From contig CAVPIB010000001.1 in assembly GCA_963704885.1 (NCBI GenBank), forward strand, positions 288,001 to 352,000: 64,000 bases of DNA, in the 5' to 3' direction. Each line of letters begins with the position of its first letter. Within the stretch, counting starts at the first letter, position 1. The notes beneath the pieces are model-generated. The model was not told where the DNA came from and ran no database searches. It was given only the letters and a program-made list of their open reading frames with translations. This stretch comes from an uncultured Actinomycetes bacterium (GTDB lineage Bacteria; Actinomycetota; UBA4738; HRBIN12). The translations under genes were made by a program, and so were the position numbers. Positions 1-64,000 of this stretch are shown piece after piece.

Positions 1-755
1 CGCTGATCCGTCACGCGCTCGACGTGCTGGTTTCGAAGGGGTTCACGCCGGTCGTGCCCCCCGTGCTGGTGCGCGAGGAAGCCATGTACGGCACAGGCTT
101 CCTGCCCACCGACGCGGCGCAGCTCTACGTCACGAGCGAGGACGACCTCTACCTGGTGGGCACGGCCGAGGTGCCGCTCGCGGCGTTCCACATGACGGAG
201 ATCCTGGACGAGTCGGCGCTCCCGATCCGCTACGCGGGCTATTCCACGTGCTTCCGCCGTGAGGCGGGGACGTACGGCAAGGACATGGGGGGCATGTTCC
301 GGGTCCACCAGTTCGACAAGGTGGAGATGTTCAGCTTCACGACGCCGGAGTCCTCTTGGGACGAACACGACTTCTTACTCTCCGTCGAAGAGGAGATCGT
401 GGGGAACCTAGAGCTGCCTTATCGCGTGGCGAACATAGCCGCTGGTGACCTGGGTGGCTCGGCTGCGAAGAAGTACGACATCGAGGTGTGGCTGCCGGGG
501 CAGGGTCGCTACCGCGAGCTCACGTCCTGCTCGAACTGCACGGACTATCAGGCGCGACGCCTGCAGACCCGCGTTCGTCGCGACGGGGGCAAGGTTGAGC
601 CGGTCCACACGCTCAACGGAACCGCGACGGCACTCGCGCGCACCTTGATCGCGATCATGGAGAACCGCCAGCAGGCCGACGGATCCGTCTCACTTCCCGA
701 GAAGCTGCATCCCTACCTGCCCGAGTCGGTTCGGGTGCTCGCGCCGAAGGGCTGA
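1..755 (+). CDS. serS: Seryl-tRNA synthetase, 3' part (5' end lies outside the window)
   Basis: Class II motifs LYLVGTAEVP, CFRREAG, RVHQFDKVEMF, ELTSCSNCTDYQARR and HTLNGT. Confidence 0.97.
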   Translation, partial: LIRHALDVLVSKGFTPVVPPVLVREEAMYGTGFLPTDAAQLYVTSEDDLYLVGTAEVPLAAFHMTEILDESALPIRYAGYSTCFRREAGTYGKDMGGMFRVHQFDKVEMFSFTTPESSWDEHDFLLSVEEEIVGNLELPYRVANIAAGDLGGSAAKKYDIEVWLPGQGRYRELTSCSNCTDYQARRLQTRVRRDGGKVEPVHTLNGTATALARTLIAIMENRQQADGSVSLPEKLHPYLPESVRVLAPKG

Positions 756-763
756 GGCGCCGG

Positions 764-3700
764 TCACTCCTTCACGTCGGCCTGATCGACCTCCGGCAAC
801 GTCACCGTCAGATCCGATCTCTGGTCCGTGATGTCGAACGTAACCCCGTGCCAAACGAGCCTGCCCTGCTCGTCGTGGCTGGCTAGCCCTTCGCTCCGCA
901 ACCAGCGGATCCGGCCGTCTCGGGTTATCGCCCGATACTCCTCAGACCACGGTTCCTCGGTGCGGTCGTGCCGAGCGGAAAGAGCAAGCAGCCGCTCCCG
1001 GTCATCCGGATGGACCATGCGCTCGAAGTGACCGGGCTCCGCCAGTAGCTCGTCTGCGGTGTAACCCACGACCTCCTCGACCTGCGGTCCGAAGAAGGTC
1101 GCTCGCCCGCTCCCGGGCTCGCCCTCGACAACCTCGATCCACGGGATCCCTGGCATCCTCTGGACCAGCGATCGCAGCTGAGCCTCTGACCGTCGGAGAC
1201 GCTCCTCCTCGAGCTTTCGTTCGGTGATGTCGATCAGCGCCGATCGGAACCTGAACGGACGACCCTGGTCGTCTCGCGCCACGCACTCGGTCTTGGTGTG
1301 GACCCAGACGACCCGCCCGTCCGGAACTATCAGGCGGAGCTCGTGGGTGATCTCCTCGCCCGTCGCCCATTGCTTCGCGAGGGAAGCCAAGATCTCATCT
1401 CGGTCGTCGGGGTGGATCAGGGCCATCAGCTCGTCCAGCGTCTCGATGGTGAAGGACTTGGCCTCAAGGCCGAGGAGCTGCGCAAGGTTGGTGGTTGCAT
1501 ACAGGATGTTGATCCTGTGTTCGGGTTCGCGGAAGAGCTCGTACGCGTAGCTGGCGAGTGGTCCGTGCTCCGCGATCGCGTGAAGGTTCTCCTCGGCCTC
1601 CCTGGCCCTGTCTTCGGCCATCTTGCGGGCGGTCAGGTCGACCAAGACCCCTTGGAACAGATCTGGCTCCCCGCGGCTGTTCCGGGCGAGCAAGGTACAG
1701 CTATCCAATACCCAGACGATGTGTCCATCCTTGGCGAGGATCCGGTACTCCTGCTCGAACGGCTCGCCCGTATCCTCTGAGCGTTCGGCCGCGGCGATGA
1801 CGCGATCGCGATCGTGCGGGTGCACTCGGTCCTGCCAAAGGGTCGGGTGCCTCCACTCCTCGGGGCTGTAGCCGATCAGCTGTTCGATCTGCGGGCTGTA
1901 ATAGGAGCGGGGATCGTTCGCCCTGTCGGGGCCGACTACCCACATGTAGACGACCGCGGGCACGGCTTCGACCAGGTTGCGGTATCGCTCGTGAGCTTCG
2001 CGGAGCTCCATCTCCACCCGACGTCGCTCGCCGATCTCGAGCGCCATCAACTCGTTCGCCTCTTCGAGCTCTGCCGTGCGCTCCCCGACACGCAGTTCCA
2101 ACTCGTCGTTCATCAGTCGGAGCCGCTCTTCAAGTTCCTTCTGGGGAGTGACGTCCACCATCACGCCCTGCCACGTCGGTGATCGACCTTCGATGTCGCG
2201 AAGCATCACCGCCTGGTCGCGCACCCACACGACGCGTCCGTCGCTCGCGATCAACCGGTAGTCCTGGCTCCAGGGCTCTCCCGTCTGGCTGTGCTGGTCG
2301 TGCGCGGCCAGTGTGATCTCACGGTCCTCGGGGTGCAGAAGCTCCGTCCAGATGTCGGGCTGATCGAGCCACTCCTGCCTGGAGTAGCCGAAGAGGGTCG
2401 CGACCTGAGGGCTCACGTAGAGCGTCCGGCGCTCGTCGTCCAGGCTCATCTCGTAGACGACCGCGGGGGACTGCTCGACCAGGGCACGGAAACGCGCGTT
2501 CGAGCGCTGCATCTCTTCTTCGGCCAACTTGCGATCCGTGATGTCTTGTATGACCCCCTGCCAGTGAACTGGGGTGCCGTCCGGTGCTCTCACGAGAAGT
2601 GCGTCATCGTTCACCCAAACGATCCGGCCATCTGGACGAATGAGCCGGTATTCGTCCCGGAAACGCTCGCCCGTTCGTAGCGCCTCCAACCAGCGCTCGT
2701 GCACGCGCCCTTGATCGTCGGGATGGATCGTCTCATCCCACCGTTTCGGACGATCTTGGTACTCATCCAGCGTGATGCCGAACAGCTCGGTGACGTTCGG
2801 ACTCATATAGAGCGACTTGGGGATCTCGTCGTTGGAGTCGATGTAGACCACTGCGGGAACGTGTTCGACCAGCAACCTGTAGCGACCCTCCGACTCGCGA
2901 AGCGCCTCCTCCGCCAGCTTGGCATCGGTGATATCCAGCACGACCCCGTGCCAGTAGAAGGACTCCCCATCGGCGCTTCGCACCAGCCGAGCCGTGTCGT
3001 GTAGCCATACTGTCCGCCCGTCTGCGCGGGTGGCGGCGTACTCGCTCGAGAACGTGGTTCGATCACGGACGCATCTCTCCCACTCGGCGAGCATGCGGTG
3101 GCCTTGCTCAGGGGGCATGACCTTCCACCAGAGGTCCTGGTCTTCGATCCAACGCTCCGGCGCGAAGCCGAGGATCTCCTGGACCTGTGGGCTGACGTAG
3201 GTCATAGAGGGATCAGGCTCGTCAGTGGCGATGTATACGTACGCCGGGATGTCCTCGACGAGCGCCCGGTAGCGCGCCTCCGAGTCGCGTAGTCGCTGCT
3301 CGCTCTCACGTCTGGCCGAGATGTCCAGGATCAATCCTTGCCAGAAGAGCGGGGTGCCGTCCTCGGACCGGATCAGTCGAGCGATGTCCTTGACCCACAC
3401 CACATGGCCGTCTCGGTGGATGAGCCGGTACTCGTGCTCCGACCTAGCCCCCTGGTCGAGGTTGGCCGGCCAGTCCCGCGCGAAGAGGTTCTGGTCGTCC
3501 GGATGGAGGACCCTGATCCAAAGGTCTGGATCGTTGATCCACTCCTCCGTTCGGTACCCGGTCAGCTGTTCGGTGTACGGGCTCACGTATAGCGTCTTAG
3601 GCTGCTCCTCGAAGGAGTCGACGTAGATCACGCCTGGTATCTGCTCGATCAGCGCCCTGTATTTGGCCTCGGATTCGGCATGAGCGTGCTCGGCGTCAGT

Positions 3701-4099
3701 GGTTCTGGTCAGATCGGTCAACACGCCGAACCAAAGGGCCTCACGGCCGTGCGATGCGGGCACGACCCGCGCCTGGCTGTGAACCCACCGGAACGAACCA
3801 TCCGGCTGGATCAGCCGATACTCCTCGTCCCAGTCCTCTCCGGTAGCGTCCGCGTTGATGGAGCGCTCCCAGAGGCGCTCGCGGTCCTCGGGATGCAACA
3901 GCTGGTTGCGCCCACGAGCGTCCACCATGAGGGCTTCGCATGGGATCCCGAGGACGGACTCGCACTGCGGGCTCACATAGAGAGGAGCCTCGTCCGGGTG
4001 GTCGAAGCGCATGACGTAAGTGACGGCCGAGATGGACTCCACGAGCCGTTCGAACAGGTCCTCGGGGATCTCGCCCGAGCCGGGCGCCGACCCGCTCAT
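764..4099 (-). CDS. Multi-PAS protein (8 PAS/PAC repeats, about 1111 aa) with no recognisable output domain
   Basis: Repeated '(S)EARYRALVE..P..VY ... YVSPQ ... HPED ... EYR...DG..VWV.D ... DIT' units; start moved to ATG 4099 because the longer ORF runs antisense through a tRNA. Confidence 0.88.
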   Translation of the reverse strand: MSGSAPGSGEIPEDLFERLVESISAVTYVMRFDHPDEAPLYVSPQCESVLGIPCEALMVDARGRNQLLHPEDRERLWERSINADATGEDWDEEYRLIQPDGSFRWVHSQARVVPASHGREALWFGVLTDLTRTTDAEHAHAESEAKYRALIEQIPGVIYVDSFEEQPKTLYVSPYTEQLTGYRTEEWINDPDLWIRVLHPDDQNLFARDWPANLDQGARSEHEYRLIHRDGHVVWVKDIARLIRSEDGTPLFWQGLILDISARRESEQRLRDSEARYRALVEDIPAYVYIATDEPDPSMTYVSPQVQEILGFAPERWIEDQDLWWKVMPPEQGHRMLAEWERCVRDRTTFSSEYAATRADGRTVWLHDTARLVRSADGESFYWHGVVLDITDAKLAEEALRESEGRYRLLVEHVPAVVYIDSNDEIPKSLYMSPNVTELFGITLDEYQDRPKRWDETIHPDDQGRVHERWLEALRTGERFRDEYRLIRPDGRIVWVNDDALLVRAPDGTPVHWQGVIQDITDRKLAEEEMQRSNARFRALVEQSPAVVYEMSLDDERRTLYVSPQVATLFGYSRQEWLDQPDIWTELLHPEDREITLAAHDQHSQTGEPWSQDYRLIASDGRVVWVRDQAVMLRDIEGRSPTWQGVMVDVTPQKELEERLRLMNDELELRVGERTAELEEANELMALEIGERRRVEMELREAHERYRNLVEAVPAVVYMWVVGPDRANDPRSYYSPQIEQLIGYSPEEWRHPTLWQDRVHPHDRDRVIAAAERSEDTGEPFEQEYRILAKDGHIVWVLDSCTLLARNSRGEPDLFQGVLVDLTARKMAEDRAREAEENLHAIAEHGPLASYAYELFREPEHRINILYATTNLAQLLGLEAKSFTIETLDELMALIHPDDRDEILASLAKQWATGEEITHELRLIVPDGRVVWVHTKTECVARDDQGRPFRFRSALIDITERKLEEERLRRSEAQLRSLVQRMPGIPWIEVVEGEPGSGRATFFGPQVEEVVGYTADELLAEPGHFERMVHPDDRERLLALSARHDRTEEPWSEEYRAITRDGRIRWLRSEGLASHDEQGRLVWHGVTFDITDQRSDLTVTLPEVDQADVKE

Positions 4100-4173
4100 C
4101 ACTCGAGCCCAACGTCGGCGCGCATCCGCCAAGCGTAATCCCGGTCCGTCGAACGCGCTACTAGACTCCCGAC

Positions 4174-4260
4174 GGGAGGATGGCCGAGTGGACGAAGGCG
4201 ACGGTCTTGAAAACCGTTGGTCCCGCAAGGGGCTCGTGGGTTCGAATCCCACTCCTCCCG
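4174..4260 (+). tRNA. tRNA-Ser(TGA)
   Basis: Acceptor stem GGGAGGA/TCCTCCC, anticodon arm ACGGT-CTTGAAA-ACCGT, long variable arm, GTTCGAATC T-loop; upstream -10-like TAGACT. Confidence 0.96.
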
Positions 4261-4294
4261 CGGCGGTCCTTGGGTTCACTTCTATCCTTACGTC

Positions 4295-5335
4295 GTGAGC
4301 ACCGGCGTGCTAAACGACCGATTCCTGAGTGCCTGCCGTCGCCTGCCGGTCGACCGCACGCCGGTGTGGTTCATGCGACAGGCGGGCCGGTACCTCCCCG
4401 AGTACCGAAAGATCCGTGGTGACGGCGACATCTTGGAGACGTGCCGGCACCCGGATCTGGTCGTGGAGATCACGATGCAGCCCCTTCGCAGGATGGCGGT
4501 GGATGCCGCGATCGTGTTCAGCGACATCATGGTGCCGTTAGAGGCCGTGGGGGTTCCCGTTCGGATCGAGCCCGGTCGGGGACCGGTCGTAGACGAGCCC
4601 ATCCGCGACGGCGCCGGCGTCGCGAGGCTAAGACCATTAGAGCCGGAGCAGGATGTACCTCATGTGCTCGAGGCGATCCGGCTTCTGCGCGGCGAGTTGA
4701 CCGTTCCGCTGATCGGGTTCGTGGGGGCGCCCTTCACGCTAGCCAGCTATCTGATCGAGGGCGGACCTTCACGGACCCACGAGCGAACGAAGGCGCTCCT
4801 GCTGGGTGACCCGTCGACCTGGGAAGCGCTGATGGACGCGCTGGTCGGGATCGTGCTGCCACATGTCCGCGCGCAGGTCGCCTCGGGCGCGCAGGCGATC
4901 CAGATCTTCGACTCTTGGGTCGGGGCGCTCGATCCCGGCACGTACGAACGCTCCGTTCTCCCATCCATGCGCCGTCTGTTCGATGGTCTCGTGGACCTCG
5001 ACGTGCCCACGATCCACTTCGGCGTAGGGACGGGGGAGTTGCTCTCGTTGATGCGCGGTGCCGGCGGCGATGTGATCGGTGTGGACTGGCGCACCCCGAT
5101 CGATGTGGCGTGGTCCCGGGTCGGGTCGGAGGTTGCCGTCCAGGGGAACCTGGACCCGGCGGTCCTGTCCGCTCCTTGGGAAAGGGTCGCCGAGGAGGCG
5201 GATCGGGTTCTGGATCAAGCCGGGATGCGTGATGGACATATCTTCAACCTCGGCCACGGCGTCCCCCCGAGTACGGATCCCGACACGCTCGTCCAGCTTG
5301 TGGATCTGGTCCACGACCGGACCGAACGAACCTGA
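4295..5335 (+). CDS. hemE: Uroporphyrinogen decarboxylase
   Basis: PVWFMRQAGRYLPEY, FSDI, QIFDSW, QGNLDP and IFNLGHG motifs; GTG 4295 lies 6 nt after a TATCCT -10 box. Confidence 0.96.
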   Translation: MSTGVLNDRFLSACRRLPVDRTPVWFMRQAGRYLPEYRKIRGDGDILETCRHPDLVVEITMQPLRRMAVDAAIVFSDIMVPLEAVGVPVRIEPGRGPVVDEPIRDGAGVARLRPLEPEQDVPHVLEAIRLLRGELTVPLIGFVGAPFTLASYLIEGGPSRTHERTKALLLGDPSTWEALMDALVGIVLPHVRAQVASGAQAIQIFDSWVGALDPGTYERSVLPSMRRLFDGLVDLDVPTIHFGVGTGELLSLMRGAGGDVIGVDWRTPIDVAWSRVGSEVAVQGNLDPAVLSAPWERVAEEADRVLDQAGMRDGHIFNLGHGVPPSTDPDTLVQLVDLVHDRTERT

Positions 5336-5339
5336 GCTC

Positions 5340-5367
5340 TCAAGGCGTCCTGAGCACGTTCCGATGG
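5340..5367 (+). promoter_or_regulatory. Putative sigma28/WhiG-like promoter (TCAA-N16-TCCGATGG)
   Basis: Resembles the TAAA-N15/16-GCCGAT consensus; similar motifs at 28350-28377, 28410-28437, 28737-28763 and 57050-57077. Confidence 0.55.
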
Positions 5368-5388
5368 GTCCTGTGGGGGTCTAGACGC

Positions 5389-6921
5389 ATGGACGACACG
5401 AGGGACGAGGTCTCCGCCGAGATCCGGAAAGAGGCGCGGGTAGTGGGCCTGCGCGGGTTCAACACGCCCTCTTTGGAGTCGGTCGAGCGCAGGCGACTCC
5501 AGCTCTGGATCCTGAGCGCGGTTCTGCTGATCTCGGTGTCGCTGGGCGTCGTGGTGTTGTCGGTGTTGCCGGTGACAGAGCGTTGGTCGCCCGTGTCGCC
5601 TGGGGTGCTCCGACTCTCCGTCGTCCTACTGTCGATAGCCTTCTCGGTCTATGCGATCGAGCAAGAGCTCCATCTGCATCGGCTGGCCAGGATGCTGGTC
5701 GACGAGCGCGTCCTGTCCACGGCTCTCACCAACCGACTGCACGAGGTCTCGCTGTTGCTCGAAGCCGGCAAGGCGATCAACTCGGTCTTGGACCTGAACG
5801 CCGTCCTGGAGACGATCCTGCGCGGCGCGATCGACCTGCTGGGCGGGACGAGCGGCTCGATCCTATTGGCCGAGGGTGATGACCTGGTGTCGGCCTGCGT
5901 TCAAGGCAACGATCGGGCGCAGGGTCGCCGCGTCCCGCTGGGCGAAGGCATCGCGGGACACGTTGCCCGAACGCGGGAACCTCTGTTGATAGATGGCGAC
6001 GCCGACCCGGGGGACTTTCCCGGCCTCGTCCCGCACGACGTTGCGATCGAGAGCGCGATCAGCGTTCCGTTGGTTAACCGCGACGACCTGCTCGGAGTCC
6101 TCAACGTGAACGCCGCCGCCGGTCGGACGTTCACCGAGTACGACCTCCGCGCGATGTCTGTCTTCGCCGAGCAGGCGGCGGCCGCGATCGCGAACGCGCG
6201 GCTGTACGAGGCGGAGCGGGATCATGTCGCCGAGCTGATCGAGCTCGACCGGATGAAACGCGACTTCTTGGACCTGATGACCCACGAGCTGAAGACTCCG
6301 ATCACGTCGGTCCTCGCGGCCGTGGAGATCGCAGGTCGTCGGGGGATGGAGGCCGAACGCGACGAGATGCACGACATCATCGCCCGTCAGGCTCGTCGGC
6401 TGGACGAAATGGTAGGGAGTCTGCTCACCGCCGCGCGGCTGGATCGCACCGACGCGCCCCAGGCGGTCATGGCGATCGACGTCGTCGAGCGGGTTAACCT
6501 GGCCGCCACGGAGTCGGCAGTTCTGGAACATCCGGTCGAGGTCACGGGAGCGGCCCGGGCGTGGGCGCTCGCGGACACCGAGGCTCTGCGGCACGTGCTC
6601 GACAACCTGATCGACAACGCCTGGAAGTACGGCGTGCCTCCGATCCGTGTCGACGTCGCGGTCGAGGCAGACCGGGTCGTCTTGTCGGTCCTGGACTCCG
6701 GCGCAGGGATCCCCCTCGCCGATCGGGAACGGATCTTCGATCGGTTCCAGCGGCTCGACCGTACCCGCGCGCAGCCGGGGCTCGGACTTGGCCTACCGAT
6801 CGTGCGTGGCTTCGCCCGATCGCTGGGCGGGGACGTGTGGATCGACGACGCGCCGGGAGGCGGTGCCGCTTTCCACGTCTCGCTTCGCCGCACGGCGCAG
6901 GAGGTTCTAGCGGCAGGCTGA
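5389..6921 (+). CDS. Membrane-anchored GAF-domain sensor histidine kinase
   Basis: Two N-terminal TM helices, GAF domain (GEGIAGHVA, SVPL), H-box THELKTP, N-box NLIDNAWKY, G-boxes DSGAGI and GLGLGL. Confidence 0.92.
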   Translation: MDDTRDEVSAEIRKEARVVGLRGFNTPSLESVERRRLQLWILSAVLLISVSLGVVVLSVLPVTERWSPVSPGVLRLSVVLLSIAFSVYAIEQELHLHRLARMLVDERVLSTALTNRLHEVSLLLEAGKAINSVLDLNAVLETILRGAIDLLGGTSGSILLAEGDDLVSACVQGNDRAQGRRVPLGEGIAGHVARTREPLLIDGDADPGDFPGLVPHDVAIESAISVPLVNRDDLLGVLNVNAAAGRTFTEYDLRAMSVFAEQAAAAIANARLYEAERDHVAELIELDRMKRDFLDLMTHELKTPITSVLAAVEIAGRRGMEAERDEMHDIIARQARRLDEMVGSLLTAARLDRTDAPQAVMAIDVVERVNLAATESAVLEHPVEVTGAARAWALADTEALRHVLDNLIDNAWKYGVPPIRVDVAVEADRVVLSVLDSGAGIPLADRERIFDRFQRLDRTRAQPGLGLGLPIVRGFARSLGGDVWIDDAPGGGAAFHVSLRRTAQEVLAAG

Positions 6922-6947
6922 TCCGACAGGGTACGTATCCTGTCCGG

Positions 6948-7931
6948 ATGAGCGACACTCCGATCGGCGTCTTGGTCATGGCCTACGGGACCGCGAGCGG
7001 GCCAGCGGACATCGAGCGCTACTACACCGATATCCGCGGCGGTCGCGTACCTTCGCCGGAGCACCTCCAGGAGCTGCGCGACCGCTACTCCGCGATCGGT
7101 AACGTCTTCCCGTTGCTCGACACGACCCGCGCGCAGGCAGAGGGCATCGTGGAGAGGCTGAACGACGACGTTGGGCGCGACGATGCGTTCCGTGCCTACA
7201 TAGGCATGAAGCACTCGGACCCGTCCGTCCCGGACGCGATCGCGCGGATGCGTGCCGATGGGGTGGAGCGGGCGATCGGGATCGTGATGGCCCCGCACTG
7301 GTCGGGCATGTCCGTTGAGACTTACATCGAACGGGCTATCAAGGCCGCGAGCGACGACGGAGGTGGCCCGGCCTTCACGTTCGTTCGTTCGTACCACGAC
7401 CATCCTGCATTCGTGACGTTCCTGACCGACCGTGTGCGCGATGCGTTGGGACGTCTCACCGAGGACGAACGCGCGAACGCCACCACGGTCTTCTCGGCTC
7501 ATTCCCTGCCCGTGCGGACGATCGACGACGGCTCGCAGCGCTGCAAGACCTGCGACTGCGAACCTTCGTGCCGGTATCGCGACGGCCTCCAGCGAACGGC
7601 AGACCTGGTCGCGGAGCGCCTTGGCTTGAACGACTACCTGATCGCATGGCAGAGCGCCGGTCGGACGAGCGACCCTTGGTGGGGTCCGCCGATCGAAGAG
7701 GTGATCCGGCAGCTCGCCGTCGACGGTCGCGCCGCTGTGGTCGTCTGCTCGGCGGGGTTCGTGTCCGACCACCTGGAGATCCTGTACGACCTGGACATCG
7801 AGGCGCGCAGGCTGGCGGAAGGGGCCGGGCTCCGGTTCGAGCGCACGCGGATGCCGAACGCCGATCCCGCGTACCTGGATGTCCTCGCCGCGGTGGTTCG
7901 CGAGCACCTGGTCGAGGTTCCTGCGGGATGA
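6948..7931 (+). CDS. hemH: Ferrochelatase (coproporphyrin ferrochelatase CpfC/HemH)
   Basis: VLVMAYGT, FSAHSLP, WQSAGRT and GFVSDHLEILYDLDIE motifs; ATG 6948 lies 6 nt after TATCCT. Confidence 0.95.
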   Translation: MSDTPIGVLVMAYGTASGPADIERYYTDIRGGRVPSPEHLQELRDRYSAIGNVFPLLDTTRAQAEGIVERLNDDVGRDDAFRAYIGMKHSDPSVPDAIARMRADGVERAIGIVMAPHWSGMSVETYIERAIKAASDDGGGPAFTFVRSYHDHPAFVTFLTDRVRDALGRLTEDERANATTVFSAHSLPVRTIDDGSQRCKTCDCEPSCRYRDGLQRTADLVAERLGLNDYLIAWQSAGRTSDPWWGPPIEEVIRQLAVDGRAAVVVCSAGFVSDHLEILYDLDIEARRLAEGAGLRFERTRMPNADPAYLDVLAAVVREHLVEVPAG

Positions 7932-9287
7932 GTCGGCCCGGACAGGTCGCGGTCATCGGCGGCGGGTGTCGCGGGACTTACAACCGCCTACCGGCTCATG
8001 AACGCGGGCGTGGGAGTGACCGTTCACGAGGGCTCCGGGCGCCTCGGCGGCAAGCTTGGCCTGATCCAGGTCGGAGACCTTCAACTCGAGGCCGGAGCCG
8101 ACGCCTTCGTTGCTCGCAAACCGTGGGCCGTCGATCTTTGCCGAGAGCTCGGCCTCGGCGGGGAGCTCATCAGCCCCGCCGCGACGGGGGCCTACCTTTG
8201 GACCGACCGAGGGTTGGTCCCGTTCACGAAGGACGCGCCGTTCGGGATCCCCGGCGACGTTGGCGACGTGTTCCGGTGGCCGGGTCTGTCCGGGGCCGGC
8301 CGAAGGCGCGCGCTGCAAGATCTCCTGCGTGGCAAACGCAAGGACGGCGAGGAGGAGACGCTCGGAGCGTTGCTCCGGCGCCGGCTGGGCGATGAGGCGA
8401 CGGACATGTCCGTGGCTCCTCTGCTGGCCGGGCTGTATGCGGGGGATGTCGATCGGCTCTCGGCTCCCGCCACGTTCCCGGAGCTCGTGGCGTGGGAGGC
8501 GGCGCAGGGGAGCCTCATCCGTGGCTCGCAGGCCGCATCACGCGCATCCCGCCGAAGCGACCCGGGGCCCATGTTCGTGAAGCCGCGGGCAGGGGTGTCG
8601 CGGTTGACAGAGGCGCTGACTGGCGCGTTGGGCGACCGGGTCGCGACAAACGCGTCCATCGGCTCGCTTGACGAGGTAGCCGGTGCCGACGCGGTCGTCC
8701 TGGCCACGCCCGCCTTCGAGGCTGCCCGGCTGGTCGACCCGCGCGCCCCCGAGGCCGCCGAGCTGTTGAATGGGATCCCGTACGCCTCGACGGCCGTCGT
8801 CTTCGCGCTGTATCCCGAGGGGACGGCGAGCGCGCTCCCGCCTGGGACGGGATTCGTCGTTCCTCGCGACAAGGCGCCCATGACAGCCTGCACGTGGATC
8901 AGCTCCAAGTGGCCCGACCAGGCGTTCGGCACGCGCGCCGTGCTGCGGTGCTTCGTCGGCGCGGTCGGCGACGAGGACGTGGTGGAGGCTGCCGACGACG
9001 AGTTGATACAGGCGTGCGCCCGGCACCTGGCCGCGGTGGTGGATCTCCCGGGGCGCCCGGCAGAGGCCGCGGTGGTGCGATGGCGGCGAGCCATGCCGCA
9101 ATACGAGCTGGGGCATCTGGACCGCGTGCGGCGGATCAGGCAGAGCCTGCCCGCGGGTATCTTCGTGGTGGGCTCCGCCTACGACGGCGTGGGCATCCCC
9201 GACTGCGTCCGTGCGGCCGGCGAAACGGCCGAGCAGGTCGTGTCGCACCTGGCCGGAGCGGCGCTCGACAAGGAGACGGCCGGATGA
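7928..9287 (+). CDS. hemY: Coproporphyrinogen/protoporphyrinogen oxidase (CgoX/HemY) with an apparent 1-nt frameshift near 7965
   Basis: MSRPGQVAVIGGG in one frame continues as VAGLTTAYRLM in the frame of the 7998 ORF; also RLGGK, EAGADAF, MPQY and GVGIPDC. Confidence 0.9.
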
Positions 9288-9973
9288 GCGACGCGAACCA
9301 GCATCCCGAGACGATCTATGCGCTGTACCCGGTGTTCCGCGCGCGCGACGGATTCCGTGACCTGTCGGCCGACGCGTTGGCCGACGTGGTGCAAGAGGTG
9401 GAGAACCTCTATAAGGCCTTCGAAGATCGGGTCGAGGTTCGCGGCACGTATTCGACCGTGGCGTTCCGTAGCGACGCCGACCTCATGCTTTGGCTGGTGG
9501 GGCGGACGCCCGAGGACGTTCAGTCGTTCGTGGCGGAGTTCCGCCGGACGCAGGCGGGTCGCCTCACCGACATCGCATGGACGTTCATGGGGGTCGTCAA
9601 GCCGGCCGAGTTCACTGCCGACCATCAGCCCGCGTTCGTGAAGGGCGAGCCGCCGAAGGACTACCTCTGTGTATATCCGTTCGTGCGAACGCCGGAGTGG
9701 TACCTGTTGCCTCGTGAGGAGCGAGGGGCGCTCTTGGCCGATCATGGCATCATCGGCCGCGAGTTCCCCGAGGTCCTTGCCAACACCACCAGCGCCTTCG
9801 GCCTGGGCGACTGGGAATGGATCCTGGCGTTCGAGGCGGACCGGGCGGACACGCTCGTCGATTGCATCCGTCGTCTGCGTGACGCGAAGGCCCGGCTCTA
9901 CACCAAGGAAGAGATCCCGTTCATCACTGGCATGCGCAAGAGCGTGGCCGGCGCTCTCGCCGATCTCGCGTGA
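9284..9973 (+). CDS. hemQ: Coproheme decarboxylase (chlorite dismutase family)
   Basis: YLCVYPFVRTPEWYLL, H in LADHG, FGLGDWEW; ATGA overlap with hemY. Confidence 0.92.
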   Translation: MSDANQHPETIYALYPVFRARDGFRDLSADALADVVQEVENLYKAFEDRVEVRGTYSTVAFRSDADLMLWLVGRTPEDVQSFVAEFRRTQAGRLTDIAWTFMGVVKPAEFTADHQPAFVKGEPPKDYLCVYPFVRTPEWYLLPREERGALLADHGIIGREFPEVLANTTSAFGLGDWEWILAFEADRADTLVDCIRRLRDAKARLYTKEEIPFITGMRKSVAGALADLA

Positions 9974-9988
9974 CTAGTCCGTATCAGA

Positions 9989-10810
9989 CTAGTGGCCCGG
10001 CTCCGCTGCGGCCCCTGCCAGGACGTCGGCGGCGTGGTCGGGGACTTCCGTGTAGAGATCACGCGGCGGGCGGATGTACCCGTCGTCCCTCTGACGGGAC
10101 GGAAGCTCGACTTCGGGGAGCGGCTTCTCTTCGTACGGGATCTTCGAGAGCAGGTGAGCCATGCAGTTGATGCGTGCGCGCTTCTTGCTGTCCGCGTCCA
10201 CCACGTACCAGGGCGCCTCTGGGATGTCTGTGTGCACGAACATCTCGTCCTTCGCGCGTGAGTAGTCGACCCATTTGCTCCGCGAGAACAGGTCGGTCTC
10301 GGAGAGCTTCCAGCGGCGCATGGGATCCGTGATCCGAGCCCCGAACCGACGCTCCTGCTCCTCGTCGCTCACCGAGAACCAGTACTTGATCAGGATGATG
10401 CCGTCTTCCACCAGGAGCCGTTCGAAGATCGGGCACTGACGCAGGAACCGGTAGTACTCGACGGGCGTGCAGAAACCCAGCACGTGCTCGATCCCGGCGC
10501 GGTTGTACCAGCTTCGATCGAACAGGGCGATCTCGCCGCCCGCCGGCAGCTGCTCCACGTACCGCTGGAAGTACCACTGGGTCGTTTGGCGCTCCGTAGG
10601 CTTCGGCAACGCGATGTGCTTGGTGATGCGCGGATTCATGTGTTCTGCCATGCGCTTGATCGTGCCGCCTTTGCCGGCCGCGTCGCGTCCCTCGAAGATA
10701 ACGACCACGCGCACCCCGGCCGCATACACCCACTCTTCCATCTTCACTAGCTCCTCTTGCAGCCGGAAGAGCTCCTTCTCGTAGAGCTTCTTGGGGAACT
10801 TCTCGCGCAT
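9989..10810 (-). CDS. ppk2: Polyphosphate kinase 2
   Basis: FEGRDAAGKGG, FDRSWYNRAG, KYWFSVS and WKLSETD motifs. Confidence 0.96.
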   Translation of the reverse strand: MREKFPKKLYEKELFRLQEELVKMEEWVYAAGVRVVVIFEGRDAAGKGGTIKRMAEHMNPRITKHIALPKPTERQTTQWYFQRYVEQLPAGGEIALFDRSWYNRAGIEHVLGFCTPVEYYRFLRQCPIFERLLVEDGIILIKYWFSVSDEEQERRFGARITDPMRRWKLSETDLFSRSKWVDYSRAKDEMFVHTDIPEAPWYVVDADSKKRARINCMAHLLSKIPYEEKPLPEVELPSRQRDDGYIRPPRDLYTEVPDHAADVLAGAAAEPGH

Positions 10811-10820
10811 GGGCTGGACG

Positions 10821-11474
10821 TTACCCCAGCGAGGTCAGGTCGGTCACGACCTGATGGCTGTGGGGATCGGAGGGCACGTCCTCGTTGGGACGCAGGATCA
10901 GACGGGTGGCGATGCCGACCGCCGCGGCCCCGTCGCAATAGTCGGGCTGATCATCCACGAAGACGGCTCTGGACGGATCTATGCCTCCGGCCTCCTCCAG
11001 TGCCCTCATGTAGATCCCGGCATCCGGCTTCATGACGCCCGCCTCGAACGAAAGGACCAGGTGATCGAACGCGTCGACCAGGCGAAGGCGTTCCACGACC
11101 GGACGCGTCGAGTGGGAGCAGTTGCTCACCAGGACGGTCTGGACGCCGCGCTCGCGGAGCGATCGAACCACCGGCAACACATCGGCGTAGAGATGAACGC
11201 GGCGCGTGAGCTCGTAGCGTTCCAGGGCGACCAGCTCCCGCACGAGTTCGGGCGTCGGCTCGATCGCCGCGGCTCGGAGCACGGCGACCATGTCGCCATC
11301 GGCGTCGGGATACGTGCCCACGCCCCGTGCCGGACGGGTGAGCTCGAACGCTCTCGTCAGTGCCTTGGCGTCGATCCCGATTCGCGTGGCGATCAGATCG
11401 CGCAGCTTGCCCCACTCGCTCCACACGATCGTGTCGTAGAGGTCGAGCAGCACGGCGTCGAAGGGCTGAGGCAT
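10821..11474 (-). CDS. HAD-superfamily hydrolase (IA type)
   Basis: DLYDT motif I, VSN, MKPD, FVDD; ATG 11474 lies 6 nt after TACTCT. Confidence 0.88.
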   Translation of the reverse strand: MPQPFDAVLLDLYDTIVWSEWGKLRDLIATRIGIDAKALTRAFELTRPARGVGTYPDADGDMVAVLRAAAIEPTPELVRELVALERYELTRRVHLYADVLPVVRSLRERGVQTVLVSNCSHSTRPVVERLRLVDAFDHLVLSFEAGVMKPDAGIYMRALEEAGGIDPSRAVFVDDQPDYCDGAAAVGIATRLILRPNEDVPSDPHSHQVVTDLTSLG

Positions 11475-11582
11475 CGTGGAAGAGTAGTGGAGGGAACCTC
11501 TTGATCGCCCTTTTCTTCGGCAGGCTCTCAGCAGAACATGGTCCTCGCGCATCCATGTGATGTGCGAGTGGAGGAAGGCGTC

Positions 11583-12083
11583 GTGAGTGTTCCCGCTGAA
11601 CGTGTCGAGGCATGGGCCCGTTTCGACACGTTCTTCGAGGAAGAACGCGAGCGCCTGTTCAAGGCCCTCTACTTCGTCACGGGGAACCGCGAGGACGCGG
11701 AGGAGCTCACGCAGGATGCGTTCCTGCGCCTGTGGGAACGGTGGGGCGACATCGATCGGATCGACGACCCCACCGGTTACCTCTTCCGCGTGGCTCTGAA
11801 CGGGTTCCGGATGCGGCGCCGCCGAGCGGCGACCGCGCTCCTAAAGCTCGCCCCGGTAACGGAATCCCCGGACGCGTTCCTCGAGGCGGAGATGCGAGCA
11901 GATGTTCGCCAACTCCTTCAACAGGTCACGCCGAGGCAGCGGGCTGCGCTCCTGCTCGTCGATCTGCTCGGGTACTCACCCGAGCAGGCGGCACGCATCC
12001 TGCGTATTCGGCCGTCGACGGTTCGGGCCCTAGCCACGCAGGGCCGACGGACCCTGAGAGCGGAAGGAGCGCGGGATGCCTGA
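11583..12083 (+). CDS. ECF RNA polymerase sigma factor
   Basis: DAEELTQDAFLRLW region 2 and TPRQRAALLL...EQAARIL...STVR region 4; GAGGAAGG RBS before GTG 11583. Confidence 0.88.
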   Translation: MSVPAERVEAWARFDTFFEEERERLFKALYFVTGNREDAEELTQDAFLRLWERWGDIDRIDDPTGYLFRVALNGFRMRRRRAATALLKLAPVTESPDAFLEAEMRADVRQLLQQVTPRQRAALLLVDLLGYSPEQAARILRIRPSTVRALATQGRRTLRAEGARDA

Positions 12084-12615
12084 CGTGCAGGAGGTGTTCC
12101 GCATGTCGACGCAGAAGGTCCACCAAGAACCGGGCGCCATGGAACGACAACTCATCAGGCAGCGCAGGGCTGCTCGGAACCGAAGCTAGGAGCCTTCGGC
12201 GCGCAGCGAGCGCGGTCGCGCGTGTGAGAAGCGCAAGCTAGGAGCCTTCGCGGTCGCTGCAGCGATCGTCGCGGTCGCGACCGTCGTGGTCGTCTCGAAC
12301 GTGGATAGCAAGGAAGCGCCCGCCGTCGCGACGCAACCTCCCCCGATAGACGCGCAGACCGGACCCTATTTCCTCGATCTTCGGACCGGCGAGATGACCC
12401 CGCTGCCCCAGAACATCGGCGGCGGCTTGAACTACCCCGTTTCCCCCGACGGCACGATGTTCGCGTACAACCCGTGTTGCGATCCTCCGGTCGCGGTTTC
12501 CGTTGCGAACGTGGACGGGACGGCTGCCCGCCAAGTCACGCCTGATGGCGTCGACGCCTACGGCGCTCGGTGGTTACCAGACGGTCACTCGCTCGCGTAC
12601 CAGATCCGAGTGTGA
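12076..12615 (+). pseudogene. Anti-sigma-like TM protein with TolB/PD40-type repeats, N-terminal part, disrupted by a short duplication at 12183-12250
   Basis: MPDVQEVFRMSTQKVHQEPGAMERQLIRQRRAARNR, then KLGAFAVAAAIVAVATVVVV (TM), VSPDGTMFAY and RWLPDGHSLAY. Confidence 0.6.
12183..12250 (+). repeat. 16-bp direct repeat AAGCTAGGAGCCTTCG (12183-12198 and 12235-12250)
   Basis: Exact repeat read from the sequence; it breaks the reading frame. Confidence 0.85.
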
Positions 12616-13583
12616 AGGAGATCGACGTCGGCTTCGGCCGATCGGTCGCGGTCGGTAGCGACTGCATCTGGGTCGCCGTCGACGACGACGACACGAGCAA
12701 CGGTGGGCATCTCCTCTGCGTGGCTCCGGGCTCGATGGACGTACTGCATCGGATCCCAGTCCCGGCTGTCCCGAGCGCTGTGGAGGGCGGCGGTGGGATG
12801 GCCGTCGGTGGGGGCGCGGTGTGGGTGGGAGGGACGAAGTGGTTCCCAGAGCGCGGGTCTGGCTCGGCGGTTGTCACGCGGGTCGACGAAGGGACGGGCC
12901 GAACCATCGAGATCCCGCTCAGCCTCGGTTCCCCCCAACAGGGTGAGACTGAAAGCGTCACGGACCTAGCGCACGTGCCGACCGATTGTGGGTGTACGTC
13001 TCCAGAGGCACCGACGAGCCGGCCGATCCGGGAACTCGATGCGGGAACCGGCGACGTGCTGTTGCGACTTTCTCTCGACACGATGTTCCACCAGGCTCGG
13101 ATCGCCGGGGGGTTCGGCTCGGTCTGGGTAACGATCGAGCAGGGCATCCAGCGGGGAGGAGAGGTTCTTCGGGTGGATCCAAGCACCGGTGATGTGGTTG
13201 CGCATATCCCTTGGGAAGGATCGGTGGCTCCGATCGCGGCCACGCGCACTGGCATGTGGGTAGCGAACGGAGAGGTCGCGCTCGGACAGATCGACCCATC
13301 GACCAACCGTGTCGATCCGATCCGATCGAACCTCACGTCCACCCCCTTCCTCGTCCACGATGGTGATACGGGGCTTACGTGGTTCCGTGCCTCGACCGAG
13401 AACGGCTCCGTCATCTCCTACCTGCGCCTGTCTGACCACGACGGCGGACCTCAGACCGGAGGGTTCCCGCACGAAGACCCACCGATCGCACTTGCGGTAT
13501 CTCCAGGCTCTGTGTATCTGTGGATCCTGACGTACGACGGGCGGCTCGTGGGACCTGTGGGCGGTTCCCGTGGCAGGAGGTGA
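12612..13583 (+). CDS. Beta-propeller repeat protein (Vgb/YVTN-like)
   Basis: Repeats such as AVGGGAVWV, GFGSVWVT, VLRVDPSTGDVVAHI and IDPSTNRV; GTGA overlap at 12612-12615. Confidence 0.55.
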   Translation: MKEIDVGFGRSVAVGSDCIWVAVDDDDTSNGGHLLCVAPGSMDVLHRIPVPAVPSAVEGGGGMAVGGGAVWVGGTKWFPERGSGSAVVTRVDEGTGRTIEIPLSLGSPQQGETESVTDLAHVPTDCGCTSPEAPTSRPIRELDAGTGDVLLRLSLDTMFHQARIAGGFGSVWVTIEQGIQRGGEVLRVDPSTGDVVAHIPWEGSVAPIAATRTGMWVANGEVALGQIDPSTNRVDPIRSNLTSTPFLVHDGDTGLTWFRASTENGSVISYLRLSDHDGGPQTGGFPHEDPPIALAVSPGSVYLWILTYDGRLVGPVGGSRGRR

Positions 13584-13926
13584 GCCTACGCTCGTGCGGC
13601 GCAACGCCAGCTTCGGCGTCTACGACCCCGACGGGATCGACATCGCGTACCTCGAGGCGCCGCAAGACTTCTCTTCCCCGGCCCTCTACCTGGCAAGTTC
13701 GGGCGGCGATCGGGTGAGGCCGCTCGTGGAGGGAGACGCGATCTCGTGGCCCCGATGGTCACCCGACGGGACCAGGATCGTCTACGCCGACGACGGGGAG
13801 ATCTACATCGTTGAGGTCGCCACGGGACAGTCCTTCGTCGTCGCGGAAGGCGCGACGGCCGAGTGGTTCGACGACGACACGCTGGTCGTCGCACCCGGTG
13901 GGCGGTTGCTGCGGCGAGTGGAGTGA
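13570..13926 (+). CDS. TolB/PD40-repeat C-terminal fragment
   Basis: WPRWSPDGTRIVY and YDPDGIDIAY; the frame reads WDLWAVPVAGGEP from about 13549. Confidence 0.55.
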   Translation: MAGGEPTLVRRNASFGVYDPDGIDIAYLEAPQDFSSPALYLASSGGDRVRPLVEGDAISWPRWSPDGTRIVYADDGEIYIVEVATGQSFVVAEGATAEWFDDDTLVVAPGGRLLRRVE

Positions 13927-13951
13927 TCCAGCCGATCTCGGATGCCGGGAA

Positions 13952-13976
13952 GCCCGGTCCCATGGGGGGGCCGGGC
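13952..13976. terminator. GC-rich hairpin between convergent genes
   Basis: GCCCGGTCCC...GGGGCCGGGC stem with one G-U pair. Confidence 0.45.
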
Positions 13977-13983
13977 CTCGGCC

Positions 13984-16020
13984 TCATTCGGCCCAGAGGC
14001 CGGCGAGGAACGCGTCGACGTCCGCCGTGCCGTCGAGCCGGGCGTCCACATCGGGCAGCGGCAACACCTCGGGCGCGACCTCGTCGAAAAGGCCCCGAAC
14101 CTCGTCCGGCAGGAACCGAGTGAGCTGCGCGTAGCTGTGCGGATCCTCCAGGCCCCGGGGGCGCCGGTAGTACCGCTGGGGGAACGAGATGTGTAGCGCG
14201 TCCCGCGCCCGGGTCATCGCCACGTACAGCAGGCGACGCTCCTCCTCGATCTCGTCGTCGTCACCCGTGGCCATGTCCGAAGGGATCATGCCGTCGGCCG
14301 CGTGGATCACGTGGACGACGTCCCACTCCAGGCCCTTCGCCGAATGGATCGTGGACAGGACCAGGTAGTCCTCGTCCAACAGCGGTGGGCCTGCCAGGTC
14401 CCCGGTCGATGACGGCGGATCCAGCGTCAGCTCGGATACGAACCGGCCGCGCGTCTCGTAGCCGCTCGCGAGCAGCTCCAACTGCTCGAGGTCGCGTGCC
14501 CGGGCGCCCGGGGCGTCGTATCGCTTCGCGAGCACCGGCTCCAGGAACCTCCGCAGCCGGTCCAGCTGGGCCGCCGGTGGCATCCGGGTCTCGTCCGTCA
14601 GGCAGTCGCCGAGGGCGGTCCGCAGCTCCCTGACACCGTCGCCCGCTCCCTTCGGCACGGCGACCGGCTCCTCCAGGAAGCGAACGAGCGGAGAAGGCTG
14701 GTCGTCGCTCACACGCCGGACGCCGAGCTGATCCATCAGCCGCCTGGCGGTCGCGGGTCCCATGCCGTCAGGGAGCTGCAGCACGCGGAACCAGCTCACC
14801 TCGTCGAACGGGTTCTCCAGTATGCGGAGCAGCGCCAGCGCGTCCTTCACGTGCGCCGCTTCCATGAACTTCAGTCCCCCGTACTTCACGAACGGGATGT
14901 TGCGCCGCGCAAGCTCCACCTCGAGGAGGTCGGAATGATGCGCCGCGCGGAACAGCACGGCCTGATGCTTCAGCGGTACGCCCTCCTCGCGGTGCTGGAG
15001 CACAGCGCGGCAGACCGCGTCGCACTGCTCCGCCTCGTCGAGGCAGGTGCGAAGGACCGGTCGGTACGCTCCGTCGCGCGATGACCAGAGCGTCTTCTCA
15101 TGGCGCTGCGGTGACAGCGCGATCGCCGCGTTGGACGCGGCCAAGATCGGCGGTGTGGACCTGTAGTTCTGTTCCAGGCGGATCACGGTCGCGCCGGGGA
15201 ACCGCTCCGGGAACTCCAGGATGTTGCGAACGGTGGCCGCGCGGAACGCGTAGATCGACTGTGCGTCGTCCCCGACCACCGTGAGGTTGCGAGGCGTGTC
15301 CGGCGGTCGCATCCCTTCGAGGATGTCGGCCTGCAGCGTGTTCGTGTCCTGGTACTCGTCGACCAGTATGTGATCGAACATGGTGGCCAAGGGCTCGCGC
15401 GTCTGCGGCGACGTGGCGATCGCCTTCCAGAACAGCAACAGGTCGTCGTAGTCCATGACGTTCTGTTCGCGCTTGCGCGCCGTGTAGGCCTGGAAGATCT
15501 GGCGGATACCGTCGCCCTCGTCCAGGCACCACGGATAGTGGCGCTTCAGCACGTCGCCCAGCTTCTCGCCGGCGTTGACCGTTCGCGAGTAGATCGCCGC
15601 GAGCGTCTCCTTGCGGGGGAATCGTCGTTCGCGCTGGGCGAACCCCAGCTCCTGGCGGAGAAGGTTCATCACGTCGGCGCCGTCTGACTGGTCGAGCACG
15701 GTGAAATCCGGGCGCAAACCGAGCGGTCGGCCGTGCAGCCGTAGGAGCCGGTTAGCTACCGCATGGAACGTTCCACCCCAGACACGGCCCGTCTCGCGAT
15801 GACCGCTGACGCGCTCGGCGCGGGAGAGCATCTCGCGGGCGGCGCGCCGACTGAACGTCAGCAGCAGGATGCGTTCCGGGCGGATCCCGCTTTTCACCAG
15901 ATGACCGACGCGACAGGCGAGGGTCATGGTCTTGCCCGTTCCGGCGCCCGCCACGATCAGGAGCGGACCCTCACCGTGCGCCGCCGCCGCGCGCTGTTCT
16001 GGGTTGAGGTCGTCGAACAT
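13984..16020 (-). CDS. UvrD/Rep/PcrA-family ATP-dependent DNA helicase
   Basis: AGAGTGKT, TFHA, DEYQD, VGDDAQSIYAFR, NYRS, STIHSAKGLEW and EERRLLYVAMTRA. Confidence 0.95.
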   Translation of the reverse strand: MFDDLNPEQRAAAAHGEGPLLIVAGAGTGKTMTLACRVGHLVKSGIRPERILLLTFSRRAAREMLSRAERVSGHRETGRVWGGTFHAVANRLLRLHGRPLGLRPDFTVLDQSDGADVMNLLRQELGFAQRERRFPRKETLAAIYSRTVNAGEKLGDVLKRHYPWCLDEGDGIRQIFQAYTARKREQNVMDYDDLLLFWKAIATSPQTREPLATMFDHILVDEYQDTNTLQADILEGMRPPDTPRNLTVVGDDAQSIYAFRAATVRNILEFPERFPGATVIRLEQNYRSTPPILAASNAAIALSPQRHEKTLWSSRDGAYRPVLRTCLDEAEQCDAVCRAVLQHREEGVPLKHQAVLFRAAHHSDLLEVELARRNIPFVKYGGLKFMEAAHVKDALALLRILENPFDEVSWFRVLQLPDGMGPATARRLMDQLGVRRVSDDQPSPLVRFLEEPVAVPKGAGDGVRELRTALGDCLTDETRMPPAAQLDRLRRFLEPVLAKRYDAPGARARDLEQLELLASGYETRGRFVSELTLDPPSSTGDLAGPPLLDEDYLVLSTIHSAKGLEWDVVHVIHAADGMIPSDMATGDDDEIEEERRLLYVAMTRARDALHISFPQRYYRRPRGLEDPHSYAQLTRFLPDEVRGLFDEVAPEVLPLPDVDARLDGTADVDAFLAGLWAE

Positions 16021-16028
16021 GTGTTCGG
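16013..16028. promoter_or_regulatory. Putative LexA (SOS) box TCGAAC-ATGT-GTTCGG over the helicase start codon
   Basis: One mismatch from the actinobacterial consensus TCGAAC-N4-GTTCGA. Confidence 0.75.
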
Positions 16029-16091
16029 ACCCTACAGCGGTTGGGCGACGCGGTCTAGGATGCGCCGCATGACGAAGGAGCTGAGCACCAG

Positions 16092-16544
16092 GTGAGCGTG
16101 AGGCGAAGCGCAGGCCTGCGTGCGTGGTTCGTGCGCATGGGGTTCGTGGCTGTGTCGTTCGTGTCGCTATGGCTGTCTCAGATCGCCGACCAGCGGTTCC
16201 GGGAGACGGTGGCGACGGCCGCGCGATTCGACCTTCGTCTATGGTCCGCGACCATCACTCCGCTCATCCTTGCGGGCGCCTTCTTCACGATCGCCGCTCG
16301 ATTCCCTTTCCCCCGCCCCCGGTTCGCTTGGGGGCGCCTCGTGCTCGCGGTAGCGGCGGCGATCCCGGCCGTGCACATGGGGTTCGTCCTGTGGGCCCCA
16401 CAGTTCGCCGTGCGTTGGCCGACGTTCCTGATCATCCCGCGTTGGTTCGATGGGGGTTCGGTTCCCGCGGTTTGCGCCGTACTGGTCGGCGTGGCGATCG
16501 GGTCGGGATTCGGTGCACGGCGCGAGCCGGCGAGGTCGTCGTGA
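16092..16544 (+). CDS. Hypothetical membrane protein (about 4 TM)
   Basis: Four hydrophobic segments; start uncertain because an upstream 8-codon MTKELSTR ORF at 16069 is GTGA-coupled or frameshifted into it. Confidence 0.65.
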   Translation: MSVRRSAGLRAWFVRMGFVAVSFVSLWLSQIADQRFRETVATAARFDLRLWSATITPLILAGAFFTIAARFPFPRPRFAWGRLVLAVAAAIPAVHMGFVLWAPQFAVRWPTFLIIPRWFDGGSVPAVCAVLVGVAIGSGFGARREPARSS

Positions 16545-16575
16545 GCCGTGATGCAACTCCCGGTACGCTCAACCC

Positions 16576-17241
16576 ATGACGGACGCCGACGCGCGTATCC
16601 GGGTGACGACGGACGGCCCCTACCGAGTTCGAGGTGCCTTGCCGCTCGTCCGTGTGGCGCAGGTCGAGACGCAGTACGGCGAACCCGTGGACTGGACGAC
16701 TCCCGAACCGATCGGGGCCGGCCGTCGCTTCTCGCTCTGTAGGTGCGGTCGTTCCAAGACGAAGCCGTACTGCGACGACTCACACCTAGAGGGCTTCGAC
16801 GGCACCGAGGTGGCCGACCGCGGGCCGCGGGCGGACCGGGCGTCCACGTTCACCGGCGACGACATCGTGATGACGGACGATCTGTCGATCTGCTCGAAGG
16901 CGGGGTTCTGCAGGAACCGCGTCACTTCGGTCTGGGAGTTGATCGAAGGATCGTCCGATCCCGCAGCGCGGGAGCAAGCGAAGCGGATGATCTCCCTGTG
17001 CCCGTCTGGGCGGCTGGTGGAGGTGGCCGTGGACGGCGAAGATCCAGAACCCACGATAGAACCATCGGTCGCGGTGATCACGGATGGGCCTCTTTGGATC
17101 CGCGGAGGCATCCCGATCGAGTCGGAGGATGGTTCGGGGTACGAGGTCCGTAACCACATGACGCTCTGTCGCTGCGGTCACTCGTCGAACAAGCCGTTCT
17201 GCGACGGATCGCATCGCGATGTGGGGTTCCGTGACCCCTGA
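16576..17241 (+). CDS. CDGSH iron-sulfur protein with a central ferredoxin-like domain
   Basis: CRCGRSKTKPYCDDSH, CSKAGFC...CPSGRL and CRCGHSSNKPFCDGSH. Confidence 0.9.
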   Translation: MTDADARIRVTTDGPYRVRGALPLVRVAQVETQYGEPVDWTTPEPIGAGRRFSLCRCGRSKTKPYCDDSHLEGFDGTEVADRGPRADRASTFTGDDIVMTDDLSICSKAGFCRNRVTSVWELIEGSSDPAAREQAKRMISLCPSGRLVEVAVDGEDPEPTIEPSVAVITDGPLWIRGGIPIESEDGSGYEVRNHMTLCRCGHSSNKPFCDGSHRDVGFRDP

Positions 17242-17704
17242 TCCACCGCGGATCCGCGTGATCGCAGGTGGACCTCTGGTTGTGGATGGCGTTCCGCTCA
17301 CGAGGCTGGTGAAGGGCGATCCGGCGGAAGACGGTCCGCCGCATTGGGGCGCCGAGCCGGTTCCACGAGTGGGTGTTCGTTACGCCCTCTGTCGATGCGA
17401 CGGATCGTCCACCAAGCCACTGTGTGACCGGTGGCCGGATCGCCTGCCGTGTTTCGAAGAGCCGCCTCGCTCATCCGATCTCACGCCTGTCTTCACGTGG
17501 AGGCCACCCGATGGGGTGGAGGGACCCGTGGTCGCCCTCAAGCCCAGCGGGCCGGTCCGTGTTGGCGGCGGGGTACGGATCCAGCGCGAGGACGGCACCG
17601 CGCTCGACGAGGGTAAGCGCGTTTCGCTTTGTCGATGCGGTCACTCGAACCTGATGCCGTACTGCGACGGATCGCACAAGGAGGTGGGATTCCGTGACGG
17701 TTGA
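17231..17704 (+). CDS. Second CDGSH iron-sulfur protein
   Basis: CRCDGSSTKPLCD (degenerate) and CRCGHSNLMPYCDGSH. Confidence 0.85.
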   Translation: MTPDPPRIRVIAGGPLVVDGVPLTRLVKGDPAEDGPPHWGAEPVPRVGVRYALCRCDGSSTKPLCDRWPDRLPCFEEPPRSSDLTPVFTWRPPDGVEGPVVALKPSGPVRVGGGVRIQREDGTALDEGKRVSLCRCGHSNLMPYCDGSHKEVGFRDG

Positions 17705-18053
17705 GCGCGTGGCCTTGAGGGGCGTCGTCATCGATAGTGCCGATCCGCCGACGCTTGCTCAGTTCTGGATGGCGTTCACCGGTTACGTGTTCGAGCACGG
17801 GGATGAGACATGGGTCTCGCTCAGGTCGCCGGCGGGCGCGGATCGCATCTCGTTCCAGAAGGTGCCCGAGCCGAAGAGCGTCAAGAACCGTGTCCACCTG
17901 GACTTCACTGCGGACGACGAAGAAGCGACGGCGGTGTGGATCGAGTCGCTGGGTGCTTCACGCAGCTGGGTCTCCCAGGACCCAGACGACCCCTTCGTCG
18001 TCCTGGCCGATCCCGAAGGAAACGAGTTCTGCGTGGTTCGCGCCGAGGGATGA
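17694..18053 (+). CDS. VOC/glyoxalase-family protein
   Basis: KNRVHLD and VLADPEGNEFCV. Confidence 0.9.
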   Translation: MTVERVALRGVVIDSADPPTLAQFWMAFTGYVFEHGDETWVSLRSPAGADRISFQKVPEPKSVKNRVHLDFTADDEEATAVWIESLGASRSWVSQDPDDPFVVLADPEGNEFCVVRAEG

Positions 18054-18070
18054 GCGCGGATGGCATCCGA

Positions 18071-18589
18071 TCAGGCGATGCCGACCAGCCCCAGCTCCTC
18101 GAGCAACTTGACGGGAACCACGTGACAGTAGGGCTCGTGACCGTTCTTCTCGTAGTAGGCCTGGTGGTAGTCCTCGGCTGGGTAGAACGCCGGGGCGGAT
18201 CGGATCTCGGTCGCGATCGGACGCGGGAACCTCGCCTGTGCGCGCGTGCGCGATACCTCAGCGGCCGCGAGCTGCCCGTCGTCGCTCGTGAAGATCACGC
18301 TCCGGTACTGGTCGCCGACGTCCGGGCCCTGCCGGTCCACCTGCGTCGGATCGTGCATGGCCCAGAAGACCTCGAGCAGCTGATCGAACGTCAGGAGGTC
18401 GTCGTCGAACGCAACGCGACAGACCTCGGCATGACCCGTCGTGTGAGAGCAGACTTCGCGGTACGTCGGATCCGGGGTGATACCTCCGCTGTAGCCGACC
18501 TCCACCGAAGTCACGCCGGGCACCCGGCGGAACACGTACTCCACACCCCAGAAGCACCCCGCCCCGAACGTCACGCTCTGATCCGCCAT
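18071..18589 (-). CDS. msrA: Peptide methionine sulfoxide reductase A
   Basis: GCFWG, GYSGG, TGHAE, HDPT and AEDYHQ. Confidence 0.96.
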
Positions 18590-18717
18590 CGCTCACTCTC
18601 CTTCCGCTCTCGTTCCATGGTGTCAGGGATGGCCCCGAACGTTGCACTCGACGCGGACTCCCAGACGCGGCACGGTCGCTGATAGGCTGCCCCTTCCTTA
18701 GTTTGAACGGAGATTCA

Positions 18718-20352
18718 ATGTCGGCGAACATCTACGACGCGATCGTGATCGGTGGGGGTCACAACGGCCTGGTCGCGGCCGCGTACCTGGCGAAGTACGG
18801 CGCCCGGGTCGTGGTACTGGAGAAGCGGCACAAGACCGGCGGGGCCGCCGACACCATGGAACCCTGGCCCGACGAGCTGCCCGGCGTGAAGGTCAACACC
18901 CTCAGCTACACGATGTCCCTCATGCCGCCGTCGGTGCGGCGCGACCTCCAGCTGGAACGGCACGGCTTCAAGCTGTTGCCTCTTGGTCAGGGCTACCTCC
19001 CGATGCGCGGTGGTGGGTCGATCGTCCAGGCGGAAGACGAGGCGAAGACGCGCGCATCGATCGAGCGTCTCTCGAAGAAGGACGCCGACGCGTACTTCGC
19101 GTTCTACGGATGGATCGCCCGGGTCGCCGACATCCTGGGGCCGATGCTGATGCAGACTCCGCCGCATCTCGGCTCGAAGAAGCCGAGCGACATCAAGGAC
19201 GTCGCGCAGCTGGGATGGACGCTCCGTAAACATGTGGACGAGAAGACCGTGGCCGACATCACTCGCCTGTTCACGATGAGCGCGACCGATCTGCTCGAGC
19301 GCTGGTTCGAGACGCCGGAGATGAAGGGTTTCATGGCGGTGAACGGCATCATCGGCACCTGGGCCGGACCGGACGCGCCGGGAACGGCCTACGTCTTGAT
19401 GCACCACTCGGTGGGGGACATCGGCGACGGCGAGGTCGCGAGCTGGGGGTTCGTAGAAGGCGGGATGGGGGCCGTCGCCGAGGCATGCGAGCGCTCGGCC
19501 CGCGCGTTCGGCGCCGAGATCCGGACCGAGGCCGGGGTCGACCGAGTGCTGACGGTGAACGGCCGGGCTCGCGGCGTGACGTTGTCGAGCGGCGAGGAGC
19601 TCTTAGCGCCCATCGTCATCACCACATGCCACCCGAAGATCACGTTCCTGCGTCAGCTCGATCGTGCGGAGCTGCCGGAGGAGTTCGTGCACGACATCGA
19701 GCACTGGAAGACGCGCAGCGGCACGGTGAAGGTCAACCTGGCGATCAGCGAGTTGCCGACGTTCACCGCCGATCCCGAGTTCGACCCCGAGATCCACGGC
19801 GGGGCCATCCAACTGCTCGACGACGTCGAGCAGTTGGAGGAGGCCTATCAGGATGCGCGATTCGGGAAAGCGTCGCGCCGGCCGTTCAGCGATACCGAGA
19901 TCCCGACGGTCGTGGATCGCACGCTCGCGCCCGAGGGGATCCACACAGTCTCTATGTTCAGCCAGTGGGTCCCGGCGTCCTGGGCGGACGACGAAGATGA
20001 TCACATCGTCGAGCTCGATGCGTACGCGGACCGGCTGATCGGCCGGTTCGACGAGGTGGCGCCCGGCTTCAAGGACTCCGTGCTCGCGCGACAGATCATC
20101 GGCCCGAAGCAGATGCAGGAGGGCTGGGACCTGATCGGCGGCAACATCTTCCACGGCGAGCTCACCGTGGATCAGCTCTTCCACATGCGCCCGGCGCCGG
20201 GGTACGCGGACTACCGGACGCCGATCCGCGGCCTGTACCAGGCGTCGAGCGCCACACACGCTGGGGGTGGTGTAACCGGCATGCCCGGGCATCACTGCGT
20301 CCGCGAGATCTTGAAGGACAAGGGCGCCCGCAAGAGGAACAAGAACCGGTAG
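18718..20352 (+). CDS. Phytoene-desaturase-like FAD-dependent oxidoreductase
   Basis: IGGGHNGLVAAAYL, GGMG, GGNIFHG and THAGGGVTG. Confidence 0.88.
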   Translation: MSANIYDAIVIGGGHNGLVAAAYLAKYGARVVVLEKRHKTGGAADTMEPWPDELPGVKVNTLSYTMSLMPPSVRRDLQLERHGFKLLPLGQGYLPMRGGGSIVQAEDEAKTRASIERLSKKDADAYFAFYGWIARVADILGPMLMQTPPHLGSKKPSDIKDVAQLGWTLRKHVDEKTVADITRLFTMSATDLLERWFETPEMKGFMAVNGIIGTWAGPDAPGTAYVLMHHSVGDIGDGEVASWGFVEGGMGAVAEACERSARAFGAEIRTEAGVDRVLTVNGRARGVTLSSGEELLAPIVITTCHPKITFLRQLDRAELPEEFVHDIEHWKTRSGTVKVNLAISELPTFTADPEFDPEIHGGAIQLLDDVEQLEEAYQDARFGKASRRPFSDTEIPTVVDRTLAPEGIHTVSMFSQWVPASWADDEDDHIVELDAYADRLIGRFDEVAPGFKDSVLARQIIGPKQMQEGWDLIGGNIFHGELTVDQLFHMRPAPGYADYRTPIRGLYQASSATHAGGGVTGMPGHHCVREILKDKGARKRNKNR

Positions 20353-20533
20353 CCGCCATCTAACCCAGACGTTCATCGCTGTGTCAGACCGCCTCAGTTG
20401 CCTAGGCCATCCGACCCGTCCTGTCCCTCACCGGCGCGACGGCCTGATGGGGCCGAGGATGGGCCGACACCCCGATACCCCCGGCGTCGCGCTCGCCTCA
20501 GGCTCATGGGATCCCGACCGAGGGGGGACCTCG

Positions 20534-20959
20534 ATGCGCCAATGGGAGCTGATCGGCATCACCGATCAGGTATCGGTGACACCCGAGAGACACGTGGCGA
20601 ACGACGATCCGGCCGAGGGACCAGCCTTCTTCTGGACCACGGACGGTGCACTGCGCCTCAGAGGCATGAGCCGGAGCGCGGCACAGGCTATCGGCCGCCC
20701 CGTGGAGTGGTGTCTCGGACGTGACCTGCTGGACGTGTTCGGGCTGGACGGACCCAACGCGGGTCTGCTGGACGCGCATATCACCGCCCTCAGTGGGGAC
20801 ACGGCCACGTTCACCTTCCGGGGGGACCGGGTGAGCGTTCGGTGCTTCGTCCAGCCCATCACCGATGCCATGGGGAGGGCATCCGGAACGTGCTGCCTGG
20901 CTGCACGGATCGAGAACGTCGACATCCGCGACGATCCGGATCGCTCCGCGGTCGCCTGA
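20534..20959 (+). CDS. Small stand-alone PAS-like protein
   Basis: AGGGGG RBS; FWTTDGALRL...GRDLLDVF...ALSG...VQPITDAMGRASG resembles a PAS fold. Confidence 0.55.
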   Translation: MRQWELIGITDQVSVTPERHVANDDPAEGPAFFWTTDGALRLRGMSRSAAQAIGRPVEWCLGRDLLDVFGLDGPNAGLLDAHITALSGDTATFTFRGDRVSVRCFVQPITDAMGRASGTCCLAARIENVDIRDDPDRSAVA

Positions 20960-20969
20960 TCCGACGCGT

Positions 20970-22242
20970 TCAGCCGGTGAAGGAAGCGGCGGCGTCCAGC
21001 GTGCGCTCGGCTCGTCTCTTCGTCGTGCGTCGTTCCTAGGCTCCAGAGCTCGTAGCCCGACGGCGGTAGGTACACCCCCCGCTCCAGCAGGTGGTGGAAG
21101 AACCGCGCGTATCGGTCGTGGTCGGCCGCCCGGGCGTCCTCGAAGTTGCGGACCGGCCCTTCCGTGAAGAAGACGCTGAACATCGACGAGGCGCGGTTGA
21201 TCGTGGCGGGGATGCCGGCGGCCGTGAATCGTTCGGCGAGACCGTCAGCGAGTTGTCCGGCGTGCCGCTCCAGGAACGGGTAGGGCTGTTCCTCGCGGGC
21301 GAGGTCGAGCGCGGCGATCCCCGCGGACACCGCCACCGGGTTCCCGCTCAACGTGCCGGCTTGATAGACCGGACCGAGAGGCGCGAGGTGTTCCATCACG
21401 TCGCGGCGTCCACCGAACGCCGCGCACGGGAACCCGCCTCCCATGATCTTGCCTAGGGTCGTGAGGTCCGGCATCACCTCGCACAGCGACTGCGCGCCCG
21501 AATACGCCACGCGGAAGCCGGTGATGACCTCGTCGAAGATCAACAAGGCGCCGTATCCGTCACAGAGGGCGCGCAGACCGCTGAGGAAGGACGGATCTGG
21601 GGCCACGACCCCCATGTTCGCGGCGATCGGCTCCACGATCACGGCGGCAACCGCTTCGCCTTGGTCGGCGAAGACCCCGCGAACCGCCTCGAGGTCATCG
21701 AACGGGGCGGTCAGCGTGTCCTTCGTAGAGCCTTCGGTGACGCCCGGAGATCCGGGGATCCCGAACGTCGCGACCCCCGAGCCGGCCTTCGCCAGCAGGC
21801 CGTCTGAGTGTCCGTGGTAACAGCCGTCGAACTTCAAGATCCGGTCGCGCCCGGTGAACCCTCGCGCCAGACGGATCGCGCTCATGGTCGCCTCCGTTCC
21901 GGACGAGACGAGGCGCGCCATCTCCACGCTCGGCACCGCGTCGACCAGCCGTTCCGCGAGTTGCACCTCGAGCTCGGTCGGAGCACCGAAGGATGTGCCG
22001 CGCGCCGCAGTGGTCGTGGCCGCCGCCACGATCTCGGCTCGGGCGTGTCCGAACAGCAGCGCGCCCCAAGACTGCACGTAGTCGACGTAGCGGTTCCCGT
22101 CCACGTCGAAGAGGTACGGGCCCTCGCCACGTTCGATGAAGCGAGGGGTTCCGCCCACCGCGCCGAACGCCCGGACGGGCGAGTCGACGCCTCCGGGTAT
22201 CACCTCGCGCGCGCGCGCGAACAGCGCCTCGGATGAGGTCAC
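20970..22242 (-). CDS. hemL: Glutamate-1-semialdehyde 2,1-aminomutase with an apparent frameshift near 21010
   Basis: PGGVDSPVRAF, SGTEATM, DEVITGFR, LGKIMGGG and QAGTLSGNP; a plausible C-terminus ERTLDAAASFTG* lies in another frame ending at 20970. Confidence 0.94.
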
Positions 22243-22252
22243 AGTTCTGAGG

Positions 22253-23236
22253 TCAGCCCTCCTGCAGCCACTCGGCCGCGTCCTTGGCGTGGTAGGTGAG
22301 GATCAGGTCGGCGCCGGCGCGACGGATCGATGTCAGGATCTCCACGACGGTCCCTCGTTCGTCGAGCCAGCCGTTCTGTGCGGCCGCCTTCACCATGGCG
22401 TACTCGCCGGACACGTTGTACGCGGCCACCGGGAACGATGTGGCGTCCTTCGCCCGGCGGATCACGTCTAGATAGGGGAGTGCGGGCTTGATCATCACCA
22501 CGTCGGCGCCCTCCTCGATGTCGGCGCGCACCTCGCGGATGGCCTCGTCGGCGTTGGCTGGGTCCATCTGATAGCCGCTGCGGTCGCCGAATCGAGGAGC
22601 ACACTCGGCAGCCTCGCGGAACGGGCCGTAGAACGAGCTCGCGAACTTGGCCGCGTAGGCCATGACGCCGACGGCGTCATGGCCGGAGGAGTCGAGCGCG
22701 TCGCGGATGGCGGCCACCTGGCCGTCCATCATGCCGCTCGGTCCGACCATCTGAGCCCCCGCCTCCGCCTGCGCGACCGCTATCCGTCGGTACCGCTCGA
22801 GCGTGGCGTCGTTGTCTACGTTCCCGTCTTGATCCAGCACCCCGCAGTGGCCGTGGTCCGTGTACTCGTCCAAACAGAGGTCGGCGATGACGACGTGCTC
22901 GTCGCCCAACTCCTCACGGAGCGTTCGGAGCCCGCATTGGGCGATCCCGTCGGGGTTCCAAGCCGCGGTTCCCTCAGCGTCCTTGCGTTCCGGAACGCCG
23001 AAGAGCATGAACGCGCTCACTCCGCGCGCCGCGATCTGCGCGACCTCCTTGCGGACCGACTCAAGCGTGTGCTGGAACTGCCCCGGCATGGAGCCGATCG
23101 CCACGGGGTCGGTGAGCCCCTCCTTCACGAAGAGCGGCGCGATCAGCTGACGGGGGGCCAGGTCCGTCTCGCGGATCAACGCCCTGAGGGCGGGGGTCCG
23201 GCGCATGCGCCGAGGACGCTGTTGGGGGAAGCTCAT
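22253..23236 (-). CDS. hemB: Porphobilinogen synthase
   Basis: DLCLDEYTDHGHCG, PSGMMDG, FYGPFREA, MIKPA and YNVSGEY. Confidence 0.97.
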   Translation of the reverse strand: MSFPQQRPRRMRRTPALRALIRETDLAPRQLIAPLFVKEGLTDPVAIGSMPGQFQHTLESVRKEVAQIAARGVSAFMLFGVPERKDAEGTAAWNPDGIAQCGLRTLREELGDEHVVIADLCLDEYTDHGHCGVLDQDGNVDNDATLERYRRIAVAQAEAGAQMVGPSGMMDGQVAAIRDALDSSGHDAVGVMAYAAKFASSFYGPFREAAECAPRFGDRSGYQMDPANADEAIREVRADIEEGADVVMIKPALPYLDVIRRAKDATSFPVAAYNVSGEYAMVKAAAQNGWLDERGTVVEILTSIRRAGADLILTYHAKDAAEWLQEG

Positions 23237-23997
23237 CCCCGGATGCTAGCGCGTCGCCGCGGTGTGAAGGCCCGCTCCAACGCCGCGACCAGGCCCTCGA
23301 TCGTGTGGGGGCGCGCCACGGCCGCGACGCGTATGCCGCGATCGCGGGCCTCTTCGGCCGTGACCGGACCGATGCACACCACCTTGGGGCTGCCGCGCAC
23401 CACGCCGACGGCTCCCACGAAGCCCCGAACCGTCGACGCGCTCGTGAACGTGATCGCGTCAACATGACCGTCGCGGAGTGCATCGCGAGCATCGACCGGT
23501 AGCGACTTGGCCATCCTGGTGCGGTAGGCATCCACTCGTTCCGGGCTCCAGCCCTTGGCGGCTAGCGCCTCCTCGAGCCCGACGGGGGCGATATCAGCAC
23601 GCGCACATAGCACCCGGCCCTCGCCGCGGGGGAACGCCCGCGCCAGCGCGCCGGTCGTGAACGAGCTCGGCGTGAGGTCGGGTCCTCGACGCGCCCATCG
23701 CCGGAACGCGTCGCTCGTACCCTCGCCGACGGTCGCGACCTGGGCGCGCAAGTCCGAGGGCTGGATCCGGGATGCGAGCATCTCCACGGTCGACCGGCTC
23801 GTGAGCGTGATCCACGAGTAGCGCCCATCGGCCAGGTCACGCAACGCTCGCGTCAGGGCGGCTGATCGCGCGGGAACGATCTCGATCGAGGGAGCCGCGA
23901 TCGGAGCGGCGCCGGCTCGACGAAGCAGCCGAACCAGCTCGGCCGACTGATCCGTCGGTCTCGTGATCAGAACGACCCGCCCGGCGAGCGGCTTCAT
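23233..23997 (-). CDS. hemD: Uroporphyrinogen-III synthase
   Basis: VLITRP, ITFTSASTV, CIGPVTA; position within the hem operon. Confidence 0.9.
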   Translation of the reverse strand: MKPLAGRVVLITRPTDQSAELVRLLRRAGAAPIAAPSIEIVPARSAALTRALRDLADGRYSWITLTSRSTVEMLASRIQPSDLRAQVATVGEGTSDAFRRWARRGPDLTPSSFTTGALARAFPRGEGRVLCARADIAPVGLEEALAAKGWSPERVDAYRTRMAKSLPVDARDALRDGHVDAITFTSASTVRGFVGAVGVVRGSPKVVCIGPVTAEEARDRGIRVAAVARPHTIEGLVAALERAFTPRRRASIRG

Positions 23998-24892
23998 CCC
24001 TGGTTGCCAGTGACTCGAGGATCTCTTCCGCGCCTTCGGCGATGAGCGCTTTCGTTGCAAGGCCCGCGACCCCCTCAGGGGTGTCGGAGACCACCTGTGC
24101 CTGCGCCAAGCGGGAACCGTCGGGAGACACCACGACAGCGATCATCTCTATACGGCGATCGTCCACGGTGGCGAGCGCGCCCAGCGGCAGTGTGCACCCG
24201 CCCCCCAACCGCCACATCAGCGAACGCTCCGCCTCCAACGCTATCCGGCTGGCCGCGTGGTCGAGCGACGCGAGCGCCGTCAGAGTTGGGAAGTCGTCCT
24301 CGCGTGCCTGTAACGCCAGCGCTCCTTGTCCGGGCGCGGGCACCATCACATCGAAGCCCAGCGGGGCCGAGTGCTCCGGTGACGCTCCCAGGCGCGACAG
24401 TCCGGCCGCCGCGAGCACCGCGGCATCCACCACACCCTCCGCGACCTTCCGCAGCCGGGTGTCGACGTTCCCGCGCAGGTCCTGGACGGTGACCCCGGGG
24501 AACGCCCGGAGGAGTTGCGCACGGCGACGGATGCTGGACGTGCCGATCACCGCACCCGATGGGAGCGCCGGCTCGCGCAGGACCAGCACGTCGGCTGGAT
24601 CGGCTCGTTCGGGAACCGCACCGATCACCAATCCATCCTCGTCATCCGCCGGTAGGTCTTTGGCGGAGTGGACCGCGACATCGATCGTCCCGCGCTCGAG
24701 CGCGTCCAGGATCGTGTCCACGAACAACCCTTTCAGCCCTCCAGGAACGTCCTGCGACGGTTCGCCTTCGTCGCCTGATGTCGACATGGGGACCAGCTCG
24801 GCGTGGACGCCGCGATCCGCCAAGCTTCGCAACACCTCGCCTGCCTGCGCGAGCGCGAGTGGGGAACGACGGGTGCCGATCCGGAGCGTCAC
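23837..24892 (-). CDS. hemC: Hydroxymethylbilane synthase (true stop probably near 23994)
   Basis: IGTRRSPLALAQA, AVHSAKD, GTSSIRR, RGNVDTR, PAPGQGAL and GGCTLP; a 160-nt overlap with hemD suggests a missing base at the junction. Confidence 0.94.
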   Translation of the reverse strand: MTLRIGTRRSPLALAQAGEVLRSLADRGVHAELVPMSTSGDEGEPSQDVPGGLKGLFVDTILDALERGTIDVAVHSAKDLPADDEDGLVIGAVPERADPADVLVLREPALPSGAVIGTSSIRRRAQLLRAFPGVTVQDLRGNVDTRLRKVAEGVVDAAVLAAAGLSRLGASPEHSAPLGFDVMVPAPGQGALALQAREDDFPTLTALASLDHAASRIALEAERSLMWRLGGGCTLPLGALATVDDRRIEMIAVVVSPDGSRLAQAQVVSDTPEGVAGLATKALIAEGAEEILESLATRDEAARRAGRSDHETDGSVGRAGSAASSSRRRSDRGSLDRDRSRAISRPDASVA

Positions 24893-26166
24893 TCGGAGTC
24901 TGGGTCGATGCCGATGCCGAGCAGCTCGGCCAAGACGTCGGCGTGCATGCCGTCGGACCCGGGCTCGCTTCGCTCCTTGAGCGCCACGATCGGGTCGTGC
25001 AGTAGCTTGGCTGCGACTCCGCGCGCGAGCGACACGACGGCCTCGCGCTCATCGGGCGTGAGTGCGGCCAACCGTGCTGCGTAGCGGTCGAGCTCGGCGC
25101 TCACGGCCTCGTCGCCCCGCCGGCGTACCGCGCGTATCAGCGGCGCCAGCGCGTCCGACCGCCGACGTACCACCCATCGCCGCACTTCCTCCGTCACGAT
25201 CGCGTGTGCACGGGCCATGTCATCCGCCGTCTCCTCGGCGTGGGTGGAGAGGCGGTCCCGGATCGCCTCGATGTCGATCAACCGCACACCGTCCAGCGCA
25301 GCGACATCCGGGTCTACGTCCCGGGGAACGGCGATGTCGATCAACACGAGCGGCTCGCGGCGGCCCTCGATCGCGCCTCGAACCGCGTCCGCGTCGATCA
25401 CGATCCCTGCGGCCCCCGTCGCGGACACGACGATGGCGGCGTTCGCCAGTGTCTCCGGCAGCTCTTCAAGACCGCCGGGTTCGGCGCCCGTCATCGCGGC
25501 GAGCTCTCGTGCAGATCCGACCGAGCGATTCAGCACGCGGATATCACCGACACCACGTCCTCTGAGGTGCTTCACGGCGATGCGCGCCATCTGACCGGCG
25601 CCCACCACCACCACTCTGCATCCATCTAGCGGGCCGAGCACCTCGCTCGCCAGATCGGCGCCGACGGACACGAACGCGTCGGGTGCCGCCCCGAGCGCCG
25701 TCTCGGCCCTGGCTCGGCGACCCGCCCGCCCGGCGGCGTGGAAGAGCGCGGTGAGAACCGGCCCCGAGGCCTCCTCGCGCGCCGCCCTACGCAGCGCATC
25801 GCGCACCTGCGCGTGGATCTGGGTCTCGCCGATGATCATGGAGTCCAGTCCGGCGGCGACCGTGAACAGGTGGTCGGCTGCGTCTCGTTCCCAGTGGGAG
25901 TACAGCGGCTCGGCCAGCTCCTCCACGCCGACCCCGCGGGTCTCGGTCAGCACCCGCTTGAGCGCCAGGAAGCCCGCGTGGTACGAGGAGACGCTGGCGG
26001 TGAGCTCCACACGGTTGCAGGTGGACACGATGACCGCCTCGTCGATCGCATCCTGATCCAGGGCATGGCGATACGCCTTGGCCAGGTCGTCGTCCGCGAA
26101 CGAGAGCCGCTCCAGCAGCTCGATCGGTGCGCGACGGAAGCTGATCCCGAGGGTAAGGATAGGCAT
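24889..26166 (-). CDS. hemA: Glutamyl-tRNA reductase
   Basis: STCNRVE, GLDSMIIGETQI, GAGQM and DIAVPRDV. Confidence 0.95.
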   Translation of the reverse strand: MPILTLGISFRRAPIELLERLSFADDDLAKAYRHALDQDAIDEAVIVSTCNRVELTASVSSYHAGFLALKRVLTETRGVGVEELAEPLYSHWERDAADHLFTVAAGLDSMIIGETQIHAQVRDALRRAAREEASGPVLTALFHAAGRAGRRARAETALGAAPDAFVSVGADLASEVLGPLDGCRVVVVGAGQMARIAVKHLRGRGVGDIRVLNRSVGSARELAAMTGAEPGGLEELPETLANAAIVVSATGAAGIVIDADAVRGAIEGRREPLVLIDIAVPRDVDPDVAALDGVRLIDIEAIRDRLSTHAEETADDMARAHAIVTEEVRRWVVRRRSDALAPLIRAVRRRGDEAVSAELDRYAARLAALTPDEREAVVSLARGVAAKLLHDPIVALKERSEPGSDGMHADVLAELLGIGIDPDSE

Positions 26167-26231
26167 CTGAGGTCGGCCGTATCCTAGCCGCCTGGCTCCC
26201 GGGCGGTCCGCGCGTCGGGCACGCGGCGAGA

Positions 26232-27773
26232 CTAGTGGGCGGGGGCCTCCGACGCTGTCGCGGGAGCATGCAGGGGCAGGCGAACCGTGAACGTGCTGCC
26301 TTCGCCCGGCGCGCTCTCCACCTGGACGGACCCTCCGAGATGGCGGACCAGGTCCCTCACCATGGACAGGCCGAGTCCCGCCCCCCGGAACCGGCGGGTG
26401 GCCGACGAGTCCACCTGGTAGAAGCGCTCGAAGATCCGGTCGAGCTCCTCGGGCGCCATCCCGATCCCGTGATCGCGGATCCAGAAGACCAACTCGCTGC
26501 CTCGGGCACGGGCGCCGAACTCGCACTTGACGTCGTCGGCCGAGTACTTAAGCGCGTTATCCAGCAGGTTCGACATCACGCGTCCCAACAGCTGACGGTC
26601 GGTGTGCAGCACGGGGATGTCGTCGGGAACGTCGACCGACACCCGCTCGGAGTCGGTGCCCAGACCCTCCACCGCCTCTCGGCACAGGTCCTCGAACAAG
26701 ACGCGCCCGACCGAGATCGACAGCTGATCGCTCTCCAGCTGCGACGTGGTGAGCAGGTTCTCCACCAACCCGACCAATCGGTCGCCTTGGCGCTCGATCC
26801 GCTCGAGGAACTCGTCCCGAAGCTCCGGATCCTCGGCGAACTGCGGTTGGCGCAGGGTCTTGGCGTATCCGTTCATGGCCGTGATCGGGGTCCTGAGCTC
26901 ATGGGAGACCACAGCCACGAACTCTCCCTTCATCCGGTTCAGTTCCCGGAGCTGGTCGACGGTGGCGCTCTCCTTCCTCAGCAGACCCTCCAAGCGCTCG
27001 GCCTGGTCCTTCAGAAGTGAGTTCTGCTCGGCCAGCCGATCCGTTAACACGCGACTCCGGAAGTACATCTGGCGCGCGAACACCAGCGGCGCCAGGAACA
27101 CGACGACCGACCAGGCGCCTTCCTCCACGTAGAACCTGGCGATCACCACGCCGAAGAGCGCGAGGCCGATGTAGGAGAGCAGGAACTCGCCCGGCCGGGT
27201 GCCGTGCATCTTCTTCAGGACCTGCCTCACCGTGAGTCCGTACTGGAGTGAAGCGTGCAAGGCGACGAGGATCGCGTTGATCGCGTACGCCACGACCGTC
27301 GCCGCGAGCGCGGCGGGGACCAGCTCCCACCAGGGATCGAGGACGTTCGACAGTTGATGGAACATCGCGCTACCCGCCACGACGGCGAGCGCCATCTGCG
27401 AGCGGTTCCAGAACGACCGCAAAGCCGGAACCTCGCCGCGGAACTCGTGGACGTCTGACGACCCCAAGATCGCGATCGTGCCTGCGACCGGAGGGGGGAG
27501 GAGCAAGGCGACGCCGATCATGATCGGGAACGACAACGAGAGCTCGATGTCCTGCCAGGCCGGGATCGGGATAAGGTCCACGCCGGCGATGCAGAGCGTG
27601 AAGAACAGGGCGCCCCATCCGATCGTCTCCCAGTCCGTCTGCCCTGCCTCCCACGCGAGCCAGATCGCTATAGGGGCGACCAGGACGATCTCGAGCCACT
27701 GCACGGACCGGTCGGTCGATCTGCCTTTAGCGGTCGGGCTATCAGATCGCAGCTCCAGATCCTCCAGCTCCAT
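26232..27773 (-). CDS. Sensor histidine kinase with a multi-TM (about 7) N-terminal sensor, MASE9-like
   Basis: Long hydrophobic N-terminal half; SHELRTP, NLLDNALKYS, DHGIG and GAGLGL. Confidence 0.92.
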   Translation of the reverse strand: MELEDLELRSDSPTAKGRSTDRSVQWLEIVLVAPIAIWLAWEAGQTDWETIGWGALFFTLCIAGVDLIPIPAWQDIELSLSFPIMIGVALLLPPPVAGTIAILGSSDVHEFRGEVPALRSFWNRSQMALAVVAGSAMFHQLSNVLDPWWELVPAALAATVVAYAINAILVALHASLQYGLTVRQVLKKMHGTRPGEFLLSYIGLALFGVVIARFYVEEGAWSVVVFLAPLVFARQMYFRSRVLTDRLAEQNSLLKDQAERLEGLLRKESATVDQLRELNRMKGEFVAVVSHELRTPITAMNGYAKTLRQPQFAEDPELRDEFLERIERQGDRLVGLVENLLTTSQLESDQLSISVGRVLFEDLCREAVEGLGTDSERVSVDVPDDIPVLHTDRQLLGRVMSNLLDNALKYSADDVKCEFGARARGSELVFWIRDHGIGMAPEELDRIFERFYQVDSSATRRFRGAGLGLSMVRDLVRHLGGSVQVESAPGEGSTFTVRLPLHAPATASEAPAH

Positions 27774-28318
27774 CAGACCGCCTCACGCTCGACGACCCGG
27801 CGTGTTCGGCGCGGCATCGCTCCCACGATGAACCAGGCCGCTCCTAGTTGCACGCTCACGTCTCCGATCGAGATCGCCTGCTCGATCGGCGCGCCGATCG
27901 GGATCACGTCACCGAGGAAGAGAAGCTTCGTATCGGCGTCGGCCAGGTGGTGCTTGGCGCCGCCGTTTCGCACGAGGTCCTCCAGGGTCGCCTGTTGGCC
28001 CGACGCCACCAGCGCGTGCTCGGAGACGGGCATCCCGTGGTTGGCGACGATGACGAGAGCGTTCAGAGCTAGTCCCAGGAGGATAAGGACGAACCCCGAA
28101 GCGGACAGGTTCCGTATGGCGAACGCGATCAGCGCAGCGAACGACGCGGAGAGCGCGATGGTGCCGGCCGTCCCTCCGAGAGGTGCGAACTGCATGAGGA
28201 CCCCCGCGACGGCGAGACCCCACCAACGCAGACGTACGGAGGGGAAGTCGCGAACGGTACCCCCGGTCACCAGACCGAGGATGAACGCCCCGACGATCGT
28301 GAACAGGATCAAGCGCAA
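27773..28318 (-). CDS. DUF5317-like membrane protein
   Basis: G.LTGG N-terminus, GLALNALVIVANHGMPVS, LLFLGDVIP and ISIGD motifs; stop overlaps the kinase start. Confidence 0.82.
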   Translation of the reverse strand: MRLILFTIVGAFILGLVTGGTVRDFPSVRLRWWGLAVAGVLMQFAPLGGTAGTIALSASFAALIAFAIRNLSASGFVLILLGLALNALVIVANHGMPVSEHALVASGQQATLEDLVRNGGAKHHLADADTKLLFLGDVIPIGAPIEQAISIGDVSVQLGAAWFIVGAMPRRTRRVVEREAV

Positions 28319-28349
28319 GTTCGCACACCTTCAGATGTCGACCTCTCAG

Positions 28350-28377
28350 TCATCGGGGGTATGTACGTGCCGCTTGA
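28350..28377 (-). promoter_or_regulatory. Putative sigma28/WhiG-like promoter for the DUF5317-kinase operon (TCAA-N16-CCCGATGA)
   Basis: Minus-strand TCAAGCGGCACGTACATACCCCCGATGA. Confidence 0.6.
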
Positions 28378-28409
28378 GCGTGTCAGCCAGACAGGCGATG
28401 GATCTGCCC

Positions 28410-28437
28410 TAAAGGTCCGACAGTCACCGTCCGACAA
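28410..28437 (+). promoter_or_regulatory. Putative sigma28/WhiG-like promoter of peptide gene 1 (TAAA-N16-TCCGACAA)
   Basis: Read from the sequence; conserved in copy 2. Confidence 0.6.
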
Positions 28438-28478
28438 CTTGGGGGCAGGAACCCCTGCGAAGGAAAGGAGCACGAGTG

Positions 28479-28565
28479 ATGGAACGCCTCAGGCGGACCC
28501 TTCTCTCGCTCGGCGCCGTCGCCGTCTTCTTGATGGCTGCGGGCGCTGGATGGCGGAACTACTAA
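28479..28565 (+). CDS. Small peptide 1, 28 aa: MERLRRTLLSLGAVAVFLMAAGAGWRNY
   Basis: AAGGAG RBS at 28465-28470, paralog 320 nt downstream with the frame conserved, and a downstream hairpin; too short for the ORF track. Confidence 0.82.
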   Translation: MERLRRTLLSLGAVAVFLMAAGAGWRNY

Positions 28566-28583
28566 GTTCCGTTCCCCCCGGAC

Positions 28584-28614
28584 ACCGGGGCCGCCGCGAA
28601 GCGGCGGCCCCGGT
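28584..28614 (+). terminator. Perfect 14-bp hairpin after peptide 1
   Basis: ACCGGGGCCGCCGC-GAA-GCGGCGGCCCCGGT. Confidence 0.75.
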
Positions 28615-28736
28615 AACACCGGTCTCCCACGGCAGCGCTTGGGACCCCCTCACGGGGCCGCGTCCCGATCCAGGGATCCCCCTCGATCCTCGACCCGGAT
28701 AGAGCCTGTCGGCCACATGGGCGATAGATCGACCCC

Positions 28737-28763
28737 TAAAGGTCCGACAGATACCGCCGATGA
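28737..28763 (+). promoter_or_regulatory. Putative sigma28/WhiG-like promoter of peptide gene 2 (TAAA-N15-GCCGATGA)
   Basis: One mismatch from the FliA/SigD/WhiG consensus TAAA-N15-GCCGATAA. Confidence 0.72.
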
Positions 28764-28798
28764 TCGGGGAAGGAACCAGCGAGGAAGGAGCATGAGTG

Positions 28799-28900
28799 AT
28801 GGAACGCCTCAAGCGGATCACCTTCCTGCTCGGAGCTGCGGCCGCCTTCTTGATGGCCGCGGGCATCGGCTTCGGCATGGATGGATGGCGGAACGGGTAG
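28799..28900 (+). CDS. Small peptide 2, 33 aa: MERLKRITFLLGAAAAFLMAAGIGFGMDGWRNG
   Basis: GAGGAAGGAG RBS at 28781-28790; paralog of peptide 1 with an in-frame 15-nt length difference; downstream hairpin. Confidence 0.82.
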   Translation: MERLKRITFLLGAAAAFLMAAGIGFGMDGWRNG

Positions 28901-28918
28901 GTCCCGCTCTCAGGTTGC

Positions 28919-28945
28919 CGGGCCCGCCGCGACGCGGCGGGCCCG
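28919..28945 (+). terminator. Perfect 12-bp hairpin after peptide 2
   Basis: CGGGCCCGCCGC-GAC-GCGGCGGGCCCG. Confidence 0.75.
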
Positions 28946-28974
28946 TTGCTTAGGTCTCACTTAGAATCCGGGGC

Positions 28975-29063
28975 GGAGACGTGCCTGAGTGGCCGAAAGG
29001 AGCCGCCTGCTAAGCGGTTAAGGGGGTAACACTCCTTCCCGGGTTCGAATCCCGGCGTCTCCG
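28975..29063 (+). tRNA. tRNA-Ser(GCT)
   Basis: GGAGACG/CGTCTCC acceptor stem, anticodon loop CTGCTAA, long variable arm; upstream TAGAAT. Confidence 0.96.
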
Positions 29064-29117
29064 CCGGTTGGCGACTCAGGTTGAAGTTCTAGGATCGGGT
29101 GTGCCGATAGGTCCAGG

Positions 29118-29720
29118 GTGCGCCGCCGTCTGACCGTCGGGTTGATCCTGGGCCTCCTCGTGTCCTCGCTCGGGGGCAGGGCTCAAGGCGTCCCACCGGC
29201 GGAGGTCCACGTCGATGCGCTCGACGATCACTTCCTGCCGTCCCTGGTTTCGGTCAAGCGAGGTGGGACCGTGGTGTGGGACTTCACTGGGCTTCGCACT
29301 CACTCCGCCACCGACGAGAGCGGCCTCGATCTGTACGACTCGGGTCTGGTGGCCCCAGGTGGTTCGAGCTTCTCGTTCACGTTCGAGTCGGCCGGAACGT
29401 ACCGGTTCGTGTGCACGTTGCATGAGGGGATGGACGGGCGGATCTCGGTGCCGATGCGCGCGTCACCTAAGGAAGGCTCGATCGACGAAACGTTCACCGT
29501 TCGTTGGTCGAAGACCGACGCGTCCCCCGGTTTCGTGTTCGACGTGCGCATCCGCGTGAAGAAGGGCGTTTGGCAGATCTGGCAGGACGGGGTGACGTTC
29601 GCGAACGCCGTGTTCCACCCTGGGGTGGTCGGAAAGGTGCGGTTCGCCGGGAGGCTGCGATCGTTGAGCTCGGGGGCGACATCCGAGTGGTCCGAGCCGA
29701 TCCCGATCCGCGTGCGATAG
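29118..29720 (+). CDS. Secreted cupredoxin (plastocyanin-like) domain protein with a C-terminal beta-rich domain
   Basis: Signal peptide; H in THSAT and type-1 Cu loop CTLHEGM. Confidence 0.8.
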   Translation: MRRRLTVGLILGLLVSSLGGRAQGVPPAEVHVDALDDHFLPSLVSVKRGGTVVWDFTGLRTHSATDESGLDLYDSGLVAPGGSSFSFTFESAGTYRFVCTLHEGMDGRISVPMRASPKEGSIDETFTVRWSKTDASPGFVFDVRIRVKKGVWQIWQDGVTFANAVFHPGVVGKVRFAGRLRSLSSGATSEWSEPIPIRVR

Positions 29721-29753
29721 GCGGGTAGCACGCTTGGGTAGACTGGTCGTCCT

Positions 29754-29826
29754 GCGCCGGTAGCTCAATGGATAGAGCATCTGACTACGGATCAGAAGGT
29801 TGGGGGTTCGACTCCCTCCCGGCGCG
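29754..29826 (+). tRNA. tRNA-Arg(ACG)
   Basis: GCGCCGG/CCGGCGC acceptor stem, TCTGA-CTACGGA-TCAGA anticodon arm. Confidence 0.96.
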
Positions 29827-29868
29827 CAAGGTCTGCTGAGCCGTCACCGCGGTCCGTATGCTCCGCCA

Positions 29869-31149
29869 GTGAACCAGGAGCGGACGTGGATGGGGCGTCT
29901 CGGCATCCTCCGCCCTCTGTCGATCCGGGACTTCCGGTTGTTGTGGACGGGGAGCGCCGTCTCCATGGTGGGCGATGGGATCTACACGCTCGCCATCGCC
30001 TGGCAGGTCTATCAGCTCTCGAACACGCCGACGGCGCTCGCGATGGTCGGACTCGCGTGGAGCCTGCCACAGGTCCTGTTGATGCTCGGCAGCGGCGCCC
30101 TCGCGGACCGAGTCGATCGGCGCCGGCTCATGATCATCGGGGACCTCATCCGCCTGGTCGCGATCTGCACCGTGGGCGCGCTCTCGTTATCCGGAATCCT
30201 GACGATCCCCTTGATGGTCGGGCTCGTCGCGGTCTACGGCGTGGGTCAGGCCATCTTCGGGCCCGCCTTCTCGGCGATAGTGCCGAGCCTCGTTCCGCCG
30301 GACCTTCTCGTTGAGGCGAACTCGCTCGGGCAGTTCGTGCGACCGGTCGCGATGACGCTCGTGGGCCCGGTCGTGGGCGGGATCCTGGTCGGAAGCGTGG
30401 GCCCAGGGTGGGCGTTCATCGTCGACGGCGTCACGTTCGCGTTCTCGGCGTTGATGATCCTCCTCATGCACTTACGGCGCGCCGAGCGTGAGTCTGGGAT
30501 CGAAGCCTCGCTATGGGTGGAAGCTAAGGAGGGCATCCGCTACGTCCGACAACGGACCTGGATCTGGGCCGGGATGCTCGGCGCGTTCATCAGCCTTCTC
30601 TGCGTCTGGGGACCATGGGAGACTCTCGTCCCGTTCGTCGTGAAGAACGATCTGAACGGATCGGCGATCGACCTCGGTTTGGTTTTCGGCGCGGGGGGCG
30701 TGGCGTCCGTCCTCGCGGCGGTCGTCATGGGGCAGGTTGGGCTTCCGAGGAGACCATTGACCCTTCTGTATCTGTCGTGGGCGCTGGGGATGCTCATGAC
30801 GGCCGGGTTCGGCGTGGTCGACACGATCCGGGAGGCCATGGCCGTGGCGTTCGTGGCTGAGGGCTCGATCACGGTGCTCGTCATCGTGTGGGTGACGTTG
30901 GTGCACCGTCTGGTCCCGACAGAACTCCTGGGGCGCGTCTTCAGCCTGGACTGGATGGTCTCGCTCGCGGGCGTCCCGCTCTCGTTCGCCGTCGTGGGCC
31001 CGTTGGCCGGTGCGATCGGAGCCCGCGCCACGTTGGTGGTCGCGGGTGTGCTCGGGGCGGGCGTCACGCTGACGTTCATGTTCATCCCGGGCGCCCGAAG
31101 CCCAGAGCGCGACGGCTCCCTCGACGATCCTTCCCGCGTCGCTGGGTAG
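29869..31149 (+). CDS. MFS transporter
   Basis: About 12 TM; GALADRVDRRRLM motif A; GTG 29869 lies 6 nt after TATGCT. Confidence 0.92.
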   Translation: MNQERTWMGRLGILRPLSIRDFRLLWTGSAVSMVGDGIYTLAIAWQVYQLSNTPTALAMVGLAWSLPQVLLMLGSGALADRVDRRRLMIIGDLIRLVAICTVGALSLSGILTIPLMVGLVAVYGVGQAIFGPAFSAIVPSLVPPDLLVEANSLGQFVRPVAMTLVGPVVGGILVGSVGPGWAFIVDGVTFAFSALMILLMHLRRAERESGIEASLWVEAKEGIRYVRQRTWIWAGMLGAFISLLCVWGPWETLVPFVVKNDLNGSAIDLGLVFGAGGVASVLAAVVMGQVGLPRRPLTLLYLSWALGMLMTAGFGVVDTIREAMAVAFVAEGSITVLVIVWVTLVHRLVPTELLGRVFSLDWMVSLAGVPLSFAVVGPLAGAIGARATLVVAGVLGAGVTLTFMFIPGARSPERDGSLDDPSRVAG

Positions 31150-31158
31150 ACTCGCCCG

Positions 31159-32130
31159 ATGGAGTACACGCATCTCGGGCGACTCGGGCTGGTGGTCAGC
31201 CGTTTGTGCCTGGGCACGATGAACTTCGGGCCGCACGCGTCGGAACCTGACAGCCACGCGATCATGGATGCCGCGATCGCGCACGGCCTCAACTTCTTCG
31301 ACACGGCGAACGTATACGGACGACACCTGGGTGTCGGCGCGACGGAGGAGATCATCGGGCGTTGGATCGCCAAGGGAGGCGGTCGTCGCGAGAAGGTCGT
31401 CCTGGCGACGAAGGTCTACGGGAAGACGGGCGACTGGCCGAACGAGGGCCGTCTGTCGGTGCTCGGGATCCGCAGGGCGTGCGAGGCGTCGTTGAAACGC
31501 CTGCGCACCGACCACATCGACCTGTACCAGATGCACCACATCGACCGCGAGGGATGGTGGGCCGAGATCTGGCAGGCGATGGAGCTGCTGGTGCAGCAGG
31601 GGAAGGTCCTCTATGTCGGATCGAGCAATTTCGCCGGCTGGCACATCGCCAGGGCGAACGAGATCGCGCATGCGCGGAACTTCCTGGGCCTCGCTTCGGA
31701 GCAGAGCATCTACAACCTGAACACGCGCACGATCGAGCTCGAGGTGATCCCGGCCGTGAAGGAGTACGGCATGGGACTGATCCCATACAGCCCGCTCGCG
31801 GGCGGACTGCTCGCGGGTGCACTCTCCAAGGTCACCGAAGGCCGGCGGTCTAGCGAGTACCTACAGGCCGAGATCGAGGAGAACCGTCCGAAGTTGGAAA
31901 GGTGGGAGTCGCTCTGCGCGGAGCTCGGGGAACATCCCGCCGACGTCGCGCTCGCGTGGCTCCTGGCTCAGCCGGCCGTGACGTCCCCGATCATCGGACC
32001 GCGCACGATCCAGCAACTCGAGGAGTCGATGCACGCCATGGAGATCCGCCTGGATGCCGATGTCCTCAGGAAGCTCGACGAGATCTTCCCGGGACCGGGC
32101 GGCGCCGCCCCCGAGGCCTACGCCTGGTAG
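31159..32130 (+). CDS. Aldo/keto reductase
   Basis: LCLGTMNFG, FDTANVYG, LATK, DLYQMH and PYSPLAGG. Confidence 0.94.
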   Translation: MEYTHLGRLGLVVSRLCLGTMNFGPHASEPDSHAIMDAAIAHGLNFFDTANVYGRHLGVGATEEIIGRWIAKGGGRREKVVLATKVYGKTGDWPNEGRLSVLGIRRACEASLKRLRTDHIDLYQMHHIDREGWWAEIWQAMELLVQQGKVLYVGSSNFAGWHIARANEIAHARNFLGLASEQSIYNLNTRTIELEVIPAVKEYGMGLIPYSPLAGGLLAGALSKVTEGRRSSEYLQAEIEENRPKLERWESLCAELGEHPADVALAWLLAQPAVTSPIIGPRTIQQLEESMHAMEIRLDADVLRKLDEIFPGPGGAAPEAYAW

Positions 32131-32912
32131 TCGAACCCCAGGGCCGATTCGATCTCGCGAGCCGCAGCCACGACCGCCGAGGAGTATCGCTTGGCGTCCA
32201 GGCGACGGATACGTGACGTCGGTCCCGATATCGACACGGCAGCGATGACCTCGCCTCGCGGGCCGTGAACGGCGGCGCTCACCGATCCGACGCCGGCTTG
32301 GCGCTCGCCTGCGCTCACCGCCCACCCCTGTCGGCGAGCGGTGGCGATCTGTCTGCGGAGCCGATCTTCGATCGGGGTTGCGGCCGTGAGCGCGCGCGCG
32401 CGGCCGATGTGTTCCTCGGCCTGCTCGGGCAGCATCGCGGCGAGGAACACCTTGCCGGCCGACCCGGCCCAGAGCGGGAGCTCCTCGCCGATCGGCACGA
32501 AAGTACGCAGCTCGCTGGAGGACTCGACGGCGTCGACGCAGACCCGGCCTTCGACCGACGTCACGAAGAGCTGAGCGCTCTCACCGGTCGCCGCGGCCAG
32601 GCGCTCGAGCGCCGGGTGAGCGGCGTCTCGGAGGGAGGGTTCCTGCAAGGAGATCGCCGCGAGCTTCAACAGCCGTGGCCCCAACCGGTAGCCGCGCCCA
32701 CCAACGTTCGCGAGCAGGCCGTGCGCCTCGAGGGACTTCAGCAGTCGGTGGGTTGTGGTGCGAGAAAGGCCCGTGGTTCGTACCACGGTTGCGTGCGTCC
32801 TCGCTCCGTGCTCCACCGCGTCCAGGATCGCGACTGCCCGGTCGATCACGCCGACCTCGGTGTCCACGACCTGGCGCGCCCGGGTCGTGTCTGGTAGGGT
32901 CGTGTTCCGCAT
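32118..32912 (-). CDS. IclR-family regulator (NdgR-like), divergent from leuCD
   Basis: GVIDRAVAIL HTH region, TGESAQL, GSAGKV and AAVSISGP. Confidence 0.9.
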   Translation of the reverse strand: MRNTTLPDTTRARQVVDTEVGVIDRAVAILDAVEHGARTHATVVRTTGLSRTTTHRLLKSLEAHGLLANVGGRGYRLGPRLLKLAAISLQEPSLRDAAHPALERLAAATGESAQLFVTSVEGRVCVDAVESSSELRTFVPIGEELPLWAGSAGKVFLAAMLPEQAEEHIGRARALTAATPIEDRLRRQIATARRQGWAVSAGERQAGVGSVSAAVHGPRGEVIAAVSISGPTSRIRRLDAKRYSSAVVAAAREIESALGFDYQA

Positions 32913-32941
32913 CTCGGTACTGTAGTTCCATATAGCGGAAC
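32904..32941. promoter_or_regulatory. Two imperfect palindromes, candidate IclR operators (GTTCCGCATCTCGGTAC; GTTCCATATAGCGGAAC)
   Basis: GTTCC-N7-GGAAC type dyads between the IclR gene and leuC. Confidence 0.5.
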
Positions 32942-32994
32942 ACGTCAACCGGGCTGGTCGTCGAGCCGACCGGATCATGAGGAGGTCCGTCCCG

Positions 32995-34386
32995 ATGCCG
33001 CAGACGCTGGCCGAGAAGGTCTGGGAACGCCACGTGGTCCATCGGGCCGACGGTGAGCCCGATGTTCTCTACGTCGACCTCCACTTGGTGCACGAGGTGA
33101 CCAGTCCGCAGGCGTTCGACGGACTCCGCCTGCACGGACGCACCGTTCGCCGACCCGACCTCACCGTCGCGACCATGGACCACAACGTTCCGACGACAAC
33201 GGGACCCGTCACCGATCCCGTCTCGAAGCGGCAGATGGACGCGCTTTCGGCCAACGCTGGGGAGTTCGGCATCACGCTGTACCCGATGGGTTCGCCGGGC
33301 CAGGGGATCGTCCACGTGATCGGACCGGAGCAGGGCTACACGCAACCGGGGCTAGTGATCGTCTGCGGTGACTCGCACACCTCGACGCACGGGGCGTTCG
33401 GCGCGCTCGCGTTCGGGATCGGGACCTCGGAGGTCGAACACGTCCTGGCGACACAGACGTTGCCGCAGACCAAGCCGGGGACCATGGCGATCACGGTCGA
33501 TGGAGACCTGCCAAGAGGCGTCGTCGCGAAGGACATCATCCTCGGCATCATCCAGCGGATCGGCACCGGCGGCGGCGTGGGCCACGTCGTGGAGTACCGC
33601 GGTTCCGCCATCCGCGCCCTCTCCATGGAAGGGCGCATGACGATCTGCAACATGTCGATCGAGGCGGGCGCCCGCGCCGGCGTGGTCGCTCCTGACGACA
33701 CCACCTTCGCCTACGTGGAAGGGCGACCTCACGCCCCGACCGGTGGCAACTGGGAGGCCGCGCTCGACGAGTGGCGCGCGTTGGCTACGGACCCCGGAGC
33801 TGAGTTCGATCGCGAGATCACGCTCGACGCGACCGAGCTCCGTCCCTACGTCACCTGGGGCACGAACCCCAGCCAGAGCGTGACCATCGACGACACGGTG
33901 CCCCACCCCGAGGCATTCGACGACGGCGCCAAGCGCGAGGCTGCGGAACGCGCGCTCGCGTACATGGATCTCTCTCCGGGTACGCCCATCCGAGAGATCA
34001 GGCCCGACACGGTCTTCATCGGTTCGTGCACGAATTCGCGGATCGAAGACCTCCGTCTCGCGGCCGCCGTGGTCGGCCGCCGCCGCGTAGCCGACGGTCT
34101 GCGAGCCCTTGTCGTTCCCGGCTCGTTCGCGGTGAAAGAGCAGGCCGAAAGCGAGGGCCTTGACCGGGTGTTCACCGATGCCGGGTTCGAGTGGCGCGGC
34201 GCGGGCTGCTCCATGTGTCTGGGAATGAACCCAGACATCCTGTCGCCGGGGGATCGGAGCGCCAGCACGAGCAACCGCAACTTCGAGGGGCGGCAGGGTA
34301 AGGGCGGTCGGACGCACCTGGTCAGCCCGGCCGTCGCTGCCGCCACCGCGATCGCCGGCCACTTCTGCACCCCGGAGGATCTCTAG
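32995..34386 (+). CDS. leuC: 3-isopropylmalate dehydratase large subunit
   Basis: [34 protein letters not shown] and [12 protein letters not shown]. Confidence 0.97.
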
Positions 34387-34971
34387 ATGGAACCGATCAC
34401 CCTCGTGGACGGCACGGCACTCCCGCTCGACCGCTCAGACGTCGACACCGACCAGATCATCCCGGCCGAGTACCTCAAGCGCGTTGAGCGCACGGGCTTC
34501 GGACCGTTCCTGTTCGCGGAGTGGCGGAAGGACCCGGGTTTCGTGTTGAACGACGTGCGTTACGCGGGCGCGTCGATCCTGTTGGCGGGCGAGAACTTCG
34601 GTTGCGGTTCCAGCCGGGAGCACGCTCCGTGGGCGATCGAGGACGCCGGGTTCAGGGCGATCGTAGCTCCGAGCTTCGCGGACATCTTCCGGAACAACTG
34701 CACCAAGATCGGCTTGCTGCCGGTCGAGCTTCGAGCCGAAAGCGTGCGCGCGTTGATGGACGCGGTGCTCGACGATCCAACGACCCGGATCATCGTCGAC
34801 CTGGATCGGCTCGTGGTGCGGACGCCGGGGATCGACGAGGTGTTCGACATGGAGGCCTACACACGCTGGCGCCTGATGGAAGGGCTCGACGATATCGGGC
34901 TCACTCTCCGTCACGAGGCCGCCATCACCGCGTACGAGTCGACCCGCCAGGACTGGCTCCCGACCGCATAG
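34387..34971 (+). CDS. leuD: 3-isopropylmalate dehydratase small subunit
   Basis: DVDTDQIIPA, NFGCGSSREHA and FADIF. Confidence 0.97.
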   Translation: MEPITLVDGTALPLDRSDVDTDQIIPAEYLKRVERTGFGPFLFAEWRKDPGFVLNDVRYAGASILLAGENFGCGSSREHAPWAIEDAGFRAIVAPSFADIFRNNCTKIGLLPVELRAESVRALMDAVLDDPTTRIIVDLDRLVVRTPGIDEVFDMEAYTRWRLMEGLDDIGLTLRHEAAITAYESTRQDWLPTA

Positions 34972-34977
34972 ATGCCG

Positions 34978-36309
34978 CTAGCGAGGGAGGCCGGCGCGAA
35001 GGATAGCGTCGTCGCGAGCCTCCATCGTTAGCTTCTCGAGCGCGTCGGAGCGACGCACCTGGACCGGCTCCGGATCGATGAGCCGCTTAGCCTCGGCGGG
35101 GAGGGCCGCGACATCCGTTCGGAACAGTGAGCCCATCTCGTCGAGCGACGGGGCAGGCCCGACGCGGGCGCCGCTCCGCATCGCCGGCTCGAGCATCGAT
35201 GCCAAGGACTCGGTCGGCGGCGGTTCATCGCGGAGGGTCAGGATGTCGCCGTCGGGTCCTCGCCATACCTGCTTGGCGCCCGGCGCCGTCTCCTTGCCCG
35301 TCGAGAGCTTGAGCACCGGGCGACCTCCGGTTTCGACCAGCTTGTAGACCGAGTCGATGTAGGGCGCGTCGGCCGAGACCCCCATCTGGGTCCCGATCCC
35401 GAACGCATCGACGGGTGCGCCGTCGCGCACGAGCGTTTCGACCTCCAGCTCGTCCAGGCCCCCGCTCGCGAAGATCTGCGCGCTCTGCAGGCCGGCGTCG
35501 TCGAGCAGTTGCCTCGCCTCCCGCGACAGGTGGTCCAGGTCTCCGCTGTCGAGCCGTACGCCGATCCCATGCGACAGCCCCAGCTCGCGGATCACGTCGA
35601 TCGCTGCGCGAACGCCGTTCAGGGTGTCGTACGTATCCACCAGGAACGTGGTCCGATCCGGGTGATCCTGGGCGAACGCCCGGAAGGCGTCGCTCTCTGT
35701 CGGGAACGCCTCCACGAACGAATGCGCCATCGTCCCCGCCGCTCGCAGTCCGTATCGCCGAGCGGCTTCCACGTTCGATGTGGCATCGAACCCGACGATC
35801 GCGCTCGCGCGAGCCACGGCCATCGCCGCCTCCCGCCCGTGGGTCCTGCGGAACGCGAAGTCCACCAGGCCTCGGTCCGGCGCCGCGATCCGGTACCGCG
35901 CGGCCTTCGACGCGAGCGTGGTGTGGAGCGTCACCTGGTTAAGAAGGAGGGTCTCGACCAGCTGCGCTACGGGCAGGGATGCCGTGATCTCGAGGATCGG
36001 CTCTTCCGCGTGAACGAGCCGGCCCTCGGGGACGGCCCACACGTCGCCGTCGAACCTCACGCCGCGGAACGCTTCGACATCGCGCTCCTCGAAGCCGATC
36101 GTCGGCAGGTACTCGAGGTCCTCCTCGTCGAACCCGAAAGCCTCGAGCGCGTCCAGGCAGGCCTCGAGGCCGGCCGCGACCAGGAACCCGCGGTTCGGCG
36201 GGAGCCTGCGGACGAAGAGGCTGAACGTCGCGGGATCGGTCATCCCACGCCGCAGGTAGCTCGCGGCCATGTTCAGCTCGTAGAGGTCTGTGAGGAGCGC
36301 CCCGGGCAT
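34978..36309 (-). CDS. pncB: Nicotinate phosphoribosyltransferase
   Basis: LLTDLYE, GTMAHS, LVDTYD, VRLDSGD and VYKLVE. Confidence 0.94.
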   Translation of the reverse strand: MPGALLTDLYELNMAASYLRRGMTDPATFSLFVRRLPPNRGFLVAAGLEACLDALEAFGFDEEDLEYLPTIGFEERDVEAFRGVRFDGDVWAVPEGRLVHAEEPILEITASLPVAQLVETLLLNQVTLHTTLASKAARYRIAAPDRGLVDFAFRRTHGREAAMAVARASAIVGFDATSNVEAARRYGLRAAGTMAHSFVEAFPTESDAFRAFAQDHPDRTTFLVDTYDTLNGVRAAIDVIRELGLSHGIGVRLDSGDLDHLSREARQLLDDAGLQSAQIFASGGLDELEVETLVRDGAPVDAFGIGTQMGVSADAPYIDSVYKLVETGGRPVLKLSTGKETAPGAKQVWRGPDGDILTLRDEPPPTESLASMLEPAMRSGARVGPAPSLDEMGSLFRTDVAALPAEAKRLIDPEPVQVRRSDALEKLTMEARDDAILRAGLPR

Positions 36310-36328
36310 GCGCGTAGGCTACACACCG

Positions 36329-36682
36329 ATGCCCGAGGGGAAGTACGACCGGTTCATGGAGCTCGCGGCGGAGGCGGTCGACGGCTTGCCTCCGTGGGTC
36401 CACGAGGTCATGGACAACGTCGAGGTCTTCGTGGAGGATCGCCCACCGGCCGACGAGCCGACGCTACTCGGTCTGTATCACGGGATCCCGCTTTCCGAGC
36501 GAGGCGGGAACTACTCGGGGACGTTGCCCGACCACATCACCCTTTACCGCCTGCCGATCGAACGGCTGGCGCGGGGGAGTGACGATCGGCTCCGCCGGAT
36601 CATCGCTCACACCGTGGCGCACGAGGTGGCGCACCACCTCGGGATCAGCGACGACCGCCTGCGTGAGATCGGAGCGTACTAG
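36329..36682 (+). CDS. Zincin-like metallopeptidase
   Basis: LLGLYHG, PDHITLY and HEVAHHLG. Confidence 0.88.
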   Translation: MPEGKYDRFMELAAEAVDGLPPWVHEVMDNVEVFVEDRPPADEPTLLGLYHGIPLSERGGNYSGTLPDHITLYRLPIERLARGSDDRLRRIIAHTVAHEVAHHLGISDDRLREIGAY

Positions 36683-36685
36683 TCC

Positions 36686-37148
36686 GTGTCGGACTACTCG
36701 GGGCTCGACGAACCGATGATGCGTGCCGCGCTCGAGGCCGCCGCCGAGTGCGATCTCTCGAGCGATGTTCCTGTCGGCGCCGTCGTGGCACGCGGTGCCG
36801 ACGTCCTAAGCGCGGCAGGCAACGCACGCGAACGGCTACGTGATCCCACCGCTCACGCGGAGATCCTGGCGCTGAGAGAGGCCAGCCGCGTCGCTGGGAT
36901 CGTGGCGGCTGGACGGTTGCACGCTGTACATCACGCTCGAGCCGTGCGCCATGTGCGCCGGCGCGATCGTCCTGGCGCGTGTGGACCGAGTGGTGTTCGG
37001 CGCGCCGGATCCGAAGGCGGGGTTCGCGGGTTCGCTCGGCGATCTGTTGCGTGACGGACGCTTGAACCACCGCGCGGAGTTGACCGGCGGCGTGCTAGCG
37101 GATGAGTGCGGCGAGTTGTTGAAGGCCTTCTTCCGGGATAAGCGCTAG
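36686..37148 (+). CDS. tadA: tRNA adenosine(34) deaminase with an apparent 1-nt frameshift near 36897
   Basis: VPVGA and DPTAHAE in one frame; WRLDGCTLYITLEPCAMC and DPKAG in the next. Confidence 0.9.
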
Positions 37149-37534
37149 CGCGCCATGCGTTCGCGGATCGCATCCTGTATGCGGGCGGCCACCTCAGGCA
37201 TCTCGGCGTCCATCGCTTCGAAGTCTCTCGCGAACATCACGATGGCCGTGACCGGAGTGGTGGCCACCACCGACGCCGTCCGGCGATCGTGCTCGACGAT
37301 CGCGATCTCGCCGCAGAAGTCGCCGGGACCCAGGTCCGTGATGTGCTGTCCGTCCTTCGTGATCGAGACCGTGCCTTCCTCGATCACGAAGAACTCGTGC
37401 GGGAAGCGACCTTGATCCATCAGGTGGTATCCGGCCGGCACGTCGACCTCGTCGGCCCATCGCGCGATCCTCTCCAGATCCTTGCGCGACAGGTCGGCGA
37501 AGAGCGGTATCGCCTTCAAGCGCTTCTGGTCCAC
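37145..37534 (-). CDS. Stand-alone cyclic-nucleotide-binding domain protein
   Basis: FFVIEEG, LGPGDFCGEIA and RTASV; GAGGAGG RBS. Confidence 0.88.
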   Translation of the reverse strand: MDQKRLKAIPLFADLSRKDLERIARWADEVDVPAGYHLMDQGRFPHEFFVIEEGTVSITKDGQHITDLGPGDFCGEIAIVEHDRRTASVVATTPVTAIVMFARDFEAMDAEMPEVAARIQDAIRERMAR

Positions 37535-37624
37535 CGAAACCTCCTCTCGTGCGGGTGCATCGTGCCACTTCGACGCGCCCGCCGTCACCTTGGCCCGCCG
37601 AGGTCGGTTGTTAGACTCGGCGAC

Positions 37625-37714
37625 GGAGGCGTGCCGGAGCGGACGAACGGGACCGCCTCGAAAGCGGTTAGGGGTCTAAACCGCCCCTCGCGTGTTCAAA
37701 TCACGCCGCCTCCG
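37625..37714 (+). tRNA. tRNA-Ser(CGA)
   Basis: GGAGGCG/CGCCTCC acceptor stem, ACCGC-CTCGAAA-GCGGT anticodon arm, long variable arm. Confidence 0.95.
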
Positions 37715-37720
37715 CTCTTT

Positions 37721-37745
37721 CGGGCGGGCCCTTCGGGCCCGCCCG
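37721..37745 (+). terminator. Hairpin after tRNA-Ser(CGA)
   Basis: CGGGCGGGCCC-TTC-GGGCCCGCCCG. Confidence 0.7.
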
Positions 37746-37796
37746 TCTGCATCAGATCGGTCTCACGCCAGCCCGCCGCAGATCCCAAGCCGCTGG

Positions 37797-39038
37797 CTAG
37801 AAGCGGTCGGGACGGAAGGGCTCCAGTGAGACTGACGATGGTGTCCCGGTCGCGAGCTCGGCGACCAGCTTGCCGGTCGCGGGGGACTGCGTGAACCCGA
37901 GCGTTCCGTGGCCGGCCGCAACGATGACCCCGTCCACCCCCGGGACCCATCCGATGGCGGGCAGGTCGTCGGGCATGAGCGGGCGGAAGCCGAACCAAGC
38001 CTCGCCGTCGTCGGCCGGGGCGTTCCGCATGGCTGCACGCCCGGCGCGGACGACTGCGTCGTAGCGCCGAGCGTCCGGCGCCGTGCGGAACCCGGCCAGC
38101 TCGAGCGTCCCGGCGAAGCGCACGCGATCCCCGAGCGGCAGCACGACCACGTGGGACTCGTCGAGCATGATGGGCGACGAAGGTGCACCCTCCCAGGCCG
38201 GGATGGTGCAGCTGTAGCCAGTCGCGGGCTGGATCGGCAGATGGAGCCCGAGCGGCGCTGTGAGCGAAGGTGTCCAGGCCCCCGCGGCCAGCACCACGAG
38301 GTCGGCGGGAACCTCCTCGCCGGAGGCCGTCAGCACGCCGGTCGCCCGACCGCCGCTGACCAACACGCGCTCAGTGGGCGTTGTAGTTCGAACAGGCACT
38401 CCGCGTCGGGCGAGCCCGTCCGAGAGCGATCGGACGTAAGCCCAGCAGTCACCGGAACCTTGATCATCGATCAGGAGCGCGCCAAGGACGGCTGACGAGA
38501 GCGCCGGCTCGAGTTCGAGCACCTCATCCTGCTCGAGCACACGCGCATCGAAACCCAGGTCGTACAGCTCGTCACAGGACGCCAGCGCTCGCCCTTGCCA
38601 GCCGTCCGACATGTACGCGTTCAACAACGCTCCGCGGCGAAAGCCGAAGTCGACCTCCCCGTCGCTCTGGAGCACCTCGAACAGGTCGAGGCTGAGCCGG
38701 CTGAGCTCGGTAAGAGCTCCGGTCGCCCGCCGATAGAGCTCCGGCGTGCACGAGCGGCGGAACGTCAGCAGCCAACGCGCCAGGGCCGGGTCCGGGCGGG
38801 GGCGGATGGTGAAGGGGCCGTCGCGACGCATCAGGTGCCGCAGCCCTTCGCGGATCACGCCCGGGGCAGGGAGCGCGTTCGAGTGGCCGGGAACGATCAA
38901 ACCGGCGTTGGCGAAAGAACAGCCGCCTGCGATCTTGCCGCGCTCCAGGATCGTTACGTCGAGGCCCGCCTCGGCGAGGTGGTGCGCGCACGCTACGCCG
39001 ATAGCGCCGCCGCCGACGACCACTGCACGCTCGCCCAC
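37797..39038 (-). CDS. FAD-dependent oxidoreductase, D-amino acid dehydrogenase family
   Basis: VVGGGAIG, SFANAG, GFRPLMPD and GHGTLG. Confidence 0.9.
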   Translation of the reverse strand: MGERAVVVGGGAIGVACAHHLAEAGLDVTILERGKIAGGCSFANAGLIVPGHSNALPAPGVIREGLRHLMRRDGPFTIRPRPDPALARWLLTFRRSCTPELYRRATGALTELSRLSLDLFEVLQSDGEVDFGFRRGALLNAYMSDGWQGRALASCDELYDLGFDARVLEQDEVLELEPALSSAVLGALLIDDQGSGDCWAYVRSLSDGLARRGVPVRTTTPTERVLVSGGRATGVLTASGEEVPADLVVLAAGAWTPSLTAPLGLHLPIQPATGYSCTIPAWEGAPSSPIMLDESHVVVLPLGDRVRFAGTLELAGFRTAPDARRYDAVVRAGRAAMRNAPADDGEAWFGFRPLMPDDLPAIGWVPGVDGVIVAAGHGTLGFTQSPATGKLVAELATGTPSSVSLEPFRPDRF

Positions 39039-39122
39039 GCCGACAGCCTACGGTCCGAACGTTCCCGCCGAGCCCGTCGGTCTACCGGCTCATGGGAGCT
39101 GGAGGCCCTAGCATGGAGCCGG

Positions 39123-39668
39123 ATGCTTCCCCGCAGGTCGGTCTCCGTGCTCCTCATCGCTGCGACCGCCTCGCTATGGCTGGCGCCGTCCGCTTCGGCG
39201 GGGATCCAAGCGGGTCGCTATGCGGTCGGGGATTCGGTGATGCTCGGCGCCCGCGACGAGCTGCGGGCCGGTGGGTTCGTCGTCGACGCTGTGGAGAGCC
39301 GGCAGTACTACCAGGCTGCGGCGGTCGTCCGACGGAAGGCGGCGAACGGGCATCTCCCCTTGAACGTGATCGTCCATGTGGGCACGAACGGCCTGCTGGA
39401 GGGCGTGGATTGCGATCGTGTGGTGAGGGCGGCGGGCGCTCGCCGCCGCGTGTTCCTGGTGACACTCAAGGTGCCGCGTCCCCATCGCGAGCCGAACAAC
39501 GCCCGGCTGCGCGCCTGCGCCCGCCGTCACGTCAACGCGTCGGTGATCGATTGGTACGGGCACAGCCGCCGCCATGCCGCGTGGTTCTACAGCGACGGCT
39601 TCCATCTCACGCCGGCCGGGCAGCGGGCTTACGCGGCCTTCATCGACCGGAGCGTGGACGCCGCCTGA
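39123..39668 (+). CDS. Secreted SGNH-family protein (like the OatA C-terminal domain)
   Basis: Signal peptide; GDSV, GTN and DGFH catalytic motifs. Confidence 0.8.
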   Translation: MLPRRSVSVLLIAATASLWLAPSASAGIQAGRYAVGDSVMLGARDELRAGGFVVDAVESRQYYQAAAVVRRKAANGHLPLNVIVHVGTNGLLEGVDCDRVVRAAGARRRVFLVTLKVPRPHREPNNARLRACARRHVNASVIDWYGHSRRHAAWFYSDGFHLTPAGQRAYAAFIDRSVDAA

Positions 39669-39698
39669 GGAGCTTGCGGTCCCCGCTAGACTCGTCGC

Positions 39699-39788
39699 GG
39701 TGGCCTGCCCGAGCGGCCTAAGGGGCACGCCTGGAAAGCGTGTAGGGGGGCAACTCCCTCGCGGGTTCAAATCCCGCGGCCACCGCCA
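39699..39788 (+). tRNA. tRNA-Ser(GGA)
   Basis: GGTGGCC/GGCCACC acceptor stem, CACGC-CTGGAAA-GCGTG anticodon arm, encoded CCA. Confidence 0.95.
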
Positions 39789-39803
39789 GAGATCGATCGT
39801 CGG

Positions 39804-42800
39804 CTACGCGCGAGTCATGCGTTCACGCGTCTCGGCCGCGTGCCAGTCCATGCCCATGGCCTCGAACCGCGCGATCGCCTGAGCGAGCAGATCGTCGTCC
39901 TCGCGGGCGAACCCTAAGCCTCGAAGGGCGAACGGCTCGACGTAGGCTCCAGGCTTGACGAGCGCCGGTGCCTCCTCTTTCGATCTCCGACCGCCGTCCC
40001 ACCAGGACGAGGGCATCGAGCCTCGCGACCTGCCCGTCGAAGTCTTCGAATCCCTCTGGGCTCCATGTACCCAGCTTCCGTTCGACCTCATCCAGATCGC
40101 CTCGGGCGACGGCGATCAGGACCCGGATGGGTTCCACCAGGAAGACGTAGCCCTCGAAGCCGAGATCGGCAGCCTGCCCTTCGAGACGCCTCGCACCGGG
40201 TTCGTCGCCCAGATGAACGGACGAGAGCGCGCATGTGAGATGCGACGTGAGGCTCAGCACACAGGGGGTCGATAGGTTCGCTGCGACCGCCGCCTCCGCC
40301 CGCGGCGTGAGGTCGCGAACCGCGTCCCATCGACCGGCCATCGCTTCGACGCGGATGAATCCCCACGCGGCGTGCAAGCGATGATGCGTCGACAGGTTGC
40401 TCGTCACGCCGTCGTTGGCCTCGGCGAGCATCCGAGCTTCGTCGAGCTCGCCGGCTGCGATGAACGCGGGCACCGAGTACCCGTAGATCAAGGAGATGTG
40501 GTCGAGGTCGGTCAGCGACGGCACGAGCTCCAGGCGGCGTCGCGCCCACGTGGCGGCTTCGCCGTACTCGCCGCGCGCGGAAGCGAGCGAGGCACGCGCC
40601 TCTAGGCCGAACGACTGCAGCTCGAGATCGTCCAGTCGGTTCGCGATCTCACAAGCCTCGTCCACGAGATCGGATGACGCCAAGGGGTCTTCGAACGACC
40701 GCGCCATGAGCGCCTTGGCCCGCGCTGGGCTTCCGGGCACGGCGAGTTCAAGGGCTTGCCCGATCCACGCCTCGATGAGGTCATCATCAAGTCGACGCTT
40801 CCACATCCCTCCCCGCAGCGACGATTGGAAGGCGAGCTCCGCGTACACATCGGCATCGGCACCGCGATCGTCCGATGACGACAACGCTTCCAGCATCGCC
40901 ACTCGGAAGCCCTCACCGTCGAACTTGAGGATGTTGGCGCGGCCGATCTGCCGCCAGAGCGATGCTCGTCGTTCGTCATCCGCCTCGAGTCCGAGGGCTC
41001 GATGCAGTAGCGCCAACCCGTCGTCGATCTCCATCCTGCCGATCGAGAGCTCGGCTGCCCGGAGGAGCCAAGTGAGCGCATCCGCCCTGAGCTCCTCGAG
41101 CGCCGCCTCGTCACCCGACCACGCGAGGTCGGCGTCCTCGGGCGCTACCGCCGCCGCAAGGTGATGGGCCAGGACCGACGCGAGCTCGTCTGATGCCCCC
41201 ACCGTCCGCTCGAGCCATCGGGCGAAGGCCGCGTGCATGTGCGCCCGACTAGCTTTCGGAAGGCTCGCGTACGCGACCTCGCGGGTGAGCGCGTGCTTGA
41301 TCGCGTATTCGCGATCCCCCTCGATCGTGGAGCCGGCTCTGCGCCGGATGAGGTCGCGCTCCTCGAGGATCCCCAGGTCCGGTTCCGCCTCGTCCACCAG
41401 GTCGTAGACGGGCCCCGCCCAGAAGATCCGCCCGATCACCGAGGCGGCCTGCAGCGCATGCTTCTCCGCGGGTTCGAGCAGGTCGATCCGAGCGGCGACG
41501 ACCGCCTGCACAGTATCCGGCACCGAGAAGTCTGAGGGCAGCTCGGCCAGTGTCCAGGACCCGTTGCTGCGCATCAGCAGTCCGCGATCGAGCAACGTGC
41601 CGAGGACCTCTTCGACGAAGAACGGGTTCCCCTCGGCTCGCTGGATGACCACTTCGCGCAGGCCGGTTGGGAGCGTGCCTCCCAGCAGTTCGTCGAGCAT
41701 CCCGGCGGCGTCGTCCGTCGAGAGTGCCTCGAGTGGGATCGTCTCACCGGGGACCCGCGCGCCCCATCCCGGTCGCCGGTCGACGTACTCCGGCCGCGCG
41801 GTGGCGATTATCAGTAGGGGCTCGGTCACGTCGCGGAGGATCCGTTCCAGGAGATCGAGCAACGGCTCCTCGCCCCAGTGGATGTCCTCTATGAGCATGA
41901 CCGTGGTCCGCTGCGAGGCGACCTCCCCTAGGAAGTCGACCCAGGCGTCCTGGAACCGATCCCGAGCAGCGAGGGGGTGAAGGTCCTGTGCCACGTCCAG
42001 CCCGAACGTGAGCCCGAGGATCTTCCGCGAGCCGAGTCGCGTGAGCGCCACCGACGGCGGATCGCTCTCGAGGATCCGGAGGTGCTCCCTGAGCACCTCC
42101 GCCAGAGGCCAGTAAGCGACGCCCTTGCCGTAGGAAAGGCACCGCCCGGTCCTACGGAACGGTTCCGGCGAGCGAGCGCCCAAACGTTCCCAGAACTCGC
42201 GAACGAGGCGGGTCTTCCCTACGCCTGCGTCCCCCAGGATGGTCACGAGCCGTGGCTCCCGGAGGCTCTCGACCTGCTCATACGCCTGCTCGAGCGACCG
42301 CATCTGCTCGTCTCGACCGACGAACGCCTGGCCCAGGCCCGAGACGCCGCGAGGGCGCATGAGCGACAGCGCCCGCAAGAGTCGCCGACACTCCACGCCG
42401 TCGGGTTTGCCCTTCGCTTCGATCGTCTGCGGCTCGGCGAACTCGAACGCGCCGCGAACGGCGGATACCGTCCTCTCGCCGACCAAGATGTCGCCTGGCT
42501 CGGCTGCCTGTTCCAGGCGGGCGGCGACGTTGACGGGGTCTCCGGTGACGAACGAGCTCCCCTCACGCGGTCTGCCCACGACGACATCACCCGTGTTGAC
42601 CCCGATGCGCAGGGCGAGCGCTTCCCCGAAGAGCTCCCCCAGGCGGTGCTGCATCGCGAGTGCGGCATGAAGGGCTCGCTCCGCGTGATCCTCCAGCGAA
42701 GTGGGCGCGCCGAACGCTGCCATCACCGCGTCACCGACGAACTTCTCGATCGTGCCGCCGGCGGCCTCGATCTCTTGGGTCATGGCGTCGTAGAAGCGCT

Positions 42801-42990
42801 CCAGCAGCGCGCGTGTTCTCTCAGGATCCTGCGAACCGGCGAGCGCGGTCGACCCCACGAGGTCCGCGAAGATGACCGTCGCGAGCTTGCGCTCGGTCTG
42901 CACCTCAGACGACTCGACCGGGGCCGCGCATGCAGGGCAGAAACGTGCGCCGGCAGGCACGGCGGCACCGCAGGCGGGGCAGGCGTCCAT
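39804..42990 (-). CDS. Class III adenylate/guanylate cyclase with zinc ribbon, AAA ATPase and helical repeat tail; apparent frameshift near 39977
   Basis: CPACG..CPAC, FADLVGST, KFVGDAVM, GDPVNVAARL and GDAGVGKT; C-terminus EAPALVKPG...WHAAETR continues in the 39804 frame. Confidence 0.88.
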
Positions 42991-43069
42991 GGCACCGAAG
43001 CGTATGCGCGGTCGCTTCAGGGCGCCACCTTGCCCCAAGGGGTGGTGTGGGCAGGTCCTATGGTGGCCG

Positions 43070-43972
43070 CTAGAGATCGATAACCAGGTGCGTGTAGGAC
43101 TCGCGCACGTGCATCCCGACCTTCTCGTAGAGCGCAAGCGCGCCCGTGTTCGAGTCGGTCGAGAGCGCCGTGGTAGGAAAGCCGCGATCGAACGCGCGCT
43201 GGAACGCCACCTGAAGGAGGGCCCGCGCGATCCCCCGGTCGCGGTGGTCGCGACGGACCGCGAGCTTATCCACCCAGACCTCTTCCGAGTCGATCAGGAA
43301 CGCTCCGCCCACGATCTGGTCGCCGCCGAGCGCCAGGACCAGGTCCTCGGGTTCGAAGCCCTCCCGTTCGATGGTCATGGCCCGCCAGGTGCCGAGCGTC
43401 GATGGGAAGCGGTCGGGCCATTCGCCGAACGCGTCCTCGAACATCGTGAGAGCCTCGTCCTCGTCGCCGGATAGGTAGGCGCGCAGCGTGATCCCGTCGG
43501 GCGGCGTGGGATCGGAGGGGCGTTCTGCGTGCTCTTTGGACAGGATCCACGAAGTGCGTCTGTGGGTGTAGCCGGCCGCCACCAGTAGATCGATCGAGTC
43601 GGTTGCCCGGTCGTTGATCGTCTGCCCGACCCGCTGTGCGCCTCGCTCCCTCGCTCGGCGCTCGGTCCAGCCGCGCAGCCAGGTGCCGATCCCAAGACCG
43701 CGCGAGTCCGGGTGCACGTCCACCCAGGCCCCCCGGAGGTTCGGCAAGAACCCCCACCCGACCAGCTCGCCTGCTCGGGTGACGATAGCCGTGTCCAGCG
43801 CTGGATCGAGGCCCTCGGTCCGCAGGTCCGAGAGGAGGTCCTCGCGCTCCCACATGATGAAACCCACGTCGTGGCGTTCGCAGATGTTAGCGAGCGCCAC
43901 GACGTCGTCGATGTCTTCCTGGGTGAGTGATCGACGCTGGAGGTCGACGGGGAGCTCTAGGGGAGCGTCCAT
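43070..43972 (-). CDS. Tandem GNAT acetyltransferase
   Basis: VHPDSRGLGIG and VRRDHRDRGIA motifs; ALALYEKVGM. Confidence 0.88.
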   Translation of the reverse strand: MDAPLELPVDLQRRSLTQEDIDDVVALANICERHDVGFIMWEREDLLSDLRTEGLDPALDTAIVTRAGELVGWGFLPNLRGAWVDVHPDSRGLGIGTWLRGWTERRARERGAQRVGQTINDRATDSIDLLVAAGYTHRRTSWILSKEHAERPSDPTPPDGITLRAYLSGDEDEALTMFEDAFGEWPDRFPSTLGTWRAMTIEREGFEPEDLVLALGGDQIVGGAFLIDSEEVWVDKLAVRRDHRDRGIARALLQVAFQRAFDRGFPTTALSTDSNTGALALYEKVGMHVRESYTHLVIDL

Positions 43973-44655
43973 CCCGGACACTGTAGGGGAGCGATCGCGC
44001 CCGGCAGCTCCCTGATCGACTCCAGGGTGCGTCGAACGTCATCGAAGTCGTTCCACGGAAGGAACGGCACCCCATCGGAGAGGCAGAAGCCCACCAGGTC
44101 ATTCTTCGCGAAAGTGACATCAGCGTAGAGCGCTGCGTAGCGATCGGTCTGTCCATCACCTACGAAGGCCGTCGGGCCACGCTCCGCATGGCGCAAGACG
44201 GCCTGCATCTTGCAGGTTCCGCAGCCCACGCACGAAGGGTGCGCGTTCACGAACCGCAGACCATCGGGCCTGTCGTTCGTCCATCGCTGCTCGTTCGTTA
44301 TGACCGCGACGTGGCCCAAACCGGCAGCCTCCAGCAACGGCTCGACGTAGAACGCGAACCCGTCCGAAACGACCGCGACGTCGAGGTCGTTCGACTCGCA
44401 CCATCGGATGAACGGCGCGAACGTGGGGTCGAGCGAGCCGTGTCGGAGCGCGAACGACACCAGCGTCTCGCGGTCGGCGTCGAGCATCCGGTCCTGCGCC
44501 TGGATCGCCTCGCGCAAGCCGATCTCGCCGCGACGGAACGTGTCGTCGTACTCGGGCCACGAAGGGTCGGCGAACTCGTTCAGCAGCCGCTGCGTGACGT
44601 CGACCGCCGACGCCGTTCCATCGAAGTCGACCAACACGGATCGGATCGGGAGCAT
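43957..44655 (-). CDS. HAD phosphatase, MtnX-like (IB)
   Basis: DFDGT, VSDG, CGTCK and GDGQTD. Confidence 0.85.
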   Translation of the reverse strand: MLPIRSVLVDFDGTASAVDVTQRLLNEFADPSWPEYDDTFRRGEIGLREAIQAQDRMLDADRETLVSFALRHGSLDPTFAPFIRWCESNDLDVAVVSDGFAFYVEPLLEAAGLGHVAVITNEQRWTNDRPDGLRFVNAHPSCVGCGTCKMQAVLRHAERGPTAFVGDGQTDRYAALYADVTFAKNDLVGFCLSDGVPFLPWNDFDDVRRTLESIRELPGAIAPLQCPGWTLP

Positions 44656-44684
44656 CGGAGAAGGCTACCTGCGACACTCCGCGC

Positions 44685-45452
44685 GTGAACGACGTGCTCG
44701 ATCGGATCCGCGCGGCCTACGTCGAAGGCTCGCGCAAGCGGGCGCTCTCGGTCGATGGCGGCGAGGTCATAGAGGTCGACGGCCTGGTGGTCGCTCTGAC
44801 GAATCTCCCCGAACCGGCTTTGAATGGTGCCGTCGTTGCCCGGGAACCGGAAGACTCCGATGCGGCCCTCGCTGTCGCAGAGCAGGAGTTCCGCCGCCGC
44901 GGTCACCCGTTCTTCGGTATCGAGCTGGAGCGTGGGCGACATCCTGCGGTGGAGGAAGCCGTGAAGCGCGCCGGGCTGACCCTCCTCCTTTCACATGCGG
45001 CGATGTCGGCGCGCCAGGCGGACCTGCCTTCCGGTGGTGCCGTTCCCGTCGGGGTTCGCATCGAACGTCTGGAGGATCCGAGCGGGCTTCCCGATCTTCG
45101 AGCGGTGGACCTGGACGCATTCGGGGGCGATCCGGACGTCACCGCTCGTTTCTTGGGCCCGGGAGCGCTGGCGGCGGACCATAGCCGGGTGTTCCTGGCG
45201 TGGGAGGATGGTCGCGCGATCGGCGCGGGCACGGCCTGGTCGCTCTTGGGGACGATCGGCATCTTCGGCGTGGCGGTTATGGAACGCGCACGTGGTCGAG
45301 GGATCGGCGCCGCGCTGACGATCGAGGCCGCCCGCGCGTTCGGTGACCAGGTCGACCTGGCATGGCTGCATCCGACGGATCTAGCGCGGCCACTTTACGA
45401 GCGGCTCGGTTTCCGCGCCGTCGCGGACTGGGACATCTGGGTCAGGCCTTAG
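44685..45452 (+). CDS. GNAT acetyltransferase
   Basis: RARGRGIG and LYERLGF. Confidence 0.85.
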   Translation: MNDVLDRIRAAYVEGSRKRALSVDGGEVIEVDGLVVALTNLPEPALNGAVVAREPEDSDAALAVAEQEFRRRGHPFFGIELERGRHPAVEEAVKRAGLTLLLSHAAMSARQADLPSGGAVPVGVRIERLEDPSGLPDLRAVDLDAFGGDPDVTARFLGPGALAADHSRVFLAWEDGRAIGAGTAWSLLGTIGIFGVAVMERARGRGIGAALTIEAARAFGDQVDLAWLHPTDLARPLYERLGFRAVADWDIWVRP

Positions 45453-45493
45453 ACCGGGAACGGCTGTCTGGGGCCGCGCGTATACTCGCCCGC

Positions 45494-45768
45494 GTGACCG
45501 TGCTAGGCGGGGAGGTAGCGGTTCCCTGTACCCGAGATCCGCTTTCGCGGGGCTGAATCCCCGCCCGAGGCCCGGATGGTCCGGGGCAGCTCTGGGCACG
45601 GAGCGTTGATGGTTCGGGTCCTGCGCGACGCCAACCTGCGAACCCGGTCAGATCCGGAAGGAAGCAGCCGTAAGCGGGCGCTGGCGGGTGCCGTAGGGGT
45701 GCCTGGCCGGAGCTACCGGCCCGGGAAGCGCTCGAGTCGTCCGTGGTCGACGGCGGGTGCACGGTCAC
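45494..45768 (+). ncRNA. ffs: Signal recognition particle RNA, large (Alu-domain) type
   Basis: Terminal helix GTGACCGTGC/GCACGGTCAC, 5' GCGGGGAGGTAGCGGT Alu segment, helix 8 GTCAGATCCGGAAGGAAGCAGC; TATACT -10 box at 45481; upstream of dnaX. Confidence 0.95.
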
Positions 45769-45786
45769 ATCACTTGTAGGAGCGAC

Positions 45787-47529
45787 GTGGCGGACGAGAA
45801 GCAGCACCAAGCGCTGTACAGGCGGTACCGGCCGCAGACGCCGGCCGAGGTCCTGGGGCAGGACCATGTGGTCCGCGCCCTGACCGGGGCCATCCGCGAG
45901 GGTCGGCTCCACCATGCCTTCCTCTTCTGTGGCCCGCGGGGGACCGGCAAGACATCCACCGCCCGGATCCTGGCCAAGATGGTCAACTGCGAGCTCGGTC
46001 CCACCGCCGAGCCGTGCGGCACATGCACCCAATGCGTGGCCATCCGCGAAGGACAGCACCTCGATGTCGTGGAGATCGACGCGGCCTCGCACGGAGGTGT
46101 TGAGGACGCCCGCGAGCTCCGCGAACGGGCACCCACGGCGCCGGCGATGGGCCGCGAGAAGGTCTACATCATCGACGAGGCGCAGCGGCTCTCACGCGAG
46201 GCGTTCGACGCACTGCTGAAGGTCTTCGAAGAGCCGCCCGAGGGGGTCCGGTTCGTCCTGGCGACCACCGAGCCTCACAAGATGCCGGCCACGATCGTGG
46301 GTCGGTGCCAGAGGTTCGACTTCCGGCGGCTCACCATGGAGACGCTGGCCGCGCAGCTCCGGTCGATCGCGGAGTCGGAGGGCGCAACGATCACCGACTC
46401 CGCGGCGCTCACCATCGCTCGCCAGGCGGAGGGGTCTTCGCGCGACGCACTCTCCCTTCTGGATCAGGCGAGCGTCATGGGCGGCGAGACCATCGATGAC
46501 GCCGTGGTCCAGGCGCTGCTCGGCGCCCCCCGCGGCGAGGTGCAGCACGAGTTGGCGGACGCCGTCGCGGTGGGCGACGCGCGCACCGCGTTCCAGATCG
46601 TGAACCGCCTGGTCCAAGACGGCCAGGACCTCCGCAACGTCACCGCCGAGGCGCTTGCCCACTTCCGCAACCTACTCCTGGTCAAGACCGCGCCCGGTCA
46701 GGAGGATCTCCTCGACATCCAGGCCGACGGCTACGAGCAGCTTCGCGTGCAGTCCGAGAGGTACACGCCCGGCGAGCTCGCCCGGGTCATCTCTCTCCTC
46801 CTGGCCGCCCAGGCTGACATGCGTTGGACGACATCGCCGCGTCTGTCCCTGGAGCTGGCGCTGGTGCGAGCCACCATGCCCGAGACCGATCCCAACCCGG
46901 CGGGAGTCGTCGCCAGGCTCGAGCGCTTGGAGCGGCTGGCGAACGTCGACGTCGCGTCGGTCACCGTTGCGGATGAGGTTCCTCCCGTCGCCGTCCAGGA
47001 AGTTGCTCCGGTGGCGCCCGTCGCGCCCGCCGAGGAAGAGCCAGCCGATAGCGCTCCGGCTCCGAGCACTCCGGCTCCCACCGTCCCGACGGCGCCCACG
47101 TTGGATGCCGAGACGGTTCGGCACGCGGCCGACGCCGGTGCCGTGGATGTCGCCATGCTTCGTCGAGGGTGGCCATCGCTCCTGGACCACCTGCAGTCGA
47201 CTCGGCAGATGATCCTGAAGGCGTCGCTCGAGAGCGCCACCGTGGCGGACTTCGATGGGCAGACGCTGGAGCTCGCGTTCCCGCCCGATAAGCGGTTCAC
47301 GGTGGGGAAGGTTGAGGCGAAGGCGGACCTCCTTCAGGCGGCGCTGTCTGATCTGTTCGGGATCCGGCCTGCGATCTCCTGCGTCGTACGCGAGGCCCGC
47401 GATCTGGGCGGTGGCCCAACGTTGATAGAGATCGTCGACGAGGAGGATCCGCCATCGGAAGAGGAGGCGCTCCGGCGCGTGCAGGAGATGTTCGGGGCGA
47501 AGGCCACGGCCTCGGACCCGGCGGAGTAG
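45787..47529 (+). CDS. dnaX: DNA polymerase III subunit gamma/tau
   Basis: ALYRRYRP, GPRGTGKT, EIDAAS, IIDEA and GRCQRF. Confidence 0.96.
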   Translation: MADEKQHQALYRRYRPQTPAEVLGQDHVVRALTGAIREGRLHHAFLFCGPRGTGKTSTARILAKMVNCELGPTAEPCGTCTQCVAIREGQHLDVVEIDAASHGGVEDARELRERAPTAPAMGREKVYIIDEAQRLSREAFDALLKVFEEPPEGVRFVLATTEPHKMPATIVGRCQRFDFRRLTMETLAAQLRSIAESEGATITDSAALTIARQAEGSSRDALSLLDQASVMGGETIDDAVVQALLGAPRGEVQHELADAVAVGDARTAFQIVNRLVQDGQDLRNVTAEALAHFRNLLLVKTAPGQEDLLDIQADGYEQLRVQSERYTPGELARVISLLLAAQADMRWTTSPRLSLELALVRATMPETDPNPAGVVARLERLERLANVDVASVTVADEVPPVAVQEVAPVAPVAPAEEEPADSAPAPSTPAPTVPTAPTLDAETVRHAADAGAVDVAMLRRGWPSLLDHLQSTRQMILKASLESATVADFDGQTLELAFPPDKRFTVGKVEAKADLLQAALSDLFGIRPAISCVVREARDLGGGPTLIEIVDEEDPPSEEEALRRVQEMFGAKATASDPAE

Positions 47530-47532
47530 CGA

Positions 47533-48129
47533 GTGGCCTACGAGGGTCCGATCCAGGAACTGATCGATCAGCTCGCTCGCCTGCCGGGGATCGGCCCCAA
47601 GTCCGCGCAGCGCCTGGCGTTCTGGCTGGTCAAGGCTCCGGCCGAGGACGCCAATCGTCTGGCCGCCGCGATAGTCCAGGCCAAGGAACGGATCTTCTTC
47701 TGCCGCGAATGCGGGAACGTGGCCGAGGGGGATCTCTGCCGCGTCTGCCGTGACGAGTCGCGCGATCGCACAATGCTTTGCGTTGTCGAGGAGCCGAAGG
47801 ACGCCGCAACCATCGAGAAGGCCGCGCTGATCAAGGGCCGCTACCACATCCTGGGCGGCGCGATCAGCCCGCTCGACGGGATCGGCCCCGAGGATCTTCG
47901 TGTGCAAGAGCTCCTTGATCGCGTCGAGCGCGACCACGTCACCGAGGTGATCCTTGCGACGAACCCTAACCTCGAGGGCAACGCGACCGCGATGTACGTG
48001 GCAGCGCTGCTGAAGCCGTCGGGGATCCGGGTCACCCGCTTGGCGAGCGGTCTGCCGGTGGGAGGGGACCTTGAGTACGCCGATGAGGTGACGCTCTCGC
48101 AAGCCCTCGAGGGCCGCCGCGAGATGTGA
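47533..48129 (+). CDS. recR: Recombination protein RecR
   Basis: [12 protein letters not shown]4 zinc finger, ILATNP and GGDLEYAD. Confidence 0.97.
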
Positions 48130-48130
48130 C

Positions 48131-48697
48131 ATGGCTCGGCCCGACACCCGCCAGGTCGCCGATCGCGCGTTGATCCTCTACTCGCTCGTCCGTCGCGGTT
48201 ACATCGAGCACGTGATCGGCGGCAGCGACGGTGACCCGTTTCGGATACGACAGGGCGAGGCGGCGCGGGAGGAGACCGACCTATGGCTCGACCGCGAACA
48301 GCTCCGCGATGCCCTCGCCGACACGGAGCTGAACCTCTTAGCAGCGCCCTCGGGCTCGTGGCCGGCCGAGGCGACCGCCGACGCCCTGTGGCGCAAGGAG
48401 GCGCTCGGCACGCTGCTCTGGGCGCTTCAGCACTTGGCCGACATGCCCGACTACGGCGTCGAGTTCGAGCAGCAGGCGCTGGACGACGCGATCACGCGAT
48501 ACGGATCGGTCTCGGCGTTCCGCGAAGAGGGACTGCTCCGGGACGAACACGAGTTGGAGCGCGCGTGGATGGAGGCTGATGCCTGGTACGGGGCGACCGA
48601 GGGCCGCGGGGGCGACGACTCCTCGATCGCGTCGATCGCCGCCGAGCGCTACCGTGCGTTCAGTTGGCTGCGCGACGCCGACGCACGGCCAGCGTGA
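48131..48697 (+). CDS. DUF4272-like protein
   Basis: WRKEALGTLLWAL and ERYRAFSWL motifs. Confidence 0.7.
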   Translation: MARPDTRQVADRALILYSLVRRGYIEHVIGGSDGDPFRIRQGEAAREETDLWLDREQLRDALADTELNLLAAPSGSWPAEATADALWRKEALGTLLWALQHLADMPDYGVEFEQQALDDAITRYGSVSAFREEGLLRDEHELERAWMEADAWYGATEGRGGDDSSIASIAAERYRAFSWLRDADARPA

Positions 48698-49709
48698 CCA
48701 GCCACCCGGCCAGGACCAGGATCCCGATCGGGATCAGGTAGCCGAGTCCGATCACTACTGCCGAGATGACGTTAAGGAACCCTTGCACCGCACGATCCCA
48801 CGCGCTTCCCAGGCTGGGGTTCTCCACGACATCCAGCTCGGTGTTGGGCGCTGCGTCCTGCTCGTGAAGGTCGACGCGGATCGTCGCCTCGGCGACCTGG
48901 TCGTTGATGAAGTTCAGGTTCCCTTGGATCTGCTCGATCTGGAGCTGCACGTTGTCCAGCTGGCGCTGAACGGTCAGGACCTCGTTGATGGTGGACGCTT
49001 GGCTCTGGAGACCCAGTAGCACGGTGCGGCGGGCCCTCGCGATCCTCAGTCGAGCTTGAAGGTCGATGTACTGGGCGGTCACGTCCTTGCCCGTGATCGA
49101 CTGCGCCTGCACGGTCCCGATCTCGCGGAGCGAGAGCATGGCCGTGTCGAACCGCTTGGCAGGTATACGGAGCACCAGGGTTCCGGCTCGCTGGCCGCGT
49201 GTCTGCGACGAGAGCACGAACCCCCCGTTGTTCTGCGCGATCCGCGTCACCGACGCGAACCCGTCAGAGAACCCATCCTTCGCGACCCGGATCGACATCG
49301 TCCCGTCACGGATGATCTTCGAGACGTCCCCTTGTGGCGCTTCGATGCCTAGACCGCCGGTTTCCTCGCTCCCGGCGTTCCCCGCCAAGGCGTCGTCGTC
49401 GCTCGAGAGATCTGCGATTTGCTCGCCTGAAGCCGCCGGCGTGGCACTCGCGTACCCGGTGGATCGCTGGAGCGAGTCTTTGTCCGCTGCAGGAGCGCTG
49501 TCGTTCGACGCCCCGCCCAGACCGCCCGTCGTCAGCCAGCCGATCAGGCCTGCCACGACCAGCACCGGGACGATCGCGGCGGTGAACATCCCCCAGTTCA
49601 CGCGCGAACGACGCGGCTTGCGCCCGGACGACTCCATCCACTGATCGCGCTTCCCGGCCTGCGCCAGATCCTGTTCGAGCGTCTTCAGGTACTCGACGTG
49701 GGTGTTCAC
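48660..49709 (-). CDS. DUF4349-like membrane protein with a short cytoplasmic N-terminus (candidate anti-sigma partner)
   Basis: TM helix, LRIPA..F, DVTAQYIDL, C-terminal TM; GTGA-coupled to the ECF sigma. Confidence 0.8.
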   Translation of the reverse strand: MNTHVEYLKTLEQDLAQAGKRDQWMESSGRKPRRSRVNWGMFTAAIVPVLVVAGLIGWLTTGGLGGASNDSAPAADKDSLQRSTGYASATPAASGEQIADLSSDDDALAGNAGSEETGGLGIEAPQGDVSKIIRDGTMSIRVAKDGFSDGFASVTRIAQNNGGFVLSSQTRGQRAGTLVLRIPAKRFDTAMLSLREIGTVQAQSITGKDVTAQYIDLQARLRIARARRTVLLGLQSQASTINEVLTVQRQLDNVQLQIEQIQGNLNFINDQVAEATIRVDLHEQDAAPNTELDVVENPSLGSAWDRAVQGFLNVISAVVIGLGYLIPIGILVLAGWLVTLAVRRRRAAN

Positions 49710-50296
49710 GGGATCTCCACCTCCGGCGCGGGTTGCAGCCCGCGCTCTTGAAGCACGATCGCGAGGCGGCGCAGCCCTCGGCTCACGCGTTGGCGCGCGT
49801 TCTCCTCGGTGCATGCCAGTCGCTTCGCGACCTCCGGGTAGCTCAAGCCGCCGATCACGTGGAGCTTCAACGCCTCGCGCTGGTCGTTCGACAGCGTTTC
49901 GAGGGCCTCGACGAGCGCGTCCTTGATGGGGGCGAAGTCGACCAGGTCCTCGATCCGTTCGTAATCCTCGGGCGGGAGCGATCGCTCAGGCATCCCGAGC
50001 CGCCGGCGGGCCGCTGCGTCCACCCGTCCGCTGCGGAAGAACCGCCCCAGCTGGTGACGCGCTACCCCGTACAGCCAGGCCACGCCGTTCGCTCCCGTGT
50101 TCGTGTAGGTGCTGCGCGACGAGAACGCCTGCGCGAACGTCTCGGCGGTGAGCTCCGCTGCCGCCTCCGGGTCGAGCGTTCGCCTTGCGAAGTAGCGCAA
50201 CAGGTCCTCCGCGTGCCGTCGGTAGAGTTCGGTGAACGCGTCCGGGTCTTCCCGGGACGCCAGGAGCAGCTCGCTGTCGGTGCGTTCGGTGCTCAC
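49706..50296 (-). CDS. ECF RNA polymerase sigma factor
   Basis: AFTELYRRH, AAELTAETF, WLYGVAR and LSYPEVA...RVSRGL. Confidence 0.92.
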   Translation of the reverse strand: MSTERTDSELLLASREDPDAFTELYRRHAEDLLRYFARRTLDPEAAAELTAETFAQAFSSRSTYTNTGANGVAWLYGVARHQLGRFFRSGRVDAAARRRLGMPERSLPPEDYERIEDLVDFAPIKDALVEALETLSNDQREALKLHVIGGLSYPEVAKRLACTEENARQRVSRGLRRLAIVLQERGLQPAPEVEIP

Positions 50297-50398
50297 GGCC
50301 TCCCTCTCGTCCGGCGCCGCCGCGGCGGGTCCGGCCGTTCTACCCGTACCATGCCGCGGTTACCCGCCAGCGTGACAGTCATGAAGGGGAGACGCCCG

Positions 50399-52498
50399 AT
50401 GACCGACGATCAGTTCCCGGACGACTCGTTCCCGCGGCAGCAAGCGCGAACGCGGCGCTACACGCTGGGGCGGCCCCGCACGTTCCAGGTCGCGGATGAC
50501 GGCTCGCGCGTGGTGTTCCTTCGCTCGCGCTCGGGACACGATCCGGTCGGGAGCCTCTGGGTCTTCGACGTTGCGTCGAGAACGGAGCGCTTGATCTTCG
50601 ATCCATCGGGCGCGGGGGATGAGGACAACCTCTCGGCCGAGGAGCGCGACCGGCGTGAGCGACGCCGGGAGTCCCTCACGGGCGTGACGGACCACTCGGC
50701 AGACCGATCGCTCTCGAGCGCGGCATTCGCGATGGACGGGGCGTTGTTCGTGGCCGACCTGATCGGGGGCGGGGCGAAGAGGATCGACGTCGGAGTGCCC
50801 GACCCGTTCGACCCGCGCCCCGATCCGCACGGCCGGAGGATCGCCTATGTGGCGGGGGGCTCCCTCCGCGTGGTCCAGGCCGATGGATCGAACGATCGCG
50901 AGCTGGCGGCGGACCCGGATCCGGACGTCCACTGGGGGTTGGCAGAGTTCATCGCGGCCGAGGAGATGGAGCGCCAACGCGGCTACTGGTGGGCCCCAGA
51001 CGGCGAGCGGCTCGCCGCTTCCCGGGTGGACGAGCGACCCGTTCGGGTATGGCACATCGCTTCCCCAGTGGATCCAGAAGCGCCGCCACGAGCCGTGCGT
51101 TACCCGAGGGCGGGAACCGACAACGCGATCGTCACGCTCGCGGTGGTGTCGATGGACGGCGACAAGGTCGACGTCGAGTGGGAGCGCGAGGCTTTCCCAT
51201 ATCTGGTGACGGTCGATTGGGGAACCAACGGCCCACTCACACTGCTCGTGGAGTCGCGCGACCAGCGAACGACTCAGATCCTGCGGGTCGATCCCGACAC
51301 AGGAGTGACGGAGCTCCTTCGTGAGAACCATGACGAACGTTGGCTCGACATCACGATAGGTGTTCCGGCGTGGTTGGCGGACGGGCGGCTCGTGAGCACG
51401 GTGGACGCCGACGACACCAAGCGGCTGGCGTTCGACGACCAACTCGTCACTCCGCTGAGTCTCCAGGTCGCCCAGGTGCTCGACGTCGGTGAAGACGTGG
51501 TCTTCCGAGCCAACGAGGACCCGACCGAGACGCATGTCTGGCGGCTCGACGCCGAGGGGGAGCTCACCCGCCTCACACACGAACCCGGCGTGCACACCGC
51601 CGCCGTCGGCGGGAACGTCATCGTGGTCACGTCCGCGACGATGGAGGGCCTGCCCACCGCCACCATCCTCGTCGACGGCGAGGACGTCGCTACTATCGAC
51701 TCCACCGCCGAGACGCCGATCCTCCAGACGGCCCCAACGTTCTTCGTCGGCGGAGAACGTGACCTCCGGATGGCACTCTTCACACCCAGCGGAGCCGAAC
51801 CCGACGGTCCGCTCCCGGTGCTCCTCGATCCCTACGGCGGACCGCACTTCGGCATGGTCCAGAAGTCGCTGACGCTCCAGCTCGAGTCGCAGTGGTTCGC
51901 GGATCAGGGTTTCGCGGTCCTGGTGATCGACGGCCGAGGCACGCCCGGACGGGGTCCGGGCTGGGACCGTGAGGTCTATCGCAACCTGGCGGATCCGGTG
52001 CTCGAGGACCAGGTGGACGGACTGCACGCTGCCGCCGAGCGCTACGACTTCCTCGACCTGGGTCGGGTGGCGATCCGCGGATGGTCGTTCGGCGGCTTCC
52101 TGGCGGCGATGGCCCTCTTGCGGCGTCCGGACGTGTTCCACGCCGCGGTCAGCGGCGCCCCGGTCACGGACGGCACCCTCTACGACACGCATTACACGGA
52201 GCGGTACCTGGGGATGCCGGACCAGGAGGTCGAGGCATACGCTCGATATCGGCTGTTGGACGACGCGCCCAACCTGTCACGGCCCCTGATGCTGATCCAC
52301 GGCCTGGCCGACGACAACGTGTACGTGGCCAACACGCTACAGTTGTCGAAGCGGCTGATGGAGGCCGGACGGCCACATACCGTGCTGCCCTTGTCGGGTA
52401 TCACGCACGCACCGATGGATCCACAGGTGGCGGAGAACCTGCTGGTACTCCAGGTGCGGTTCATCCGCGACGCGCTCGGACTTCCCGACCCGGCCTGA
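50399..52498 (+). CDS. S9 family (dipeptidyl peptidase IV-like) serine peptidase
   Basis: YGGP, GWSFGG nucleophile motif, HGLADDNV and catalytic His in GITH. Confidence 0.93.
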   Translation: MTDDQFPDDSFPRQQARTRRYTLGRPRTFQVADDGSRVVFLRSRSGHDPVGSLWVFDVASRTERLIFDPSGAGDEDNLSAEERDRRERRRESLTGVTDHSADRSLSSAAFAMDGALFVADLIGGGAKRIDVGVPDPFDPRPDPHGRRIAYVAGGSLRVVQADGSNDRELAADPDPDVHWGLAEFIAAEEMERQRGYWWAPDGERLAASRVDERPVRVWHIASPVDPEAPPRAVRYPRAGTDNAIVTLAVVSMDGDKVDVEWEREAFPYLVTVDWGTNGPLTLLVESRDQRTTQILRVDPDTGVTELLRENHDERWLDITIGVPAWLADGRLVSTVDADDTKRLAFDDQLVTPLSLQVAQVLDVGEDVVFRANEDPTETHVWRLDAEGELTRLTHEPGVHTAAVGGNVIVVTSATMEGLPTATILVDGEDVATIDSTAETPILQTAPTFFVGGERDLRMALFTPSGAEPDGPLPVLLDPYGGPHFGMVQKSLTLQLESQWFADQGFAVLVIDGRGTPGRGPGWDREVYRNLADPVLEDQVDGLHAAAERYDFLDLGRVAIRGWSFGGFLAAMALLRRPDVFHAAVSGAPVTDGTLYDTHYTERYLGMPDQEVEAYARYRLLDDAPNLSRPLMLIHGLADDNVYVANTLQLSKRLMEAGRPHTVLPLSGITHAPMDPQVAENLLVLQVRFIRDALGLPDPA

Positions 52499-52542
52499 GG
52501 GCACTGCTACGCTCAGGGTTCGCGAACGAAAGCCCTCTTCGC

Positions 52543-53787
52543 ATGCCCATCATCGTCCAGAAGTACGGCGGGACCTCGGTCGGTTCGACCGAGCGGATCC
52601 GGGCCGTCGCCGATCGCGTGGTTCGTGCCAAGGAGGAGGGATTCGACGTTCTGGTCGCGGTCTCGGCCATGGGTGACACGACCGACGAGCTGCTCGCCAT
52701 GGCCCGGCAGATCGCTCCCATCCCCGAGCCTCGTGAACTCGACATGTTGCTCACGGCGGGCGAAAGGATCGCGATGTCGCTCCTGGCGATCGCGATCAAT
52801 GCCCGAGGATGCAAGGCCGCGTCGTACACGGGCTCGCAGGCTGGCATCATCACCGACACGCAGCACGGCGCCGCGCGGATCGTCGAGATCCGTCCGAAAC
52901 GGATCCTGGAGTCGCTCAGGGAGGGCAACGTCGTGATCGTGGCCGGGTTCCAGGGCCTGTCAACGAACTACGACATCACCACGCTCGGCCGCGGGGGCAC
53001 CGACACCACCGCTGTCGCCATGGCGGCGGCGCTCGGCGCCGAGATCTGCGAGATCTACACCGACGTCGACGGCGTGTTCACCGCTGATCCCAGGATCGAG
53101 CCGCAGGCCCGCAAGATAGACGTGATCTCGTACGAGGAGATGCTGGAGCTCGCCGCATCGGGCGCCAAGGTCCTGCACGCGCGATCGGTGGAGTACGCTC
53201 GGCGACACGGCGTGAGGATCCACGTGCGCTCGTCGTTCCAAGACTTCGCCGGCACGTGGGTGCAGGAGGTGGACGAGCAGCAGATGGAGAACGTCTTGAT
53301 CTCGGGCGTCGCTCTCGACGACGGCGAGGCGAAGGTCACACTCGACCGCGTTCCCGACAAGCCGGGGGTGGCGGCCACCGTCTTCAAGGCGATCGCGAGC
53401 GAAGGCATCAGCGTGGACATGATCGTGCAGAACGTCTCTCACGAAGGCGCTACGGACCTGTCGTTCACGGCGCCACTCGCCGACGTCCCCCGACTGGAGT
53501 CCGTGATGGATCGCGTGGTCAAGGAGGTCGGCGCCACTACCTACTCGATCGACGGAGACATCTCGAAGGTCTCGTTGGTGGGCGCCGGCATGAAGGCTCA
53601 CCCGGGTGTTGCCGCGGACCTGTTCGATGCCCTGGCCGCCGACGGCATCAACATCGAGATGATCTCGACCTCGCCGATCAGGATCTCCTGCGTGATCCGC
53701 AAGGCGGACGCCGAGCGCGCGGTGCGCTCCATCCATGCGCGGTTCGAACTGGATCAAGACGGAGCGAACGCGGCCGATCGGCTGTGA
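52543..53787 (+). CDS. lysC: Aspartate kinase
   Basis: VQKYGGTSV, TTLGRGG, IYTDVDG and two ACT domains. Confidence 0.96.
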   Translation: MPIIVQKYGGTSVGSTERIRAVADRVVRAKEEGFDVLVAVSAMGDTTDELLAMARQIAPIPEPRELDMLLTAGERIAMSLLAIAINARGCKAASYTGSQAGIITDTQHGAARIVEIRPKRILESLREGNVVIVAGFQGLSTNYDITTLGRGGTDTTAVAMAAALGAEICEIYTDVDGVFTADPRIEPQARKIDVISYEEMLELAASGAKVLHARSVEYARRHGVRIHVRSSFQDFAGTWVQEVDEQQMENVLISGVALDDGEAKVTLDRVPDKPGVAATVFKAIASEGISVDMIVQNVSHEGATDLSFTAPLADVPRLESVMDRVVKEVGATTYSIDGDISKVSLVGAGMKAHPGVAADLFDALAADGINIEMISTSPIRISCVIRKADAERAVRSIHARFELDQDGANAADRL

Positions 53788-53862
53788 ACCTCCCGCGACC
53801 CGTGGCGGTCCGCCTGGCTTCCTCCTGGAGCCGTATGCCTCGCCCGGTACGATGACACGATC

Positions 53863-54888
53863 ATGAAGGTCGCGGTCGTCGGAGCCACCGGTGCCGTCGG
53901 CCGGGAGATGACTCGCATCCTTCAGGAGCGTTCATTCCCCGTCGACGAGTTCATCCCGCTTGCCTCCTCACGCTCGGCGGGACTCACGGTGGAGTTCAAC
54001 GGCACGGAGCACATGGTGCGCGAGCTGTCGTTGGACGCGCTCCGTGGAGCGGATGTCGCGCTCATATCGGCGGGCGCAACGGTGTCGAGGTCGTTCATCC
54101 CCCAGGCGGCCGCTGCCGGAACCACTTGCATCGACAACTCCAGCGCCTTCCGGATGGAGGCCGACGTCCCGCTCGCGATCCCGGAGGTGAACCCCGGGTC
54201 GCTCGAAGGACATCCCAAGATCGTGGCCGTACCGAACTGCACCACCATCACCGCGATGCTTGCGGTCGGGCCGTTGCACAGAGCGGCCGGCCTGCGCTCG
54301 CTCGTGATGTCGTCTTACCAATCGGTGTCGGGTGCCGGGTGGAAGGGCACCAGGGAGCTGATCGAGCAGATCGCCAAGCTCCACGGTCAGGAGGAGGAGC
54401 TCGGCCGGCCCGACGCCCATACTCTTCCCGCCGGCGACGTGTTCGGCAAGACGATCGCGTACAACGTGGTGGCCAAGATCGGTGAGTTCGCCGACGGCGG
54501 GTATACAGGTGAGGAGCTCAAGATCATCGCCGAGCCGAAGAAGATCCTGGATCTGCCGGATCTGGACGTCGTGGCGACGGCCGTCCGCGTGCCCGTGCCC
54601 GTGGGGCACTCGGTCAGCATGGTCGCGACCTTCGATGGCCCGATCTCGCCCGAGGAGGCGCGCGAGGTGCTGGATACGGCGCCGGGCGTCGAGGTCCGTG
54701 ACGATCCCGCGAACGACGTCTACCCCAGTCCACTCGAATCGGCCGGGCTCGATGTGGCGCTAGTGGGCCGGATCCGCCAGGTCCCCGGCAAGCCAGACGC
54801 GTTGGTGCTCTTCAGCTGCGCGGACAACCTCCGGATAGGCGCCGCCCTGGATGCGGTCCACATCGCCGAGCATCTCTTCACCCGTTAG
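53863..54888 (+). CDS. asd: Aspartate-semialdehyde dehydrogenase
   Basis: VGATGAVG, DNSSAFR, PNCTT, YQSVSGAG and DNLRIGAA. Confidence 0.96.
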   Translation: MKVAVVGATGAVGREMTRILQERSFPVDEFIPLASSRSAGLTVEFNGTEHMVRELSLDALRGADVALISAGATVSRSFIPQAAAAGTTCIDNSSAFRMEADVPLAIPEVNPGSLEGHPKIVAVPNCTTITAMLAVGPLHRAAGLRSLVMSSYQSVSGAGWKGTRELIEQIAKLHGQEEELGRPDAHTLPAGDVFGKTIAYNVVAKIGEFADGGYTGEELKIIAEPKKILDLPDLDVVATAVRVPVPVGHSVSMVATFDGPISPEEAREVLDTAPGVEVRDDPANDVYPSPLESAGLDVALVGRIRQVPGKPDALVLFSCADNLRIGAALDAVHIAEHLFTR

Positions 54889-54922
54889 CGCGCGACCGCC
54901 CTACTGTCTAGTCTGAAACAGC

Positions 54923-55411
54923 CTAGTTGTCGTCGATATGCTGGCCACCCGGATCTACGTCGTCCGTAAGCGGCTTAACGAACCAGGCTCCGTAGTTCGA
55001 CCACCGCTCGCGGGAGTAGAAGGCGATCGTCCCTTCGCGCCATGAGGCCGTCACCAGCGCCATCCGGAAGCAGCCGCGTTTGCGCGCCAGCTCCTCGGCG
55101 CGGCCGAGGAGACGGCTCCCCACTCCTACGCCCTGAGCACTCTCGGTGACGACCAGGTCGTTCACTCGCGCCTGTGGTCTGTGATCGCCCAGCCGCTGGT
55201 GATACTCCATGTCCACGACCCCCACGATGCCATCGCGCGTCTCAGCCACGAGCGTCACGCTGTCCAGTCGACGCAGGTGTCCGGCGAACTGCATGCGGTG
55301 CGTCGCATCGTCGGCGGTCCCGGCGGCCACGCCTCGCCCCAGCTCCACGAGAAGACCGGCGACAGCGGGCCAGTCATCGGGTCTCGCGGCTCGAACCTTC
55401 AGGGTCGTCAC
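54923..55411 (-). CDS. GNAT acetyltransferase
   Basis: LVVTESAQGVGVG and AFY; GTGA overlap with the MazG-like gene. Confidence 0.85.
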   Translation of the reverse strand: MTTLKVRAARPDDWPAVAGLLVELGRGVAAGTADDATHRMQFAGHLRRLDSVTLVAETRDGIVGVVDMEYHQRLGDHRPQARVNDLVVTESAQGVGVGSRLLGRAEELARKRGCFRMALVTASWREGTIAFYSRERWSNYGAWFVKPLTDDVDPGGQHIDDN

Positions 55412-55695
55412 CGCGGCTCGCACCCGCAGGGGCGCTCACCGCACTTCGGACACCCTCGTGCGTACCGCGCCGCCGCCTCCTGCAGGTCCACACCCTCGAG
55501 GTTCGCGAGCGAGGCCAGCCACGCCAAGACGTCGCCGAACTCGTGGACCAGGTTCTCCCGATCGCCGGTTCGGAGCGCTCGCGCGAGCTCGCCCACCTCT
55601 TCGGTGAGCCAGCGGAACGTACCGTCGCGTCCACGGGCGGAGTCGCGCTCGCCGTAGGTTGCCCGCATGGCCTCTTGCAGGTCGCCGATCTCCAT
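55408..55695 (-). CDS. MazG-like nucleotide pyrophosphohydrolase
   Basis: EEVGEL and EFGDVLAWL; C-terminal CPKC..PC.C. Confidence 0.88.
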   Translation of the reverse strand: MEIGDLQEAMRATYGERDSARGRDGTFRWLTEEVGELARALRTGDRENLVHEFGDVLAWLASLANLEGVDLQEAAARYARGCPKCGERPCGCEPR

Positions 55696-55739
55696 CAGGT
55701 CGAGGAGTGTAGTCGGCGTCCGGCGCCGACTCGATCGCG

Positions 55740-57023
55740 TCAGGCGACCGGTGCGGTGTTCGCCCGTGCGTTAGCCTTGGCCCGCTTGTTGATGTACATG
55801 CGCTCGTCGGCAGTGGCCATGAGCTGGTCCAGCGAACATGGTTGCTCCGGGTCGAACAGGGCCACGCCGGTCGAGAACGACAACACGAACGGCCGCCCCT
55901 CCTGCGCATTCGCTAGCTGGACGGCCTCATGCAGTCGCGCCACCGAAGCCTCGGCCGAGGCTTCGGTCTCTGTCGCGAACAGGACACAGAACTCGTCGCC
56001 TCCTACGCGAGCGATCAGATCGGAGGCACGGAACGTCTGGCGCATCACGTAGGCGGCCTCGGCGATCATGCCGTCCCCTGCAGAGTGCCCCAACGTGTCG
56101 TTCACGTGCTTCAGTCCGTCCAGATCGAGGAACAACAGCGCCGCGGGCATGTGGGTCCGCTTGGCCATCTCAAGGTGGTGCTCGGCGGTCGGCAGGAAGC
56201 CTCTACGGTTCGTCAGACGGGTCAGGGCGTCGGTCGTGCCCATCCTGCGGAGTTCCTCCTGCAACTCGATGACCCTCGAGCCGCTGCGGACGAGGACCTG
56301 ATCCAGTCGGCCGAGCTCATCGTCGGATCTGCTCGGCTGGCCGAGGGGCATCCCTTCCTCGAGCATGCGCGCCATGTCCTCCGTCCGTCGAATCCTGGTC
56401 ACCAGGCGATGTATGAACAGCAGGACCACGAGCATGGAGGCGAGCAGACCGAGCGGGATCCCAACCATCCCGACGAGGAAGGAGACCCGCTGGCTGGCGT
56501 CGAGGCGATCCTTCCTTTCGGCGAGTAGTCGCACGGCCTGCGATCCCTCCCTGTCCACCAGCTCACGGATACGCTCCGTGGCCAACCGGCCCTCGGTCAA
56601 GAGCCGGTTCAGCCGCGTGTAGTCCGTCAGTTCGCTGATCGGCGCGAGGAGCTGGGTTCGTCGCATGATCGAGAGTCTGGTGTTAGTCATCGACTGCAGT
56701 GAGATCACATCGGTCAGGTCCACCGACGTGGTCTCGGTCAAGGCGCGGAGGTCGGCCACGTCTTCTATGAGCCGCGTGGAACCGTCGTAGTACGCCTCCA
56801 GGAACGCTTCGTCTCCGGTGAGGATGTAACCTCGGGTGCCCGTTTCGGCGCCGGTCAGATCGACCAGCACCCGATCGAACGCGCTCCGGAGCGCAACGGC
56901 CTGCCGTTCGGCCTCGATGGCCTCGGTCGCGCGATCGCGCGATGTCACCAGCGCGAACGTCGCCGCGACGAGCACGACGAAGGGGACCGCCATGATGGCG
57001 ATGATCTTGGTACGAAGCGTCAA
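55740..57023 (-). CDS. CHASE3-like sensor diguanylate cyclase
   Basis: TM, AETGTRGYILTGD..FL..Y (CHASE3), TM, DALTRLTNRR, DLDGLK, RASD I-site and GGDEF. Confidence 0.92.
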   Translation of the reverse strand: MTLRTKIIAIMAVPFVVLVAATFALVTSRDRATEAIEAERQAVALRSAFDRVLVDLTGAETGTRGYILTGDEAFLEAYYDGSTRLIEDVADLRALTETTSVDLTDVISLQSMTNTRLSIMRRTQLLAPISELTDYTRLNRLLTEGRLATERIRELVDREGSQAVRLLAERKDRLDASQRVSFLVGMVGIPLGLLASMLVVLLFIHRLVTRIRRTEDMARMLEEGMPLGQPSRSDDELGRLDQVLVRSGSRVIELQEELRRMGTTDALTRLTNRRGFLPTAEHHLEMAKRTHMPAALLFLDLDGLKHVNDTLGHSAGDGMIAEAAYVMRQTFRASDLIARVGGDEFCVLFATETEASAEASVARLHEAVQLANAQEGRPFVLSFSTGVALFDPEQPCSLDQLMATADERMYINKRAKANARANTAPVA

Positions 57024-57049
57024 CGGGTCCTCCTCGTTGCCCTCCTCAG

Positions 57050-57077
57050 GCATCGGACGCCTCGGATGGCCGCTTGA
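57050..57077 (-). promoter_or_regulatory. Putative sigma28/WhiG-like promoter of the diguanylate cyclase (TCAA-N16-TCCGATGC)
   Basis: Minus-strand TCAAGCGGCCATCCGAGGCGTCCGATGC. Confidence 0.58.
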
Positions 57078-57089
57078 CTCTGCAGGGAC

Positions 57090-57136
57090 TTGTCTACCAA
57101 GTGGTAGAGGGTCATAATCTGCCGCGTGGTAGACAA
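57090..57136 (+). promoter_or_regulatory. Sigma70-type promoter (TTGTCT-N17-CATAAT) overlapped by two palindromic operators
   Basis: TCTACCA-AG-TGGTAGA (57093-57108) and TCTGCCG-CG-TGGTAGA (57118-57133). Confidence 0.75.
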
Positions 57137-59417
57137 CGCCGAGAGCGGCGCGGGCTCGTTCATCGGGCGTCTCTCGGGGAAGCGGATCTTCCTCACGGGC
57201 GTCACCGGTTTCCTGGGGCAGGTCGTCTTCGAGCGACTGCTGGCCGACGTGCCGGATGCCCAGATCCTGCTGCTGGTTCGCTCCCAGACCGGCTCGTCGT
57301 CCAGGGATCGCGTGGAGTACCTGTTCCGCAAGCCCGCGTTCGACGGTCTGCGCGAAAGGGTGGGGCAGCCAGGGCTGGTGGCGCTGCTGGACGACCGTGT
57401 GGAGGTCGTCGACGGGGACTTCTCGCTAGGCGTGCCCTCGTTACCCGGAGACATCGACGTCGTGATCCATTCCGCGGCCGCGGTCTCGTTCGACCCGCCG
57501 ATCGACGAGGGCTTCCAGACGAACCTATTCGGCGCCATGAACCTGTATCGCGGCGTCGCCCAGAGCGGGTCGCGCCCGTCCCTGGTGCATATCTCGACCG
57601 CTTACGTGGCAGGGGTTGCGAAGGGTGTCGTGCCTGAGGACACGCTGGACCACCGGGTGGATTGGCGGACCGAGGGCGATCTGGCGCTGGAGGCGCGGCG
57701 CGACGTGGAAGCTCAATCGCGCAGGCCCGAGATGCTCGACGACTTCATGGCCAAGGCCACGAAGGAGCACTCGCGGGCCGGTCCCATGACGGTGGCCGAG
57801 GACGCCGAGCAGCGTCGGAAGGACTGGGTCTCCAAGCGCCTCACGCGGTACGGCCGCGCACGCGCGCGTTCGCTCGGCTGGCCTGACGTATACACGTTCA
57901 CGAAGGCGATGGGCGAGCGCGCCGTCGAAGAGCTGGCGTTCGAGGAGGAGCTGCCGCTCTCGATCGTTCGACCTTCGATCATCGAGAGCTCGCTCCTGCA
58001 CCCGTCGCCGGGGTGGATCGATGGTTTCAAGATGGCCGATCCGATCATCCGCGCATACGGCCTGGGCCAGATCCCGGAGTTCCCGGGGATCCCCGAGGGC
58101 ATCGTGGACATCATCCCCGTGGACATGGTGGTGAACGCGATCCTGGCGGTCGCCGCCACGCCGCCCGAGCCCCGCCATCCGGCCTACTACCATGTGAGCT
58201 CCGGGTCACGGAACCCGTTGCGCTTCCACGAGCTGTATCGATACGTACGTGAGTACTTCGAGGCGCATCCGCTTCCAGCACGTGGTCGCGGCGAGCACAA
58301 GGTGCCGGAGTGGTCCTTCCCGGGGAACCTGAGCGTTGAGCGCATGATCAGGCGAGCCGAGAAGCTGACCGATATCGCCGAGCAGGTCGTCACGCACCTG
58401 CCCAAGTCGAAGAAGATGCGCGAGCTCGTCTCGCGGGTGGATCGCGACAAGGCCCGGGTCGATTTCGTGAAGCGCTATTCCGACCTCTACGGCGCCTACA
58501 CGGAAGCCGAGGTCATCTACACCGACGACCGCATGCTCCAGTTGTTCGAGTCTCTCGGGGCTGACGAACGGGCCCGTTTCCCGTTCGATTCGGCCATGAT
58601 CGACTGGAAGTACTACCTGCAGGACGTGCACTCACCGGCGGTGACCCAGAGCCTCCGCGAGCTCTCGAAGCGTGATCGGGACAAGCCGGTGGTGAAGATC
58701 CGAGAACGAGAGCAGCCGGTGGTCGCGCTGTTCGACATGGAGGGCACCATCATCACCTCGAACGTCGTGGAGTCCTACGTGTGGACGCGGATGGCCGACC
58801 TATCACCCGACGAATGGCCCCGGGAGCTGGTGAGCGTGTTCGGCCGGATCCCCGGATACCTGCAGGTGGATCGGCGGGACCGGGGCGACTTCCTTCGGAC
58901 GTTCTTCCGCAGGTACGAGGGCGCCTCCGTGGATGGCGTGCAGAGGTTGATCGACAGCCACGTCGGCGAGTTCATGTTGCAGAAGGCGAGCGCGGCGGCG
59001 ATAAGGCGGATCCGCGAGCACCGGGCTGCAGGGCACCGAACCATCCTGATCACAGCTGCCGCGGAGATCTTCGTGCGGCCGCTGGCGCCGCTGTTCGACA
59101 TCGTGATCGGGTGTGAGCTGGAGGAGCGTGACGGCCGTTACACGGGATTCATGTCGTCGCCGCCACTCGTGGGCGAGGCGCGCGCCGCCTGGCTCCGGCG
59201 GTATGCGCTGCAGGAGGAGATCGACCTCAAGCACTCGTACGCCTACGCGGACTCTTACTCCGACCTGCCGCTCCTTCGGGCGGTCGGCAATCCCGTCGCC
59301 GTCTCTCCCGATTCCGCGCTGTACCGTTACGCGCGTCGCCGCCGTTGGCCGATCGAACCCTGGGCCATGTCGAAGGGCATGCCACGGGTTCGCTTCCCAA
59401 AGCCGGCGTTCCGATGA
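57126..59417 (+). CDS. Fatty acyl-CoA reductase (male-sterility type) fused to a HAD-IB phosphatase
   Basis: TGVTGFLG, HSAAAVSF, HISTAYV, YTFTK and RPSII; C-terminal FDMEGT and AYADSYSDLP. Confidence 0.88.
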   Translation: MVDNAESGAGSFIGRLSGKRIFLTGVTGFLGQVVFERLLADVPDAQILLLVRSQTGSSSRDRVEYLFRKPAFDGLRERVGQPGLVALLDDRVEVVDGDFSLGVPSLPGDIDVVIHSAAAVSFDPPIDEGFQTNLFGAMNLYRGVAQSGSRPSLVHISTAYVAGVAKGVVPEDTLDHRVDWRTEGDLALEARRDVEAQSRRPEMLDDFMAKATKEHSRAGPMTVAEDAEQRRKDWVSKRLTRYGRARARSLGWPDVYTFTKAMGERAVEELAFEEELPLSIVRPSIIESSLLHPSPGWIDGFKMADPIIRAYGLGQIPEFPGIPEGIVDIIPVDMVVNAILAVAATPPEPRHPAYYHVSSGSRNPLRFHELYRYVREYFEAHPLPARGRGEHKVPEWSFPGNLSVERMIRRAEKLTDIAEQVVTHLPKSKKMRELVSRVDRDKARVDFVKRYSDLYGAYTEAEVIYTDDRMLQLFESLGADERARFPFDSAMIDWKYYLQDVHSPAVTQSLRELSKRDRDKPVVKIREREQPVVALFDMEGTIITSNVVESYVWTRMADLSPDEWPRELVSVFGRIPGYLQVDRRDRGDFLRTFFRRYEGASVDGVQRLIDSHVGEFMLQKASAAAIRRIREHRAAGHRTILITAAAEIFVRPLAPLFDIVIGCELEERDGRYTGFMSSPPLVGEARAAWLRRYALQEEIDLKHSYAYADSYSDLPLLRAVGNPVAVSPDSALYRYARRRRWPIEPWAMSKGMPRVRFPKPAFR

Positions 59418-59431
59418 GGGTGGTGCGCTGA

Positions 59432-60637
59432 ATGGCCCTGTCGCTCGAGCTCTTCCGGTCGGCGCCGCGCTACCTGGCCGCGCGTGCCGTCGGAGGCAGA
59501 GCGCCCGGTCTGGTGGCGGGCCCTCTGGCCCCGCTCCGGTTGGCGAGTCCTACGGACCCGGAGCCGCGCGGCCAGGGATGGACGCGCGTGAAGCCGCTCC
59601 TCTCGGGGATCTGTGGGAGCGACCTGGCCACGCTTGGAGGCAAGTCGTCCTTCTACTTCTCACCCCTCGTGTCTCTGCCGTTCGTCCCAGGTCACGAGGT
59701 CGTGGGCGAGGTGCTGGACGACGTCGACGGCCTCTCGGCGGGAGACCGGGTGGTCATGGCGAGCGTATTGACGTGCGCCACACGCGGCCTGGAGCCTTGC
59801 GGGAACTGCCGGGTCGGCCTGTTCAACCGTTGCGACTCGGTCGCGACCGGCGATCTCAAGGCGGGATTGCAGACCGGCTATTGCGCCGACACGGGGGGCG
59901 GTTGGAGCCGCATGATGCTCGCGCATCGCTCGCAGCTGCACGCGGTGCCGACGGCGATGGAGGACAAGGTCGCAGTGTTGATCGAGCCTTTCGCGTGCGC
60001 GATCCATGCGGCCATGCGGGCTAACGTGCCCGATGGGGGTTCGGTGTTCGTGGTGGGCGCGGGAACCGTGGGGCTTCTGACGTTGCTGGCCGTGAAGCTG
60101 CTGACTCGTGCCGATCATGTGATCGTTGCCGCGAAGCACACGCGTCAGCGCGCGGCGGCTCGCTTGGCCGGTGCCGACGTCGTGGTCGTTCCGGATCACG
60201 CCGTGAAGGCGGTTCGGCGTTCGGAGCACGCCATGAAGCTCACACCTGAGCGAGGGATGGACTTCCTGCTGGGAGGCGTCGACGTGGCGATCGAGTCCAC
60301 GGGCTCCAAGAGCGCTCTGGACCTGGCGCTGCGCACGACGCGGGCGGGGGGGCGCGTGGTGCTTTCCGGGATCCCTGGGCCCGGCGCCGACCTGACGCCT
60401 GTCTGGTTCCGCGAGCTGGAGCTGGCGGGCGCCTACACCAGCGGCATCGAACGCGTGGGCGACACGGACAGGAACGCTTTCGACATGGCGATCGAGCTGG
60501 CGAGCGGGCTGCCCATGCTCGCCGACATGGTCGGCGCAACTTATCCACTCGACCGGTGGCGTGAGGCGATAGACCACGCGTTGGGAGCCGGACGGCTCGG
60601 CACGTTCAAGGTGGCTTTCGCGCCACAAGAGACCTGA
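59432..60637 (+). CDS. Zinc-binding medium-chain dehydrogenase
   Basis: GICGSD, PGHEVVG, C..C..C..C structural Zn site and GAGTVG. Confidence 0.9.
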   Translation: MALSLELFRSAPRYLAARAVGGRAPGLVAGPLAPLRLASPTDPEPRGQGWTRVKPLLSGICGSDLATLGGKSSFYFSPLVSLPFVPGHEVVGEVLDDVDGLSAGDRVVMASVLTCATRGLEPCGNCRVGLFNRCDSVATGDLKAGLQTGYCADTGGGWSRMMLAHRSQLHAVPTAMEDKVAVLIEPFACAIHAAMRANVPDGGSVFVVGAGTVGLLTLLAVKLLTRADHVIVAAKHTRQRAAARLAGADVVVVPDHAVKAVRRSEHAMKLTPERGMDFLLGGVDVAIESTGSKSALDLALRTTRAGGRVVLSGIPGPGADLTPVWFRELELAGAYTSGIERVGDTDRNAFDMAIELASGLPMLADMVGATYPLDRWREAIDHALGAGRLGTFKVAFAPQET

Positions 60638-60663
60638 AAGCAAGCCTGACAGGAGACCGACAG

Positions 60664-62250
60664 ATGCCCAGACCAGGATTCGTCCTCGAAGTCGACGAAC
60701 GGACCCCGCCGCTCTTGGTCCACCAAGGCGAGGGCTTCCGGATGCAGCGGTTCCCGCTCGGTTCGCGCGTCGTGTATCCACCCGACTCGCTGCCGGGAGT
60801 GAAGGACGTGAACGGGGCCATCCGCCACTCGCTCCTGAACCCGCTCGGCGCGGAGCCTCTGACGGAGTTGCTCAAGCCCGGCATGAAGCTGACCATCGCG
60901 ATCGACGACATATCGCTGCCGCTGCCGCCGATGAAGACCCCCGACATCCGGCAGCGGATCATCGAGCACGTGATCGAGCTGGCAGCGCGCAGGGGCGTGG
61001 AGGACGTGAAGCTGATCGTGGCCAACGCCCTGCACCGCCGGATGACCTCGAGCGAGATCAAACGGATGGTCGGCGAGCGGGTGTTCCGTTCGTTCTGGCC
61101 CAACGACCTGGCGAACTTCGACGCGGAAGATCGCGACCAGCTGACGGAGATCGGCGTCACCGATCAGAACGAGGTGGTCGAGATCTCCAAGCGTGCGGCG
61201 GAGTCCGACCTGATCGTGTACGTCAACATCAACCTGGTGGCCATGGACGGTGGGCACAAGTCGGTGGCGGTGGGGCTGGCCAGCTACAAGAGCCTGAAGC
61301 ATCACCACAACGTCGAGACGATGATGCATTCCCAGTCGTACATGGATCCTCGGCCGGGGCACAGCGCGATCAACGACTCGGCCACCAGGATGGGGCAGCT
61401 CCTGGCGGCGAGCGGCGTGAAGATCTTCCAGATCGAGACCACGGTCAACAACGACACGTTCCCGTCCAACCTGAGCTTCCTGAACAAGCGCGAGTGGGAA
61501 TGGTCCACCTACGACCAGGTGCTGATGATGGGGGCCAAGAAGGCCAACGACGTCGCGCCGCCGCGGGTCCGCCGCGAGTTCTACCGGCGGATCGAGGCCC
61601 CATACAAGCTGACCGGGATCAACGCGGGTGAGGTGGAAGCGGTCCACGAGCGGACGCTTGCGAACCTCCATCGCCAACAGTTGGTTGAGGTCCAGGGACA
61701 GTCCGACATCTTGGTGTTCGGGTTGCCCTACGTCTGCCCGTACAACGTGAACTCGATCATGAACCCGATCCTGGTCCACTGCCTGGGGCTCGGGTACCTG
61801 TTCAACATGTACCGGAACAAGCCCCTCGTGAGGCAGGGCGGCGTGGTGATCCTGTTCCACCCCGTCCCGTGGGAGTTCCACCAGATCCATCACCCGTCCT
61901 ACATAGACTTCTTCGAAGAAGTGCTCCGTGAGACCACGGACCCGGCAACCTTGGAGTCGAAGTACGAAGAGCGCTATGCCGCCGATCCGTGGTACGCGCA
62001 CCTATACCGGACCAGTCACGCCTATCACGGTGTTCACCCGTTCTACATGTGGTACTGGGGAGCGCACGGTCGCGACCACGCGGGCGATGTGATCTTCGTC
62101 GGCGGCGACCCCAAGTCGGTGGCGCGTCTGGGTTACCGAACCGCGGGAACGTTCCGTGATGCCTTGGAGATGGCGAAGGACACCGTCGGCTCCGCTCCGT
62201 CGATCACGTACATGCACACTCCGCCGCTATCGATCGCGGACGTGCGGTGA
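60664..62250 (+). CDS. Lactate racemase (LarA/DUF2088)-like domain protein
   Basis: LTIAIDDISLP, ANALHRRMT and GGHKS resemble the LarA N-terminal domain motifs. Confidence 0.75.
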   Translation: MPRPGFVLEVDERTPPLLVHQGEGFRMQRFPLGSRVVYPPDSLPGVKDVNGAIRHSLLNPLGAEPLTELLKPGMKLTIAIDDISLPLPPMKTPDIRQRIIEHVIELAARRGVEDVKLIVANALHRRMTSSEIKRMVGERVFRSFWPNDLANFDAEDRDQLTEIGVTDQNEVVEISKRAAESDLIVYVNINLVAMDGGHKSVAVGLASYKSLKHHHNVETMMHSQSYMDPRPGHSAINDSATRMGQLLAASGVKIFQIETTVNNDTFPSNLSFLNKREWEWSTYDQVLMMGAKKANDVAPPRVRREFYRRIEAPYKLTGINAGEVEAVHERTLANLHRQQLVEVQGQSDILVFGLPYVCPYNVNSIMNPILVHCLGLGYLFNMYRNKPLVRQGGVVILFHPVPWEFHQIHHPSYIDFFEEVLRETTDPATLESKYEERYAADPWYAHLYRTSHAYHGVHPFYMWYWGAHGRDHAGDVIFVGGDPKSVARLGYRTAGTFRDALEMAKDTVGSAPSITYMHTPPLSIADVR

Positions 62251-62260
62251 GGGGGCACGC

Positions 62261-63172
62261 GTGAGCGGCGTCCGCGAAGAGCTGAAGGAGATGGCGCGAG
62301 GGTTCCGTTGGGGCCGGCGTCCGCTCATCCCTCGCTCGGCCGAGCCGTACGCGGTGGAGCCAGACGATGCCGGGGTTCCTACCGATTGGGCCCGCTCCGA
62401 GCTGGGAACAGCTGCGCGCCAGGCCATCCTGAAGGGCTTGATGCATCCCCTGCTCCGTAACGAGCTGTCGCTCCGGGTGCACGGTCTGGACAACCTGGAG
62501 GGCGTTGAGGCGCCGGTCATCTTCTTCTCGAACCATTCGAGCCACCTGGACGCCACGCTGATCTTGACCACGCTCCCCGATGCGTGGCAGTCCAAGACCG
62601 CCGTGGGCGCAGCGCGCGACTACTTCTTCGATGTGTGGTGGCGCCAGGCGTTCACGGCGCTCGTGTACGGCGCTTTCCCGATCGACCGTTCGCGCGGAGG
62701 GCGCGGTGCCGTGGATAAGGCGCGCGAGTTGATAGATGACGGCTGGAGCATCGTCGTGTTCCCGGAGGGAACCAGATCGCAGGACGGACACATGCAGCGA
62801 TTCCGGCACGGCGCATCTCGATTGTGCCTGGAACACGGCATCGGGGCGGTGCCGATCGCGATCCGCGGCGCTCATCAGGCCATGCCGAAGGGCCGGTTCT
62901 GGCCGATGGCCGGGCGTCCCACGGTGACCGTGCGTTACGGCCGAGCGCTGTTCCCCGAGGAAGGCGAGACGCATCAAGATCTCTCGCGTCGGATGACCCA
63001 AGCCGTGTCGCAGCTCTTCGACGAGGACAAGACCACGTGGTGGGAGTCGCTGCACCGGGCGGAGCGCGAAGAGACGCCCTCGCTCGCTGGACCCCTCGGT
63101 CCTGACTGGCGGAAGCGATGGGAGGGCTCCCGTCCGCTCGGCACCCGAGGCGATCCTCGGACCTGGGACTGA
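62261..63172 (+). CDS. Lysophospholipid/glycerolipid acyltransferase (PlsC-like)
   Basis: NHSSHLD (HX4D) and FPEGTRS. Confidence 0.9.
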   Translation: MSGVREELKEMARGFRWGRRPLIPRSAEPYAVEPDDAGVPTDWARSELGTAARQAILKGLMHPLLRNELSLRVHGLDNLEGVEAPVIFFSNHSSHLDATLILTTLPDAWQSKTAVGAARDYFFDVWWRQAFTALVYGAFPIDRSRGGRGAVDKARELIDDGWSIVVFPEGTRSQDGHMQRFRHGASRLCLEHGIGAVPIAIRGAHQAMPKGRFWPMAGRPTVTVRYGRALFPEEGETHQDLSRRMTQAVSQLFDEDKTTWWESLHRAEREETPSLAGPLGPDWRKRWEGSRPLGTRGDPRTWD

Positions 63173-63177
63173 CCGAG

Positions 63178-63792
63178 GTGACACGCACCGGGGGTGAGAA
63201 GCGGAAGTCCACGCTGGTCGAGGAGGCGATCCGTCAGTTCGGCCGCGAGGGCTACAACGGCGCCAGCTTGGATCAGATCGCGACCGCGGTCGGGGTGCGC
63301 AAGCAGACACTCCTGTACTACTTCGCGACGAAAGAGATCCTGCTCGAGGCCTGTCTGACGGCGGCCGGCGAACGGCTGGCGCTGGAGATCTCGCAGGCGC
63401 TGGAGGGCAAGGAGACCTATTGGGATCGCGCCGAGGCTGTGATCCACGCGGTGTTCGCCCTGGCGGAGGAGTGGCCCGAGTTCCCCATGTTCGTCCGCGA
63501 GGCGGGGCGGCTGGGTCCAGAGGCGTTCGAGCGGTTCGCGGGGGTCATCGAGCCGCTCCGGCACCGTGCTATCGACTTCCTGCAGACCGGCATGGACAAC
63601 GGCGACATCCGCAAGCAGGACCCCGCCATGCTGCTCTTCACCCTCTATACAGGTGTGGTCGGCTCCCTCACCGAGGCGAGCGTGCTGAACGTCGTGGTCG
63701 GCGCGGACAAAGGGAGAGCTTCGTTGAAGCGCCGTGAGCGAGAAGTGATCGCGTTCGTGCGAGCTGCGCTGATGCCCGTGGCAGAGAGCTAG
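63178..63792 (+). CDS. TetR-family regulator
   Basis: GYNGASLDQIATAVGVRKQTLLYYFATKE helix-turn-helix. Confidence 0.92.
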   Translation: MTRTGGEKRKSTLVEEAIRQFGREGYNGASLDQIATAVGVRKQTLLYYFATKEILLEACLTAAGERLALEISQALEGKETYWDRAEAVIHAVFALAEEWPEFPMFVREAGRLGPEAFERFAGVIEPLRHRAIDFLQTGMDNGDIRKQDPAMLLFTLYTGVVGSLTEASVLNVVVGADKGRASLKRREREVIAFVRAALMPVAES

Positions 63793-64000
63793 CGGGCCGA
63801 GTAGAACTCTACGATCAGGCGCTCCTCGACGGGAGCCGGGAGCGGGACCTCGTCGCGTTCCGGGACCCGCGACAGCGTGCCGGAGACCTCGTCCTTGTTG
63901 CGATAGAGGTAGCCGGGCGGGTCGACCGTGATCTCGAGCGCTTCACGCACGGAGACGAAGTTACGAGCCTTGGCCGACAGCTCGATCGTCTGACCAGGCT
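63789..64000 (-). CDS. rpsD: 30S ribosomal protein S4, 3' end
   Basis: Minus strand translates to ...GTLSRVPERDEVPLPAPVEERLIVEFYSAR*. Confidence 0.85.
   Translation of the reverse strand, partial: PGQTIELSAKARNFVSVREALEITVDPPGYLYRNKDEVSGTLSRVPERDEVPLPAPVEERLIVEFYSAR

What the first reader, a model, noticed from the sequence alone, without database searches (positions are those of the whole stretch)
26232..28945. Candidate peptide-signalling system: two small peptides, a DUF5317 membrane protein and a multi-TM histidine kinase
Seen: two unannotated ORFs, MERLRRTLLSLGAVAVFLMAAGAGWRNY (28479-28565) and MERLKRITFLLGAAAAFLMAAGIGFGMDGWRNG (28799-28900). Each has a sigma28-like promoter, a strong SD and a perfect GC hairpin. 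Both look like a bare signal peptide (basic n-region, hydrophobic h-region) followed by a short tail ending GWRNx. Divergent from them, and behind the same promoter type, is a coupled pair: DUF5317-like protein and a kinase with a roughly 7-TM sensor. Known: Gram-positive peptide quorum sensing such as agrBDC uses a precursor peptide, a membrane processing enzyme and a polytopic receptor kinase; I know of no assigned function for DUF5317. Inference: DUF5317 matures or exports the peptide, and the released Trp-containing tail is sensed by the kinase, making this an Agr-analogous but non-homologous system. No response regulator is adjacent.
Basis: partly seen in the sequence, partly recalled or inferred. 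Interest (0 to 1): 0.9.

Follow-up and report, generated by a model that had tools for sequence, protein, structure and literature searches.

The report
Tiny membrane proteins beside a sensor kinase
Two real but unannotated genes for 28- and 33-residue single-helix membrane proteins sit back to back with a membrane protein of unknown function and a sensor kinase, a trio conserved across an uncultured group of Actinomycetota, which gives these unknown parts their first functional context.

Summary

The ORFs are real genes. I collected 51 distinct relatives of 25-33 aa. Third codon positions vary most, and pN/pS is 0.13 among close relatives. A profile finds the family in 150 of 294 genomes of the class, but in only 3 of the sampled genomes elsewhere in the phylum.

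Of 37 peptide loci, 31 carry DUF5317 plus the same MASE9-like sensor, 3 carry the sensor alone and 3 carry neither. The sensor's output is a kinase or, in one genus, GGDEF-EAL. The genome encodes a WhiG/FliA sigma factor but no flagellin.

The Agr-like reading is only partly supported. The most conserved part of the peptide is the membrane helix, and only 1-3 variable residues follow the conserved [WF]-[KR]. DUF5317 pairs with such sensors widely without peptides, and its predicted fold matches no solved structure.

I favour a membrane-resident micro-protein that modulates a DUF5317/MASE9 receptor (0.45). A cleaved 4-6-residue signal is not excluded (about 0.17). Binding, processing, expression and the cognate regulator are all untested.

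The parts
26232..27773 (-). Orphan sensor histidine kinase (513 aa): about seven membrane helices (MASE9-like sensor, residues about 20-240), then HisKA and HATPase_c
   Evidence: Pfam HisKA 3.1e-19, HATPase_c 1.1e-29, MASE9 20.8 bits (below the 24.3 cut-off). AlphaFold2 helices. 6 of the 120 listed homologues carry a precomputed PF20972 hit.
27773..28318 (-). DUF5317 membrane protein (181 aa, TTG start). Five TM helices plus a four-stranded sheet at residues 96-150, inferred to be extracytoplasmic. Its stop overlaps the kinase start (TGATG).
   Evidence: PF17248 E 3.6e-27. AlphaFold2 pLDDT 87.3, pTM 0.81. Invariant residues Q43 S59 N70 G82 N86 M96 P97 D137 P144 S150 G152 D153 G159 in 53 sequences. 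Overlap.
28350..28377 (-). Sigma-28/WhiG-like promoter of DUF5317-kinase: TCAA-N16-CCCGATGA
   Evidence: Read. TCAAG...CCCCGATA is conserved at the same place before DUF5317 in genus-level loci.
28410..28437 (+). Sigma-28/WhiG-like promoter of pepA: TAAA-N16-TCCGACAA (6 of 8 in the -10 element)
   Evidence: 30 of 51 family genes have a motif of this type 33-42 nt before the start.
28460..28470 (+). Shine-Dalgarno site of pepA (AAGGAAAGGAG)
   Evidence: An SD-like site lies 3-18 nt upstream in 51 of 51 family genes.
28479..28565 (+). pepA: 28-aa micro-protein, the canonical family member. Basic N-terminus (MERLRR), an 18-residue hydrophobic stretch, then G-W-R-N-Y.
28584..28614 (+). Terminator-like hairpin of pepA, 14-bp perfect GC-rich stem
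   Evidence: -40.1 kcal/mol, z -5.4.
28737..28763 (+). Sigma-28/WhiG-like promoter of pepB: TAAA-N15-GCCGATGA
   Evidence: It is the only full match to TAAA-N15-[GC]CCGA[TC][AG]A in the genome.
28782..28790 (+). Shine-Dalgarno site of pepB (GAGGAAGGAG)
28799..28900 (+). pepB: 33-aa divergent paralogue with a 7-residue insertion between the G-x-G and W-R-N. Such a second copy was not seen in the other genomes of the genus.
28919..28945 (+). Terminator-like hairpin of pepB, 11-12-bp perfect stem
   Evidence: -31.4 kcal/mol, z -1.9.

Best explanation
pepA and pepB encode single-pass membrane micro-proteins. The basic N-terminus sits inside the cell, an 18-residue helix rich in small residues crosses the membrane, and a W/F-K/R anchor sits at the outer face. 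They stay in the membrane and act as the third subunit, or an intramembrane ligand, of a receptor built from a MASE9-like polytopic sensor and its recurrent partner DUF5317. In this genome the sensor is fused to a histidine kinase.

Both transcription units are read from back-to-back sigma-28/WhiG-type promoters, so the alternative sigma factor switches on receptor and modulator together. The micro-protein then tunes kinase output, in the way MgrB or SafA tune PhoQ. In sister genera it would tune c-di-GMP turnover instead.

Shown: the genes are real, and the linkage, promoter motifs, predicted topology and domain content are as described. Inferred: membrane residence, binding to the sensor or DUF5317, the direction of the effect, and use of the WhiG-like sigma.
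For: 1. Real coding genes. There are 51 distinct family genes of 25-33 aa. Over 48 sequences, codon-position entropy is 0.70/0.46/1.29. For 11 close relatives, pS is 0.50, pN is 0.066 and the ratio is 0.13.

2. The constraint lies in the helix. In 46 unique cores, A(-11) and G(-4) are invariant. G(-2) is kept in 45, L(-15), A(-6) and A(-3) in 44, G(-14) in 43 and M(-7) in 42. The 1-3 residues after [WF]-[KR] vary freely or are absent. Across genera the peptide core stays more alike than DUF5317 (about 49%) or the sensor (about 50%).

3. Linkage. Of 37 peptide loci, 31 have DUF5317 plus sensor, 3 have the sensor only and none has DUF5317 only. All 14 of the 13-kb loci carry both.

4. Loss as a unit. 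The same-genus genomes G001 (87% complete) and G007 (98% complete) have no peptide. Their best sensor match is only 37% identical, against 72% in G002, which does have the peptide.

5. The partner is the sensor domain, not the output. In one genus the same sensor carries GGDEF+EAL.

6. MASE9 is described as having poorly conserved short periplasmic segments and charged residues in the membrane core, suggesting ligand binding within the membrane (passages of bioRxiv 10.1101/2021.11.05.467447). The sensor here has invariant D107, E110, R124, Q126, N166 and E196.

7. DUF5317 is a general companion of such sensors. A sensor-like ORF lies within 1.5 kb in 22 of 30 class loci. Membrane HD-GYP proteins precede it in 4 of 10 neighbours scanned elsewhere in the phylum.

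8. Promoters. A TAA[AG]/T[TC]AAG-N-GCCGA[TC]A motif precedes 30 of 51 family genes, and TCAAG-N-CCCCGATA precedes DUF5317. This matches the published WhiG2 consensus T(A/C)AA-N16-GCCGATAA (section 8 of bioRxiv 10.64898/2026.01.14.699351). The genome has a FliA/WhiG sigma (268 bits against a cut-off of 189.6) and no flagellin match.
Against: - No experiment or computation here shows that the peptide stays uncleaved or touches either protein.
- The conserved [AV]-G-A before G-[WF]-[KR] fits, by inspection, a signal peptidase I site. The n-h-c layout resembles signal peptides of this genome, such as that of the cupredoxin at 29118.
- pepB keeps WRN after a 7-residue insertion. That hints the tail is read on its own.
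- The genes are often multi-copy and tandem, with up to 6 matches per genome and a second peptide class in the arrays. This is unusual for known kinase-modulating small proteins.
- DUF5317 has invariant S150, D137 and D153 and near-invariant K122 and H123 in its extracytoplasmic sheet. These could be catalytic.
- Three of 37 peptide loci have neither partner within 1.5 kb.
Confidence: 0.45

Rival explanations
1. Minimal pheromone precursor. The ORF is a bare signal peptide. Cleavage after [AV]-G-A, by signal peptidase or by DUF5317, releases a 4-6-residue G-[WF]-[KR]-x-x peptide. That peptide is sensed outside the cell, by the extracytoplasmic sheet of DUF5317 or by the sensor loops, and drives the kinase.
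For: - The layout is n-region, h-region, then small-x-small (by inspection).
- G-[WF]-[KR] is conserved, followed by species-variable last residues.
- pepB retains WRN after an insertion.
- Tandem multi-copy genes each have their own SD site.
- Invariant polar residues S150, D137 and D153 and near-invariant K122 and H123 cluster in the DUF5317 sheet next to the last TM helix.
- The trio is conserved.
Against: - The hydrophobic core is far more conserved than is usual for a signal peptide, and more so than the tail.
- Some family members end directly after W-[KR]-N or W-K-W.
- W is F in 10 of 46 unique cores, and R in 1.
- DUF5317 accompanies such sensors without any family peptide in 15 convergent pairs and in HD-GYP operons.
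- DUF5317 matches no peptidase or transporter fold or sequence.
- The promoter is sigma-28-type rather than an obvious regulator-activated autoinduction site.
- No response regulator, importer or exporter is conserved nearby.
Confidence: 0.17
2. Co-regulated but functionally separate. The micro-proteins are membrane-active small proteins in their own right, for example a stress or toxin-like hydrophobic peptide or a subunit of another complex. They merely share a bidirectional WhiG-type promoter region with DUF5317 and the sensor.
For: - Each is monocistronic with its own promoter and terminator.
- Orphan copies exist with neither partner within 1.5 kb in 3 of 37 loci.
- Copy number varies.
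- Small hydrophobic ORFs with strong SD sites are typical of type I toxins (recalled knowledge).
Against: - The adjacency persists across genus, family and order, and through changes of gene order (divergent or co-directional) and of output domain.
- Peptide and sensor orthologue are both missing in the same two genomes.
- One member outside the class again sits beside DUF5317 plus sensor (L108).
Confidence: 0.12
3. Chance ORFs or a non-coding regulatory element, such as an RNA or a repeated promoter cassette.
For: The ORFs are very short, the sequence is GC-rich, and the upstream DNA of the two copies is as conserved as the ORFs.
Against: - Third codon positions carry most of the variation, and pN/pS is 0.13.
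- Length and stop position are kept in 51 genes.
- An SD-like site is present in 51 of 51.
- No Rfam family other than the two tRNAs matches at E up to 1.
Confidence: 0.02

Closest known systems
MgrB and SafA with PhoQ (Escherichia coli): small membrane proteins that control a sensor kinase
   Same: Both are small single-pass membrane proteins of under 50 aa, encoded as their own small genes, that act on a membrane sensor kinase. MgrB is a 47-aa membrane protein that inhibits PhoQ (abstract of PMC8404706, seen in the listing). This is the mechanism I propose here.
   Different: There is no sequence relation. MgrB acts largely through a periplasmic region on a kinase that has a periplasmic sensor domain (recalled). 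Here the tail is 3-5 residues and the sensor has almost no extramembrane part. A third protein (DUF5317) is present. The genes are often multi-copy. The promoter is sigma-28-type rather than controlled by the cognate regulator, as far as can be seen.
Agr quorum sensing (AgrB, AgrD, AgrC, AgrA) of Firmicutes
   Same: A small precursor gene lies beside a polytopic membrane protein and a multi-TM receptor kinase.
   Different: No AgrB family hit. No Cys in any of the 51 peptides, and no C-terminal acidic tail. The kinase is HisKA + HATPase_c, not the Agr type. No LytTR regulator is adjacent. The defining Agr features are recalled knowledge.
Phr/Rap-type and ComX-type peptide signals of Bacillus
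   Same: The active peptide would come from the C-terminal 4-6 residues of a small precursor. ComX carries an essential Trp and is sensed by the polytopic kinase ComP (recalled).
   Different: Phr precursors have a pro-region and cytoplasmic receptors. ComX has no signal peptide and needs the prenyl transferase ComQ (recalled). None of these partners is conserved here, and Trp is replaced by Phe in 10 of 46 unique cores.
MASE9 membrane sensor domain (defined on HD-GYP proteins such as T. maritima TM1467)
   Same: Polytopic sensor with two short helices and polar or charged residues in the membrane, found with several output domains (passages of bioRxiv 10.1101/2021.11.05.467447). Here the outputs are kinase, GGDEF-EAL and HisKA_3 kinase.
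   Different: The window's sensor scores below the Pfam cut-off (20.8 against 24.3). The passages I read of that paper describe neither a DUF5317 partner nor small-protein partners ('DUF5317' occurs 0 times in it).
WhiG/RsiG (sigma-28 family) regulons of Actinomycetota
   Same: The promoter motif is the same. Predicted targets elsewhere are type IV pili, regulators and c-di-GMP enzymes (section 8 of bioRxiv 10.64898/2026.01.14.699351; passages of PMC8325347). In this genome a similar motif precedes a type IV pilin-like ORF.
   Different: Those studies scored annotated genes of cultured genera. I could not see their supplementary target tables. In the text I read, no small ORFs or DUF5317 genes are named.

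Membership tests
DUF5317 (PF17248) | Match to the Pfam model above its gathering score | tested here: met
   95.7 bits against a cut-off of 25, E 3.6e-27, profile positions 34-151.
MASE9 (PF20972) | Match to the Pfam model above its gathering score | tested here: inconclusive
   20.8 bits against a cut-off of 24.3. 6 of the 120 listed homologues of the sensor carry a precomputed PF20972 hit. A paralogous HisKA_3 kinase scores 22.4 bits.
MASE9 (PF20972) | About 8 membrane segments, two of them too short to span the membrane, with polar or charged residues in the core (as described in the defining paper) | tested here: met
   The AlphaFold2 model has six long helices plus short helices at 82-91 and 94-104. 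D107, E110, R124, Q126, N166 and E196 are invariant.
Class I histidine kinase | HisKA (PF00512) with the phospho-acceptor His, plus HATPase_c (PF02518) | tested here: met
   E 3.1e-19 and 1.1e-29. H291 is nearly invariant in the alignment.
Agr system | AgrB-family membrane endopeptidase next to the precursor | tested here: not met
   The only Pfam hits of the neighbour are PF17248 and a weak YrhC match. No solved fold or sequence relative.
Agr system | AgrD-type precursor with a Cys (or Ser) for the thiolactone ring and an acidic C-terminal tail (recalled) | tested here: not met
   No Cys in the 51 peptides. The peptide ends 1-3 residues after [WF]-[KR].
Agr system | AgrC-type kinase and an adjacent LytTR regulator (recalled) | tested here: not met
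   The kinase is HisKA + HATPase_c, and HATPase_c_5 scores only E 0.082. There is no Response_reg match in the whole window.
Sigma-28 / WhiG-type promoter | -35 TAAA (or T(A/C)AA), a 15-16 nt spacer, -10 GCCGATAA with the central CGA | tested here: met
   pepB TAAA-N15-GCCGATGA, pepA TAAA-N16-TCCGACAA, DUF5317 TCAA-N16-CCCGATGA. 30 of 51 family genes carry the motif.
Sigma-28 / WhiG-type promoter | A cognate sigma factor in the genome, and a transcription start at the right distance | tested here: inconclusive
   FliA_WhiG match of 268 bits against a cut-off of 189.6. No transcription start could be tested.
Kinase-modulating small membrane proteins (a functional class, not a homology family) | Under 50 aa with a single TM helix | tested here: met
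   25-33 aa, basic N-terminus, 18 hydrophobic residues, W/F-K/R anchor. Topology follows the positive-inside rule and is an inference.
Kinase-modulating small membrane proteins (a functional class, not a homology family) | Physical binding to the kinase and a change in its output | not testable with these tools
   Needs two-hybrid, co-purification or a kinase assay.
Secretory signal peptide with a signal peptidase I site | n-h-c regions with small residues at -1 and -3, and actual cleavage | not testable with these tools
   [AV]-G-A precedes G-[WF]-[KR] in nearly all members. No signal-peptide predictor was on hand and there are no cleavage data.

The most novel reading that the evidence does not exclude
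The genes encode the smallest possible pheromone precursors: a signal peptide with nothing behind it but the signal. Cleavage after the conserved [AV]-G-A releases a 4-6-residue G-[WF]-[KR]-x-x peptide with species-variable ends. The extracytoplasmic sheet of DUF5317, with its invariant Ser and Asp and near-invariant His, either makes the cut or reads the peptide. DUF5317 then passes the signal within the membrane to MASE9 receptors that set kinase or c-di-GMP output. The whole module would be under the c-di-GMP-linked WhiG sigma factor. This would be a new, non-Agr, non-RRNPP peptide-signalling route in Actinomycetota, and the first ligand and function for both DUF5317 and MASE9.
Probability: 0.15. 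Interest if true: 0.9.

Novelty: new variant of a known kind. Interest (0 to 1): 0.6.

Why it matters
No paper in the searched library mentions DUF5317. Only one relevant paper mentions MASE9, and it names a single, poorly expressed characterised protein.

This locus gives three testable handles.
- DUF5317 is a recurrent neighbour of MASE9-like receptors across kinase, GGDEF-EAL and HD-GYP outputs. Any function found for it would apply well beyond this clade.
- A new family of 25-33-aa membrane micro-proteins, missed by my Pfam and NCBIfam scans, is a candidate intramembrane ligand or modulator. It is easy to synthesise and test.
- The module appears to belong to the sigma-28/WhiG regulon of a non-flagellated actinobacterium. 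In sister genera that regulon would then feed back on c-di-GMP.

Small proteins that tune sensor kinases are known mainly from enterobacteria. A conserved case in a deep, uncultured actinobacterial lineage would widen that principle.

Tried and rejected
- Complex prediction. I sent DUF5317, sensor residues 1-265 and pepA, with pepA as partner. The verdict was 'no answer': scores 0.01 and 0.20 against a mark of 0.32, and the controls were not run. I use it neither for nor against binding.

- Expression. The look-up of sequencing runs listed no RNA holder, only 8 DNA runs holding small shares from 3 studies. Read laying was therefore not used, so nothing can be said on expression.

- Fold and remote-homology leads for DUF5317 gave nothing.
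  - Foldseek against the PDB: 6 matches, none at E <= 0.001, best TM 0.2.
  - PDB sequence profile: one chance hit at E 0.35.
  - ESM Atlas: no usable hit.

- Di-aspartyl (GxGD-type) intramembrane protease. I considered this because of the invariant D137 (LGD) and D153 (SxGD). In the model both lie in or next to the sheet and there is no fold match, so I dropped it as unsupported. It is not excluded.

- Other readings rejected on sequence.
  - Prepilin or Flp-pilin-like peptides: no G|F...E or G|xxxxEY motif.
  - Leader-peptide attenuator: the peptides have their own terminators and a tRNA lies downstream.
  - ComX-like prenylated Trp: Phe replaces Trp in 10 of 46 unique cores.

- Conserved neighbours. 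Clustering ORFs of 29 12-kb loci found nothing universal beyond DUF5317 and the kinase. LarC-like genes lie beside the peptide in 11 loci. The method is noisy in GC-rich DNA.

- Genome-wide promoter scans were loose (158 and 24 matches). I use them only as leads.

- An error I corrected. The peptide search looked only at frames of 60 aa or more, so its peptide column is not valid. I repeated it on frames of 18 aa or more and use only that.

- Not examined. Two of the three matches outside the class (G364, G435; E about 8e-4) were not looked at. They may be chance.

- Supplementary tables of the WhiG regulon preprint and of PMC8325347 could not be seen. They may list DUF5317 or MASE9 genes among predicted targets.

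Full report
WHAT IS THERE

On the minus strand lies a 181-aa DUF5317 protein at 27773-28318 (PF17248, E 3.6e-27). Its stop overlaps the start of a 513-aa histidine kinase at 26232-27773 (TGATG; HisKA 3.1e-19, HATPase_c 1.1e-29). The kinase's membrane part scores 20.8 bits on MASE9, below the cut-off of 24.3. Six of the 120 listed homologues carry a precomputed MASE9 hit. The AlphaFold2 model has six long and two short membrane helices, as MASE9 is described.

On the plus strand lie pepA (28479-28565, 28 aa) and pepB (28799-28900, 33 aa). Each has a Shine-Dalgarno site, a TAAA-N15/16-xCCGAyxA motif and a perfect GC hairpin. The two peptide loci are duplicates, upstream DNA included (81% identity). 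The shared 14-mer occurs twice against 0.12 expected.

A six-frame pattern search of the 3.0-Mb genome finds only these two copies. No Rfam family other than two tRNAs matches nearby. No response-regulator domain lies anywhere in the 64-kb window.

ARE THE SMALL ORFS GENES? YES

A search with pepB in 41 related genomes gave matches lying 250-350 bp from a DUF5317 gene in 13 genomes. From all fetched loci I extracted 51 distinct genes of 25-33 aa. Their pattern is a basic N-terminus (usually R-R), then x3-S-L-G-[AW]-x-A-x-F-L-M-A-[AV]-G-A-G-[WF]-[KR], then 1-3 variable residues and a stop.

Across 48 aligned cores the entropy per codon position is 0.70, 0.46 and 1.29. For 11 close relatives pS is 0.50 and pN is 0.066, a ratio of 0.13. 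Pooled over all 46 unique cores the ratio is 0.42, at saturating divergence. All 51 have an SD-like site, and 32 of 51 have a perfect stem of 8 bp or more within 70 nt downstream. Chance ORFs or a non-coding element are therefore excluded for practical purposes.

DISTRIBUTION

A profile of 11 peptides matches 150 of 294 genomes of the class at E <= 0.01. That is 56 of the 109 high-quality genomes, and 131 of 222 genomes in the window's family.

In an even sample of the phylum it matches 16 of 401 genomes, 13 of them in the same class. One outside match (G433) is a true member, and again sits divergent from DUF5317 plus sensor (L108). The other two were not examined.

A scan of one genome per species found 29 loci. 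All are uncultured Actinomycetota or 'Actinomycetes' MAGs by their record titles.

DUF5317 itself is far more widespread: 39 of 41 relatives and 152 of 401 genomes in the phylum sample.

LINKAGE

All 14 of the 13-kb loci carry DUF5317 followed by the same sensor. Twelve continue into the kinase domains, one contig ends, and one has another output.

Of 37 loci of +-1.5 kb around the best peptide matches, 31 have DUF5317 plus sensor. Three have the sensor directly divergent from the peptide with no DUF5317 between (L085, L099, L102). Three have neither (L097, L106, L107). These loci are the tool's best-scoring matches, so the sample leans towards clear cases. The three genomes that lack DUF5317 at the locus have paralogues elsewhere, so they do not show that DUF5317 is dispensable.

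In one genus the order is peptide(s), DUF5317, sensor on one strand, and the sensor carries GGDEF and EAL instead of a kinase. There each family gene is preceded by a gene of a second, related micro-protein class. Arrays reach several copies.

Within the window's genus, G001 and G007 lack the peptide. Their best sensor match is 37% identical, against 72% in G002, which has the peptide. G003 (75% complete) showed neither.

WHAT DUF5317 IS LIKELY TO BE

In 30 DUF5317 loci taken as the best family match per genome, and so not chosen for peptides, a sensor-like ORF lies within 1.5 kb in 22 (17 of them at E < 1e-20).
- Fifteen pairs are convergent, mostly with HisKA_3 kinases that score 22.4 bits on MASE9.
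- Four pairs are co-directional.
- Three pairs are divergent from DUF5317-MFS fusions.

Family peptides at E <= 0.01 occur in 5 of the 30 loci: all four co-directional pairs (one weak) and one MFS-fusion locus (weak). None occurs in the 15 convergent pairs.

Elsewhere in the phylum, 4 of 10 scanned neighbours of DUF5317 are membrane HD-GYP proteins, one with a sub-threshold MASE9 hit.

The AlphaFold2 model (pLDDT 87.3, pTM 0.81) has five TM helices and a four-stranded sheet at residues 96-150. By the positive-inside rule the sheet faces outwards; this is an inference. The invariant M96, P97, D137, S150, G152 and D153 and the near-invariant K122 and H123 lie in or beside the sheet. No solved structure or PDB sequence resembles it.

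I read DUF5317 as a general accessory of MASE9-type receptors that supplies a small outward-facing domain. The peptides are an addition in one branch.

PROMOTERS

Thirty of 51 family genes have T[TAC]A[AC]G or TAAAG, 13-15 nt, then [GT]CCGA[TC][AG], ending 33-42 nt before the start. Several more have near variants. Those without the motif are mostly internal genes of tandem arrays.

DUF5317 has TCAAG-N-CCCCGATA in the genus-level loci. In other genera a palindromic CTTAAG appears to serve both directions.

The motif equals the sigma-28/WhiG consensus used in two studies: section 8 of bioRxiv 10.64898/2026.01.14.699351 and passages of PMC8325347. Those studies predict type IV pili, regulators and c-di-GMP enzymes as WhiG targets in other Actinomycetota.

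This genome has a FliA/WhiG-family sigma above the curated cut-off and no flagellin match. A loose scan finds the motif in front of a type IV pilin-like ORF and a response regulator. No transcription start was available.

MECHANISM

The data fit best a membrane-resident micro-protein: basic end inside, an 18-residue helix, and a W/F-K/R interfacial anchor. The conserved small residues (G12, A15, A20, G22, A23, G24 in pepA) cover more than one helix face. That suggests a helix buried among other helices, in the sensor or in DUF5317. MASE9 was proposed to bind its ligand within the membrane.

The closest working analogy is MgrB or SafA on PhoQ (abstracts in the listing). I give this model 0.45.

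- [AV]-G-A precedes G-[WF]-[KR].
- pepB keeps WRN after an insertion.
- The genes are multi-copy.
- DUF5317 has conserved Ser, His and Asp residues facing outwards.

I give that model about 0.17. A co-regulated but separate function gets 0.12.

LITERATURE

'DUF5317' and 'PF17248' occur in no paper of the searched library. 'MASE9' occurs in two papers, of which one is relevant. I found no description of these micro-proteins. I could not check whether public protein collections already hold them.

VERDICT

The association is real and conserved. The Agr-like mechanism is only partly supported. The system is best filed as a new variant of small-protein control of a membrane sensor. Its parts are a new micro-protein family, DUF5317 and a MASE9-like domain, none of which has an assigned function.

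Noticed in passing
L072, L095, L105, L140, L177, L179, L181, L182 (for example L177:4976-5074, minus strand): A second class of micro-protein genes lies directly upstream of each family gene in the tandem, co-directional loci. They are about 25-34 aa, with the pattern ...W[KR]HLLY[TS]xAxLATLxLAAGA[RK][FYW]K plus 2-3 residues, and have their own GGAGG site. The pattern search found none in the window's genome.
   Followed up: partly
G000:C1:283942-284304 (about 4 kb before the window starts; L002:1477-1998, minus strand): A second, stand-alone DUF5317 gene lies next to a LarC-like gene, with no family peptide and no sensor within 1.5 kb. LarC-like genes also lie beside the peptide in 11 of 29 loci of other genomes.
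   Followed up: partly
L003, L004, L007, L023: DUF5317 is fused to an MFS transporter-like half (L004: PF17248 + MFS_3/MFS_1). L004 also has a weak peptide-family ORF divergent from it (E 7.8e-5), and L007 has a TCAA-N17-GCCGATA motif in front.
   Followed up: partly
L005, L006, L008-L012, L014, L015, L017-L019, L022, L027, L028: DUF5317 genes converge on kinases that carry the same kind of membrane sensor, and their open frames overlap at the 3' ends by tens of bases. The one kinase scanned (L006) is HisKA_3-type.
   Followed up: partly
L143, L146, L158, L169; also L143, L148, L151: In other Actinomycetota, some of them low-GC, DUF5317 directly follows a 419-454-aa membrane HD-GYP (HD_5) protein. 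secA is a frequent neighbour.
   Followed up: partly
G000:C1:250900 and G000:C1:215723 (outside the window): Sigma-28/WhiG-like motifs precede two ORFs: a type IV pilin-like ORF (G|FTLVELMVV) and a 233-aa response regulator that begins a cluster of three receiver-domain genes.
   Followed up: no
window 20566-26170 (-): A haem biosynthesis cluster lies on the same strand about 60 bp downstream of the kinase stop. I named the genes hemA, hemC, hemD, hemB and hemL from the translations alone, without a family search. Read-through from the kinase operon is possible but was not examined.
   Followed up: no
window 28975-29065 and 29754-29827 (+); 29118-29720 (+): tRNA-Ser(GCT) starts 30 bp after the pepB hairpin. 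A secreted cupredoxin-like protein (Copper-bind E 9.2e-07) and tRNA-Arg(ACG) follow.
   Followed up: no
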